Assembly: GCA_963924565.1 (NCBI GenBank)
Contig: OZ004613.1
Location: 18,104,001-18,168,000, forward strand
Length of the DNA stretch: 64,000 nucleotides
Origin: Ascidiella aspersa
Taxonomy: Eukaryota
Direction of reading: 5' to 3'
Shown in pieces: positions 1 through 64,000 of this stretch. The first letter of the stretch is position 1. Every line of letters begins with the position of its first letter. A model generated the notes under the pieces. That model worked only from the letters and a program-made list of their open reading frames with translations, was not told the DNA's origin and ran no database searches. The translations under genes were made by a program, and so were the position numbers.

Positions 1-73
1 CGACTGAAGCTGTTCTTGATCCTCAGTGTGCTACTTATTTCAACGATAGCAATTTCTGTCGTTTTATGGCTTG
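1..73 (+). CDS. M13 peptidase exon: type II signal-anchor ([24 protein letters not shown])
   Basis: About 21 hydrophobic residues preceded by basic residues; donor G|GTGAGG in phase 1, matching the next exon. Confidence 0.75.
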
Positions 74-3000
74 GTGAGGATAAATAAATAATTAATAATG
101 TTGAAATCCAATATAGCAGACTGTTCCAGTTTAAAATAATATTAAGTTTAGACAAAGCAGGAAAACGTATAGCCTACCTAGGCTTGCCATTTTTTAGAAA
201 CGTAAATCCGAGACGCATATTGAAAACTGTAAATAAACTTAATGTAGACCTAATACAAAATAATTTAATACAACTAATTAACTTAACGGTGTTGCGGTTG
301 TTTTATATTTTGTCAGGGGTATTTTTCAGGACCCTATTTTTAAGTGCGGTTTGTCTAAGTACTTTAAATCGCAATAGGATGTAATGTTCCGTATTGTGAT
401 AAAATTAATCGGGTAATTCGTATTCCCCGGACCAAATCATTCTCAAGCATAGGTTAAACAAAATGTAAGATTCCATCAAGCTGGCCTCTTAAAACTATAC
501 TACATATTAAGTTGTACTTTGCGTCATTTGCTTTAGCCGCGTGTTTTTGCCGATGATTTAAAAAGATAATTTACCATTTTACTAAAGAGTAATGTTAAGG
601 ATAGAGTAATTTCCTGGCTTGAGTGCTAAATAGTGTGTAATGTGGTAAACATTTTAATTTTTTCTAAATAAAACATTTTAATTTCTCTAATCGTTAATTG
701 TTATACAGCATATATGAGTCACATTCTTTAGCCTGTGTGGAAGCAATATTTAAATCGGACGTGTTATAAATTAACGCATTTATCTTCGTGACTGTGAAAC
801 ATCGTAATTGTTCGTCTTCGCAAACAAAATTTTACATTTTGTTGAAACAAAATTGCAAATAATGTGGGCTTATTTGAAATAAAACGACTAAATACCCACG
901 GCTAAGCACGTCAAACATCTTATATGTAACGAAACCCAGTGACAAAAATTAATAGGGAACCACTCACTAACGTAAAACCTTAAGTTGTATAGCAGCCATG
1001 GTTCGCATTGCGTGATATCCAGCAAATACGTAATCGTGGAACCATACTGCGTCCAACGTAAGTAAAATCTCGTTTGAAACTGAAAATTGGTTACGATCAA
1101 AACCGCCGCTTTACATGCGATGTTTTGCCAACTCTACCTAAATTTTGCGCGATAACATACTTCAAGAAATTCTTAAACCTAAAAGTAATTAATTTTAATG
1201 AAGGCGATATACGTAATTTGATTTTTACTTCCACGCAGGTAATTGCTATTAAAGTTTTTTATAACAACGCAACAAAGTATGTAACCAAAAAGCAATTTAG
1301 GAAGCACTCACAAACGTAAAACCTTTAAGCAGATACGTAATCCCTATACCATATTGCGTCGAACGTAAGTAAAATCTTGTTTAAACTGAATATTGGTTAC
1401 TATTAACCGCCGCATTAAATTCGAAATTTTGCGAACTATACCTAAATTTTGCGCGGTGACAGACATCAAGAAGTTTTTAAACATTTAAGTCTTAAGTTGG
1501 AAACATTAAAACTTATTTATGACTTCAATTTGATTGTAATGCTGAAAACCCGCGACATTTATCGATCCAAAATTACTAACAAACATTAAACTTTAAGTTG
1601 TTGCGTAATAATCAAGCAAATAATGCCGGCACCACTGCGTCTTACGTGAAAAAAATCCTTGAAAACAAAAATTGCTTAAGGGTGACCGGTTTGCGAAGGC
1701 GCTCGCTTATTACCTTCATCGAAAATATATCTCTCAGCACCCGCCGGATAATATCCATTTACATTTTTTTACTCACCACACATGAAAACGAAATTACCGG
1801 TAGCCCCAGCAACCTCACCCCCAGAAAAATATTTCTTAACACCCGCTGGAAAAATAATTAATTTATGTTAAAAAAATTTGCTTGACAGCCTTACCAACCG
1901 AAAATGAAAAGTAAAAAGTATTTTTTATAGTTGTAAGAAAGAATTGCTAAGCGGGCTAACTCAAGAGTTTTTATATTTTTTAATGTTTTTTATAAATCTC
2001 ATAGTGAAAAATCCGGGACAAATTGGTTAACCGGCCGGGACACCGGGACAAGGCCTTAAAACCGGGACTGTCCCGGCTAAACCGGGACGTATGGCAAGCC
2101 TATGTATACCGCCACTTTGTTTTGTAAATAATTTGTCGTATATATTATTTCATTTAAGTTTTATTTTTCCTTAAAAACAATAAATGTCCAGTTAAATTTA
2201 TCACAACTTTTTCAATGAGAATTTAGGCTTGTTTTGCCCAAATAGATGATCCAATCTAGGAATTATTGAATTTAATTAAACCCGCGGGCAACCGGACCGC
2301 CAAGCAATTTAATCCAGCTCATGACTCATTTCAATAAAACTTTTAGGCTTTAAATTACACTTGAATACCATGAATACCTATTCCTACTCTAACCAGCTAA
2401 TCAAAATAAGGATAAAGGATATTTAAAACTTATTTTAAAAGTCACACTTTGTATTGTATAAAATAATGTAGTTCAGATCCGTTTTTTGACCAGGCCCTAC
2501 ACGACACTTTCTATAGTTACGTAATACAAAAACTTAAAAAAATAATGGCAATATGAAAAAGTACAAACCACAGACCGACGCCTAAAAAGTATAGAATAGA
2601 CATATAAGGATGCCAGATTGGCTTTTTTAACAACAAATTTCAAAAATCTGGCATTTTTTCAACGTGTTTGCTGTTAGAAAAATCATTTAGGCTTGTTTTT
2701 TGTGTTATTCTTATCGAGGCTAAAACTAAAAATATTGAGACTAGCCAAAACTAATTAAAATGCATATGTTTTTTGAAACCTTTCCTGCTTAATGGTGAAA
2801 AAAGCGGCCCAAATAGACGTTAAAAGCGACATGCTTTATTTTCAAACGTTTCGGCAAATTCTCATGCCATCATCAGTGATATGAAGGTCACATCGGTTGC
2901 ACCCGTTTATACACACCATGGTCGCACCAAGGAATGATAAGAATGATAAAAAAGTATCGACTAATGTTATTGGAATCAATTTCTATTCAACGCTATAAAC

Positions 3001-6000
3001 CGGAATTAAACGTTGATTTTAAGTCGGTTCCTCTGTATTTGTTCAATACTTAATTAACTTATTGCGTATTTTTGATGTGACGTACTGTCCTACTATTGTG
3101 TCTTTGTTTCTTTGCTTGTTATTGTATTGTATGTCGCAGTTGATCTGCACCTGTTTCATCAGACGCACACGCGCAGGTGGCTTACACCTCGCTCCTCGTT
3201 TTTGCTGCGCACCCTTTTTATCTATCTTTTTGCGACGCTTGTTTCGCACTTTTTTATCATTCCTTGGTGCGACCAAAGTGTGTATAAACGGGTGCAATCG
3301 ATGTGGCCTTCATATCACTGATGATGGCATGAGAATTTGCCGAAACGTTTGAAAATAAAGCATGTCGCTTTTAACGTCTATTTGGGCCGCTTTTTTCACC
3401 ATTAAACTTATGAACAGATCCGTATATAGTGTTTCCTGCTTAAATATCAAAATAATAAATCAGTTCATTATGAGATATTGTTTAAAAACATTGTTTGCAT
3501 GAATTTATTCTTTTGCACTTCGGGGTGAGAACTCTTGAACATCAAAAAGCATGACATTTTAGCCCATTGTTGAGTTAGATTTTGCAATAAAAATGTGCAT
3601 TTTTTATTGTGAACGTGCTATGTAAGTCATATGGCCACAGCACACTAGCTGTTTTGAACCTTATGAGATCTTGATATTAATTGCGATTTTTTCTCATACC
3701 AATCAACCATACAGTATATTTAAACGAAAAGTTAATGTGTATTGGATGTAAAACTACATATAATTGTTATTGAGTTTTTTCCAGGTTTTTACGTACAGTT
3801 CGGGTTTAAATTAAAATTTTGATCTGGCAACCCATACGGACCGTTAACAAACTCTGGGCACCGGTCCACTGTGTTAGAGGGTGAAAATTTAAACATGAAG
3901 TCACAAAGTTAGGTCTTGATATAGGTAACCTTTTACATAAAAAGATGGCGACAAAGCGTTGACAATTTGCGTTTATTATAAAAATAAATTAAAATTGGAA
4001 AAAATGTGACGACTTTAGCACGATATCAACATTCTGACATTTCTTGTTAGAATGGCATTTATCAATATGATTTAAAGATCGTTTTTAATAGGTTATTTTT
4101 TGGGCTCGATCCAGGTTTACTTTGGTTCATAACTATTCGGTTTGGGACTAATATTTACTAATATATATGTGATTGTTTTTTTCCAGAAAACCCTGACATG
4201 AAATCTTCAATAATAACTAAAGCGAAGTGTATATCATATGAATGTGAAAAGTCAGGTAAGATTTTTGGTAATATCTTTATAATGGAATGGATGTTTGCTT
4301 TGACTAATTAGGTAAAAAATAGACTAGAAGTTAGGTAAAAATTAGAATTTCGAAGAGCTATTTTCCGCAGAGATTCGACAAACTATACTATTGATCATGA
4401 AAATAGAAACAAATATGTTAGATTAAAAATATAGTCATGCGCCAGGCCCAGCATGTTGCTAAGCTATATATTTATCCATTTGGAGGCTACCGAGGTTAAG
4501 TTTACCTGTTCTACTGACCAAATCCAATGCAATGCCCAACAATCAGGAGATTCAAACCAAAGTCAGCAAGTTAGGGATAATACACATTCTAAGATATGAT
4601 ATATTGCAATAAACAAATTTATACCTTAAAAAAATAAAACATAGGTAAGGGGATTTTATTGTAAAATCAGCTGTACCGGTATAAAAAATATACAATTGTT
4701 TACTTTGGGTAAACTTTTTCTCTTACTGGCATAAGGGTTTGACATTTTTTTATATCTGATAGTCTAATAAACGTCGTTAAATCATCTAAGGGACGTATTA
4801 CAATGGAAAGATAAATTGGAAGATAAACCCATGTGATGACTTCTTCGAATTTGCGTGTGGTGCAGCAATCGCGGATAAAGCAACATTCGTCGGGAAACGT
4901 ATTGATGCATATGGTGTGGTTCGATTTCGTGTAGCATCTAATCTAAGAGGTAATTTTAAAAGCCATATACTGAAACAGCCACCAAACAAAAATATTAAAA
5001 ATGCAAATCAGATTTACTAGAAGAAAAGATTCAAAATGTGGACGGAGAAGCTGTAACCAAAGCTAAACACTTGTATGAGTCATGTATGGACACAGGTAGG
5101 CTAAATATTTGCTATATTTGATTAAATCTGGTGAAACATACCAATAGGCGCGGGTAGCACAGGAAAGGGATGAAAACTTTCCTTTATAAATTGGGGGGAG
5201 GGGGAGGGGTAGATTAAAGAATAAATATTAGTTCGACTACTAAACTATTAGTGTGTTAACATCAGTAATATATATATATACATATATTTAAGTTCCTAAT
5301 TTTATTTCGGTACTAGGGATTAATAGTGACCAACTGTTGGCATGTCACAAAAAATTGCATTAAAGCTATTATTTAAACCAATGGTTTCCAAATATTTTGT
5401 GATCGTGATTTCCTTTTTAGTTTATTTACGCGACTCTTGCCCTTGAATGTTTTTATCGTGATGCCGTTGCATATTTGGGCACAAGACTTATTTTATGGCG
5501 TCTTGATTTCTGGTTAGTCACCACAAATATTATTCACATGTCTTATTCGTGATTAAACCTAAACAGAATTTATTTCAACTTTCCGACATTTAATAACAAG
5601 ATAGCTCTTGAAACGGAAACTAATACGAGAGCAAATTTAACTTTAAAACTGAACCACAGGTGATTTTAACGTTATAATGTCACAATTGTTTTAAATTTGC
5701 GGATACGCCGCGTACAAATCAAACATCGAATGGCATCTTAGCGTTTTTTACACTATGTTAAAATCAAGGGCAACTTGGCAGATGGCATAAGAAAAAGGCA
5801 AATTCGCAACCTAACGAATATCATGTTTTGTGGATTTTCTAGTCCAGAGGTTCCCAACGTGGGCGGCACCGCCCCTTGTTCGCGTTGGAGAGTATAAAAA
5901 TAGTACAAACAACACTGTAAAATATGTAACATTTAAGCTTAATGGCAACTTTAGTAATGCAAACTTGTAGTAGTTTCTGGCGTAATAATTGGCTTTCTTG

Positions 6001-9000
6001 TGTAAGGGTGTTGGTTGTTTTTGCGTTTCATCGTTTTATACACGGCAAAATGTTTGTATATATAAAGCAGGGATCGGCAACCTACGGCCCGCGGGCCGGA
6101 TCCGCCAATGTAATTTATCCGGCCCGCCACCTCTTTGATAAACTAGACACGAGTCGATTTCAAATACTTTTACATTCGGTTTGTTTACGTTTTGATGCTG
6201 TCTTTTAAAATAGATCAGCGCTTCTTTACCGTTGCGCCATGGGAGGCTGCCAATTGCGTCGCGGACAAATGGTAAACGCATTCAAAAATATTGGTCATAT
6301 ATTTTTTAACATTTTTTTATTTTCGGATTTTAAAAGAAATGCCTGTATACCAACAAAAAATTGGGCTCGGTTCGCTCGCCGAGGGCACTCCAACTTAAAA
6401 ACAGTAACAAACACTGAACTAGATTAACTATTAAGGTTATCGCGTTTCCACAAAGTAATTCTATTCCTTTTTTTATTAGTAGTATGGATGACGACGTGTG
6501 GACTCGAATTTTAAACAAAACAAACACTTTTTTTGCGCTTTGCGCCAACACTTTACTGCCTCCTTAAACGTAATGTTTTTAGGTGAACAAAAATCCGGGG
6601 CCCATCTGATTTACAGTCTCCTGATTTCACAGAGAAAATTTTATTAACACAATTGTTAATTAAAATTTTTTACGGCCCGCATAGACCTTTTTGAGTTTGG
6701 TTTTGGCCCGCGACTAGCAAAAGATTGCCGACCCCTGATTTAAAGTCAGAAAGTTGAAATTTCCTGGTAATGACATAACCTGGTTAATTCATGTTTTACA
6801 GAAAAGGAAAAATGTAAAAAAATGTTTCGTTAAATAGTACTATACTGTAGTGACGTGCGGTGAGGTTCCTAGATGGTGAGGCACAAATTTTTTCCATTCA
6901 CGTTTTTCTTTAATAACCACAACACAAACACGGTATAGTAGGCCTACTAATAAAAAAATTTGAACTTTTTTTGTTTAGCTTTTACCATTGTATAAACTGC
7001 CTATCGAACACAAATAAATATGCTAGCAAACCGTTTCGAGAAGCAACTGACTGAGTGTTAACGCAATACATAAAAAACATTCAAAGAGCAAAAACAAAAT
7101 GACTTAAAAGCAGGTAGTCGAACCAGAACCGAACCGAAACTTTATGAACCGGTTTTGGGTCAATTTTATCCGAACCGTAACCGAACCCGAAACGGTTTTT
7201 ATAAGATTTTAAGGAGCCGAACCGGAACTGAACCGAATAATTTGAAAGTACCTGAACCTTAACCGAACCTGTAAATAAAAGCGGTTCGCTCCTGCATGAC
7301 GTCACAAGTTCTATTTTACAGAGTCAAGTTACGCCATATTCGAAATTTTATGAAAATATGTGAATATTGAATGAAAAAATCGTTGATTTTTTAGTTTTTA
7401 GATATTTCAATAATGAGCTGTTTTTTTAATACATCACTTAACTTAGATTAAATGACTTACAATTCAAACATTATTCTCTACATTTATCAACCCACATTTT
7501 GAGATTTAACGCAAACTATATTGTATCTGAACCGGAACTTTATGAACCGGTTTTGAAATAGCGATGGTCGAACCGGAGCTGAACCGGAACTTTTAAATTT
7601 CTCGGAACCGAAACCGGAACTGAACCGGATTCCGAAAAAATTCTTGAACCTGAACCGAACCTGAACCGGAAAAGTCAAACGGTTCGACTCCCTGCTTAAA
7701 AGTAGTAAAACTACATTAATATAGCAAACGTAATAATGACAACATCGTTTAGACGTAACAGTCCATGACAATTGAAGGTTAGGCATGTCTGTGTTGTGGT
7801 AGGCTACTGCTCATAAAAGCTACAAAACAAATTATTATTAAGAGTGCAACATTTATAAATTATTGGAGGGCCTATGGCCCCCCTGGCTACGCCCATGACA
7901 TCCACACAGTCACTATTTTTTTATCAATCTCTTTGAAAGTTGCGGGTTATTTCTTTTGTCCAGTCGTCTGATGCAAAACTTTTTAATTTGCAACAGGTCT
8001 GCCTTGATATGTGACTCTAACTTTAGAGCTTTACCCTATAAGATGTAAATGTACACGCACTATGCGGGAATTTAAGAACTCAAGCTGGACAAAGAAAGGT
8101 TTCATAGTTTGGACGTCACAATTGAGGCATGCCTCAAATCATAGCTAAATTGGTCATCATGTTTTCCGAGAGAATTCGCAAAAGAAAAAGGCACGCATAA
8201 TGCAGTGCGACATAATTTTTTGTGGCCCGCGAGCACTGTTAAAAAATTGGAATGCGTACCTTTAAGGCAGGGGTGGGCAACCTTTTTAACACAAGGGCCA
8301 GTTAAAAAATGTTCATATTTTCAGCTTTTACTAGAAAAACTAATGAGCTAATAGGATGCAACTACGGCAGTTTTGTCAGTGCTGTCTACTTGTGGATTCG
8401 GAACTAACTTTTCCTACAATTTAAATGAAGCCTTTCTCGTACGGATTGGCTCAGTACAATTTCGGCTCAGTACAAACAGCCTTAATTCGAAACCAGCTGT
8501 TAGACATAACATCTCAGTTAATATGCGTGGCAAAAGTCTGTTACACCTTGACCGTACCAGACAAGTGTAATTGTTGCAAAACAATTCTTTATCATAACAA
8601 CGTGACAAAAGTAAAACTTTTGAATGAAGATTGTTTTGTAATAGATGTTCGAGTTTAACTGTATTAGTGTAGCGGTGCAGCCTATGGGTTACATTGCACT
8701 TCAAACAGGAAACTGATAGAGCAAAAGTCCCAAGGTGAAGGGCCGCACAAAAAATGGAAAAGGGCCGCATGCGGCCCGCGGGACACACGTTGCCCACCCC
8801 TGCTTTAAGGGTTTAATCAAAGGAATATAAGTGACCAACGAACAGCAAGCATGTTCGAATTGTTTGGTTATGATTACATGTTTCCGGTTGCACCATTAAA
8901 TACACCAGTTAACTATCGCTCATTAAGTTCGGATTCAGGGGGTGTTAAGAACGCCTAATTTTTGGTATGTGGTAGACCGCTTTAAAAGTCGCAGTACGTC

Positions 9001-12000
9001 CTATATGGAACTGTTTTAAATGGCTGATTTGCGAACTTCTAAGTTATATTTCCGTTTTGTTTTTTCGTCTTTTTTTAATCAACAAAACATAAAAAGTACG
9101 ACTCTATATAAATTACTATTTTTGCAACTTTGAAGTAAATGAACGATATACTATATAGCGCTTCTGAAATTAATTGTTTTACAGGTTTTTACTGCGACTA
9201 AATGCTAACGCCCTGACCGTTTTCATGTTTGATCTAGTTAAAAAAACATTCTACGCTTATAAAATTCAGTCTTCTAAATTATAAGTTTTGTTAAATACGC
9301 AATTTTTTCGCGCTTCGCGCGCACCAAGTTTGACGGGAGCAGCAAGTTTATGAAACTTGTATGTCTTTCGACGTAACTTTTTCATGATGCTTTGTGGCGT
9401 CTTCTTTAAACATTCCATGCCCGACCAAACGAAAATCGTTCATCCGCCCCTGGAACGCATGTAGCACTTTATGTGGCCCGCGAAGAATATGCAAGAAATA
9501 TTGTGGCCCGCGATGCTGTCAACCTTGGACCACCCTGATGCAATGTATGGAAGTTTTGTGATCTGAAGAGAGGCACGGCTTGGCGCTGCCTCACTTCGCG
9601 TATTCAATGATTTTGACCGCGTGAACGCTTGATATGAATAACGCAACAGAAAGAGAAGAAAAAATAAAGCACGCTTTAGGTTAGAAACATAAAATTTGCG
9701 GTAGAGATATAACTGATATATCTTTTGCTTTGCCAGATGTTGCCAGACTGCACGTCCCTGCTATACTGTGTTTTAGGTGTGACGAGTAGACCTTCATGTA
9801 ATAGGGGTGACGATTAGGCCTACATTAACTGCACTTCAACAAAAGCGTGCAGAAAAGCAGACAGCTAAAAACATGTTGTTTATCGCCGTTAAACCTTAAG
9901 GGTGGCGATCTTTAAGGGAATTGACGAGTTCGCAGACAAAAAACTCTGAAAATCCTGATTAAACCATGTTGAAAAGATTTCTGCTGAACTCCTGTAATCC
10001 CATAAAAAATGGTGCAGCATTTGTTAACCATTTAGGTTCTTACTATTCGTGAAAATCCGAATTAGAAATCCTCCAAGACCTTGAATTACCAACCAATACA
10101 ATAACACTTAAACGACGCAGAAGCGTGGCATAAAAAAGTTTCGCAGAAAATTAGCATATTATAAAACATATGACCCATTTGTGCACTTTGTAAGGATAAG
10201 GTCGTGTTTGTGACCCGCGCAATTAAAAGGTTCGCCATCCCTGGCCCAAAAAATGGCTGACAGCTCATTGAGACGAAAGTGCAGACAGTATAATTTTAGA
10301 CAACGATTAATACGAAACTTTACTGTAAAGTGTGATGAGGGGACGATAGGAAATAATATGGAGCCCAAGGGCGCACTAGTGTAAAAAAAGTTCTTTTATG
10401 TCTTCATTATCATGAAACATTTCATCTGTGTCTTTTGGCCATTTCAAACAGTCTTGTATCCCGACTTGAGCTACATTCTTGTATTGTGTGTTTTATTTTA
10501 CTTCAGGCGGTTCAAGGTCCAGGACGACTCAAGACGATACGCACGCTCGTATCGACTTTTCTAAGTCTCTATTCACCCCAAAAATGTTCACGATTTGCTC
10601 TTAAATAGAAGCCATAAGACCGAGATAAGAACAACAACTACGTCAGAATAAAACACAATTCGGAATAAGGCCAAAATAGGACTAATACCTAATGGTATTT
10701 GTACCGTCTAAATCGGAATAAGTCCTAAACTATGGCGTCCAAACGTAGTCACCAAAACGGCCAGACCGATGGCCCCCGATCGTCCCATACCCTTTACCCA
10801 CGGGTTTGGGCGTTATTTTGGCCATTTAGGCCTTCTTCCGATGAATTTAGCCTTATTTCGAAGAATTTAGGCCTTATTCCGATTAATTTAGGCCGTGTTC
10901 CGATGAATTTGGGCCTTATTCCGATGAATTTAGGCCTTATTCTGACAGATTTAAGTCTTATTCAGACGAATTTGATCTTATTCTGTACTGGATATTACTG
11001 CGTATTTGGCTGTATTATGTCGTTGGTCTTAATACTATGGTTTTATAGATTTTTCTGCTTTAGGTATTGTTGCTATTTAGGTCTTTTGTGTGTTCCCGCT
11101 AGTATAGGTAATAGTACATGCACAACAAAATCAAATAAAAAAAAAACAAGTACAAACTTACTCAACAACATAAAAATTTATACCGTTATTGTCCCTATTT
11201 ACCCGCTAGTCCAGAATCATCTTGTTTTCCGGTACCAAGAGTAGGCCTGTCGTTTTTGAACGTTTCTTTCTTTTTTTTTTAGGCCAGCATTTCGTTTATG
11301 ACGTAACACTAGACATAGAATCCGAATAGTTAGTTAACACTAACAGCAAGTTAACGCAATTTCATTGCCAAGACAGAGATGTCAACCGCGCAGCGTATGC
11401 GACCGCTTGCGCGGTTTGGCCAAATTACTGCACAGCGCCGCGTAAATAAGTCTAAAGATTTTGCCGCGCCGTGCAGCATGACAAGGTTGTGTTTTTAGTT
11501 AATTGAAGTGAAATAGTAAGCAGTTTACACATGGATGTTTCATCACTAAAAAGTAGCTGTTATTCGTACTTTTATGTTTGAACTGCCTTTCTAGGTGTTT
11601 GTAATGGTGTTTTTAAGTGTTGGAATATATTGCTTATAGTGCTCAAATTTTGCGGTGCAGTGCAGCTTAAGATTGCGAAAATAATTTGCGGTGCAGCGCA
11701 GCTTGCGAACAACTTATCAAATTGCGGTGCGGGCATTGAACACAAATTTTATATTTTCACCATCTCTACAAGACAGTAAGCTTTAGCTTAGTTTAGTCTA
11801 CTTAAATACACTGCAAAACGAAAGCGATGTCATCTAATGCTAGCAAAAAACGAAAATCTGAAGATGAAAACAGAGGTTTTAAGTTCTGACGACAGGTTCC
11901 AGAGAGTAAATACCCACAACTAAAAAAAAACAGATAACGACTCATTTCTGTATTTAGCACGACGTATTGCCGTGAATCTTTATTCTCTGCAATACAGTTT

Positions 12001-15000
12001 ATAAAATCAAAACAGCGTGCAACCTTAACAAATGAATACCTGGGAGAATTATTTCGCACAGCTTTAACAACATATCGTCCAAATTTTCAGAGATTACCAA
12101 ATTTAACAAAAGACTGATCTTCATAAATATTCGGCGTGTTATGTTGTTATTACCGTTATTATTATTATATATTTATTACCGTTTTGTTACAATTCTGTTA
12201 TTATTGCTAAACTTACGGTTTTTGCATTGAAATAATTGTGAAGATCTGTGGTAGGCCTACTTGTATTTTCTGCAAATGGCTCTTCCATTGAATACATTTG
12301 CCCACTCCTGGCATAGCACCTTTAGGAATTTAACCTGTCAAACGTGCTTAGCAATAGGTCGGTTTTTCATTGTGATATGTTAATAATTCTGCTGTTAAGT
12401 ATAAGTCTTATAGCGTGGTTTTATAGTTTATTGCATAAAACTATTCCTTATATTAACAGAATATAGCAAGCATGGTCGCCATAGTTGTTTCTCGAATTGC
12501 TCCCCTTTGAGCCTGCCTTGCTAGCATCATTTATCGACAGATTCGGTTAGTCTGCGATTTTCAGTCTGCTATGATACTAAATAAAGCCGTTATAGTTGGT
12601 AAAAACACAACTTCAAAAATACGCAGTAATATGCACGACATAATAATATCTAAATCGTCTGAATAAGACATAAACCTGTCGGAGTAATTCCTAAAATTCA
12701 TAGAAATAAGGCCCAAATAGCTCAAATAACGCCTGAAACTGTAGAGGGTATGGGACGATCGGGGGCCATCGATCTGGCATCGGCTGTTTTGGTGTTGACA
12801 TTTGGGCGCTCTAGTTTGAACGGTGTCGTTAGAGCGCCACTGTTTTGGCACCGGATTGTTGGAACCTGTTTAGGTTAGTGATGGGTAATGGGTGGGGTTA
12901 GAAAATAGGTTAGGGATGAAATTATTAAGTGAGTTATTAATGGAGATAGTGGTGGGGGTTGTGGTTAGCCAAAATGTAGTTTAGGCCTTATTCTGGCCAT
13001 TTAGGTTTTATTCCGATATATTTAGGACTTATTCCGAATAATACGTTTTTACTATTCGGTATAAGTCCCATTTTAATTTTCTTCCGATTTTTTTTTATTC
13101 TGATTGATGTTGTTATTATTCCGTTGATGTTGTTATTATTTCAATCTAATGGCTGAAGTCAACGGTAAAAAAATTCGGCCGGAACGGCGTTTCGATAAAA
13201 ATAAGTTGTGCAAGTATATACACCGTACCGTTGCATATTTGTGCACTTTAATCGAGTGATTAACTCAGGTTTCCGAAGGTTAGGTTACATTTTTAGAAGC
13301 CCTGTTATAACGTAGTTTTATAACGTCATCTATTAAATTGTTATTTAGAATGGTTTATTCCAACCAAGTAAATATTGTAATAAAAACCCAGTGATTTCCG
13401 CAGGCATAGTAGGGATGACTGTTCGCCATATACGTGATCCTAAGTTTATTTTGTTCTAGGTTACGTGATTTTAATTGACTTTGTTTAATGAAAATTCGTG
13501 TTATATGATGCAGACATGATAGTGTCACGTTATAACTACGGCGATTATTTTTATACTTAAAAAATGTCAATTTTTTTTACAAAATGATCGAAAATTGCTT
13601 ACAAAATTACCAAAAAGCGTGTTGAGCTTTTTTTTTAAATAGTGAAGTTTAAAATGTTTTAAAACTTTAGTATTGAATTACATTTAATATAGTTTTACCC
13701 GTATTCTTCACTTGGTTAATATTCGCAAGCTTGCAGCGCGCAGGCTTGATTTGTCTCGTTAGAATAAACTCGTTTCAGATAGTTTCGTCTATAATTTGAC
13801 AAATGTATTGAACATTTTTTTGTGTATGTCTTTTCTCGGTGGTGATTTGAAATTATTCCATTTACTTTTTTCGATAATATGCTACGAGTCTTTGTATTTT
13901 TTTGCAACTCTTTTTACCTTGTATTTCAACTAAACTTACCAACGTGTTGTTTTTCTTTGTTTTTTTCTAGTTTTTTTTCATCTCTTGCTCTCTGCTAGTC
14001 GAAGAATATTGTGGTTCCATTTGGGAACGTTGTCACCACACTTACACAATTAATAAACACCTCAGGACATCAATGCGGACATCCGACAAATAGAACCCAC
14101 TACACAAAAAATAACAAAACAAAAAAACAACACAATACATCCAGACTAAAATCAAGAGGACCCTTCAATAAAATTGCCAAAAATCCAGTAAATGCAGACA
14201 CTAAATGAAAACATTAGGCCTACTGGCTGGATAATTGATCTTCAGAAGGAGAATTTATCAACGACCCGCCAATAATGCTACGTGGTTTTACCTCAAATAA
14301 TAGAAAACATTGGTTACCGCTAACAGAGTAAGATTACAAGTCGCAAAAACGGCGGAAACACTAACTTTACTTTTTTTCTCATAAGGCTATGGATGTCAAA
14401 TATTCGAAGGTTTTTGTCATATAGCTACCCTGATCTATATGCTTTAATATTCACCTACAAGTCGTTCCGAACAACGAGTATATGACTATTATTTTAAATT
14501 CTTCGTTTCGACTAAAAACACTAAATAGGCGGTGGACAAAGTAGGATTTTTTTTTAATTTTTAAGTTAAATTAGATCTAGAATCAAACCACAAAATTACT
14601 TCCCAATTAGTTTTTTTATGTCACATTTTGCTCTAATTTATTTGAATTAGACAAATAGAATTTAGTTGTCCTAGTCTCGAACCTCCATAAGTTAGGCATT
14701 AATCTTCAATCATTAAAACTTGTCTGTTATATTTTACATTTTTCAGAATTGATAGATTCACGAGGTTCACATCCTCTTCTGAACCTATTAGTAGGTAAAC
14801 TTATCTGGCCCATACTAAGCAATACTTGGACCGAAAATGATTACGATGAGGTCGCAACTTTGGCAATTCTCCATGGCAAATACAACAATCAAGTATTGGT
14901 AGACGTTTACTTAGAGAGTGATAAATCCGATAATAACGGTTATGTGATAAAGGTGGGACAAACATTCAGCCATTTACACCGATTTTGGCCCACGTTTATA

Positions 15001-18000
15001 TCTTGTGTTAAATAGATTGATCAAGCTCCTCTTTCAATGGATGATATGTATTACAGCAAACAAATTCACGAAAAGGTAGCATATTTTTGGTTAAATATTC
15101 TGTGCAAACATTGATAATTTAGTATGTCATAGAAAAGTTAATTGAGGTGGTAAGCTTTCCAAGTCCATCACGTTTAGGGATGTCCGATAATAATAGCGTA
15201 CCTGAGTCGATACCAAGCGGTAGTATCGGTAATTGTCTGCTAATAGGGTGGTATATGTGCCAATCCGATGCCAAATCGATTTAGAGTAGTTAGCCATTAT
15301 TTGCGATCCAAAACAGCGATTCCAACTAGAAAGTTAAAATAGGTAATTGGTTAACAATCGGAGGTACGTAAACTTTGTAAGGCAAATGCAAATTTCGGGC
15401 TGATAACCTGGAAAATCGCGTTCGAACCTTTCTATTTTATCCATATTGCTTGTTTGAGCATAACATAATACTGACGTATGTGGTATCTGATCGCGATACA
15501 TTTGTCAAAATATCCGGATAAAATGTCAAGTGACGGACATCCTTAATCACGAAAGTGGCCATCACGCAATCTTTTATATGAATGACTATTAGAAACAAAT
15601 TGTTTAACCTTTATGGTTCAATATTATTGCGAAAAGTTTATTACAATTGCATATTTTGTAACATTATAGCAATTTTATTTGGTCGCGAAAAGACCATTTC
15701 ACCGTTACTTGCTGCATCCTGTGCATCCTCTGTTCGTACATACAACCGTTTTGAAGGGGCTTTAATACCACTATTGTATTCAGCAACTCGATTTCTTTGT
15801 TTGGTTAGCCACTTATTAAAACTATGCGCGATAACAAATCACTGTAGCATCTGGTATTAGCATTTTAAGAAAGCCTGTATGCTAGTGAAACAAGTTCAAA
15901 GCGTCACGCCAGTCTTGACGTTTATGACGTTGTCCTGCTAGTGCAGTTGGGCTCGCAGTTAAAACACAAGCTGCATTAAAATCAATACGGTGGACTTAGG
16001 ATACAGTGACCTTTCATCCTCCACGATATGTGAAGCGTGTTCAAAGGTTGAACACAAACTAACTGTTAAACCACAGCTCTCAACAACGTCGTAAAACATA
16101 TGTTAGTTTGAGGTATGTATGTAATATGAAACCAATTTGTTTTAAAAGAGTGACCTACTTAGAACAAGGTGTTTGTCGATCGTGGAGCATAGGCTACAGT
16201 TAAGCAATCTGTTTAATTTTAGGGTTTCGTGTACCTTTGCTAGTTCCACCTCGCGTTTGATGCCCATTTAAAATTTCGTGCCTGATCTTTTAGGAGAGGG
16301 GGACGAACACGTGGCCCGCGAAAGAATTTTGTGTGGCCCGCGAAATATTCGGGTGAGACCACGGCAGTCTTGAAGTTTCTTTAACCCGCTTCTACTCTTT
16401 GTCGTGCGATATCAAAAGCTGATAGCCGGATTGAATAACGCGTAGGCTATATCATGTAGTATTAGTAGAAACTGTTGTGTAAATCCATACAGTAACCATC
16501 AATTCAGGATTTAACTGTTTATTCATTGTTGTGTCATAAAATATACTAATAATAATTTAACCCCATGAGCCTGTTGCTGCTTCAGTACAATGCAGTATTA
16601 ACTAGTTGAGTGTAATCTTAGCTTGCCTTCAGGCCCGTTTACACTACAGCTGCACTGAGCGGAGCTGAGCTGCACTGGGCGTGAAATTGTTTTCACTACA
16701 GCTGCAGTGAGCTGCGCTGGGCGTAAAAATCGCTCAAAAACGTAACGTTTTTCTATTGCTGCAATGGGCTTGAGTTTAGCAAAGCGTGGAAATCGCTCCA
16801 AAGCGTATTTTTTTCCAGCTGCACGGAGCGTGAGTTTAGCAAAGCGTAACTTTAAGCTAGCTGCAGCTGCTGCACGGGGCTTGAGTTTAGCAAAGCGTGA
16901 AACGCTCGCCACAATAAACTTTAAAGGCAAATTACGCTTTTCTCAGCTCAGTGCAGCTGTAGTATAAACGGGTCTTTGCAAGTAGTCAATACATAGGCTT
17001 GATTTTTTTACACGGTTTATAAGTTGTTATTCGTCATTCTGTTTTTTCAAGCAAAATTGCCGTTTATTTCGACATCTTCAGCATAGAAAAAAAAGATTGT
17101 AGATAAAAAAGGTTATTTCAAAAAGAACGGACAGACATGTTTTTCTTTATCGAGGAAACAGCAAAACCGTGCTGTTTAAAGTGCAAAAGGTCGCTAGCAG
17201 TTATGAAGAAAGAAAATTTAAAGCGTCACTACGAGACCAACCATCCTGACCTTAAAAACTTCGATAGAGAGAAAAGAAAACATAAAAAATGAAAATAGAT
17301 GAATTTAAGAAAGGTCTGTACGCACAACAAAATAACATGACTTCCTTTTGCAATACAAATGACGATGTGCTCGCTGTGAGGTGTGAGCTATGAATTATTG
17401 GAATTGATCGCCAAAAAGCTTAAGCAGTATGTAGTTGGGGCATGGGCTAAGGAACTACTTGTTAAAGCTGCTGAAAAGTTGGCTCCAAAGTCAGTTCATT
17501 TGTACCAGAAGCTGAGTTTGTCCCGGCCCACTATTTGTGAACGCATGAAAGAAATGGGTCAAGACATCGATGATAATCTCAATAAAAAGCTGAGGAATTT
17601 CTAAACTTCTCCGTCTGTCTCGATAAACAACGGACATCTAAAATACTGCACAGGTGGCAATATTTTTTCAAGGCATTACATCAGATTTTCAAATTATGAA
17701 AACTTGCTGTCTCTAGAATCATTGCACGAAACTACTCGCGGAGAAGATCTGCTTCAAGAACTCCTTCAAGCCCTAAACAGGTTCAATCTGCCGTTAGATA
17801 AGTTGTGTGGTGTTGCTACTGTTGGCGCACCAGCTTTGGTCGGAAAACATAGATGGATGGTATCCTTGTTGAAGAAGGAAATGGATGCAAGAGGAATTAG
17901 ACATGATAAGTTGGTATTTTTTACATTGTATTGGTCACCGGCAAAGCCTCTGAAGTTTGATCATGTAATATCGGTGGTTACAGGCGGTATTAACTTTATT

Positions 18001-21000
18001 AAAAAAAGAGACCTGAATAACCGCATATACAAGCAAGTTCTTCAAGACTTTGACGCTGATTATGATGGGACAAGTTGTGGGAATATGTTTGGACGCTTCA
18101 TTCTCTTTTGTTAGAAATTATCAAGTTTAGAAATTTGAAGAAATGTCCTTTAATTGAGCTTGAAGATAGAAACTGGTTGTACGACATAGGATTTATGGTA
18201 GATATCACAAAATATTTAAACGACTTGAACGTGTAACTTCAAGGACCAGATCAACTACTGCACTCGATGTTTTCCAAGATCAAATCTTTCTCGTCAATGC
18301 TGCGCCTCTGGGCAAATCAGTTAAAAGATAACGATTGCACTCATTTTCCCACGGTGAAAAAATACAATCCCAACTTCTTGTGCTCAATATGCTTTGGAAT
18401 ATCCCAGTCTCTTGGAAAGCTTTAATGCTAGATTTCAGGATATCAAAAACAAGCAGTTGGAACTTGACATCTTCTCTATCCCTATCAACGTTACACATGC
18501 TTCTGCATCCTCTGAGCTCCAAATCCAACTCATAAAAACGCTGAGTGCTATGTATTCAAACAAGCCGTTGCTTGAATTTTATCGCGTTTATGTATCAAAG
18601 GAATAGTTTCCAAACTTAGGAGCTAGCGCACTCAAATGGTCATCTGTTTTTGGCATTTATCTATGCAAACAATTTTTTTCTAAAATGAACATCACAAAAA
18701 GTCGTTACAGGTCAAGGCAAACAGACGAAAATCTTAGTATGCAGTTGAGAGTTGCCACATCGACAGTTCGTACTAATATCAAGCGATTAGTAAAGCAAAA
18801 ATTTCCAAATTTCTCATTGAGCAAAAAATTTCATCAAATGTTTATTCGTTATTTTTTTTTATTTCATATTTCAAAATTGCGTTGAATAATTTCAGCTGTA
18901 TGGTTCGCATGGGTTTTGATTATTTTCGTTTGATGAACAATTATTTATGATTTTAACAGGTTTTATAGTATGAGTAAAAAGTTGTGCGGCCCGCTTACTC
19001 AGCGGTAACTGACAAAGTGGCCCGCGACAGCAAATAGTTTCGTCACCCTTGATTTAGGAATTGCACCACACGTCTCGTTTATCAGATCGGCTTTAGCTGG
19101 TGGTATTTCATGTTGTAATGCACTAAATTCTGGATGACGCGATGTCTATCTCAATTTCACATGTACAGTTGTGAAATGTGACAAGGTCCATCTCCTCTCA
19201 GTGTGAAAAGTGACAAGATACCATCCCCTCTTTCGTTTCTCTGGACTATACTTACCAAGGTTGCTATGTCCCATCCTATAAGTTTTACCGAAAAAAGACG
19301 ATCGCTATGTTGTTATCAGCGATATAAAGTCTAGAATTCCGTGCTATAATCCAAGGCAATCGTATTGATTGTAATGCAGTAGAAGAATAGGCCTATGGGT
19401 GCCTATAATGTGCAGTTTTGAGGTGTGCGAAAGTTTGCTGAAGTGAGCTCGAAGTGTTGAAAAGTGTCAAAAAATGCCGAAGAAGTGTTGAAAAGTGTCC
19501 AAGGATGTCTTTTCCGTGTATCAAGCTGATTTAAAAAGTGTCACTTTCATACAGTGTGCAAATGTATATATGGTTAAGTATAGTAGTAAATGAATCGAAT
19601 GTGTAGCGCTGATCAGAGAGCAAACAATAAGCCGGTTTATATGCACCTTACGTGGCAGATTAGGTTCAAAAAAGTGGGTCAAAGTATTGCTATTTAATAA
19701 TATTGCTTAACCTACCCAAACGCACATCCTAACCCAAATAATGTTTGATGTGGTAGAATTCTAGACCAGCGCCTTCATTTTCCTTGCGATAAAAATACTA
19801 ACAATCACACTTAGATGTACTTTAGCAGCCTAACCAGTGCATTCGCTGTTCTCCCCTATCCAACACTAGCAACTACATTTCACTTTGGAAATACTTTACT
19901 TCATACTTTGATTTCGTAACTGTTAAAAATAGTTAAACAGCAACGCTCAATTTCGGCCGTCAGCGAAACGAACAGATTAAGCGGCTAATGGATTGAAAAC
20001 CACTCCTTTTGACGGATTGAGAAACGAGAGAACTTAATCCATTTCAGCGCCAAAACGAGAAAGAATAGATTAACGAAATTAAGCCCGTTTATATGCACGT
20101 TTAAGCCGGATTCGAATCTATTTCGTTAATTCATTCTCTCTCGTTTTGGCGCTGGAATAAATTAAGTTCTCTCGTTTCTTAATCAGCCAAAAGGAGTGGT
20201 TTTCAATCCGTTCGCCGCTTAATCTGTTCGTTTAGCTGACGGCCTAAATTGTTTAATGCAGAATGACCTGCTTAAACGCAGTAAACATCACGCCACTTTT
20301 GGGACATTATGACGTAACACGAACGGCTAGTCGTAAACAAAACAACAAGTTTAGCGCACGAGGAAAGAGGCGCTGGTCAAGAATACACAAAATCGAACAT
20401 TATTTGGGTTAGGATGCGGATTTGGGTAGGTTTTCAAAGCACACCTAAGCTTAACTTTCCTGCACTTACATTCTGTGTGTTAGGTAAACCGAAGCACTAT
20501 ACAGTCAAAAACGTACTTTATCGGCAAATCTAACTCAAGTAATTCTTTTCTTTTTCAATTTTAGGTTAATAAAAACAAATAAGCAGCAATAGATTGCTAC
20601 CACAAGGAGTAGCCTAAGCCAAAAAAATAGGCTGTGCGTCAGAGGTTTACTGGAATATTACGTAATAATGCATATCAGTGCAGTTTGTACACTCAAGCTG
20701 GCTGGAATTTCGCGCCATGTAATTACGACGCTGGAACGGATTACTTTTCAATCCGGATTGAACCTTAATCTAATCTGCCCGCGAAAAGTGCATATAAACG
20801 GGCTTAATATGATTCGAATCCGGCTTAAACGTGCAATATACGGGTTTTTTGTTTCCCTATTAACGCTTGGATAATAATATGTTTTGCTGTTTTCCTTTTA
20901 ACGTGGGTAATCGGTTTCGTTCGTTTATAGCTAAACGTATTGGTGCATTTCAATTTAATAATGACTTAAGTTATTTGGAAATCTTCCTATAATTTGAATA

Positions 21001-24000
21001 GGTTTTAAGGGTTATTGTAAAACACCATTTTGTAAAACTTGTTATCGACCGAGGATTAATAAGACCAAGGCCACAAAGATAGTATGGTTTTACTCTAAAT
21101 GGCAGGACTCTACAAACAAATGAAAGAAGCATCTCACCTGGTCGATCATGGGTCGGATTCCTAAAATAGCTTCCTTAAGCAATATTCATATAAATAGAAC
21201 GAACATTAGTCCATACAATTTGATAAATTCAAGCAGCACAAGTAGTGTAGTTTTAGTGTACTTAGAAATTGGTTTATTTCTAAAATCGTTAAGGACAGTG
21301 CTGGGATTCAGCCGGTTCGCACCGGTTCTATAGCAGGGTTTCCCAAATTTTGGTCCGCGGATCATTGGTGGTCCGTGGCGATATGACAATAAATTAAAAA
21401 GTTGCACATATAGGCCTACGGTGTACAGCAGGGTTCGATAATCTACGGCCCGCGAATGTAATTTCTTCGACCCGCAGTCTCTCGACAAATTAGACACGAG
21501 TCCATTTCTTATACTTTTTGACTATTTTAACTATGTAAGTGCGAAAATTTTTCGCGCTTTGCGTTAACAATCTTTATAAATCAGGTTTGTTTACGTTATG
21601 ATGCTGTCATTTGAACTAGATTAGCGCTTCTTGCCTTGTGGAAGACTGACTGCCAAGTGTCAAAGTGCGTCGCGTACAAACGGAAAACGTATTCAAAAAT
21701 ATTGGACATACATTTTTAATTTTTATTTTTGAAATGTAATAATAGCTTGCAATAATTAAAAAGAAATGCCGGTATACCCTCCAAAAATATCCCGCTCGGA
21801 TCGCTCGCCAGCTGCGCCCGGGCTTAAATAGTTTAACAAACACTGAACTAGATTAACCATTAAGGTTTTTATCGCGTTTTCTCAAAGTGGTTTTATTACA
21901 CTTTTCAATATGAATAACGACGTGTGGACTCGAATTTTAAACCAAACAAACGCTTTTTGTCCCGCTTTGCCTCAACACTTTACTGCCTCCTTAAAAGTAA
22001 CTAAACACGTTTTAAGTGCAAAAACATATCCGAAGCCCGCACGATTTACAGTTGTTCTAACATTTCAATAACATAATTCTTAATTAACATTTTGTACGAC
22101 CTTTCTGAGTTCCGTTTTAGTCCGTTTCTGTGTTCGGTTTTTAGTCCTTTTGCTATCCAGTATCGTAAATCTTATTTGTAGCACTTTGAATTGATGATGA
22201 ATAGATGATTAAGCAGAGGAAGCAATCCCCTTCGTCCCATTGATTTTGTCAGTTTTGTAAATATATAAACTTTGGTTTTATTTATTTTTTGCTTTGTATT
22301 GCGGTCCGCAAAAAAACAGATTTACAAATAGTGGTCCGTGGTCCAAAAAAGTTTGGGAAACCCTGTTCTTATAGAACCGTCTCACAAATTTTTATGAGAT
22401 CAGCGAACCGGTTGGCATTAGCCTACTGGTTACTGTCAATGAATTTTTACATCTTATCTGATAAACCGATTTTTGAGATCCAAGTAGCTCACGTGTTTTT
22501 TGTTTTTTTTTGTCAAAATTTGCAATGGTCAAGTTCGCACATACAGTTATACATTGTGTAAATATAGTAATTTTCTTTTTGTAATAGTTTGTCTGAAAAT
22601 TGATTTGTTGCGTCATAAGTACTAATCATTAGACGACTGTTGCTTTTAGTGTGGTTGTTAGCTGTGATGGGAATTGGGATTCAATCGGTTAGATTTAACT
22701 TCGTAACTCAAATTTCTGCCGTATATATCAAAATAATCCCGAAGTTTATTTGCCGAAAATGTGACTTTTTGCAAAAAAACTGGCTGAAAAATATTGCTTT
22801 TGTGATAGAACCGGATGACAAAAAATTGAATCCCACCACTGGTTATGGATGTTGATGCACTAGAAAAAAGTCCGTTAATTCCATATGGATCGTTAAAAAT
22901 TGACTGCCGCTGCTTCTCTGCTTATGCATCTAGATTTAAATTTGTTTTTAAAATTCAGTTTACTTAAGTTGTAGGCAGTGACGTGCGGCGAGGTTCCTAA
23001 GTCACGTTTACAATAATTTTTCTTTAACATCCCGCATGCTTTCACATTTGTTTGAACATTGGAATTAGAGACAGGGAAAGCAGAAAAGGCAATTTTTTTT
23101 AAGCACAGCCACACAGCCACTCCTTTTTTCAGTACCGCTGCCAATCTCTTGCGAGTTATTTTTTTGACGAGTTATATTTTTTGTCCAGTCGTCTGATGCA
23201 AACCTTTCATATCTGGAACAGGTCTGCCTTTATTTATGACTTAAACTTTAGATCAAAGGTCTATTTTCAAAAAATCTCGCAGCTTAGAAACTAAACTTTC
23301 CCACAGTTTAGTTAAATTTTATAAAACAAACAATCCATTACACCAGGGGTCGGCAACCTACGGCCCGCCAATGTAATTCATTCGGCACTTTTTTTTTACT
23401 AGAAAGCGATTTAAATCCATCGAATTATACGTAGATTGCTAAGCAATTTACGTCATTATTAAATTTAAAAATAGCAAAACATTTAAAAATGAACCAACAA
23501 GGCCGAATGTCAACTTTTATAGGGAAACAGCAACACCAATTAATATTTACGTCAATGGAGAAAACCACCTGCGTTAATAGGGAAACAGTGTTTCCTCTCT
23601 GATCGGCGCTATATACGCATCCAAGGACGTAACGGATATCAATCGATGCATTTGCAACTATATACTTAATCATTTATAGATTTGCACAAAATAGGAAATT
23701 TGCCCTTTGTTAGAGCTGCACCGTATACGGAAAATACAAATTTCGTGATTTTCAGATATTTTTCCGCAGTTTAAAAAAAAACATTGTTTTGACCTAAACG
23801 GGAGTCACTTTGATGTCTCTTCAGCAAACTTCCGCACACTTCAAATTCTACACACTTTAAGCACCGTATACACTACTTCCAGCCTCTGTATCATGCGAGC
23901 CTGACTAAAACATGAGACATTTTTGGGAATAGACATACATTCTCAGCATGACAACACAATGAACGTCAAAACCTACGTTTTACAGGCATAAAGTTGCTTG

Positions 24001-27000
24001 TTTTAGGCGCCCCGCTATGACGTAACTTTGTGACGTCATCTCTGGAAATTTTGAAGCTTGTTATCGCGCAAATCTTCGTGTTTTACGTGCGTCCTTTTCA
24101 TATATTTTCCTTTGTGTTTATCTCGTATTTGTGCCGTTCGTTCAATGTTCTGTAACCCAGAGTACGTTTATATGTTATGTTTTATGTTTTAGCAACGACA
24201 AGCTTTAAAATCATTGATGGTAGAAACTGCATGCATGATTCTGCTAGAGATTACAGATACAAAGAGTAATTGCACATCATCCTACCAAGACATGAGCGAT
24301 GCTTTTGACTTTGAAATTGAACTAGCAGACATTAAGGTTTGGTAACTGAACATCTTGCAACTTATTCATAACATATGATTGAATTATACCGATTTAAAAG
24401 TGATGTTTAGCTATTCATTGTTTGAAATAGGAAACAATCCATAGATTTTATGAACACATCTTTGCTACGGTACATTGCACTTGTATAATGCAGTGCCTTA
24501 TACCAATCTGATTTATACGAATTGATTACAATTTGTTACTATTTATCTTTATATTGTGGGGGAGTTACGTGTCAACAAAACTTCTGGTACTCGGCTGTTA
24601 ATTTTAGCATTTTATTGCGATTTTTGCTTGGACTCAACTTGATTTTGTTGTACTTCCCCTCCTCACACCCTAAAATTGCAACCTTAACAGAATACGCCCT
24701 TACTGGGTTTAAACAACCAATAATTAAAATTCAGTTTAAACTTATTGTTATTGAACGATTTAATGACGTCATCGTTTAAATATCAAGAAGGCACAAACAA
24801 GTCCTTTGCATGTTAGACCCATCATGCCTAGCGATTGTTCTTCGCCATGTCGCTTTAGTTCTTCCGGGTTTTCTTTTAACAGGTAAGTACATAATAATCC
24901 GATTTTAAAGATAAAATAAGTGTTTTTTAGGATATAAAAAAACATATTGCTACTTTTGTAATCCTATGTTGTTTCACGTTTTTTGTAGTTTGTGACTAGA
25001 CTAGAATATCCGACAGATCTCTAACTTAGACACCCATTGTGATTGTGACACGCGTTTAATTTGTTCGTATCGGTTGACCTCGATTGACTTTCAGATATCG
25101 TAATAACGTACAAATGCCGATCTACCCTTTGTAAGTCTTCTTGTCTTTGTGAACAGCAGGGGTTCTTAAACTGTTTTGGTCGCCCCTTCTTTGTTGAAAC
25201 TCGCGCCCCACTCCTCGAATAATGTTTCGTAGCCACAAAACCCATATGCTTTCAATATTATATTTATTCTATATAGAATAATCTACTTCATACAGGCAGT
25301 GTTCTTAGATTAATAAAAACATCGCAGGGACAGGGAAAGACGTTCTTAAAATGCAAAACTGCCATTTTAACAAAACTTTGTTTTGGTATCTGTGATTTTA
25401 GCTTAATATGTGTTTGGCAATTTAACAATAGTATCCTTTTTTTCACTTGGCCTGGGAAAACTATAAAAAAAAGTCTTTTCCATCTGAATTGTGTTATTTG
25501 GGGTGTGCATATCCACCCAAAACAGTTCCATCTAAACTTAGAGTCGCCATTTTGAACTTTTTTAATGCTGCCAGGGTCTTTATAAGTCAATTTAAAGAGG
25601 CCGTGTAACCTATGGTTTCAAATTCTCAAAATTGTTAGCCAGTTTATTTTGTTTCCTCTGTAATGACTTCCAGTAGTGGTAAAAAATTGAAAACAAACAC
25701 CAATGTGTGGCGTTTGATGTAACAAATCAGTTAGTTGTTTATTCAATCGTACTAGTGCACTGGTCGGCAAAATAATTTTGTCGCGGCCCGAAGTGCTCTT
25801 TTCCGAGCTATTGAAGGTCCACTACATAAAACCACTAGAAAACAGGGACAGATCCAGAATATTTCTTTTGAGTTGGAGTGACGTCACAAAGTCATAAAAC
25901 AGTTGTTTTTGGAAACACTTTTTGTTCCCATAGTTAAAGTTGGTAAAAGCACTCTCAGGGCCACATTTGACCCGCGGGCCTGAGGCACGCTGAGACAATA
26001 TAATTATTAGCCCAATAATCCTTTAAAAAACAGTGCAATCAATTTACGGCTATTACGCGGCCCACAACTACAAGACAACACTAAACTATTCAAAAAAGCT
26101 TGCGGCCTTCCTCTCTCCGGCCCACAGTTTGCCGAACACTGCACTAGTCGTTGAACTATTGTCTGATCTTTTCAGCATAGTTGAAATCATTCAATTGAAA
26201 CAATAATTTTATTAGCTTTTTTAATTGTCTTGTTTGAAACATAGTTTGACACTGCATACGGTTAATTAACTGGAAAGTTAGCTTTTACTTAAGCGTTTTG
26301 ATGGTTGTTTGAATTTTGTAATAACTATTGCATCTAAACTATATGTAGTAAGGGCATTTCATGAAATATTTCACAAATCTGTTAACTAAATTGTTACCAA
26401 TAAATTTCTTCACCGATATGTTTGTAAATGTGTGTAATGCATTGTTTTAAAATTTTGACGTTCAAGTCTTGTGGGAAACCCAGAAAAATGTGCTAAATTT
26501 CGAGAATTAAAAAAAATCTAAATTTTTGAAAGAAAAAAATCTTAATCGCCCTTAAGTAACTTAGGAGGGGTTAAATAATGTATTTCATGATCGTTCATTG
26601 ATTGTTAACATTTATATTTTACTACAGACTCTTCTGTGTGGAAAAATATCAATACGTTATATAATAAATAGTCTAGCAAGATGATGAAGACGTTACTTCG
26701 CCTGTGCTCATTTGCTTCATCTGTGCACGCTCGGATACACCAGCTGAAAGGCTCATACAGGCCACTCCAAAGGGATACTCAACTTTATTGCAACAAGCAA
26801 AAACTGTCGGAAATGCTAATGTTGTGGAACGTATGAAGGAGGCTAAAAAGGAAGGAAAACTGAGGTACCACCAGAAATGTAAACATGATCTGTACAACAA
26901 CTTTGCTGCAACCACCAAGAAGTCAGCTCCAACATCAAAGGCAAACAAAAAGTCATCAAAGTTTAAGAGAAGGCGTATTAGGCCTACTTGTCAGTCCAGT

Positions 27001-30000
27001 TCATCAACTGGCCGTGGTTCTACAAAAACACTGTCAGCTAACATCCTGTATAAGGATGTTTGCATTCTTCGCAACAAACCAGCGCAGCTCTACAAAAATA
27101 ATCCAGCGCAAGCTAGAATGCAAAAAACATTGCCAGATAATTTCACTGAAGATGGACAGAAGGCTGAAGACAAGTTTGCTAAAGACAGCACGGACTCGCG
27201 GGGATGCCTGACCACAGAAGTCACTAGAAGCCCAACAACTTGATAGCAGAAGAAACACTATACCATTTGCAATGCAAACCTATGTTTACGAGAGGTGACA
27301 GTTTGTCTAATACTGATTGGGAAGGAAAAACGAAGAGAGGAAGAGATGACAGAGAAGTATTAATGAGGAGCGAGAGGCAGTTTTCAGTGAATTCTGCGAA
27401 TGGTTTGACTGAGAAATAGAGAGGGGGTAATGGACACGGGCTGAGTCCTTCAAAAGCTGCAGGCGTTTTGGCTAAAGATAAAACTAGGGCATATGTACTC
27501 TGCCTCAAAGATAACACCGACAAGATTATGGGACAGCATCTTGCTAATCTTGGCATTGAGATGACAAGACGGCACTGAAGTTCATATGCAATGATATTGC
27601 CTTGATTGATGGCCTGTCGACGTCGGCCAGGAGTTTTGCCACACCAAATGGGGATTACCATACAACTTTATCATAGATTTGGGTCAAAATGGATGCTCAA
27701 CATGTTCCACCGGCTGGGGTACCCTGTGTCTTACATGGATACAAAACTACAAACATTGCTTTCTTCTTAATAATAGGAGTGGAGATTATTTTCCATATTC
27801 TTCTGGAACTCATGATACCATTGTGGAGGAAACTGATAATAAGAGCAATGATGAGTTTGCGATTGATGGTGTGCTTGATGATCAATCAGTAATGACAGCC
27901 GAAGTGCCAGCCAGTGAAATTGAATTGTCATGTAATGAACCGGTGGTCTTTCTGGTTGTTGGGGAAACAAACAATGCAGTCTCTCAGTTTATTGGAGACA
28001 GTATAGATTTAAACATTGTCTCTATTCATGGAAACACTCCCTTTCACTCAATGGGTTTGATCAAAGTAACCTCTCTGGCACCACCTTTGCCAGATCAACA
28101 GACAACAGCAGTTTTCCCGCGGGTAAAGTTGAAGACATTCGAAATAGCTAAGATCCCGAGAGTAGCTGAAGTAAAGATTATTCCATTTATGAACGGGAAA
28201 CAGATAGAAACAAACGCGATCATGTTTTCCCCCATCGCCGAGCTTTCATCCTCCTTGGTGCATGATCAGCCACTCCTTACTCCAAGTGACACACTGTGGA
28301 CAGCGGGGTGGGTTATCAAAGCCAAAAAGCAAATGGTCCTGAGTTTCCACAGTCCAACTAAAATGGCTGGATGAAGAGAATCCATGCTAATAATGCAAAA
28401 CAGCGCACACAGATCGAGTTCCTTCCAGTTATTGAAGGAGACCCTAATGACCTTAACACCATCTTCACCAATCTAAACGAGTTCATAGGAAACGATGGGG
28501 TCGCTATAGTTGCCCTTTAGATTTGGCTAAAGGCTGTGAATATAATCAAACAGGCAATTCTTCCCGTCATTCCAAGGTTGGATGGTTTTCACCTACTGAA
28601 ATCTTATCTTGGATCAATTGGTAACATCATGTAAGATTCTGGGCTACTAGATGTGATCCGGTTGATCCATCCTGGAAACACGACAATCAACCACATCCTG
28701 GATGGAGGATGTTTTGACAAGAAAATCCGTGCTCACCTCCTCATCGATGCAACCATCTATCAACACATCATGAAACTTGCCTTCACTGAGGATGAGCGTG
28801 GTGACACAAGTCCTTCATGGATAAGGTGGATGATGGAAAATGTGAGCGAGACACTCAGAGCCAGTAGTGCGAGTGTTTAAGAAAAGGTTTAAGGAAATAT
28901 TCGAACGACTCGCAAAAGGAGGAAGAACGCCTGCACTCTGAGTGAAGTTCCACTATATGGTAGATGTGTTCAAGGTCTTTATTATAACCAAGCGACTTGC
29001 AGACACAATGGGTATCTGTCCTGTATTGTTACCAAGATGCTTCACATCTTTGCCGCTGCAGGCCATCTTCAGTATGCCAAGGGCGCACGGCTGTACCGCA
29101 AACTCATGAACTAACTAGAAACTATGCCTGCTTAAAAAGACACCTTACAAGTTACAACGTATTACTGTCCACGGGAACCACGTTGTCCGTTACCCAACCC
29201 TTGAGTGGTCCGGCACATGGTGTGATATTTGCATTGAGTAGACTTTAATGAAGGCAGCCAAGTCACAAGGTGGACTACTGAGCAGAGGAAAAATGAGAAA
29301 CAACTCTCTCAGCCACCTGTCTGATGTCAACCGGTGGATGGAGCCTAAAATGGTTAATGGTTTAAGGAGATGAAGCCATTCTACAACGATAGAGACAAGG
29401 AGTTTCTCATGCCTTTCTCAACAGGATACACAAGCACTTGTGATGACGCAGTCAATGCAAAGAGAGCAGCTGAAGTTAAGATGGCGATGCAGATCAAGCT
29501 GGATGGAAAGTCATTAACGTCAACCATGGTTGTCAAGTCAAAGGTGAAAGCCCTGTCATCACTAAGAAAATGTCCCTCGGTCAACGACAAAAATATTTAA
29601 CTTGACACATTAAAGTTGTTCAACCGAAAGATGAACAAGGCTAAACATGTCTCTTAACCCCAGCGACTATGGATGGACAATAGGTGTTGTGCATGGATAT
29701 GAGCCAGCTCCAACACTGAACCCAATGGCTCCTGAAAGGCTATTGTAGTTCACGAGCTGTAATTGCCATGGCCACGTACAACCGGCGATGCAGCTGAAAG
29801 AAAAATGGGGTCACGTGCATCTCGGCCTGTGATGTCTGTATTACATGCAAAAATGGCAGTTATGATGTTGAGTCTGAAGAAAGCATAGACAATGACTGTT
29901 GAAACTTCTGACATTCTAAATGAGAAATAAGTTATAAAAAATTTTCCACAAAAGCGAGTCTGTGGTAAAATATTAATGTCAACAATCAATTGAGAATCAT

Positions 30001-33000
30001 AAAAAAAACATTATTTAACCCCTCCTAAGATACTTAAGGGCGAGTAATTTTTTTTTTTTTATGGGTTGCTAACAAGACTTAAACTTCTACATTTTAACAA
30101 CACATGACACATATTTGCAAACATATTGGTGAAGAAATTTATTGGTAACAATTTAGTTAACAATTGTTTGTATTTCCCCCTTAATGATAGGGTGCTTTGA
30201 AGCAAGCACTAGCTAAAAGAGTGTTATAGCGCCATTGAGTTACGGCAAAACAAGTGCGCAATCATATCTATGACAGAAGGTTTAAAACCCAAACCTGTAA
30301 GAATAAAACCAAAACCTGTCAGATCAAGGCAGTTAGGTCCTATTTACATGTATAGGTCTTTTTACGACTTCGTTAGTCTAATTTTGGCCCTAATCCTAAT
30401 TTACTTTCATTGTATTACTGTTAGTCCAATTTCGGGTAAGTTGCTGGAGTGCAGTGTGATAATATAAACATCTAAAAATAACGTGCCACTGTTCGACTAC
30501 AAATTGAATCATAACGATCCCAAGCTGTAGTACAAATGTGATTCATCAGAAGAGTAAAAACAAATAAAAACACGAAATAAAGGCGATAAGATGTAGCCAA
30601 CCTCAAATTTATGCACGCAACGTTTATTAATAAGAACAATAAGTTTTCGTAGCTGCGCAAAACTTGTCAATACGAACGTAGCTGCGCAAAGCTGGGGGAG
30701 ATCTGGTTATCGACCGAACTCGGGTGCAAGTATGCACCTAAAATAAATTGTAATCCACCAGGCAAAATGCAATTATTTGGTTTACTTTTTTTTTAAATAT
30801 TCGCATATTGCTTGGTATAATGATATTCATTGCCATTCTAGATTATATGATTTCACCCGATTCAACATATTCCATACAGTGCAAGACGCTTTTGTGTTTA
30901 AAATATTTTCTTAAGACGCAAAAATGGACTAAAATAATGGACGGCATGGCCTGGTGCAATCCCCCCACGATTATATTACAGCGTGTATAACAAGTATGCT
31001 GCCCCATTTATGCCAATGTTAGTGATTCACTTGGATCGATAAAAGTGTTATTCCAACCCACTTTTAAAAGTTGCCTTTCTTTGGAATTTTAATAATAAAC
31101 CTTTAAAACAGTCTTCTGGAATAATTTTGAATTTCCAAACGCTCCTGAATAGGTCGGAACGTATTTTGTTGATGTCGTTAGGTCAGCCTTTAGTAGCTCG
31201 TAATTAATACAACATGAGCCGGCTGGAATGCCAGTTTGTCAATATCTTTTAACTTCCGCGGTTTATGCTTGCTTTGTGTTAATGTTAGGACAGCTATATT
31301 TGGATTGGCTTTGCTGCGTGTAGGCTACTTGGTCTGGCCTGTTGGGCACTTCTTCAAAGTGCTCAGACCAGCAAGGGCACGTAAAGATGGTAATATTTTT
31401 AAAAGTATGGATTGGGCATTGATACCATAAAGTCGCTTTGTGATTTGAAGTGTTGTAGCCCTACTGACGTACGTCAATTGCACGTAAGTCAATGTTTTCC
31501 AATGATTTGACTTGAATTAGGCTAGTCTTTTGGCAAAATGATTTGACTTGGACCTAAGTCATTATGTCAAAAAAATGGATTAAAATAAGGGTTTTTATTG
31601 AATATTGTTTAATAATTTGGGATATTTATCGTTTAAATAATTTGGGATATTAATTTTCAGCACGTAAAACAATTCGCTTGCTTGTGTTGCGATTTTTTCA
31701 CTTCCGATATTGCTCTTACTTGGACGAGTTTACCAATTTTAATAGTGCAACGTTCTATTTTTATGTCAGTGGCTTAACTTATTATCTTTAGCAAAATACT
31801 TGACTTGAATTGGGTTATTTTTTAAATGACTTGACTGAGACTTACGTCATTTCAAAATGACGTGTTTACAAGAATGCTCCAAGTGTTTTAGCATTCCTTG
31901 TTTAGCAGCCATTCATTTGCTAATATACCTACCTTGGGTCGTCACGAGTATTTTTCTGTACCTATAGTAGGTTTTCTGGACATATGCATTCGACATTTTG
32001 TTTCGGATTCGTTAATACAGGGTGCTAACGGCTAAGCTTTTTTGTTTTTAATTCTTAAGCTTGGCCAGTACCATCTTGAAAGGACAGACTCTTTCCTATT
32101 ACGAACAAGACGGTACCCGTTTAGGAAGTCCGTCACTCCAACTTTGCAGTCCTGAGTATAAGTTGAGAAAATTGACCATCCATGACACAATACTTGTTTG
32201 AAATGTGCGCACAATTAGTGTCTCATTGTGCGAAAAGTTCCAACCCCTGTCCGCCTTTTAACGATTAGGGTTTGCATTGGGGCCAATGTTATGTCGAAAT
32301 ACAATAGTGTTTGTTTTAAAGCAAATATATTTTTTGGAAAATAATTCAACAGGGTCAATCCAGAGATTTTGTACTGAAAACTACGATTGAAGGATTACAG
32401 GATCACATAGCATCACAGGTAGTAAACAAATTGCTAGTTTAGCACGATTTCGCAAAGTTAATCATCTTATTATTACCTTTTTCTAGACTGATTACAAGTT
32501 TTCTTGGTACAAGTTAGTAAATGAAATTATTCATCAATATGAAGTGCCGCGTCAACAAAAAGTGGTGACTAAAGCTGCAGTGTATTTGGAGAGATTGACC
32601 AAACTTTTGAAGAATACGCCAAACAGGTGGTGCAAACAGTGCTGATCGCATATCTTGTTTAGTCGAAGTGAACGTTGACACCCGCACTATTTGACTGAAC
32701 ATTCAACCAAATCAATAATATGTTTGAATTACCTATAATGCAGAAAATCGTCGTCTTGAAACTTATATCAAATGGTTAAAACAACTCTAATTCGTCAAAC
32801 TCATAGAGATTTAGGAGCTAATCTCAGAAATTCGAAAATAACATCGCCGTCTACCAAATGTATTAACTAAATAAGGTTTGCATTAGTGGGGTTATCTAAA
32901 CATTCTCAAACTGTGTGCCGCAAATCATTATGGGGGAAAAATCGAAATACAAATAGACATATACAGGTATAAGCATGTAAGACTTTATTAGCACACACTT

Positions 33001-36000
33001 TTCATATAACATATAATATTATGGTATTTGCATATTGCCTTGTAAAAGGCATTAAAATTAGCAGAATTTTGTTTTTAATGCAACGTAATGTAAAAAGTGT
33101 GCCGCGAGTTTTTTAGTTTTGTGACATGCTGAACATGTTACACAGGATTAAATTCAATAGTGTGATCAATAACCAGCAAAAGTGTTCAGCATGTTTGGTT
33201 ATGATTACAATTTTTCTGGTACTAAATAAACGATATTTCCATGATTTATTAGGTTCGGATGAAAGGAGTTTGAAAAGAACGCCATGGTACTTATGTTATG
33301 CTTTTGCCTGGGTAAATAGAAGGCGCATTAGTGCGTGGAATATTTTGCCACTTTAACCTAAAAAACGATAAAGCATATACAGCTTTTTAACATTTTACAC
33401 GATTTTTATGACACTATATTAGCTAGCGCCCGGATTTTGTCAAAACGCAATTTCAAGCCAAATTAATCCGGATAATGCGTTTTTGCGCGAATTGATAACA
33501 TCTTAGTAACCTGTCCATTGCATCATGATTAGCACCTCTTAGGCCAAACACTTACATAATCACGACTGGAGATGTCTGACACTTGACATTTTAAATCGAT
33601 ACCGATACAAGATATTTTAGACACTATGCCCAAACAAACAAAATAGATTAAATTAAAACATCCAAAGACCATTTTATGCTACTATGCCAAAATTCGCTTT
33701 AGAGTAAAGAAGTTTAGGCCTAATTACGATATAGTTAACCTAGTATTTTTTGATTAATTCACCTTAAAATTTTTTTGGTGTTGGGTTGCAAATTATGGCT
33801 AACACACCTATATTCATTTTGTACCGGATCAGGACCGATACCAACCTAGTATCGGACGAATGCCTATACTACTACATTTATAGGGTCAATAGCTTTCAAA
33901 ATTTGTAAAACATCTTTATAAATGTACTTATATCAACCAATGTTAGAGAATATTTTTTTCTAGTCTCCACCAGACAACAATCCCTCATCCTAGGGGCGTA
34001 TCCAGAAATCCAAAAAGGTTGGCCGAATTTTTAACTAAAGGAATTCCCCTATTTTCCGTCTGAGGATAATTATAATTATAATTAATTAATAATGCTTTCA
34101 TAAAATAGTGGCGGCTAGGACGTTATAAGTAAGCATGCGTCGTCAGCACTCAAATATATTATATACTAAGTGTACGACCGTTAACTTTAGTTGAAAACCT
34201 TAACGAAGACCGTGAACTCGTAAAGTTTGTGTGATTGGTTTTGTTACATTTGTAATTCCACTATTAGTAGCGCAGTTTTCTAAGTTTCATGCATGGTACT
34301 ATGCTAAATTAAAGCACACCTATTGCTCCACCTGCAAAAAAACGAAGATATATACATAGGCCTATATATTTAAGATATGATTTTATCACGCTACGATTAT
34401 CGCAACATCTTCTAGGCAGCTGGTCCGTTTCATGGGCCCATTCATGGGCGAGGGAAAATAATTACGTCAATGCCGTAACAGCAACCTGGTAACAGAATAT
34501 GGCTATATAAGTGATTTTGCTTACCTATCTTTACATAAAAATGGAAACTTCGAAACCCGCACGATCGTCGCAGTTAGACCAGTTTTTAAGAGAATCTGCT
34601 CCACTTAAAGATAACTTTGTTACACAAACACTGGACATTAGCCCAGACAGAAAACAGCCTGTAACTTTGTTAAATGCGACGTTTTAGCGACAAAAAATAA
34701 GGCTTGATTTATTTTTGTCCATTGTGCACTGTCCTTTTTTATTCTGTGTACAGTGTACATCAACTCATTTTTTATTGCAAAATTCTTTCTGCGTAGCCTA
34801 CGAAAAAAACCTATTCTATTAGCAAACCTGAACGTGTAGAATGGATAAAGGCGAAAATCTCCTGCGACAAATGGTAGAGCCAGGTACAAACAAAAGACGA
34901 TTAGACCAGTACTCACTAGAGCAGGGGCGGGCAACATACGGCCCGCAGACAGCTTCCAGTATTACAGGATAATGTGGCCCGCGGCAACAGTCTGCCACAA
35001 TCCCTCACTACTTGCTTACTACGTCAAATAATGCTGATTCTTATTTATTCTTTGGTTCTTTGTCTTGGGTTAAAATTATAGGAATCCAGCCATAAGATCG
35101 TCGTAGTACAGTCTAACTCAGAATAAGTCATAAACCCGTCGGAATAAGACCTAAATGGCCACAATCAGACCTATAAAACATTTTAGCTAATCCAAATCCC
35201 ATCCCTAAGTACATCGCTAAGCCATCAAATAATTTTAACCCTAACCCATTTTCTAACCCCACTCATTACCTATCAATAACCCTAAAGAGGGCCAGAAAAC
35301 CAGGTGCCAAAACAGCGGCGCCATAACGGCGCCCTTTAAAGTAAGGCGCCCGAAATTCGACACAAAACGGCCGATGCCATTATACCTATAGCCCCCATCG
35401 TCCCATACCCTCTCCCTACAGTTTCAGGCGTTATTTAGGCCTTATTTTGAAGAATTTAGGACTTATTCCGACAGATTTATGTCTTATTTAGGCGATGTAG
35501 TTCTTATTCTGTCGAAGATATTACTGCGTGTTTGGCTTTATTATGTCGTTGGTGTTAATACTATGCTTTTATTGATTTTTCTGCTTTTAGGTATTGGTCC
35601 TTTTTAGATCTTATCGTGTGCTCCCAAATTAGATTTAGAACTTACAATCAATATTTCCCTTGGATTTTGCCAAGAAACGTAAAGTTGCAAATTTAACAAG
35701 GATTGGATGCCGAAGTACTTATTCACTCAAATTGGCAAGAAAGCAGTATGTTTGCTGTGCAATGAAAGTGTTGCCGTGTTTAAAGAGTACAACATAAGCC
35801 GCCATTATGCGACAAAACATGTAGGCTATGACAGTACAATTAATATATCGATTAGGAATCCGGCCAAGTACTTTATTTTCCCATATCAGGCCTGCTGACT
35901 GGAGAAGTTGCCCGCCCCTGCACTAGAGGATGTACTATCGCCGACCTTTCGCCCCGCCAAGGTTTTTGTCCCATCATTTAGGACGGTCATTAAAGGTTAA

Positions 36001-39000
36001 TACCTTAGACCAGGGGTTCTTAAATTGTTTTTTTTATCGGCGTACCTTTTTGACTTATCTGCATATATTGCGTAGGCCTACCCAAATAATGGTGAAATAA
36101 AAGGACAAAACACGGGTATTTAGGGCTGGAAGATTTAACTATGGTCTATTTACCACGTGTAGCATTTTTCTAAAATAACGTTGCTTACAATTACATTATT
36201 AGCACGCTGGGCTGTAAATTCGTCAGCGGATCCAGGATTGTTTAGGGAAAAGCGGCATAAAAAAACAGATATGACATCACAAGGTTACATCTAAAGGTGA
36301 CTTCATAAACGCTGCATTGCAAGGATACTATCGATTTATGCAAAGCAAAATAAACGCCCTTATATAGTTAAAGTGACAAAAGTTTAATTTTCGAGGAAGC
36401 GATGAGATAAACGAGGAAGCGATGAGATTTGACCCAAATGATTTAAGAAAAAAATGTGCTAAACTACAATTATACGTAATATTCTTGCGCAGCGCGAAAC
36501 AATTGCAATTACTTTTTGCAATACAGTTGGAAAATGGTATGGCATTAGCTCTAGTTTTTAAGATATCAGTGAACTTAAATCATCTTGGAACCTTTTAAAT
36601 TTGAAGCTGTTGCATTTTATCTTAAGGAACAGGCTATATTAAATGTTGTAGTAAGTCCATCTGCACTAAAACAACAAGAAAAAGCAAAAGGTAAAGACAC
36701 AATAAGATTAGCTAAATGAAGAAGTGCTGCATAGATCTATTATTGTCCATATACCGGTATTCAACACTATAGTTGTTATTTATATTCAACACTCTAGTTT
36801 ACTCAAATTAGCTTGAAGTCATCTGCAGAAAAGCCATCTTGTAGACTTTCGCCTGTAGTATTGTTATGGGCAGCTTTGTATTAGGCACCAGCAGTAACAT
36901 GTCATCTTTTCAGTATCCCATCTAACTTGATATCTCTCTTTTCCATTAATTTGATATTTTTGTGAAACCTTCCTCCTTGTTTCTCACTCATACTTCCAAG
37001 GAATTTATGGCAGACGATCCAAGTGCCTGATTAGATAGTAAACTTTTACGTTCATCATGATCAAATAGCTTGAAAGTTTGTAAGCATCACTTCTACAAGA
37101 TCCATAAAGTTGCTAGCTTTTGTGTTTCCAAGAAACTATTTTATAACTGCAACGAAAAAGTGCCAGGCTGACTTTTCAGCGTCAGTCATGTGATGTAAAA
37201 ACGTGATCTTTAATTAATTTTCGTATTTGTGGTCAATCAAAAATTCCTGCTTTTAACTTTTTAATACTAAGCCTAGGACGAGTAATTAAAAATAGCATCA
37301 TCTTTATTAAGGCCTTGACAAACCGTTTCATCAAACCAAATTTGATGTGCAATGGGGGTAAAATGATGTGATCACGACTGACCGAAGGTTCATTTACAAT
37401 GTGTTTTTTTCTCCGTCAACAAGGTACTCACGTACGGGCAGTTGCTTTTTAATCCATTATTGATCAGTGGCCAGACTTTCCCAGTAACAAATAAAGCGGA
37501 ATACTTGGTGAAGCCGCCTTGTTTTTCCTAAGAGAAAGTCGACCATTTTTAAATCAACGCACATCTTCCAGTTATACTCAGTATAAAAAAAATTCTTCAG
37601 GACAATGTTAACACTTCGGTAGTGTTCCTTCAAAACGACTGAGTGACCAGTTGAATTGGAACACAGGCAAACTTATTTCCATTGTGGAGTAGCACACTTT
37701 TCAAACTTTTTTGGAGGTGTAAATTAATAACCTCCGTTCTTCTGGTTTATTGAATTAACATTTCTTCTCTCTCCCCAAAAAACGTTGTTTGTTGCCGAAT
37801 CAAGAATGTTAAGATCACGGAGGCGAGAAGCCAGAACTTTAAACCTATGTTGCTCACTTTAACCTATGTTTCTCACTAGCATACATTTTTTCATGGTATA
37901 TGTAGGAAGAAGCAATATCGCAAAAACTAAAGCCAGCTCAACAAAAGTAATGGCATTTTCAGACTTAGCAACCCTGATATACCCCTAAATAGATTTAACA
38001 TATAATGCCTTTAAAAAAATTGTTGGCCTTTGAATCAACGTAAAAGAAAAAAATAATTTTACGTGTATATTCTAAATAAAAGTTAGGCTGCATGTCAAAT
38101 GTTTTTTATAGTGCATATTTGCAAACGTCGGTTTTAGTTGTGCTGCTCAGACTCTGGTTTCGGAACAATTTGGGATGTAGCGTAGTGCAAAACTCAGAAA
38201 GCGCATAAAGGGACACAAAGTGACATAAGGCACGAACATATGGAAAAACCTGTTGGCGAACATTTCAACAAAGAATTAAACAGCATAAAAGGACTTCGAA
38301 TTTTGGTAATCCAAAAAGTACGGAACGTAACGGAACCAAAGGGAGGCTCACAGTCGAACAAAGCATAATTAAAAAGTTTGACGCAATTAATGTACGGCTT
38401 AATCGGGATTTAGGTTTTATGTCGCGTTACGCCCCCATAGAACGCTTTGCTACATGCAGCGTATTTTATAGCGCTGAACTTCAGTTATTATGGTTTATGG
38501 GTCAGTCACATACGTCTTAGCGAGCATATGCCTGTGGACATATTAGACTTCATTATTCTTATCGCTTTTTACTCGTGCTTGTGTTCTACTTGTGAATTTT
38601 TATTGATTAAATTTCTTCTTTGACCTTATGAAGCACAGTGCGAAAGTTTGCCGAAAATCAATACAATTTGTCTTTATATAGTACCACCTGTTTACCCTAT
38701 TAACAATTAGGCAAATACGGCCATTTACAAAGATTTAAATAATGTGCCTAAGAAACAAACCTTTTTGTTGATTTAGAAATGATTACCTATATCGGTTATT
38801 TATTTAATGACTTTTTTTGTAAAGTACAAAATATTTTTCGGGACGGGACAACCAGAAACATATACCGTTGTTTAAACTGTGTGTAGATTTTCTCTATTTT
38901 ACGTACATGCCTGTTAGCGGGTAAGAAAATTGTTTAAATTGGTGGCACCAGGGCCATAAAATTGCCGATGTCCACTATAAAATATTAGGACGGACTTCTT

Positions 39001-42000
39001 TACGTCCCTGGTCAAACCTCGTTAGTTTATTATAGCAAAAGGAAATAAGCTAAAAACTCACATAAGAAATTATTCCATACAGAACAAAGCAAAATTATAT
39101 GATTTGGCGAATAGTGAAAAACCGCTTGCCGAATTTGTCAAAAAGATACTTCGACCGACTTCGAAAGTTTAAGGTAAGAAAAATATGGCCCAGATAGTTT
39201 TTACATGATAAATACAAACAATAGCCTAAACTAAAAAAATATATTTTATGCAGGCTGCCACAAACAGAATTACGTGGGATGAAAGGTGGGAATACTGTGT
39301 TGATTTTGTAGACAAGGTTATGCCAGGTCCAACAGGAAATTTATTCACAAAAAAATATTTTGCTAAAAACAAGAAAAAATCGGTAAGCATTAGGCCTACG
39401 TTTAAGGGACTTGTTTTTTTTTGCAATCAGGGGCGGATCGAGAATTTTTTTGGAGCACGCTTTTTTATAGGTGACGCCACAAAGTCAAAACGTGATGTCA
39501 TACAACAAATAACAGAAATCTGCTGTTGTTGGTCGAACTCGTGCCAAATCGACGTCTGAAATCTATAGTCTAATTCCAATACAAAGAGATTGTGGCATAG
39601 CACAAAAAATGCCGTTACTTTGATTAAATTGATAAATTTTGTTACGCATTTAGGACATAAAATAGTTTGCTCGATATGACAATTTATAAATAAGATTTTG
39701 GAGAGCAAATTTTATCGGTCATTGCAACGACTGTTGTTCAAAGTTGTTGCTTACGGACGTTATGGATTCTTAATTTTTTTAAATGGAAAAACATCGTGCT
39801 AAGTGAGAAAAGTGCACATTGGTAAGATTTTTTTATAATTTGGTTAAACCATACCACAAAGCCAAATGTGGCATGTGCGACCTGCAACAATATCTTGGTA
39901 TTTATATAGTTAGCAGATATAAACATGGAGCCAACGTCTCGTCCTTCAGTCCCTTTATCCGCCCCTGTTTGTATGATTAAATAATTGCTTGTAAATAGTA
40001 AAGCATGACGTTACAGGTTCGCGATATTTTTGATCGAATAAAGACTGCATTTACATGGAACCTTGTCAACAAAGTCCATTGGATTGACAATTCAAGCAAG
40101 CATATTGCAATTGAAATAATAAGAGATATTGCTCCTAATATCGGATATGCGGAATTTTATCAAAACAAGACATATTTGGATAAAGAATTGAAACAAGTAA
40201 ATAGTTCTTCAAATTAATTTGTGGTCAATAATGGGCTACGTGTTCAGAAAATGTGGGATAAAATTCCTTGTAAAAATAAAGCTCTGGTCAAGTTCTTTGA
40301 ATAATAATTATTCAAAAGCTTTATATGGGCTTACATATCATCCATTTTTGTCATATTAAACACAAACAACGATTTATTTAGGCAAAGAAAACATAGATGT
40401 TAGCGCCACTGTCGTAAATACAAAATGAAGTTAAAGTCCACGTTGAAATATCCTAAAATGACATAAGATTACATGCATGATAAAAGTCGAATAACAGCTC
40501 CTGTTTCCGCATATAACAGCTAATTTATTTAGCGCTACTTCCTACCGGTTGACGTAGTTTAGGCATATCGAACAGTACAAAGCTTTGTTTTGCGGTTTGA
40601 TTTAAAGTTAGATCCTTTGGGCAAAGCATCCGTTTAATCATAGACTGTAACGCGGCCTGTTTTGGAAGTGGCTAGGTTCCTAGCTGCGTCACACGCTGCT
40701 TCTGCTTTCAAGGTTTAATACCGATCGTGATCGAAGTTTCCACGGAAAACGTAAAACCTCAAACGAATTACTTTATTTTCAGTGAAGTAATCACCAACAG
40801 TTTCAAAACCGTGACGTATAGCCCACAGTGGCAGCGCAACAAGCTGTGAAAACATAATTATCATTAGCACAACGCAACACTATGACGTCACAATGTACAA
40901 TTCAACTCCCCAAAAACGTGGAAGGAAAATAACGAAACAGTACCAAGAGTTTGGTCAACAAAACTTCAAAGTTCAAACTGGAAATAAATCACAAATTCAG
41001 TTTAACTAAGTCACTTATGTAGCAACCAAGAATTAGTAAATATGCAAAGTATCTTACCGAGTTATCGACAGTTTCAGGCATAACAGTTCACTGCATTTAC
41101 AGCCACAATTTACATATTGTACATCTGCAGTATACAAATACAGATACTTTAATAAACTTATCTTGATGGTTTACTTTTACTTAAACACCTTTAAATATAC
41201 ATTTACCAGTCAACAACAAGCAAAATAACTTTTAACGAATTCAACTGAAACAGCCTACAAAAATGACGAAACAAAATGATATAGTATCACGATGCGCAAC
41301 CATGCGTCACATGTAATATTATAACAATAGGGGAGCGTGGAGAAATTATTACACTCCCCCCAAAATTGACAAGTCGCACGGTTCACTTTCAATTTTCAAT
41401 ACACAAATTTTGACTCGCTCGCCAAATGCACCGGCCTTCGCGAACAAGTTTAATTTTGCTCGTTTGCCTGCGGTGAAGGTGCCACTGGGTCACCAGGCGC
41501 CCCTGGGCCAGAGGGAACGACGAGGGACAATTTATGAATTGGCCTTCGTAATTCGTTCCCCTTTGATCGAACTAGGACGTTTCGTACAACTCCATGCTCA
41601 TCAGGATGGACGGCGACGACTCTTTAAAGCGACCACGACGACCTCGGAGTTGTGTTGTCGACCAAGAGGACGATATCGTCAACTCTTATGTTCCTCTTCT
41701 CATGATGCCATTTCTGACGGGCAATGATGGTACGCAAATATTCGCGCGCCCAACGCTTCCAGAACTGATCTGAAAAGTATTGGACGTGTCGCCAACCTCG
41801 ACGTGCATAGCAGTCGCGGTCGTTTGTGGCGGTGGGTGGTAAGCCAGCATCAGAGCTCACTCGCAGCAAATGATTCGGAGTTAGCGGTGTCTCCTCATCA
41901 ACATCCAGCGTGACCAGCGTCAATGGACGAGAATTTAAAATCGAATCCACTTCCAAAAACAACGTCTGAAGTTGATCATCGGTCAGGGTCCGTTCGTTAG

Positions 42001-45000
42001 TCAGGGAGGAGAGAATGCACCTGGCAGAACGAATCATTCTTTCCCACGCTCCTCCCATGTGGCTGGCGCAAGGTGGATTAAATGTCCATTGAATTTCCTT
42101 CTATTTCAGGTATTGTTCGATATGCATCTGATTCCAGCCTCGGGTGCCTTGTCGGAGTTCTTGTTCAGCTCCGACCAAGTTGGTTCCGTTGTCCGAGTAC
42201 ATGTGCAGCACATCACCACGCCGAGCAACGAAGCGGCAAAACGCATTTATAAAGACGTTAGTACTGAAATCAAATGCAACCTTGAGGTGAACTGCGCGTG
42301 TGGTCAGGCATGTAAACAAGCATCCGTACCTTTTTACTTCGCTGCGTCCTCTTTTGATAAGCAGCGGTCCAAAATAGTCCACTACAGTGTATGCGAAAGG
42401 ATGAAAATTCATCTGTAGACGAGCAGGAGGCAAGTCGGAAATCATTTGACCTGCAGGCTCAGCATGACGGCGACGACACTTCAAACATTTAGTTAAGACG
42501 CGACGAATCGCGACAGTGCCCTTCACAATCCAAAAACGCTGATTTAGCAAGTTAAGCGTGTGATTCAATCCGGAGTGACCTGATCTCTCGTGGAAGTGAA
42601 CGATGATCATATCCGTCAGTAACGAATTATGAGGTAGTATGGCTGGATGACGTGCTTCGTATGCAATTGGTTCCTTCTCTAGGCGGCCCCCGACTCGGAG
42701 AAACCCATCCGCCAAAATTGGATCCAGTCGGAACATTGGTGACGCCCTTGGTATCCTTGTGAGTTTATCTTGTCCAGAAATTCCAATTATCCATTGGGCG
42801 AAATGACTCCGTTGCTCATACTTAACCAACTCCATTTCCGCATTTTTTAACTCATCGACCATTTTCCGCATTTTTTAACTCATCGACCGTCAATGACGAA
42901 CACGGCGCGTTGTAAGCAATTTTCCGGACCCTTGCCAATAGATAGGACTTATAGCATCCACGACACTGCGCACTTTAACTTATACAGGGACGAAAATCTT
43001 TCCAACAGCAGATTTGTTGGGGAATCCACCACGACAGTAAATACCCCAGTAGGTTTCTTTTCAAATACGGCTAGGTCAACACTTGGATGGCTGGTTTCAA
43101 ACAATTTCGGCCAATTTTCGGGCCCTTCCTTTAGAAATGCTGGTGCAGAGAACCACAAATCAGAATGAGCGAGTACGTCGGCGGTTGCGCCTCGCGACGC
43201 CAAGTCAGCGGGATTTAGTTTGGTTGGTACATGCTTCCAGTTGCGTGTACATGTGCATTTTTCGATGAAGGCGAGGCGGCGCGACACAAATAGTGGAAAT
43301 CGAAGCCTGTCGTTTTGAATACTTTGTAAAATCACAGATGAATCCGTCCAAAATATTGATGGACGCAAATCTAGGGCAAGTTCCTTTCTTACGGTCTGCT
43401 CCAATTTTACAGCTGCTACGGCAGCCATCAGTTCCAATCTGGGTATAGAAATCTCTTCCTGCAGGACCAATCTCGATTTGCTCATCACCAGGCTGCACGT
43501 TACTTGGTTATCCTCACTGACCGAACGCAAGTAACACACAGCACCGTATACTTCCTTTGATGCGTCGGCGAACACGTGAAGCTGGCTCCTCTGTATGTTG
43601 TCGTAAGCATGCAAGTGAACATTCCGGCATTAACAACAGAAACAGATGTAAGGCAATCATCCACGTAAAAATGTCCTACAGAGGGATACAGGCTTGTAAC
43701 GATTGGCTCAAATTCGCCAAGTCACTAGCAGCTTGCCTTAAACAAAACGCAGCACAACTGGGAGAAGAAGTTGCACCAAAGAGGTGTACCTTCATTCTGT
43801 AGGGCGTTGGCTCAAGGGACATATCCCCTTCGGGCCACCATAAAAAAACGTAAGCAGTTGCGATCGCGCGGAGCAACACCAACTTGGTAAAACATAGCTT
43901 CAACATCAGCCACTAGGGCAATTGTTTCCTTACGAAAGCGGAGCAATACGCCGACTAGGCTATTCACTAGATCGGGGCCCTGCATCAACGATTGATTTAG
44001 CGACACACCGTGATAATGAGCGGCGCAATCAAAAACGATACGTAATTTTCCTGGCTTGTTTGGATTCAGAACGCCATGGTGGGGAATGTACCAGACGCGA
44101 CCCTTTGCGGACGATTCTTCTTCTGGCACCTCTTCAGCATAACCCTTGTCAATCGCAGCCTGCATCTGCTCAGCGTATTTTGTTCTCATAGCGTTATCTT
44201 TAGTCAGACGCGCGTTCGAGGCAGCCAAGTCGCTTCTTTGCCATTTTCAGATTGTCGGGCATGATTTGGTGATCATGCCGCCAGGGTAGTGGCAACTGAT
44301 AGTGCCCATCGACAAATTCCACAGAATCTTTCATTAAACGATGCGTTCTTCTGTCTTCGGTAGAGAGTGCCGTTCCAAGATTCTCAACCTCCTCATCAGT
44401 AGGTAGCAGATCACTCTCGTTACTTAAAAACATAGCGTTCGCTGTTTCAACGGCAGAAATATAGTTGGTACAGGCATTATAATCTGTTGAATCGAAATTG
44501 CTACCGAGTAACGACCAGCCGAGCAGTGTCTTCACGGCATCTGGACAGGATCCACTTCCGGGACGAATGGACTTCACTTTGTGAGCTACTGAAACATTAG
44601 CTCCTATTAGAAGGGTGACGGTTCCCCCGGGAATGCTGGTTAATTGTAAATTTCGAAGTGAACGATGTGCCTTTAACGTCTGCGAAGTAGGAACCGCGTT
44701 CGGTGTCACTGGGATTTTATCAACAACGACGACCTCATTGAGGTCGATTGGTTCTCCGCCCTTTAGCGGTTCCACCGAAACAGAAATAGCAATGGTGTCC
44801 AACCGACGTGGCGTCGTCAGGGTATTCAACAAGATCTGTTTGGGCTTGCCGGATGCACCAAGCTTGTCCACAAGTTTACGTTCGCAAAACGTAGTCGTGG
44901 AACCTTGGTCCAAAAATGCGTAGGTGTTGATTGCTGTGTCCCCATATCGCACAACGACAGGAACGACATTCAGGAGGACATTAGAGGCGTTTATGCTCGC

Positions 45001-48000
45001 GCTATATTCCTGTATCTCGGCGAACGCCTTTCTTCCATCAGAATTAGCAGTAAATCTTGGCCGGTAGTTCGAGTTGTGTAAAAGAGAGTGGTGAAGTGTT
45101 GCTGAGCAATCTTTTACGCTACAGCTGTCTTTAGCATTGCACTCGTTGGCCAAGTGACCACTTTTGAGACACCTAAAACACAAGCCCTTGTTTCTCACGT
45201 AGGTCATTTTCTTAAAATCAGAGCAATTTTCAAGGTCATGAGCATCTGAGCATAATGCACACCTAGCGGAAATAGAAACAGAAGTTACGGTGTTGTGAGT
45301 CGTCGCCTTGACTCAGCGATTAGTAGGCTTGCTATCCTCTTTGGACGGAAAAAGGGCCTTTCCAAATATTGAGTTCGCCTGTATTCTTTCTTGTCCAACA
45401 CATTCGGACGCAAAGTTTGCTCTTTTTCCGGTTTTCTCTTCTATGTCGGTTGACCTGATTATCCATTTCTTACGGAGGAACACAGGAAGCTTTCTTGCCA
45501 CGGTTAGCATTACATCCATTGAGTCCACGCAAGATGCATACTTTATATCGTGCAAAGAGGTGCAGCACTTGTCCAAGAGAACCAATAGCTTCATCAAACC
45601 ATCAGGGTCCTCTGCCTCTATCGCTGGAGTTTCCTTCAATAGTCGTTCACAACGCTGTGCTATTACATGCGGTCGGCCATAAATTTCATGCAAAGTTTGC
45701 CATGCAAGCCTGTATCCCTCTGTAGGTTCCTTAGCATTAAAGCCCCAACCTCTCGCAAATGTGCGGTTCGCAGTGCTGAAGCAGAAACAATAAACGCATG
45801 TCATCGCTTTGTGCCTTTTTAGCAATATATAAATCAAACTGGCGAACAAACGACCAGTAGTTCATCGGATCACCGTCGAATTTCTTTACAACAGGTCTAG
45901 GCAGAAAGCGTTCACCTATTTTCGGGAAGTCGTATTCTGTTGGTCGTGGTAGTAAGTTTCTATTTATCTGGACAACTTGTTTGGAAAGTGTTGGAGAAAG
46001 TTTGGGAGGCCATGAATCGTAACCACTTACAAGTGGGGTCACTGCGGTGTCAGTGACAGTTGCTGGTAGGCGTTCTATCAACGGTTTACTGACCTGTGGT
46101 TCCGGAAACTTTATCTGCGCGCGGTGAGCATGGGAGGCATCCGGCGGCGGTGGGGTACAATATGAAGACTCCTCGTCCCAGGCGTCCGCTTCGGCCTCGG
46201 CCATCTCGAGTTGTCGTTGCTTTTCATTGGCGTTTCGACAAGCTTCCTCTTTTAGCCGTCGCACTTCTTCTTCTGCTTCGCGCTGCAGTTTGGCAACATC
46301 TTCTTCCGCATCACGTTGAGCTTTCGCGGCTGCTTCCTCTGCAGCACGTTGAGCTTCTTCTGTCGCGCGTTGAGCCTTTGCTCTAAGATGTCTAGCCTTT
46401 TCAGCTGCATCAGTCGCAACCTCTCAACTGTGTCCTCAGCTTGGCGTAAGTTTGCTGTCTCCCGATCATTCGCCAGCCGTGCAAGCTTTAACTTTACTCG
46501 ACTACGCCGTATCTCACTTTTTATTGAGCTCGAGGTGGAAATTCGGCTTGAGTGAACGGAAATCTGATCTTCAGGTACAGACAAGTTTTGAACAGGTGGC
46601 AAAGAATGGGCCTTTTCAAGACTGGCAAACCATTGCTTTACCCTTTGAACGAATTCTAGCTTTTCCCGACGGCAGTCACCCTTGTGGGACACCGTCTCCG
46701 GCAAATTGTCCGTTTCCGACATGGCATCGCATAGATCCATGAAAACGTCAAATTCCGAGTCCAGTTTTGGAAGAAAACTACGGAGCGGAATAGCGCCCTC
46801 AGGTTTAATCATCAAAGTTTCGGCACGCAAGTAGCTGGCTTGCAGTGCCTTCATTGCGGCAACAATTGCTATCTTGTCGACAGACTTGATGAGTATAAGG
46901 TTTTGAAACGATGTAACGCGGCCTGTTTTGGAAGTGGCTAGGTTCCTAGTTGCGTCACACGCTGCCTCTGCTTTCAAGGTTTAATACCGATCATAATCGA
47001 AGTTTCCACGGAAAACGTAAAACCTCAAACGAATTACTTTATTTTCAGTGAAGTAATCACCAACAGTTTCAAAACCGTGACGTATAGCCCACAGTGGCAG
47101 CGCAACAAGCTGTGAAAACATAATTATCATTAGCACAACGCAACATTATGACGTCACAATGTACAATTCAACTCCCCAAAAACGTGGAAGGAAAATAACG
47201 AAACAGTACCAAGAGTTTGGTCAACAAAACTTTAAAGTTCAAACTGAAAATAAATCACAAATTCAGTTTAACTAAGTCACTTACGTAGCAACCAAGAATT
47301 AGTAAATTCTGCAGTATGCAAATACAGATAATTTAATAAACTTATCTTGATGGTTTGCTTTTACTTAAACACCTTTAAATATACATTTACCAGTCACCAA
47401 CAAGCAAAATAACTTTTAACGAATTCAACTGAAACAGCCTACAAAAATGACGAAACAAAATGATATAGTATCACGATGCGCAACCATGCGTCACATGTAA
47501 TATTATAACAATAGGGGAGCGTGGAGAAATTACATAGACTATATACTCTCTATAAAGAGTTTCTGTAAGCATGAGTTCCAGAGACATGAACAACTGGATT
47601 TATTTTAGTTTTTAAAATAGATTAGAATTAAAATTAGAAAGTTTTAGTTTTTTTCGAAGTTAGATCATTTTACTTTTCTCAAATTAGATTAGGACTAGTG
47701 TAGGATGTCTAATTGCTTTTGCACTCATGACTCACGTGCTATACCGGTATGACGTCTGTATATGTGTGACAGATTTATCGTCCTAGTCTTACATGCTAAT
47801 AAACATTTTCTCGTGATCATCTCTCTGCTGTCATCATTTGATCGTGTGAATATACGATGCGCATTCCGCTCAAAAGGTAACCTTCTTAAATATCGGCTTG
47901 CGTACTGAAACTGCGCTGATATTTGCAAGTGGCATCTGCCTTATACTAACTTGCTCCGCTGATCTATAGTTTGAAACTGGTTGTTTGTTTTATCAACCAA

Positions 48001-51000
48001 TACAATACTCACCCTACACTATAATTACTACATTCATGAAAACCAGAATATAAACTAAAATTTGAACTAGAATTACACTGTTTACAATTGATTAAGTTTA
48101 CATAAAAATTGATTGTCATAAGAATGTAAATAGTAAATATTTGTAAGCTAATTTGTATGCGTTTCAGCACAGCCTATGCTTTTGTAACGATCGAATAAAA
48201 CGTTTTAATTTAAATTACTTTTTGCGACTGAGAGACTAAAATTGCCGCTGGGACATACGAGTATATTTGGTAAAATGTAATATATGCATGGCTCGTATAA
48301 ATGCAAAGATGTGTTTAAAAACATGTTTCGCTGTATAAAATTTTTATTTTTCGGTTGTGTTTTGGGTGCTATGCGGATAACAACCCAGTTTGTTTTTTAG
48401 GAGGTGAATAGTTTTAGGAGGTGAAATGGTTTAGCAACTTTAGAACAAAAGTTGTAATAAATTAGCCGAAATAGGTCAATTAAAGCTATGTCTAATTAGT
48501 TTGTTGCATATAGGCTATGCAACACGTGGCATTAAAGAGTTAAGCAAAGAATTGCTTGTCGCATCTAAGATAGATAGGTAGACAGATAATATTTTATTCG
48601 GAACATTGAACGAACTTATCGACGAAATTAATATTTGACGTTCCCAGGGGCAGCGAAAAACCGTAAGGTTCGAGTCTGCCCCTGGTTTAGATTCAAATCA
48701 TAATTTAAAATTACATTTACACACAGCCACACACCTGAGTTAGGGTATCAATTAACAAACGCCTTGCATCAAAAACTAGGAAAATTTTATTAATTTACCT
48801 TTAATGGCTACTGCAATAGTCATCTATTTTGGTGCATGCATTTTGGTAATACTGTAGAACTGAAAAAACGGTGAATGAAGCCGTTTTAACAACTTTTAGC
48901 TGTCTAAAATTAGTTTTGGGTGACATTTTTTAATCGAAACAGATAAAACCTGTTCCAATTATATGGAGTCTAGCCATAAGACCTATATAAGAACAACATC
49001 AACGTCGGAATAAAACACAGTTCGCAATAACACTAAAATAAAACCTCCACCTGATAGTCGTAATAGCGTCGAAATCAGAAGAAGTCCTTAATCCGTCGGA
49101 ATAAGACCTAAATGGCCAGAATCAGGCCAAAACAATTTACCTAACCACAAACCCCAACCCAAGTACATTACTATAACTTCTCTAATAATTTTAACCCTTA
49201 CCCAAACAGGGCGATCCGGTCCCGGCGGCTCCCTGACGCCCCGGCGCCGCCGGCCAACTAGGGCGTCCAAACGTCAACCACAACGGCCGACATCAGACCG
49301 ATGGCCCTTGATCACCCCATACCCTCTACCCACAGTTCTGGGCATTATTTTGTCCATTTAGGCGTCATAATTTAGAATGTATTCCGACAGGTTTAGGACT
49401 TGTTCAGACGATTCAGGTTTAGAACTTAAATCGATTATTACGGCATTACGAATATTAGGTAATAGTCCTATTTTGGTTTTATTCCGAATTTTGTTTTATT
49501 TCGACGTTGATGCAGCATGTTGATAACTATGTTGAAGTTATTATTTCGAACACTTAAAAAACAGGTAGATGGCAAAACAATCTTAGTATACTGATGTAAA
49601 ACTTTTTTTTTTGATTTTTTTTTGAAGTAATTTTATTTTGAATAGCATTTAATTGCACATGTTCACACTTCACGGTACAAACAATGTTAGAACTTTGTTA
49701 TATTATCATGCTAATTTTACGCAATATATTTCTTCTATTAATATACTTTTTAATTTTTTCTGAAGGTCGTAATTACAAAGAAGAATTTTTTAGAGAATAT
49801 TGTTCGCCTCTTGAACCATGCAGCTCAACGAAAATGGTCTAGTTGGTCATCCAAAAAATTAGGACGAAGTTACCTAGAAGTTTCTCCTACCTCAGTTGTT
49901 TCAGTATATTCTCCGGTTTATAACACTATTTGTAAGTAAAGGTTTTTTTTTTATATTACACCGAGTAAAAATGTTTTTGGCACAAAGTATGGTAGCCTAG
50001 TCGTTTTCAAATATTTCGAGCCGACCTTCATATTTAATGCTTGAAACCAAAATTGTTCTCTAGTGTTATATTTATTACAAAAGTTAATTGAACCTAATTT
50101 GATATTTTTAATCCACAACCAGCCGCAATATATAGTAATGATACATAATGATGCATAATTAAATAACGACCCGAGTTAGGTCACTGCGGTACACTGTTGT
50201 GCCGTGCGGGTGCGATGAAGTTAGATGTGCCGGAGATGTTATTTTGGAGAAATCCGGCAGTTATCCCACGGCGATCTGCTATAATAAAGTAAAAATGATA
50301 TAGGGCCTAACAAAGCAATTGTAAGAAAGCGTGATTATTTTGTCGTTGTTAAAGTTAAAAAGTTTTTAATTTTAATTCACCTGAAGACTTCATAGTTCAA
50401 CTGTTCGTGTTTTGTGAAAAAGGCGGACCATTAGCCTAGCCCTAGATCAGGGATGGCGAACCTTTTCGTCGCGCGGGTCACAAACGCAATCTCAATCCTT
50501 GCAAAATGCACAAGTGGGTCATTATATTGTAATATATGCTAATTTGATGCAAAACTTTGCTGCTGCGTTGTTGTAAGTGGTATTGTCTTGGGTTGGTAAT
50601 TCAAGGTTTTTGGGCGATTTCCAAATTCGGTTTCACACGAAAATTAAGAAACTAAATTGATGACAAATGCTGAAGCATTTTTTATAGGAATACAGGAGTT
50701 CAGCACAAAGATTTTCAGTATGGTTTAACCAGGGTTTTTAGAATTTTTAGTCTGCGATTTCTTAAGTTCCCTAAAATTATCGCCACCTACGTTTTACAGC
50801 GATAAACGAAATGCTTTTAGTTTTCTGCTCTTCTGCACGCATTTGTTAAAGTGCAGTTATTCTACTAGGCCTACTGGTCACCCTTAAAATAATTTTGCGC
50901 GACCCACAGATTGGGCATCCCTGATTTAAACAGTATACTTCTTTTTAACGATTTTTTTATATTTATCCTTTCCTTACAATGATTGACAACATTTCGATAT

Positions 51001-52200
51001 TTCTAGAAAGGCAAGTGGGTCTTTAAAAATCTGTGGTGGGTCACTTTGTGACCCGCGGGTCAGTGGTTCGCCATCCCTGCCCTAGATCAATGCGATGCAC
51101 AGAAAGAGAACAAAGAGACGTCAGAAACTCTGACGGTATAAAACGAATAAGCTAACGAATTTGTTTTACGTTTGGAGTTATGCGAAAATGTGTAATTTAA
51201 GTCGAATTTAAAGAAGGCAACAAAAAAATGCGACTATGTTTGTTTTAAAATACCAACTTGAATTTAAAATTAGAGGGGCACTTTAAACATTAAGAACAGA
51301 CAAAAATAGTACAATGGTTGATATATTGGGGCTTATCAAGTTCTAGGGTTGGTTGACCCAAAAGTTAAGATTAAAATACGAAAAATATTCATACAAAAAA
51401 CTTATGGTTTTTAAAGCATTAAGTAACAGATGTGATGTGTTACTTGCGATACAACGGCCATATCGCAAATACGATATGAATAGGGAGAAACACACAACAT
51501 GGCATTAACTAAATTAGGTTAACAAAATGTGAATCGGTATATTTCAGAGTTAACAAAACGGTCGGTAGTTCGCTCATATTTTGAAGACGGAATACTTTTA
51601 ATGAGCCTAAAATCTAAAGTATCAGGCTAAGTTTGTTCAATTTTCGTTGCAGAGAGCGCCTTAGTGCAGAGGACGCTATTTGTCTGTAAAGTGGCCAAAG
51701 GTCGTGTGCGCCATACGAGAAAAACAGAAGAGATTCGCGCAAAGTGCGAAAACAATTTCCGTTTTAGTATTAAAAACAGGCTAAAAATCGAATTTGGTTT
51801 GGTTACGACTAAATCCGTTTCTGCAAAGAATGTTTACCATACAACCAAACATTACCCTATGCATTTTAATAAAAATATGCCAAGGGCCGGATTAAAATGC
51901 TTGGCGGGCCGTATGTTGCCCAGGTCTGTTATAGGCGAATAAAACATACTAGCAAGTAAAAAAAAAGTTTGCACCATAACTTAAAGTGTTTGTCAATCAG
52001 CGTTGAACAAAAAACACACAACAATATTTATCAATACCGCTTTCAGTGCAATCAATGTTTTGCACTTTTAAATAACTTTGTTATAAAATTAGTAACGTGT
52101 TTATTAACGCGATACTGCTTTACTAAATCGCTATTTATTATTTAGATCTTCCTGCTGCTTTACTCCAACCGCCTTTTTTCTGGGGAGGAGCATACATATC
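1..52200 (+). CDS. M13 family (neprilysin/ECE-like) type II membrane zinc metallopeptidase homolog, partial multi-exon gene: join(<1..73,4187..4255,4791..4949,5012..5095,14747..14952,15016..15075,24193..24336,32353..32418,32487..32626,39083..39173,39254..39382,40017..40196,49766..49931,52146..>52200)
   Basis: Manual splicing at GT-AG sites gives one stop-free frame (1622 nt) with matching intron phases. M13 hallmarks appear in the correct order: hydrophobic anchor, [58 protein letters not shown]...[22 protein letters not shown]. The start codon and the HExxH exon were not found in the window. Confidence 0.92.
780..1680 (-). repeat. Diverged tandem-repeat array (about 3 partial units), same family as 57600-58560
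   Basis: Segments starting near 971, 1314 and 1585 share acgtaaaacct...ctgcgtc-aacgtaag...accgccgc...ttttgc; the reverse complement aligns by eye to 57630-58550. Confidence 0.7.
2010..2102 (+). mobile_element. hAT (Blackjack-like) transposon end with CCGGGAC subterminal repeats
   Basis: Five CCGGGAC motifs ending ATGGCAAGCCTA. The inverse TAGGCTTGCCAT lies at 179-190, but the flanking 8-mers match poorly. Confidence 0.55.
2842..2879 (-). ncRNA. Hammerhead ribozyme motif, inverted copy in the left pLTR arm
   Basis: Exact reverse complement of 3315-3352. Confidence 0.72.
3315..3352 (+). ncRNA. Type I hammerhead ribozyme motif (minimal PLE type), intact core
   Basis: CUGAUGA (3318-3324), stem II GGCA/UGCC, GAAAC (3342-3346), palindromic AAACGUUU, short stem I UCA/UGA. 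Confidence 0.75.
4187..4255 (+). CDS. M13 peptidase exon ([23 protein letters not shown])
   Basis: ttttccAG acceptor and G|GTAAG donor; CxxxxC pair typical of the start of the M13 ectodomain. Confidence 0.85.
4791..4949 (+). CDS. M13 peptidase exon ([24 protein letters not shown]...SNLR)
   Basis: [11 protein letters not shown] family signature; phase 1 to phase 1. Confidence 0.92.
5012..5095 (+). CDS. M13 peptidase exon ([28 protein letters not shown])
   Basis: KAKxLYxSCM motif; 62-nt upstream intron. Confidence 0.92.
6068..6737. mobile_element. Non-autonomous hAT element (MITE)
   Basis: TIR CAGGGATCGGCAA/TTGCCGACCCCTG; TSD ATATAAAG/ATTTAAAG; GGCCCGC subterminal motifs; sibling at about 21430-22100. 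Confidence 0.8.
7111..7694. mobile_element. hAT MITE rich in GAACCG motifs
   Basis: TIR CAGGTAGTCGAACC/GGTTCGACTCCCTG; perfect TSD CTTAAAAG. Confidence 0.88.
8210..9537. mobile_element. hAT MITE (sibling of 58605-59481), left end eroded, interrupted by 8268-8802
   Basis: Collinear with 58630-59481 once the insert is removed; ends TTGGACCACCCTG. Confidence 0.78.
8268..8802. mobile_element. hAT (Charlie-like) MITE
   Basis: TIR CAGGGGTGGGCAAC/GTTGCCCACCCCTG; perfect TSD CTTTAAGG; shorter sibling at about 62003-62142. Confidence 0.9.
9800..10243. mobile_element. Partial hAT MITE, inverted sibling of 50448-51079
   Basis: Ends GGTTCGCCATCCCTG; the interior aligns to the reverse complement of 50448-50890. 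Confidence 0.75.
10605..11098. mobile_element. MITE family with 21-bp subterminal tandem repeats (GAATTTAGGCCTTATTCCGAT), copy 1
   Basis: About 8 degenerate 21-mers at 10821-10985; termini resemble GCCATAAGACC...GGTCTT..TGTGTTCCC; related copies at about 12600-13150, 35070-35625 and 48966-49510. Confidence 0.7.
11374..11768. mobile_element. hAT-like MITE with GCGGTGCAG motifs
   Basis: Termini CAGAGATG/CATCTCTA; CAAGACAG present at both boundaries. Confidence 0.6.
11827..12311 (+). pseudogene. Internally deleted hAT (Charlie/Buster-type) transposase remnant plus right TIR
   Basis: [19 protein letters not shown] is joined in frame (with stops) to the dimerization-domain tail KYPQLK...[28 protein letters not shown]; ends TTTGCCCACTCCTG. 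Confidence 0.75.
12600..13150. mobile_element. 21-bp-repeat MITE family, copy 2 (inverted)
   Basis: Shares GGGACGATCGGGGGCCATC, GGTTAGGG and GGCCTTATTC motifs with the other copies. Confidence 0.65.
14747..14952 (+). CDS. M13 peptidase exon ([12 protein letters not shown]...WPIL...NNGYVIK)
   Basis: ttttcAG acceptor, AAG|GTGG donor; G..PL and WP motifs; lies within ORF 14749..15015. Confidence 0.9.
15016..15075 (+). CDS. M13 peptidase exon ([20 protein letters not shown])
   Basis: IDQxxL..YY motif; phase 0 to phase 0; 63-nt upstream intron. Confidence 0.88.
15175..15545. mobile_element. hAT MITE
   Basis: TIR TAGGGATGTCCG/CGGACATCCTTA; TSD ATCACGTT/ATCACGAA. Confidence 0.7.
16296..19051 (+). 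mobile_element. Decayed near-full-length hAT transposon (SPIN/Charlie/Buster-like transposase pseudogene)
   Basis: BED finger [24 protein letters not shown]; LSRPTI; TTRGEDL; AT(V)GAPA; C-terminal [17 protein letters not shown]. TIRs GAGGGGGACGAA/TTCGTCACCCTTG; TSD TTTTAGGA/ATTTAGGA; many frameshifts. Confidence 0.88.
16631..16975. mobile_element. PIF/Harbinger-like MITE nested in the hAT element
   Basis: About 30-bp TIR AGGCCCGTTTACACTACAGCTGCACTGAGC; three internal GAGTTTAGCAAAGCGT repeats. Confidence 0.75.
19631..20846. mobile_element. Two same-family MITEs, one (20083-20803) inserted in inverted orientation inside the other
   Basis: TIR GCCCGTTTATATGCAC appears four times (one degenerate); the inner copy is flanked by TTAA; arms 19948-20079 and 20121-20251 are near-complementary. 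Confidence 0.78.
21334..22365. mobile_element. hAT MITE containing a copy of the 6068-6737 family
   Basis: TIR CAGGGTTTCCCAAA/TTTGGGAAACCCTG; flanks TTCTATAG/TTCTTATAG. Confidence 0.8.
24193..24336 (+). CDS. M13 peptidase exon ([14 protein letters not shown]...[12 protein letters not shown])
   Basis: FExxLA motif; ttttAG acceptor; 48 codons. Confidence 0.88.
25758..26141. mobile_element. hAT MITE
   Basis: TIR CACTGGTCGGCAAA/TTTGCCGAACACTG; TSD TACTAGTG/CACTAGTC. Confidence 0.65.
26352..30180 (+). mobile_element. Decayed DNA transposon with ~210-260-bp imperfect TIRs, TTAA-type target and a large transposase-like ORF with C-terminal Cys-rich (CXC-like) tail (Kolobok-like, tentative)
   Basis: 26352-26615 is complementary to about 29972-30180; flanks GTAA/TTAA. 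Frameshifted peptides include [62 protein letters not shown] and a terminal SCNC...CISAC region. Confidence 0.75.
32353..32418 (+). CDS. M13 peptidase exon ([22 protein letters not shown])
   Basis: Phase 0 to phase 0; T-I-x-x-L-Q pattern expected at this position; 68-nt intron follows. Confidence 0.7.
32487..32626 (+). CDS. M13 peptidase exon ([15 protein letters not shown]...[15 protein letters not shown])
   Basis: FxW and YLxxLxxLL..TP.R motifs; phase 0 to phase 2. Confidence 0.88.
34922..35920 (+). mobile_element. Internally deleted hAT element with a BED-finger remnant and a nested MITE (about 35070-35625)
   Basis: TIR CAGGGGCGGGCAAC/GTTGCCCGCCCCTG; perfect TSD CACTAGAG; [27 protein letters not shown] (ORF 35707..35898). 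Confidence 0.88.
36545..38032 (-). mobile_element. Decayed Chapaev-3-like (CMC) transposon
   Basis: Minus-strand peptides include [26 protein letters not shown] and MEKRYQ..W; subterminal sequence shared with 61785-61914. Confidence 0.78.
38085..38690 (+). mobile_element. 3' remnant of a Penelope-like element (GIY-YIG tail plus degenerate hammerhead at 38622-38652)
   Basis: [24 protein letters not shown]...[11 protein letters not shown]-type C-terminus, followed by CUUAUGA-AGCAC-A-GUGC-GAAAGUUUG. Confidence 0.7.
39083..39173 (+). CDS. M13 peptidase exon ([30 protein letters not shown])
   Basis: NYxxWR...LS motif; phase 2 to phase 0; AAG|GTAAG donor. Confidence 0.9.
39254..39382 (+). CDS. 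M13 peptidase exon ([19 protein letters not shown]...YFAKNKKKS)
   Basis: RWxxCV motif; lies within ORF 39248..39559. Confidence 0.92.
39428..39967. mobile_element. hAT-like MITE filling most of intron 39383-40016
   Basis: TIR CAGGGGCGGAT/ATCCGCCCCTG; degenerate TSD TTTGCAAT/TTTGTATG. Confidence 0.7.
40017..40196 (+). CDS. M13 peptidase exon ([12 protein letters not shown]...WID...NIGYAEF...KQ)
   Basis: IxxAF, W(M/I)D and IGY motifs; lies within ORF 40005..40217. Confidence 0.92.
40646..41353 (-). repeat. 3' LTR (708 bp)
   Basis: Near-identical to 46912-47534; bordered by CTCCCCCCAAAA (PPT on the minus strand). Confidence 0.93.
41624..46911 (-). pseudogene. BEL/Pao gag-pol polyprotein, frameshifted
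   Basis: Gag [11 protein letters not shown]; knuckles [14 protein letters not shown] and CSVKDC..HHSLLH; protease AFLDQGS; [28 protein letters not shown]; RNase H LHVFADAS and IPRLEL; integrase H..SGH..CLKC, DYFGP, SDNGTN, GGAWER. Confidence 0.93.
46912..47534 (-). repeat. 5' LTR (623 bp)
   Basis: Direct repeat of 40646-41353 lacking an internal ~80-bp segment. Confidence 0.93.
48570..48700 (-). mobile_element. Probable LINE (CR1/L2-group) 3' end
   Basis: 10-bp GC stem CCAGGGGCAG/CTGCCCCTGG (48644-48685), followed on the minus strand by AATAAA and a TCTA-like short tandem tail. Confidence 0.45.
48966..49510. mobile_element. 21-bp-repeat MITE family, copy 4
   Basis: Starts GGAGTCTAGCCATAAGACC; shares GGAATAAGACCTAAATGGCC and AACCCT motifs with 35070-35625. 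Confidence 0.65.
49766..49931 (+). CDS. M13 peptidase exon ([13 protein letters not shown]...[15 protein letters not shown])
   Basis: F.EN and YSP..N.I motifs; T|GTAAGT donor in phase 1. Confidence 0.88.
50448..51079. mobile_element. hAT MITE
   Basis: TIR CAGGGATGGCGAACC/GGTTCGCCATCCCTG; perfect TSD CCCTAGAT. Confidence 0.9.
52146..52200 (+). CDS. M13 peptidase exon ([19 protein letters not shown])
   Basis: PAxxLQPPFF signature; tttAG acceptor and GTAAGT donor. Confidence 0.92.
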
Positions 52201-52330
52201 GTAAGTGTACTATCATATTGTAAGGGTAAGAATATTCTGTTGCTGCCAGGCATTGTGCATTATATCAAATATAAATTGTCCGTGATTTCTCAGTCTATCT
52301 GCTGAGGTTGTGATAACCTACTCAGGTAAT

Positions 52331-52844
52331 TGTTACGCCCCGCCGCGACTTGTGTACTGGGCCTGGCGCCTAACCGTATACAGCTCTGTCCGGCAGGACG
52401 CAACCGAGTGAGTTCTATTTGGTTGGCGAAGGTTTCTGGTCAGATATGCTACCTGTCGAAACCACAACTAAAATACCAATCAAAAGTATATTGTTACAAT
52501 GTGAATTTAAACGTTATCAAATAGCATTAGTGAATGTATATTTGTTTTCAAGTTAATGTGAAACAGACATCCACCGCCTATTGCAGCGACTGTCGGCTAA
52601 GAATGCGCAAAAGACTGCCCGAAAAGCCGCTAAGAAACGTATATGGCCAATACGTAGGAAGAAAAAGAACACGAAAGTTACGTCATATTTGGCCAATAAG
52701 ACTGGCCGGAACTTTTTAAACATGGTTAGGCGCTCTTTTAAGATTACAGCGGCCATTCTAGGGCCAATTTGCAGCGGGAGTAGGACGCCAGCAAAACAAG
52801 TGGCTTGTTTTGCAGAGGTGAGAACATCGCCCGCAAGACTGACA
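52331..52844. repeat. Possible solo LTR
   Basis: GC-richer block bounded by TGTTA...TGACA with flanks GTAAT/GTATA; no second copy in the window. Confidence 0.3.
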
Positions 52845-53149
52845 GTATATAAGTTTTATTATAGAATTTCTTAATCTATTATATCATAGATTAAGAGATT
52901 AAACGTTAAAAGTCAAGTTTGAAACGAGGCGAGCGGACACACGAAAACTCAATCGACGAATTGCTTTTGAAATATTATATTATGCAACCAATAATACATT
53001 TGATTATGCGAAAACTAGAACGCGCTAATCTAAAACCTTATTTATCAATTCGTAAAATAACTTAATGAACTAGATTTGGCTTAAGGAAATTAATTAATTT
53101 AGGTGTTTAATGTGTTAGTGAACACGTAACAGCAATCTTCTTTAAGGCA

Positions 53150-54770
53150 ATGACTTGCAACTGAAAGAAAACAAATATAGATACAAAACACAGTGGAGGT
53201 TGACAAAACGATTTGAAAGCCCGACTAACATCAAAACTTGAATAATTAACTGGTAAACGTAACACTCTTTTAAACTTGAGCGGACTCCAATAAATTAGTT
53301 TTTTTCATATTTTGTTAAAAAAGGGCTATGCGTGTTCAATGCACATCTTAATTTATTGCACAACACGGACGACACTGAACCTCGGATATACTGGTTACAC
53401 AAAAGGCACAAGTATGGTATACCACTATCACTCAAGTTATTTGTTGGTAGCCCAAAGTATCATCTTGTCAAGTACTTGGCCAAAATGGGTTTACCACTGG
53501 TCAGCAACACCTATAGAAGCGTCCGTAACTCAACTCAGTTTGCAGAAGCTATCGCCAGTGTTTTAAACACACTGTTATCATTCGAGGTGGTGTCATTTTT
53601 CACCATCGACCCCATTATTTTGGCCATGGAGCTGATATCCACAAAGCTAAGAAATGATCATTGCCTCACGACATATCGCAGTGGTTGCACGAGAACCTTA
53701 TCAGAGGTAGTAAACTTTGTCTGGAAACGACACACATTACCCTTCCTAGACTATCGAAAGACCAAGCGATTTCCACACTCGCTCATAATCTGATCTTTTA
53801 GAAAAATATATGCGGATGATACGTGCGGTCATGGACAATAGACAAGTACAACCCTCCCTAAGGTAATTAAACGCACGAGAGACGAGACCATCAAGTTCCT
53901 ATGGAACCTTGCATACTATTCTCGACACATTGGTGGGACATTTTGCCAATGGTGTGGTAAAAACACAAGTGGACCAAAAATCGACCAACACGGATAGGGT
54001 CGTGCACTTTACACTACATTGCTCACTTTCTCACAAACTTGCGGTCGTGCATGCCGAGGCGAAGTGAGCCAGACGCCTCACACGAGATTGATCGGCGGAC
54101 TTTGTCGGCGAGTTGAATCTTGTGCGCTTAGCACTATGCCCCGATGAGAACAAAATGGATGGTCAAACAATCCCGGCCTAAATTATTGACTTGACGAACG
54201 GATTGATTAGTAATAATATCTTACAAATTTATAGGATGGTATCGAGCGGATGTTACGCGAATTTGGAATGTCAGTGGTCATAAACCCATAACAGAGTCTG
54301 GTAATCAGACCCTATGGATAGGTTGCTTTCTCAGCCTAAATACCCAGTAAATATATCTTTCTAAAGGGTGTAGTCACTGTACAAGGGGTGTAGTCACTAT
54401 AGTGTATAACAGGTGCGGAATGTTCCCTATGGTGAAAGGGAGCAATTATTTCATATTAAAAAAAACACCAACGGAACGATGCGTCGAAAATCGACGTTAG
54501 CCATTCTTGCGTCTTTAGTAAACGTCATGACAGCAACTTTGTATATTTGTGTATTGCGGATCGAGAGGCAGTGTACCACGGCAATGTGTTTTTAGAGTCA
54601 TCGACGATACAATTAACATCAAGCAAGACACTCGTTCTCATGTTCTCATGTTGTATATATTTTTAGATAAGTTGCAAATTCATTGCCCTGATGAAGATTA
54701 CCTGAATAGGACATCAAAAATACACTTTGTCGAACGAACAATTTATAATTGATGTGGGGGTCTGCCTAAT
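53150..54770 (+). mobile_element. Heavily decayed Penelope-like element (RT and GIY-YIG remnants, degenerate hammerhead at about 54688-54720)
   Basis: ORF 53332..53793 (PRIYWLHKRHKYGIPL...SPKYHLVKYL...VRNSTQF...LSFEVVSFFT..P) matches the PLE RT pattern (YGLPKxHK..PLRP, SFDVxSLFT); YADD at about 53809-53820; downstream CCUGAUGAAGAU. Confidence 0.75.
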
Positions 54771-55383
54771 TATTTACAAATTTACATTATACTTTTATAA
54801 ACTGGTTATATTATTCACGTTTTTGTTGTAGAAGGTTTAATAAAAGTTGTTTCTAAAGCTCATAGTATTCATTTATCAATTTATAATAGCACATACTTCC
54901 TATCCCATCAGTTGAAACTTGTTTTCTAAAGACTAGACACAACAACGCTTTTTTTATATTTCCTTTTAACAAAAAAGTTAGAAAGCTAAAGGCGGCGTAA
55001 AGTGTTGAACAAGCGTTTATTACCGAGTTATGAAGTAGCCATGATATTATTTAAACTGCTTGATATCATTTAGACCACCGTGGTCGAACTACAGGCCTGC
55101 AAATGTGGCCCACGGTCTCTATTTATCTCCCCGCAATATGAACTAGTAATAAATTAAAAATAAATATCAAACATTATATTGCATTGGCCGGCAATCAAAT
55201 CGCCTGGCGCATAGTTACATTAGCTACCTTTCGTTTCGCGGATGTAAGCGTCGCCAAAAAAACAACTTTAACCTAATCTTGCTTGTTAAAGTTGGGAGTG
55301 TATTCATTTTGACCTGATTTCAGTGCAGCGCCACATCTGTTAAGTACATTTTGCCAACTGGTAACTAAAACCAAACAGAGGAC

Positions 55384-55384
<1 letters not shown>

Positions 55385-55420
<36 letters not shown>
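55385..55420. repeat. Poly(T) tract, 36 nt
   Basis: Directly visible. Confidence 0.95.
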
Positions 55421-55423
<3 letters not shown>

Positions 55424-55619
55424 ACGTAACTTGTCGTGTAAGGTTTTTATGGCCTCTTAAACAAATTGCTTTTGGTTGCCCGCGACAAAATATAATAGAA
55501 CTTCGCTGTTCAACGAAATGCATTTTGTGCAAAATTTGTAGTTTAAGCATGTTTAACGTTTGTGCGTATATTTTACGCCAATTGAAGAAGTAATAATAAT
55601 ATTATTATTATTATTTTTG

Positions 55620-57000
55620 TTAATATCGGGATCTAAGCCTGCTCCGACATTTCTAGTTGTTGATCTTTTTTCCATATCATATGATCCAAACAAAACCACA
55701 AAGGTTGTAAAAGAGATCTAAAACAACTTTATTCAACAAAAGCAGAATACTATATAGTTACGCAAGAACGCATCATCAGTTCTGCTAATAACTGTAAACA
55801 CAACGAAAACACCGAAGTTATATATGAATATAAACTATTAGCAAGTCTAAAATATCAATAACAGAATTACAATACAGAACAGTCCAGGTGTAAACCAATA
55901 GTGAAGTTAAAATTGCAAAAGAAAAAGGAAAAACAGCTATAATAAAAGGAAATCGCAATGCCTGAAGCAAAACACCGCCAAGAAATCGCAAAGAAATTAT
56001 GAGGTTGCGCAAAAAGTAGGACAATGAAAGGAGATAAAAACGGGAGGTTAAGGATTATTTAATAGTAGGTGTTATAATATGCTGAATATTTATGGTAGCT
56101 CCTATTTTATTTAACCAAATATCTTCGTGAAAGTCCAGCTGTGCCATTTCGGGTTGTGCAACGAATGTTACATTGTAACATTCGTGTATTGGATGTTTTT
56201 TTGCAGTACATTGCTGTGATGCTTGGCGTAATGTCGCAGGAGGGCAGCTTGGTCGTTATTACCTGAAATGTCAAACTTTTTCCAGTGGTTCCTATGTGCA
56301 GTTCATCTGGTCGAAAATTTATTTTTTGTTTGGCCGACATACTGGTTTTTACATAATTTACATGTCGCGACATAAATACCGTAGTTAGCGCACGTTAGAT
56401 TGCGTTTGAGTCTGATAAATCCTTGTGGGGTGTACAGCTTTATGGAAGTGTTAACCATTGAAATTTTATATTTTCCATATTTGCCACACAAAGCACATTT
56501 TCCACATGGACCCGACTTTCCATCCTCAATATTTTGGCTGTTAAAAGCCAAACGGCGATAATTTGTGAGAATTACTCCGAGTGTTTGCGGGTTTTTATAC
56601 GTTATAGTTGTTGGAGGTATTAATTTCCTTTCTTAGTATTTTTTTTGGTCAGCCTTAATATTTTGGGAAACTGGGAGGGCCAAACTGTTATATCCTTTGC
56701 TTTTCTTTCTTCTTTTTTCGGTGGACCGAAACGTTCTTTCCAGGTACTAGCCTTCTGGATGATATCATCTACCATATTTTTAGGAAAACTCGAGTTTTTC
56801 GCCTTTGAAGCTAGTCTACTGAGACTTTCTTTGAAGTCGGAAAACATTTCGTTTAATCTTCTTAACCGAACTGCCTCACCAAAAACTATGGATTTGAAAA
56901 TCGACATCGGGTGGTGTGATGTGGCTTGTAGGAAACACCTATCTCGCGCTCTTTCTTTTGTGAAATCCTTGGTTGTAAAACCTTCTGGTGTAAGATTAGT
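55620..57000 (-). mobile_element. 5'-truncated Penelope-like element (RT thumb, Cys-rich linker, GIY-YIG endonuclease, hammerhead)
   Basis: ORF 56620..56907 SIFKSIVFGEAVRLRRLN; ORF 56303..56551 PCGKCALC...TCANYGIYVATCKLCKNQYVGQT. Confidence 0.85.
55741..55786 (-). ncRNA. Type I hammerhead ribozyme motif with one core substitution
   Basis: AGCAGAA-CUGAUGA-U-GCG(UUCU)UGC-GUAA-CUAUAUAG-UA-UUCUGCU: perfect 7-bp stem I, palindromic stem III, GAAA read as GUAA. Confidence 0.72.
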
Positions 57001-57599
57001 TATTGAATGTATTTTACGCCACTGTCATATCGTCTTAGCATCGCGAGTAACGCCTATTCAACCTTTAAAGCGAGATAAACGCAATGTAGCCTGTGTTTTC
57101 TTTTGTGCAGCTTTCCATGATTTGTGATTCAGCGCCGAATTTGTCAATTATACTTCTAAATGAAAAGTTTTGACAAGTGCCAACTAAAATCAAATAGACG
57201 ATTTTTTCGTTTGTTCAAGAACAGCACGTCTTTTAGCATTACATGAATTATGACGTCCCTTGCAACATTGGCCCGCTAGGACCTGCCATAAATATAAATG
57301 CAAAAAATATAGATGGACCACGCTGATTTAAGGCTACTGTAAAATAGTTTGACAATGGCTAATAGGGATAGCAAGACAATAATACGTTTATGGCTAAATA
57401 TTGTTATTCATCCAATCATTACTACATTTTCCGAACCTTTAATGAATGCAGTAGTCTTTAGCTCACAATTTACTGCAAAAAGCGCAAAAACTATAAAATA
57501 ACAACTACGTCAGATACTGCTACCACACGGGTCGTATAGCCTACTAAACATACTTTGAAAAAACAGCCTTCCCAGCAATGTTGTGATGGTGATTGAGGC

Positions 57600-58560
57600 C
57601 AAAGTCTATTGAATTCATACAATGGGTTTAACCACGAAATACTTGGCAGAGGTCGCGAAATGTTGCGTTCATTGCAGCAGTTTAACAGAAAGCATTTGTT
57701 TTTTCAATGAGGATTTCTTACGTTTGACGCAGTTTAGCACTGGGATTACGTATTTGCTTAAATATCACGCTATCAAGCAAGTCGAAACAAATTGCTGCTA
57801 CCACCTGAAGTTTTACGTTTGAGAGTTATTGTCAATTGACAAATGTCAAGGGTTTTCGTTACTTAAAAGATGTATGACATGCTTAGCCAAGTGTTGTGTA
57901 CTATAGTCAATTATTTAGTCGTATTATTTCAAAAACATCACACAACAGTGGTTGCATGTTTACTCGAAAGGACGGGCATGCGACTTTTCGCAAAACCTCT
58001 TGACGAAAAGGGTAAAAGGTTTTCACACATTTATAAGGCAATAACCTGCGTGAAGTGCATTGCCTTGGTAAAAATAAAATTTCATGTGGCAAAGTTTATA
58101 CTTTTATGTTTAACAGCTTTTTGCAGTTTGTTTAACCACGTAAAAGATAGTTCGCAAAATATTGCGTTAATTGCAGCCTTTTCCCTGACATTCTTTTATG
58201 AGGCATTAAGACACTTACACAGAAAACTTACAACAACCCCAACCGAGTTTAAACTACGCAACATTTGGACTAAGTTAGCAAAATATCGAGTTTATTGCAG
58301 CGGTTTAAACACGAAGCAAATTTACTTTTCAAACGGGATTTGTTTTTCGTTGGATGCAGTATGGTATTTACCGTGATGGCTTATTTGCTTGGATTTCGCG
58401 GAATTTGAACAATTGCTGCCACGACTTTCTTTACGTTTGTTAATAATTGTTGATCGACATATGTCACGGGTTTTCGTTACGTAAATTATGTGAGACGTCT
58501 TTAGCCAAGGTTGTGTGTTTAGTAGCTCCATTTCAAAAAGCACACAACGTTTCAATTTGG
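57600..58560 (+). repeat. Diverged tandem-repeat array (about 2 units), same family as 780-1680
   Basis: 57650-57945 and 58270-58550 align (ttgcagc-gttta, tgtca-gggttttcgttac, ttagccaag, tttcaaaaa). Confidence 0.7.
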
Positions 58561-58604
58561 TTTGATGTTAAATACCCCATGTTTTTTAAATTCATCGGCT
58601 ATAT

Positions 58605-59481
58605 CAGGGTGGTCCAAATCCAGGCCCGCGACACCATTGTGCGTGGCCCGCGAAGCACTGTTGAATTATTGCAATGCGTACCGTTGAGGGTTCATTCAAA
58701 GAAACTAACCAACGAACAGTAAGCATACTGCAATTGTTTGGTTATGATTACATTTTTCCGGTTATACCATGTAAAAAACAGTTTTCTATCGCTCACCAAA
58801 TTCGGATCTAGGGTGTGGCAAGAACGCTTAATTTTTGGTATGTGTTAGACCGGTTTGAGAGAAGCCGCAGTGCGTCTTATGGAACTTTCTAAAGTGATGT
58901 TGTGCGAACTTATAAGTTATATTTGCGTTTTAAAGTAAATGTACGATAAAATATATCGCGCTGCTCGAAAGTAATGTTTTACAGATTTTCACTGTGACTT
59001 TAGGCGAAACGCCCTCACCCTTTTCAAGATGCAATTTAAGCCAAATCGAAGTGGTTAATAAAACCTTTTTTGCGCAAAACGATAATGTTTTGTAATTTAG
59101 CGATTGTGTAGTATACAACATCTCTCTTGAAATTTTAGTAAGATACGCACACGGTTTACGCGAACATTTTACGCTTATAAAAGCAGTCTTCTAAATATTT
59201 TTTTTATTAAATACGAAATTTTTCGCGCTTCGCGCGAACCATTTTCCCCAGTCTCATAACATTAAATTTCATTTGCGCACAACTTTGACGATAGAAGCAA
59301 GTTTATTGAGCTTATATGTGTTCAAAGTTACTTTGTGACGTCATTTTTAAACTTTTTGTGCCCCGCCCAAACGGAAATCGTTGATCCGCTCCTGGCACAC
59401 ATGTAGACTACTTTATGTAGATCGCAAAGAATATGCAATAAATATTGTGGCCCGCGATGCATTAAACCTTTGACCACCCTG
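58605..59481. mobile_element. hAT MITE
   Basis: TIR CAGGGTGGTC/GACCACCCTG; perfect TSD GGCTATAT. Confidence 0.9.
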
Positions 59482-59739
59482 GGCTATATCATGCGGCTTC
59501 GGCAAGCTTATACAATGCTGGTAGCTCGTGAATTGGTAATTAAATGGTCACAGCGCGTTCGCGACTTTCCTTTAGTGACCTATTTTAGACACAAAACTGC
59601 TTTTTAGGTTATACGTTAATTTTTTATCTTTAGATTGTTTTAACTAAATGATAAAAGTACTGGAAAATTGCGAAGACAAAGAATTAGATATTTAGAGCCA
59701 CACACATAAGTCAAAGAATTAAACACGCCATTCCGGTTT

Positions 59740-59839
59740 NNNNNNNNNNNNNNNNNNNNNNNNNNNNNNNNNNNNNNNNNNNNNNNNNNNNNNNNNNNNN
59801 NNNNNNNNNNNNNNNNNNNNNNNNNNNNNNNNNNNNNNN
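59740..59839. other. Assembly gap (100 N)
   Basis: Run of N. Confidence 1.
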
Positions 59840-60064
59840 TACGAAGATAGTACGCTATCCGCAAAATTACTTTCTGGTTATATGCTGATTACCTAACTTA
59901 GCTTCCATAATTATGGGCTATAACATAAGGCTATTAGTTTAACATGTTACAACGTAATGTGCAATAGTAATAAAGAGCCACACTATGATGGATTGTTTCA
60001 TTTTGTTTAACCAGATAGAATTCAGGTAGACTTCGTACATTATGATGGTAAATATTCTATTTAA

Positions 60065-60092
60065 CCTGGGCAACGCCGGTTATTTCGTCTAG
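60065..60092 (+). mobile_element. Helitron 3' terminus
   Basis: CCTGGGCAACGCCGG hairpin-like motif about 10 nt upstream of CTAG|T. Confidence 0.6.
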
Positions 60093-60509
60093 TGAGTTAA
60101 TAAAAGCTGAAGCACTGTGAAGCAGCTATTTAACTTTGCCTTAATGGTGAGATGTCTGGTACAAATGTCTCGCTTGGGAGGTAAAACAGGCCTTAGATTA
60201 CTCTCTCTCTCCCATAAAGCAGTAACATAGGCTTAGTAGCGCATTGATAAGTAAGTTTTATCCTAAAAAAGTTATCAGTTGAAGGCTATTTTGCAGAATA
60301 GACAACTTAGGCCTACTTGAGCTGAAGAATTATGTCAAATGAAGAATTATGTCAAATATCTCATCACCGACGATCAGTAGGCTCAAATTTAACATGCTTT
60401 TTAAAAGTCAGGATATCAATAGTGTAGGCCTTTAGTTATGACTTTATTGTTGTATGCTTTAACGTTTTCAGAAATTTAAATTCACAGGTGTTTTAACTAC
60501 ATGTTATAA

Positions 60510-61914
60510 AAAATGAGAGGTACAGCTAGACGGAGAAAGTGTCGTAATGACCCAGATGTGTCCCACGAGAGCTTATAAAGCGTACTTTTGGCATCACATG
60601 TTCTGCAAGTATTTCACTGAAACTTTGCGCTTATGGACTCAAGGTAAAGTCAAATCATTCGATTTCGAATCCCTATGGTTTGGCGCGAGCCTAAGAATCA
60701 CCATGATGATTGTTATTTTTGCATGAATGACATGTCAGGTTGGAACCGAAACAAGAAGAAGTCATGCCACTACCCCAACATTGACTCTGCTTTACGGCCG
60801 AGTTACACTCCTCTGAAATTCCTGTTCCCGTTTTTACGTCCCTGTCAGATCTGGTTTCGGATGAAGCTGCGATGTTGGATGTAATGGAAGACGAAGATGG
60901 CCATAGTAGCAGCTGTAGCAACTGCAATGACACCGAATCCTCAACATCTTCACAAATGCAAAGTAAACCAAAGCCTTTTACTCAAGATCAGCTAAACAAC
61001 CTAGTTCGTAATTTAGGTTTATCTAAAGAAGAAGTCCTGTCTTCTCGCCTCCGTAACATTCTTGATTCGGCAACAAACATAACGTTTGACCGGGTCAGAG
61101 AAGAAACGTTAATGCAATTTTTATCCTAAGAAGATTTTTCTGTGCTATTATAACATTGAAGGACTTCGTTTATCTATGGGTCTACTTGAATATAAACCAG
61201 AAGGTTATTCATTGATAGCTCCTCAAAGAAGTTTGAAATGTGTGCTACTTCAAAACGGAAATAAGTTTGCCTGTGTTCCAATTGGCCACTTAATCCTTTT
61301 AAAGGAACACTACCAAAGTGTAAAGACGTTCCTGAAAAAACTTTCTTATAGTGAGCATAACTGGATGATATGCGTTGATCTGAAAATGGTTAACTTTATC
61401 ACAGGACATCAGGGCGGCTACACCAAGTATCCGTGCTTTATTTGTTACTGGGATAGTCGGGTCACTGATCAACACTGGATTGAAAAGGAATGGCCTATAT
61501 ATGTGAATAGCTTGTGCATGCAGATATGTTTGTATCGACTGTTTTTTTTTTAAATTGTTGTCTTTCTTGTGTAGGCTTAGGCATACATGGTGGTATAAGA
61601 AGATTAGTCTCAAAAATTGCAAAATGTTAGAAGAGCCTGATAAAAATACGAATAAATTGGGAGTTTTTGTGTTGAATATGTGAAAAAAAAAATAGATTTA
61701 TGTAGCACTTCATTTAGCTAATCACATTGTGTCTTTATCTTTTGCTCATTCTTGTGGTCCCCCCCATTTAAAGGTACGAAAATACCTAAATTCAGTCATA
61801 TTTTAAAAACTAGAGCCAATTTGCAAAAACTAATGGTATTTTTAAGTCCATCACCCCTGATATACTCTAAAATCGGTCTTACCTTACATGCCAATTTTTT
61901 TTTGTTGGTCAGTG
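60510..61914 (+). mobile_element. Decayed Chapaev-3-like (CMC) transposon, N-terminal/central transposase plus right end
   Basis: MVWREPKNHHDDCYFC; SLKCVLLQNGN..VPIGH; WMICVDLKMV..GHQGGYTKYPCFICYWDSR; terminus TTGTTGGTCAGTG. Confidence 0.82.
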
Positions 61915-62921
61915 TAATAAATTAGCCAGAATTGGCCAACTTTATCATAAAGTGTGATAAATTAATGTTTAAATTTACCTTTGTCTGTTATATTGTTTAA
62001 ATCAGGGGTGGGCAACCTTTTTAAGACAATCAAGGCCCAGTTTGGAAATGTAATACTTACAGGAGGGCCGCACATCAAATAAACACTAATTCATATTTTC
62101 AGCTTTTACTAGAAAAAGCGGGCCGCACGTTGCCAACTCGTAGTCTAAATGTATTACTATTTGACTAAAGACCTTGTGTATTTAAAAACACTTTTAAAAA
62201 TTGCAACTGTGTTTAAATATTAAAGAAACCAAAAACACTACACTTAAAACACATAAGCTCAGCACCTTTATTCACCAACAAGTTACCAATGCTTGATACA
62301 GAATACATCAATTTAATTCTGATTTAAAGTTGCATAGTAATGAGCGGGTTGCTCATTCGTCAATAAAATAGACACGAATTTACGAAAAATCAAACAGCAA
62401 ACCAGACATACGAAAAAATATTTTTTAGACCACAAACGACGGAGTTCGACAGATGCAACCAGCGAGCCCTTGAAAGATGCTTGAAAGAAATTTAAAAGCT
62501 TAAGCGCAGTTACCGGGTGAAAATAAGTTTGTTTTTTAAATAGAACAATACTTAAGCTTAGTTAAGCAAGTGATAGTCCAAACCTAAAGTGGTAAAGTCT
62601 CTAGGGAAAGCAAATATTAGAGTACTTTGGATCTCTACCTTAAAGACTTAAAGAAAAAAGGACTGTCAAAATGAGGATATAAACTACCTTTGTTGGCATT
62701 TAACCTCACAAAAGCATTAGAGCAGAAAGAGATCAGGGTCGAGCTATACTTTCATGGTATGTATCTTTTTCATATCTATGATAAATAAAATATTTCAGCG
62801 ACAAACATTTTTTCAGTTGCTGAGAATTTTTATGTTTTAGCACGTCCAGAGAATAAGTCTCGAAAAATTTGCCAGGCAAAAAATAAGGTTGATTCGTCTT
62901 CTAATTCAGCTGCGTTACAAC

Positions 62922-63937
62922 CAGGGTTGCCATACCGTCTTTATTTATAAGATTTGTCCTTATTTTGAAGGGACAGATTTTAGAAAACTTAAATGTCCTT
63001 ATTTATAAGAAATGTCCTTATTTTCGACTTTCGGGCTTATTTTGTCTTATTTTTAACCTTGTCACTTTTTTATATCGAACGCTCTGCTTTAACGCAGTAA
63101 ACTTCACGCCACTTTTGGGGCATTGTGACGTAATACGGACAGTTAGTCGTAAACAACCACAACAAGTTGACACATAGGAAAGAATGTTAAATACCAGCGT
63201 TAGATACTAATTTGTGACAGTTGTTAATGGGGAAATGAGTGCAAGGCGGTGTAATCGACACTTAGATTAAGCAGTAAAGCTATAAATGATAAATAAATTT
63301 ATCTGAATTACATTGCACGTATAGTTTTAGCTTCTGATAAGGCTAAATCTGTAAATCTAATAAGTTAAAATGAGCAAGCGTAAAAACGTTTTTCGTGACG
63401 ATTATGAGAGGGAATTCAAAGGTATCAAATGAAGCTTGAAGGGCGAGTATTTCGCACACTGCAATATCTGCAAATGCGACATTAATCTGGATGCCCTTGG
63501 AAAGAACGCTATTTCACATCACATTGATACCCCAAAACACAAGAAGTGTGTCATGATGATTAATTCAAACCAGTCGATGAATAATTTTTTCACAAGTCGA
63601 TCAGCGCCAATGACCACAGACTACAAGGCAGCTGCTGCTGAGGGTACCTGGGCATTCCATACTGTCAAACACCAGCAATCATTCCTCACCAACGATTGCA
63701 CATCGCTATTGTTCAAAGCAATATTCCCCGATTCCAACATCGCAAAAAAGTTTGCTTCCGCCAGGACCAAGACTACAAGCATCGTTACTGGAGTGTTTGC
63801 TCCATTTGCTCAAAAAATGATTTTGTCTGAACTTGGTGTACAGCCCTTCTCCATCTCGGTTGATGCCTCTAATCACAACGAAGTGAAACTATTTCCTCTA
63901 GACATCAGATTCTTCAACGCCAAAGTTGGAGTACGAG
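62922..63937 (+). mobile_element. hAT (Blackjack-like) transposon, left end and transposase N-terminus from 63370, interrupted near 63938 by another insertion
   Basis: TIR CAGGGTTGCCA; MSKRK..AHCNICKCDI..HIDTPKH..AEGTWAFHTVKHQQSF..DC..IFPDS..RTKTTSI..FSISVDASN with one in-frame TGA at 63430-63432. Confidence 0.82.
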
Positions 63938-64000
63938 CAGGGGCGCCCGCAGAAAATTTTCCAGGGGGGGTCAAACAGGGGCGTAACCAGAAAATCAAAA

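Follow-up and report, generated by a model that had tools for sequence, protein, structure and literature searches.

A single inverted Penelope-like insert carrying two probably inert hammerhead motifs in an intron of Ascidiella aspersa

The insert and its host intron

The window analysed here, a 64,000-nucleotide stretch of Ascidiella aspersa contig OZ004613.1, carries an insert within a predicted intron; the host gene probably encodes a peptidase of the M13 (neprilysin) type (Table 1). As predicted from the sequence, removal of this intron would link a membrane-anchor-like exon in frame with the next exon, and the downstream exon gave a weak Peptidase_M13_N match below the cut-off (E 0.0043). 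Within one raw RNA run (about 6 in 100 sampled, 133 reads), depth on the host exons was near zero, reads mapping to the arm bore alleles of other copies, and reads from other family copies were present on both strands; no empty-site joint was among the 15 joints listed for this run, which has 84 further joints. Contigs from run X1 span the left junction of the insert, and this run may be the source of the assembly itself.

The original prediction of an insert of about 640 bp between direct repeats was borne out: a 12-bp target-site duplication, TTTCCTGCTTAA, stands on both sides and encloses 639 bp. The two inverted arms, given as about 160 bp, are 155 nt each (2789-2943 and 3251-3405) and 97% complementary, and the left arm extends to 2955 once one 9-nt tandem-unit indel is allowed. 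The identification as a 5'-truncated Penelope-like element (PLE) with an inverted pseudo-LTR (pLTR) and minimal type I hammerheads also stands. Between the arms, the prediction placed only the last 31 codons of a PLE ORF; the C-terminal end of such an ORF does lie there and corresponds to that of the parent ORF at locus L031, but it has 32 codons and shares the interval with about 195 nt of 3' UTR. This UTR, the tail on one arm only and the TATAAA in both arms were absent from the prediction.

Table 1. Coordinates of features in the window
Feature	Positions	Strand	Remarks
Host intron, probable M13 (neprilysin-type) peptidase gene	74..4186	+	GT at 74, AG at 4186
Left target-site duplication, 12 bp	2781..2792	+	Last 4 nt also agree with the element end (microhomology)
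Inverted arm, element 3' end without tail	2793..2955	-	Reference positions R334-500
Minimal type I hammerhead, antisense to host gene	2842..2879	-	Identical to + copy
TATAAA of inverted arm	2906..2911	-	Putative promoter, would be directed at upstream host exon
Last 32 codons and stop of RT/GIY-YIG ORF	2955..3053	+	Codons 2955-3050, stop 3051-3053; head-to-head junction at 2955, 1-nt overlap
3' UTR / pLTR of direct arm	3054..3405	+
TATAAA of direct arm	3283..3288	+	The two commonest end positions of family copies lie 29 and 31 nt downstream
Putative transcription starts A3312, A3314	3312..3314	+	From 5'-end pile-up and extra G in other copies
Minimal type I hammerhead	3315..3352	+	Stem I 3 bp, CUGAUGA, bulged U, stem II GGCA/UGCC, GAAA
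AATAAA, host-gene sense	3354..3359	+	Possible polyadenylation signal
26-nt tail, direct arm only	3406..3431	+	Contains ATG 3410 (MNRSVYSV), probable ORF start; one homologue begins MNRF
Right target-site duplication	3432..3443	+

The element family and the origin of inverted inserts

The family has hundreds of copies in the genome (216 exact 26-mer matches; 907 first-look candidates). Fragments of the parent ORF at L031 gave an RVT_1 match below the cut-off (E 6e-6), and Pfam returned no GIY-YIG match on the parent ORF itself. Its C-terminus aligns with three homologues (P0001-P0003) that carry RVT_1 and GIY-YIG (one of the three above the cut-off), and of the endonuclease CCHH motif the alignment shows both Cys residues, the EH-motif His and the region of the downstream His. 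The parent thus fits an endonuclease-positive (EN+) PLE, with the RT followed by a C-terminal GIY-YIG domain. The search for an intact parent of full length was negative; L031 itself is broken and rearranged, and the N-terminal part has two candidate places. Translation from the ATG in the tail begins MNR, similar to the beginning of homologue P0003. Inspection of the RT-EN linker for a CxxC motif, following the zinc-finger-like motif criterion of PMC8557442, identified none, and a PDB search gave no match.

Head-to-head inversion is the norm in this family, occurring at 71 of 111 distinct loci and in 58 of 79 pattern-selected inserts. Exactly one tail was present in 66 of 70 inverted inserts (50% expected, p=8e-16), and 44 of the 70 have direct repeats of 12-16 nt with up to one mismatch. 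The tailless arm reaches further 5' in 41 of the 66 one-tailed inserts, so that each arm holds sequence that the other lacks; the tailed arm is longer in 23, the window copy among them. Within an insert, the two arms match each other at 50 of 52 loop-II subfamily sites, compared with 64% after shuffling, and the arms in the window share one haplotype that is absent from all other sampled arms.

Arm 5' ends across the family cluster 29 and 31 nt past the TATA box and not at the ribozyme cut site. Thirty-three arm ends fall at R407-410, whereas only 3 of 137 fall exactly at the cut site and 10 within 2 nt of it; clustering of inversion breakpoints at the cut site was rejected on these counts. 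The peak lies on the far (5') edge of the ribozyme structure, which led us to reject RT stalling at the ribozyme as its cause. The clustered ends usually follow a non-templated G with a palindromic extension. A SNP subfamily with G at the end sites was also rejected, given that 0 of 35 G cases continue into upstream element sequence; a genome-wide control at R424 gave 7 matches, 3 of them with G, which is too few to inform.

We conclude that an abundant Penelope-like retroelement with an endonuclease very probably gave rise to the insert as a single 5'-truncated, non-coding copy, consisting of two head-to-head 3' ends that were likely double-primed on uncleaved RNA, with hammerheads that are likely inert passengers. 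By this route, the GIY-YIG endonuclease of the element would cut the target strands about 12 nt apart, as the observed duplication and the enzyme step in PMC11167929 suggest. One target end would then prime at the tail's far end, and its counterpart 26 nt upstream, consistent with the observed one-tail asymmetry. The two cDNAs would halt at variable points and be joined 5' to 5'; the 70 inverted inserts have 68 different junction pairs. An anole PLE protein is known to nick and extend both strands from two internal sites bounding the tail, and it works on unprocessed RNA (PMC11167929). For the window copy, both arms would derive from a read-through transcript, namely from its 3' pLTR, because both continue beyond the putative start site, and this origin would explain why both keep whole hammerheads.

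The 5'-end pile-up, the extra G and the one-tail pattern together suggest uncleaved, capped templates that were primed twice. More tentatively, and at somewhat below even chance, the copies may record a whole insertion cycle: the template would be a capped Pol II transcript that starts 29-31 nt after the TATA box and bears an uncut hammerhead at its 5' terminus; one particle would prime both strands at two initiation sites; and the RT would copy the cap as an extra G, completing a palindrome (GATC or GATATC) from which the head-to-head joint would be seeded. The ribozyme would then not set the template's 5' end.

Alternatively, one cDNA or an antisense template could have folded back and primed itself (self-priming) to give the inverted arm, with no second priming on RNA, an origin proposed for rotifer Penelopes (PMC3846280) that we consider rather unlikely here. 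The alleles shared by the arms of an insert fit this origin, as do the short perfect palindromes that extend from start-site ends in 25 of 54 junctions (2 of 31 controls). So does the window copy, in which the tailed arm is the longer and contains all of the other arm except one 9-nt tandem unit, a layout compatible with fold-back copying of one cDNA at this locus. However, in the 41 inserts in which the tailless arm goes further 5' while the other arm is tailed, a plain copy would need a later deletion. Such deletion could also account for unequal arms, and gene conversion for the likeness of arms.

Hammerhead motifs and the predicted duplex

As originally predicted, each arm carries a minimal type I hammerhead with an intact core, and the two stretches are identical (CUGAUGA-U-GGCA/UGCC-GAAACGUU). 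The Infernal/Rfam check proposed with that prediction returned no hammerhead match in 1-8000 at E<=5, so the call rests on direct inspection against the minimal descriptor of PMC4209133. The motif agrees with this descriptor in core C3-A9, G12-A15.1 and U16.1-H17, in stems I and II and in the palindromic 15.2-16.2; for the + motif, a palindromic CG replaces stem III, and the predicted cut is after U3349 (GUU). Core and both stems are kept in 61 of 100 sampled arms with the whole motif, and stems I and II are nearly invariant across this young family. One loop-II pair covaries between subfamilies (U-A 60, G-U 33, unpaired 12, gapped 1), which may represent a single event. Catalytic core positions mutate at 2.06% versus 2.04% for downstream sequence, and fold z-scores of the motif alone were not significant (-1.7, -0.7, +0.2). 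A further hammerhead-like string at 41604 (-) was rejected; it lacks stem I and sits in an unrelated open frame.

An A15.1-U16.1 pair would enclose a 2-nt CG loop, so stem III could form only in a dimer; the active-form dimer can be drawn at -11.9 kcal/mol, and the predicted minimum is -20.5 kcal/mol. Monomeric minimal hammerheads of this type showed no cleavage in vitro (PMC4209133), and BLAST identified no second same-strand copy of the motif in the window or 10 kb upstream. Cutting of the host pre-mRNA by the + motif is therefore not supported for a motif with neither a monomeric stem III nor such a partner, and the lone motif is predicted not to cut even without the duplex. Since the anole hammerhead cleaves with protein help (PMC11167929), monomers could become active in vivo, or other transcribed copies could supply an activating partner in trans. 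The hammerheads of the insert are likely inert passengers.

The long duplex that was proposed to sequester the + motif is supported by the predicted fold. The whole insert folds at -338.8 kcal/mol, the arms would form a duplex of about 155 bp in the host pre-mRNA, and at equilibrium all bases of the + motif are paired to the left arm with probability 1.0. The antisense copy lies 442 nt upstream, in agreement with the proposed 450 nt or so; masking is not, however, a special property, as antisense-first order is a consequence of head-to-head geometry, whichever strand is transcribed. The motif lacks a monomeric stem III, such monomers did not cleave in vitro and no same-strand partner was found in the window; therefore, there is probably little for the duplex to neutralise. 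Exactly one complete motif remains in 39 of 58 inverted inserts, and two remain in just 6, against 11.2 expected (P(<=6)=0.05), so that pairs are not enriched. It is thus very unlikely that the insertion is self-neutralising, with a sense hammerhead that cuts the pre-mRNA and an insert tolerated since the earlier-made antisense arm masks it; the intact cores, the predicted pairing and the upstream antisense copy fit that account, but the absent stem III and cis partner, the motif counts and the forced order argue against it. The predicted duplex is a plausible source of dsRNA, siRNA or editing.

That the 640-bp structure is itself an amplifying non-autonomous mini-element, retrozyme- or MITE-like, is extremely improbable: there are hundreds of short related copies, but the window junction occurs once in the genome (up to 2 mismatches), so the structure was not amplified as a unit, nearly every insert has its own junction, and the tandem units of retrozymes are lacking.

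The opposed hammerhead pair is thus likely a by-product of insertion, in a layout already described for PLEs, and not a self-neutralising device. The window insert is ordinary mobile DNA that at most may form a long intronic hairpin or act as a cryptic promoter or poly(A) signal, and more weight attaches to the family statistics. The building of inverted PLE ends and the role of PLE hammerheads are both described as unsettled in the literature (PMC8557442, PMC11167929). The hundreds of tiny inserts in this family, together with its sharp putative start site and one-tail asymmetry, yield concrete predictions for 5' RACE or CAGE and for the existing in vitro system.

Comparison with known systems

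Pen2a_Av of Adineta vaga (PMC3846280), the scheme in PMC8557442 and Penelope of D. virilis (PMC2377424) are EN-positive and share with the present family an inverted 5'-truncated pLTR, a one-sided tail, a parent with RT and C-terminal GIY-YIG, 5' truncation, a target-site duplication of about 9-13 bp and a pLTR that holds the ORF start. A TATA box and initiator were also noted in the rotifer pLTR (PMC3846280). The tails of those elements are 30-40 nt, whereas the tail of this unnamed family is 26 nt and the window copy keeps just 32 codons. In the D. virilis element, the promoter is internal and TATA-less and an intron is present (PMC2377424); here, TATA lies upstream of the putative start, and no intron is evident.

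The motifs have the conserved core described by Cervera and De la Pena (2014, PMC4209133) for min-HHR, the minimal type I hammerheads found in metazoan PLEs, together with the bulged base between 9 and 10.1, G10.1-C11.1, the palindromic 15.2-16.2 and the lack of a stem III loop. Dual motifs on opposite strands, 100-700 bp apart, were reported in the same study. Here the stems measure 3 bp (stem I) and 4 bp (stem II, possibly 6 with a U.U mismatch), with a GUU triplet, whereas schistosome motifs have stems of 4-5 and 7-8 bp.

For the PAc Poseidon element of the green anole (PMC11167929), two internal RT starts bound the tail, both strands are extended and the RNA is uncleaved, which matches the family statistics reported here. 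The PAc hammerhead overlaps the ORF start, whereas the present motif precedes the probable ATG by 58-95 nt and sits at the 5' extremity of the putative transcript. Metazoan non-LTR retrozymes (bioRxiv 10.64898/2026.07.22.740005) are likewise short, non-coding and PLE-related, with a type I hammerhead; however, they are head-to-tail tandem units, whereas the window insert joins two copies head-to-head, contains part of an ORF and is unique.

Structure of the insert and its family

The layout given in the original prediction was borne out: the insert comprises 639 bp between two copies of a 12-bp direct repeat. Between its arms (2789-2943 and 3251-3405), complementarity is 97% across 155 nt; the left arm extends to 2955 once a 9-nt tandem-unit indel is allowed, and the hammerhead stretch is the same in both arms. 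The final 32 ORF codons and ~195 nt of 3' UTR occupy the centre, and a 26-nt extension is found in the right arm only. The host intron has GT...AG ends, and its flanking exons are predicted from sequence to join in frame; a later host exon weakly matches Peptidase_M13_N. Both arms retain a putative promoter (TATAAA) directed outwards; the left copy would fire antisense, toward the upstream host exon, and the right copy would fire sense into the intron, with AATAAA downstream at 3354.

A genome search with the insert returned 907 first-look candidates, of which 40 were scored, and identified one long copy, L031, but no intact full-length copy of the family. L031 contains broken frames with reverse transcriptase (RT) motifs (RVT_1, E 6e-6), matches the window remnant at 31 of 32 C-terminal residues, and aligns to three database proteins with RT and GIY-YIG domains; its middle consists of unrelated, AT-rich sequence of ~1 kb that contains AAGTC repeats. 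The insert belongs to the endonuclease-bearing Penelope-like elements.

Features of the window and of related loci (G000, genome; C1 and C9, its contigs; L-numbers, sampled family loci)
Feature	Location	Strand	Description
Hammerhead, left arm	2842-2879	-	
Hammerhead, right arm	3315-3352	+	
TATAAA, left arm	2906-2911	-	
TATAAA, right arm	3283-3288	+	
High-copy repeats	175-2260		Identified by read depth; 16-bp inverted pair at 175-190 and 2091-2106
Direct duplication	956-1490		Diverged; spacing ~305 nt
MITE-like element	7102-7703		~600 bp, 23-bp terminal inverted repeats, internal GAACCG repeats
Open frame	41300-41900	-	Contains chance hammerhead-like string at 41604; presumably resembles C-terminus of BEL/Pao-type LTR retrotransposon integrase region
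L031 rearranged copy	G000:C9:15553000-15562999, 2350-7520		5.2 kb, inverted arms 1.2 kb, RT/EN frames broken
L004 match	L004 2881-2941		75% identity to hammerhead region; probably belongs to a second Penelope family that has diverged
Same-strand family copies	G000:C1:37575538-37726127		~20-kb intervals, suggesting a tandem segmental array with one insertion

The starting loci (n = 127) comprised the 30 best and 10 further genome-search matches, seven 10-kb context regions, and pattern-match loci, which were the first 100 listed of 216 exact genome matches to an arm-derived 26-mer (contigs C1 to part of C4). After removal of the context regions (7) and of loci repeating an insertion or segmental duplicate (9), 111 loci remained; L066, identical to L065, was excluded from later counts, and in L121 no arm qualified. 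The pattern-selected subset (n = 79, L066 excluded) has no 5'-length bias but required an exact R446-471 match in one arm (R, coordinates on L031:6995-7520; at the motif, window position = R + 2905). Arm ends are BLAST ends and may be off by a few bases.

Predicted cleavage, masking and the two-hammerhead layout

The insert motif matches the minimal hammerhead descriptor, and cleavage is predicted to fall after U3349. Only CG separates A15.1 from U16.1, and stem III therefore requires a second molecule; no same-strand hammerhead partner was found within the window or the 10 kb that precede it. In PMC4209133, a schistosome monomer of the same minimal type did not cleave and dimers cleaved little, and a review (PMC6765202) agrees on both. 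An anole motif cut only in the presence of the element's own protein (PMC11167929). The sense motif may likewise be activated by protein, or by a partner acting in trans, and this would speak against its being idle.

The original prediction held that the antisense arm would sequester the sense ribozyme. A very stable arm-arm duplex is predicted, and masking would therefore occur; however, the masked motif is probably idle, lacking a monomeric stem III and a same-strand partner, and a self-neutralising insertion is very improbable. Nor is masking a special property of this insert: two complete motifs occur in 6 of 58 pattern-selected inverted inserts, versus 11.2 expected for independent arms (exactly one in 39 of 58), so masking is not enriched, and the antisense arm comes first in every head-to-head insert, on either strand. 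The mutation rate across sampled arms was 2.06% at 11 core positions versus 2.04% at downstream positions, which indicates that inserted copies decay neutrally. Within loop II of the family (R425-432), subfamilies carry either U-A or G-U at R426/R431; this difference hints that stem II may extend beyond the U.U mismatch.

Head-to-head inversion was found at 71 of 111 loci (58 of 79 pattern-selected), and 11 sampled inserts, including that of the window, have two complete motifs. The proposal of an amplifying unit did not hold, as the window's junction was found once in the genome; 68 different junction pairs occur among 70 inverted inserts. Dual minimal hammerheads on opposite strands, 100-700 bp apart, were already known (Cervera and De la Pena, PMC4209133). 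The insert is a real, correctly described but ordinary Penelope stump, and its structure is not special within the family.

Arm ends and the origin of the arms

Of 137 arms with a scored 5' end, 65 extend as far as R407-410 and 33 of these go no further, a rate of 0.127 per nt versus 0.011 and 0.013 on either side; three of the 137 end exactly at the ribozyme cut site. Genome-wide, a non-template base precedes R409 in 71 arms and R407 in 70 (a count that includes variants, 6 of 30 inspected being read-through variants), and 139 arms read through. R407 and R409 (window 3312-3314 equivalent) are each an A following a pyrimidine; counted from the first T in TATAAA, they lie at distances of 29 and 31 nt, for which the TATA-to-start spacing rule is the yardstick.

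The preceding base is G in 37/71 (26% expected, p = 2e-6) and 42/70 (21% expected, p = 3e-12) of these R409 and R407 arms, respectively; in the pattern-selected set, G precedes 14/25 putative start-site ends versus 16/75 other ends (p = 0.002). A cap-derived extra G is known for full-length L1 insertions (PMC11702581). However, the G is usually prolonged as a short perfect palindrome, with at least 2 nt continuing from it at 25 of 54 junctions versus 2 of 31 controls; it can therefore also be explained without a cap, by snap-back of the repair type or by annealing between two ends, and the data fit either origin equally. In 8 of 35 inspected cases, the opposing arm could itself end with this G. 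PMC3846280 already notes a TATA box with initiator in a pseudo-LTR (pLTR) and junction palindromes; we found no report of an extra G at Penelope 5' ends in the literature searched, which was mostly open-access main text.

Exactly one tail is present in 66 of 70 inverted inserts (50% expected; p = 8e-16), and the further-5' arm in these 66 is tailless in 41, tailed in 23 and tied in 2. The two arms of an insert agree at loop-II subfamily sites in 50/52 comparisons (64% when shuffled) and across all 13 polymorphic sites, several of CpG type, at 93.5% versus 87.4%; of 64 minor-allele sites, just 25 are shared by the two. The haplotype common to the window's two arms is absent from other sampled arms. 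Across the family, the putative transcription start, the extra G and the single tail in each insert may together form a record of insertion; this reading is tentative, but it is the part worth following.

Because both window arms run past the putative start site, their probable source is the 3' pLTR of a transcript that read through. The tail, allele and arm-length pattern of the family fits two rounds of priming on RNA of a single origin; for the window's copy, the inverted arm may instead have arisen by fold-back. Inverted copies with a one-sided tail have been described (PMC3846280, PMC8557442 and PMC2377424), and two such priming events would match how the anole element works, with two starts and both strands used (PMC11167929).
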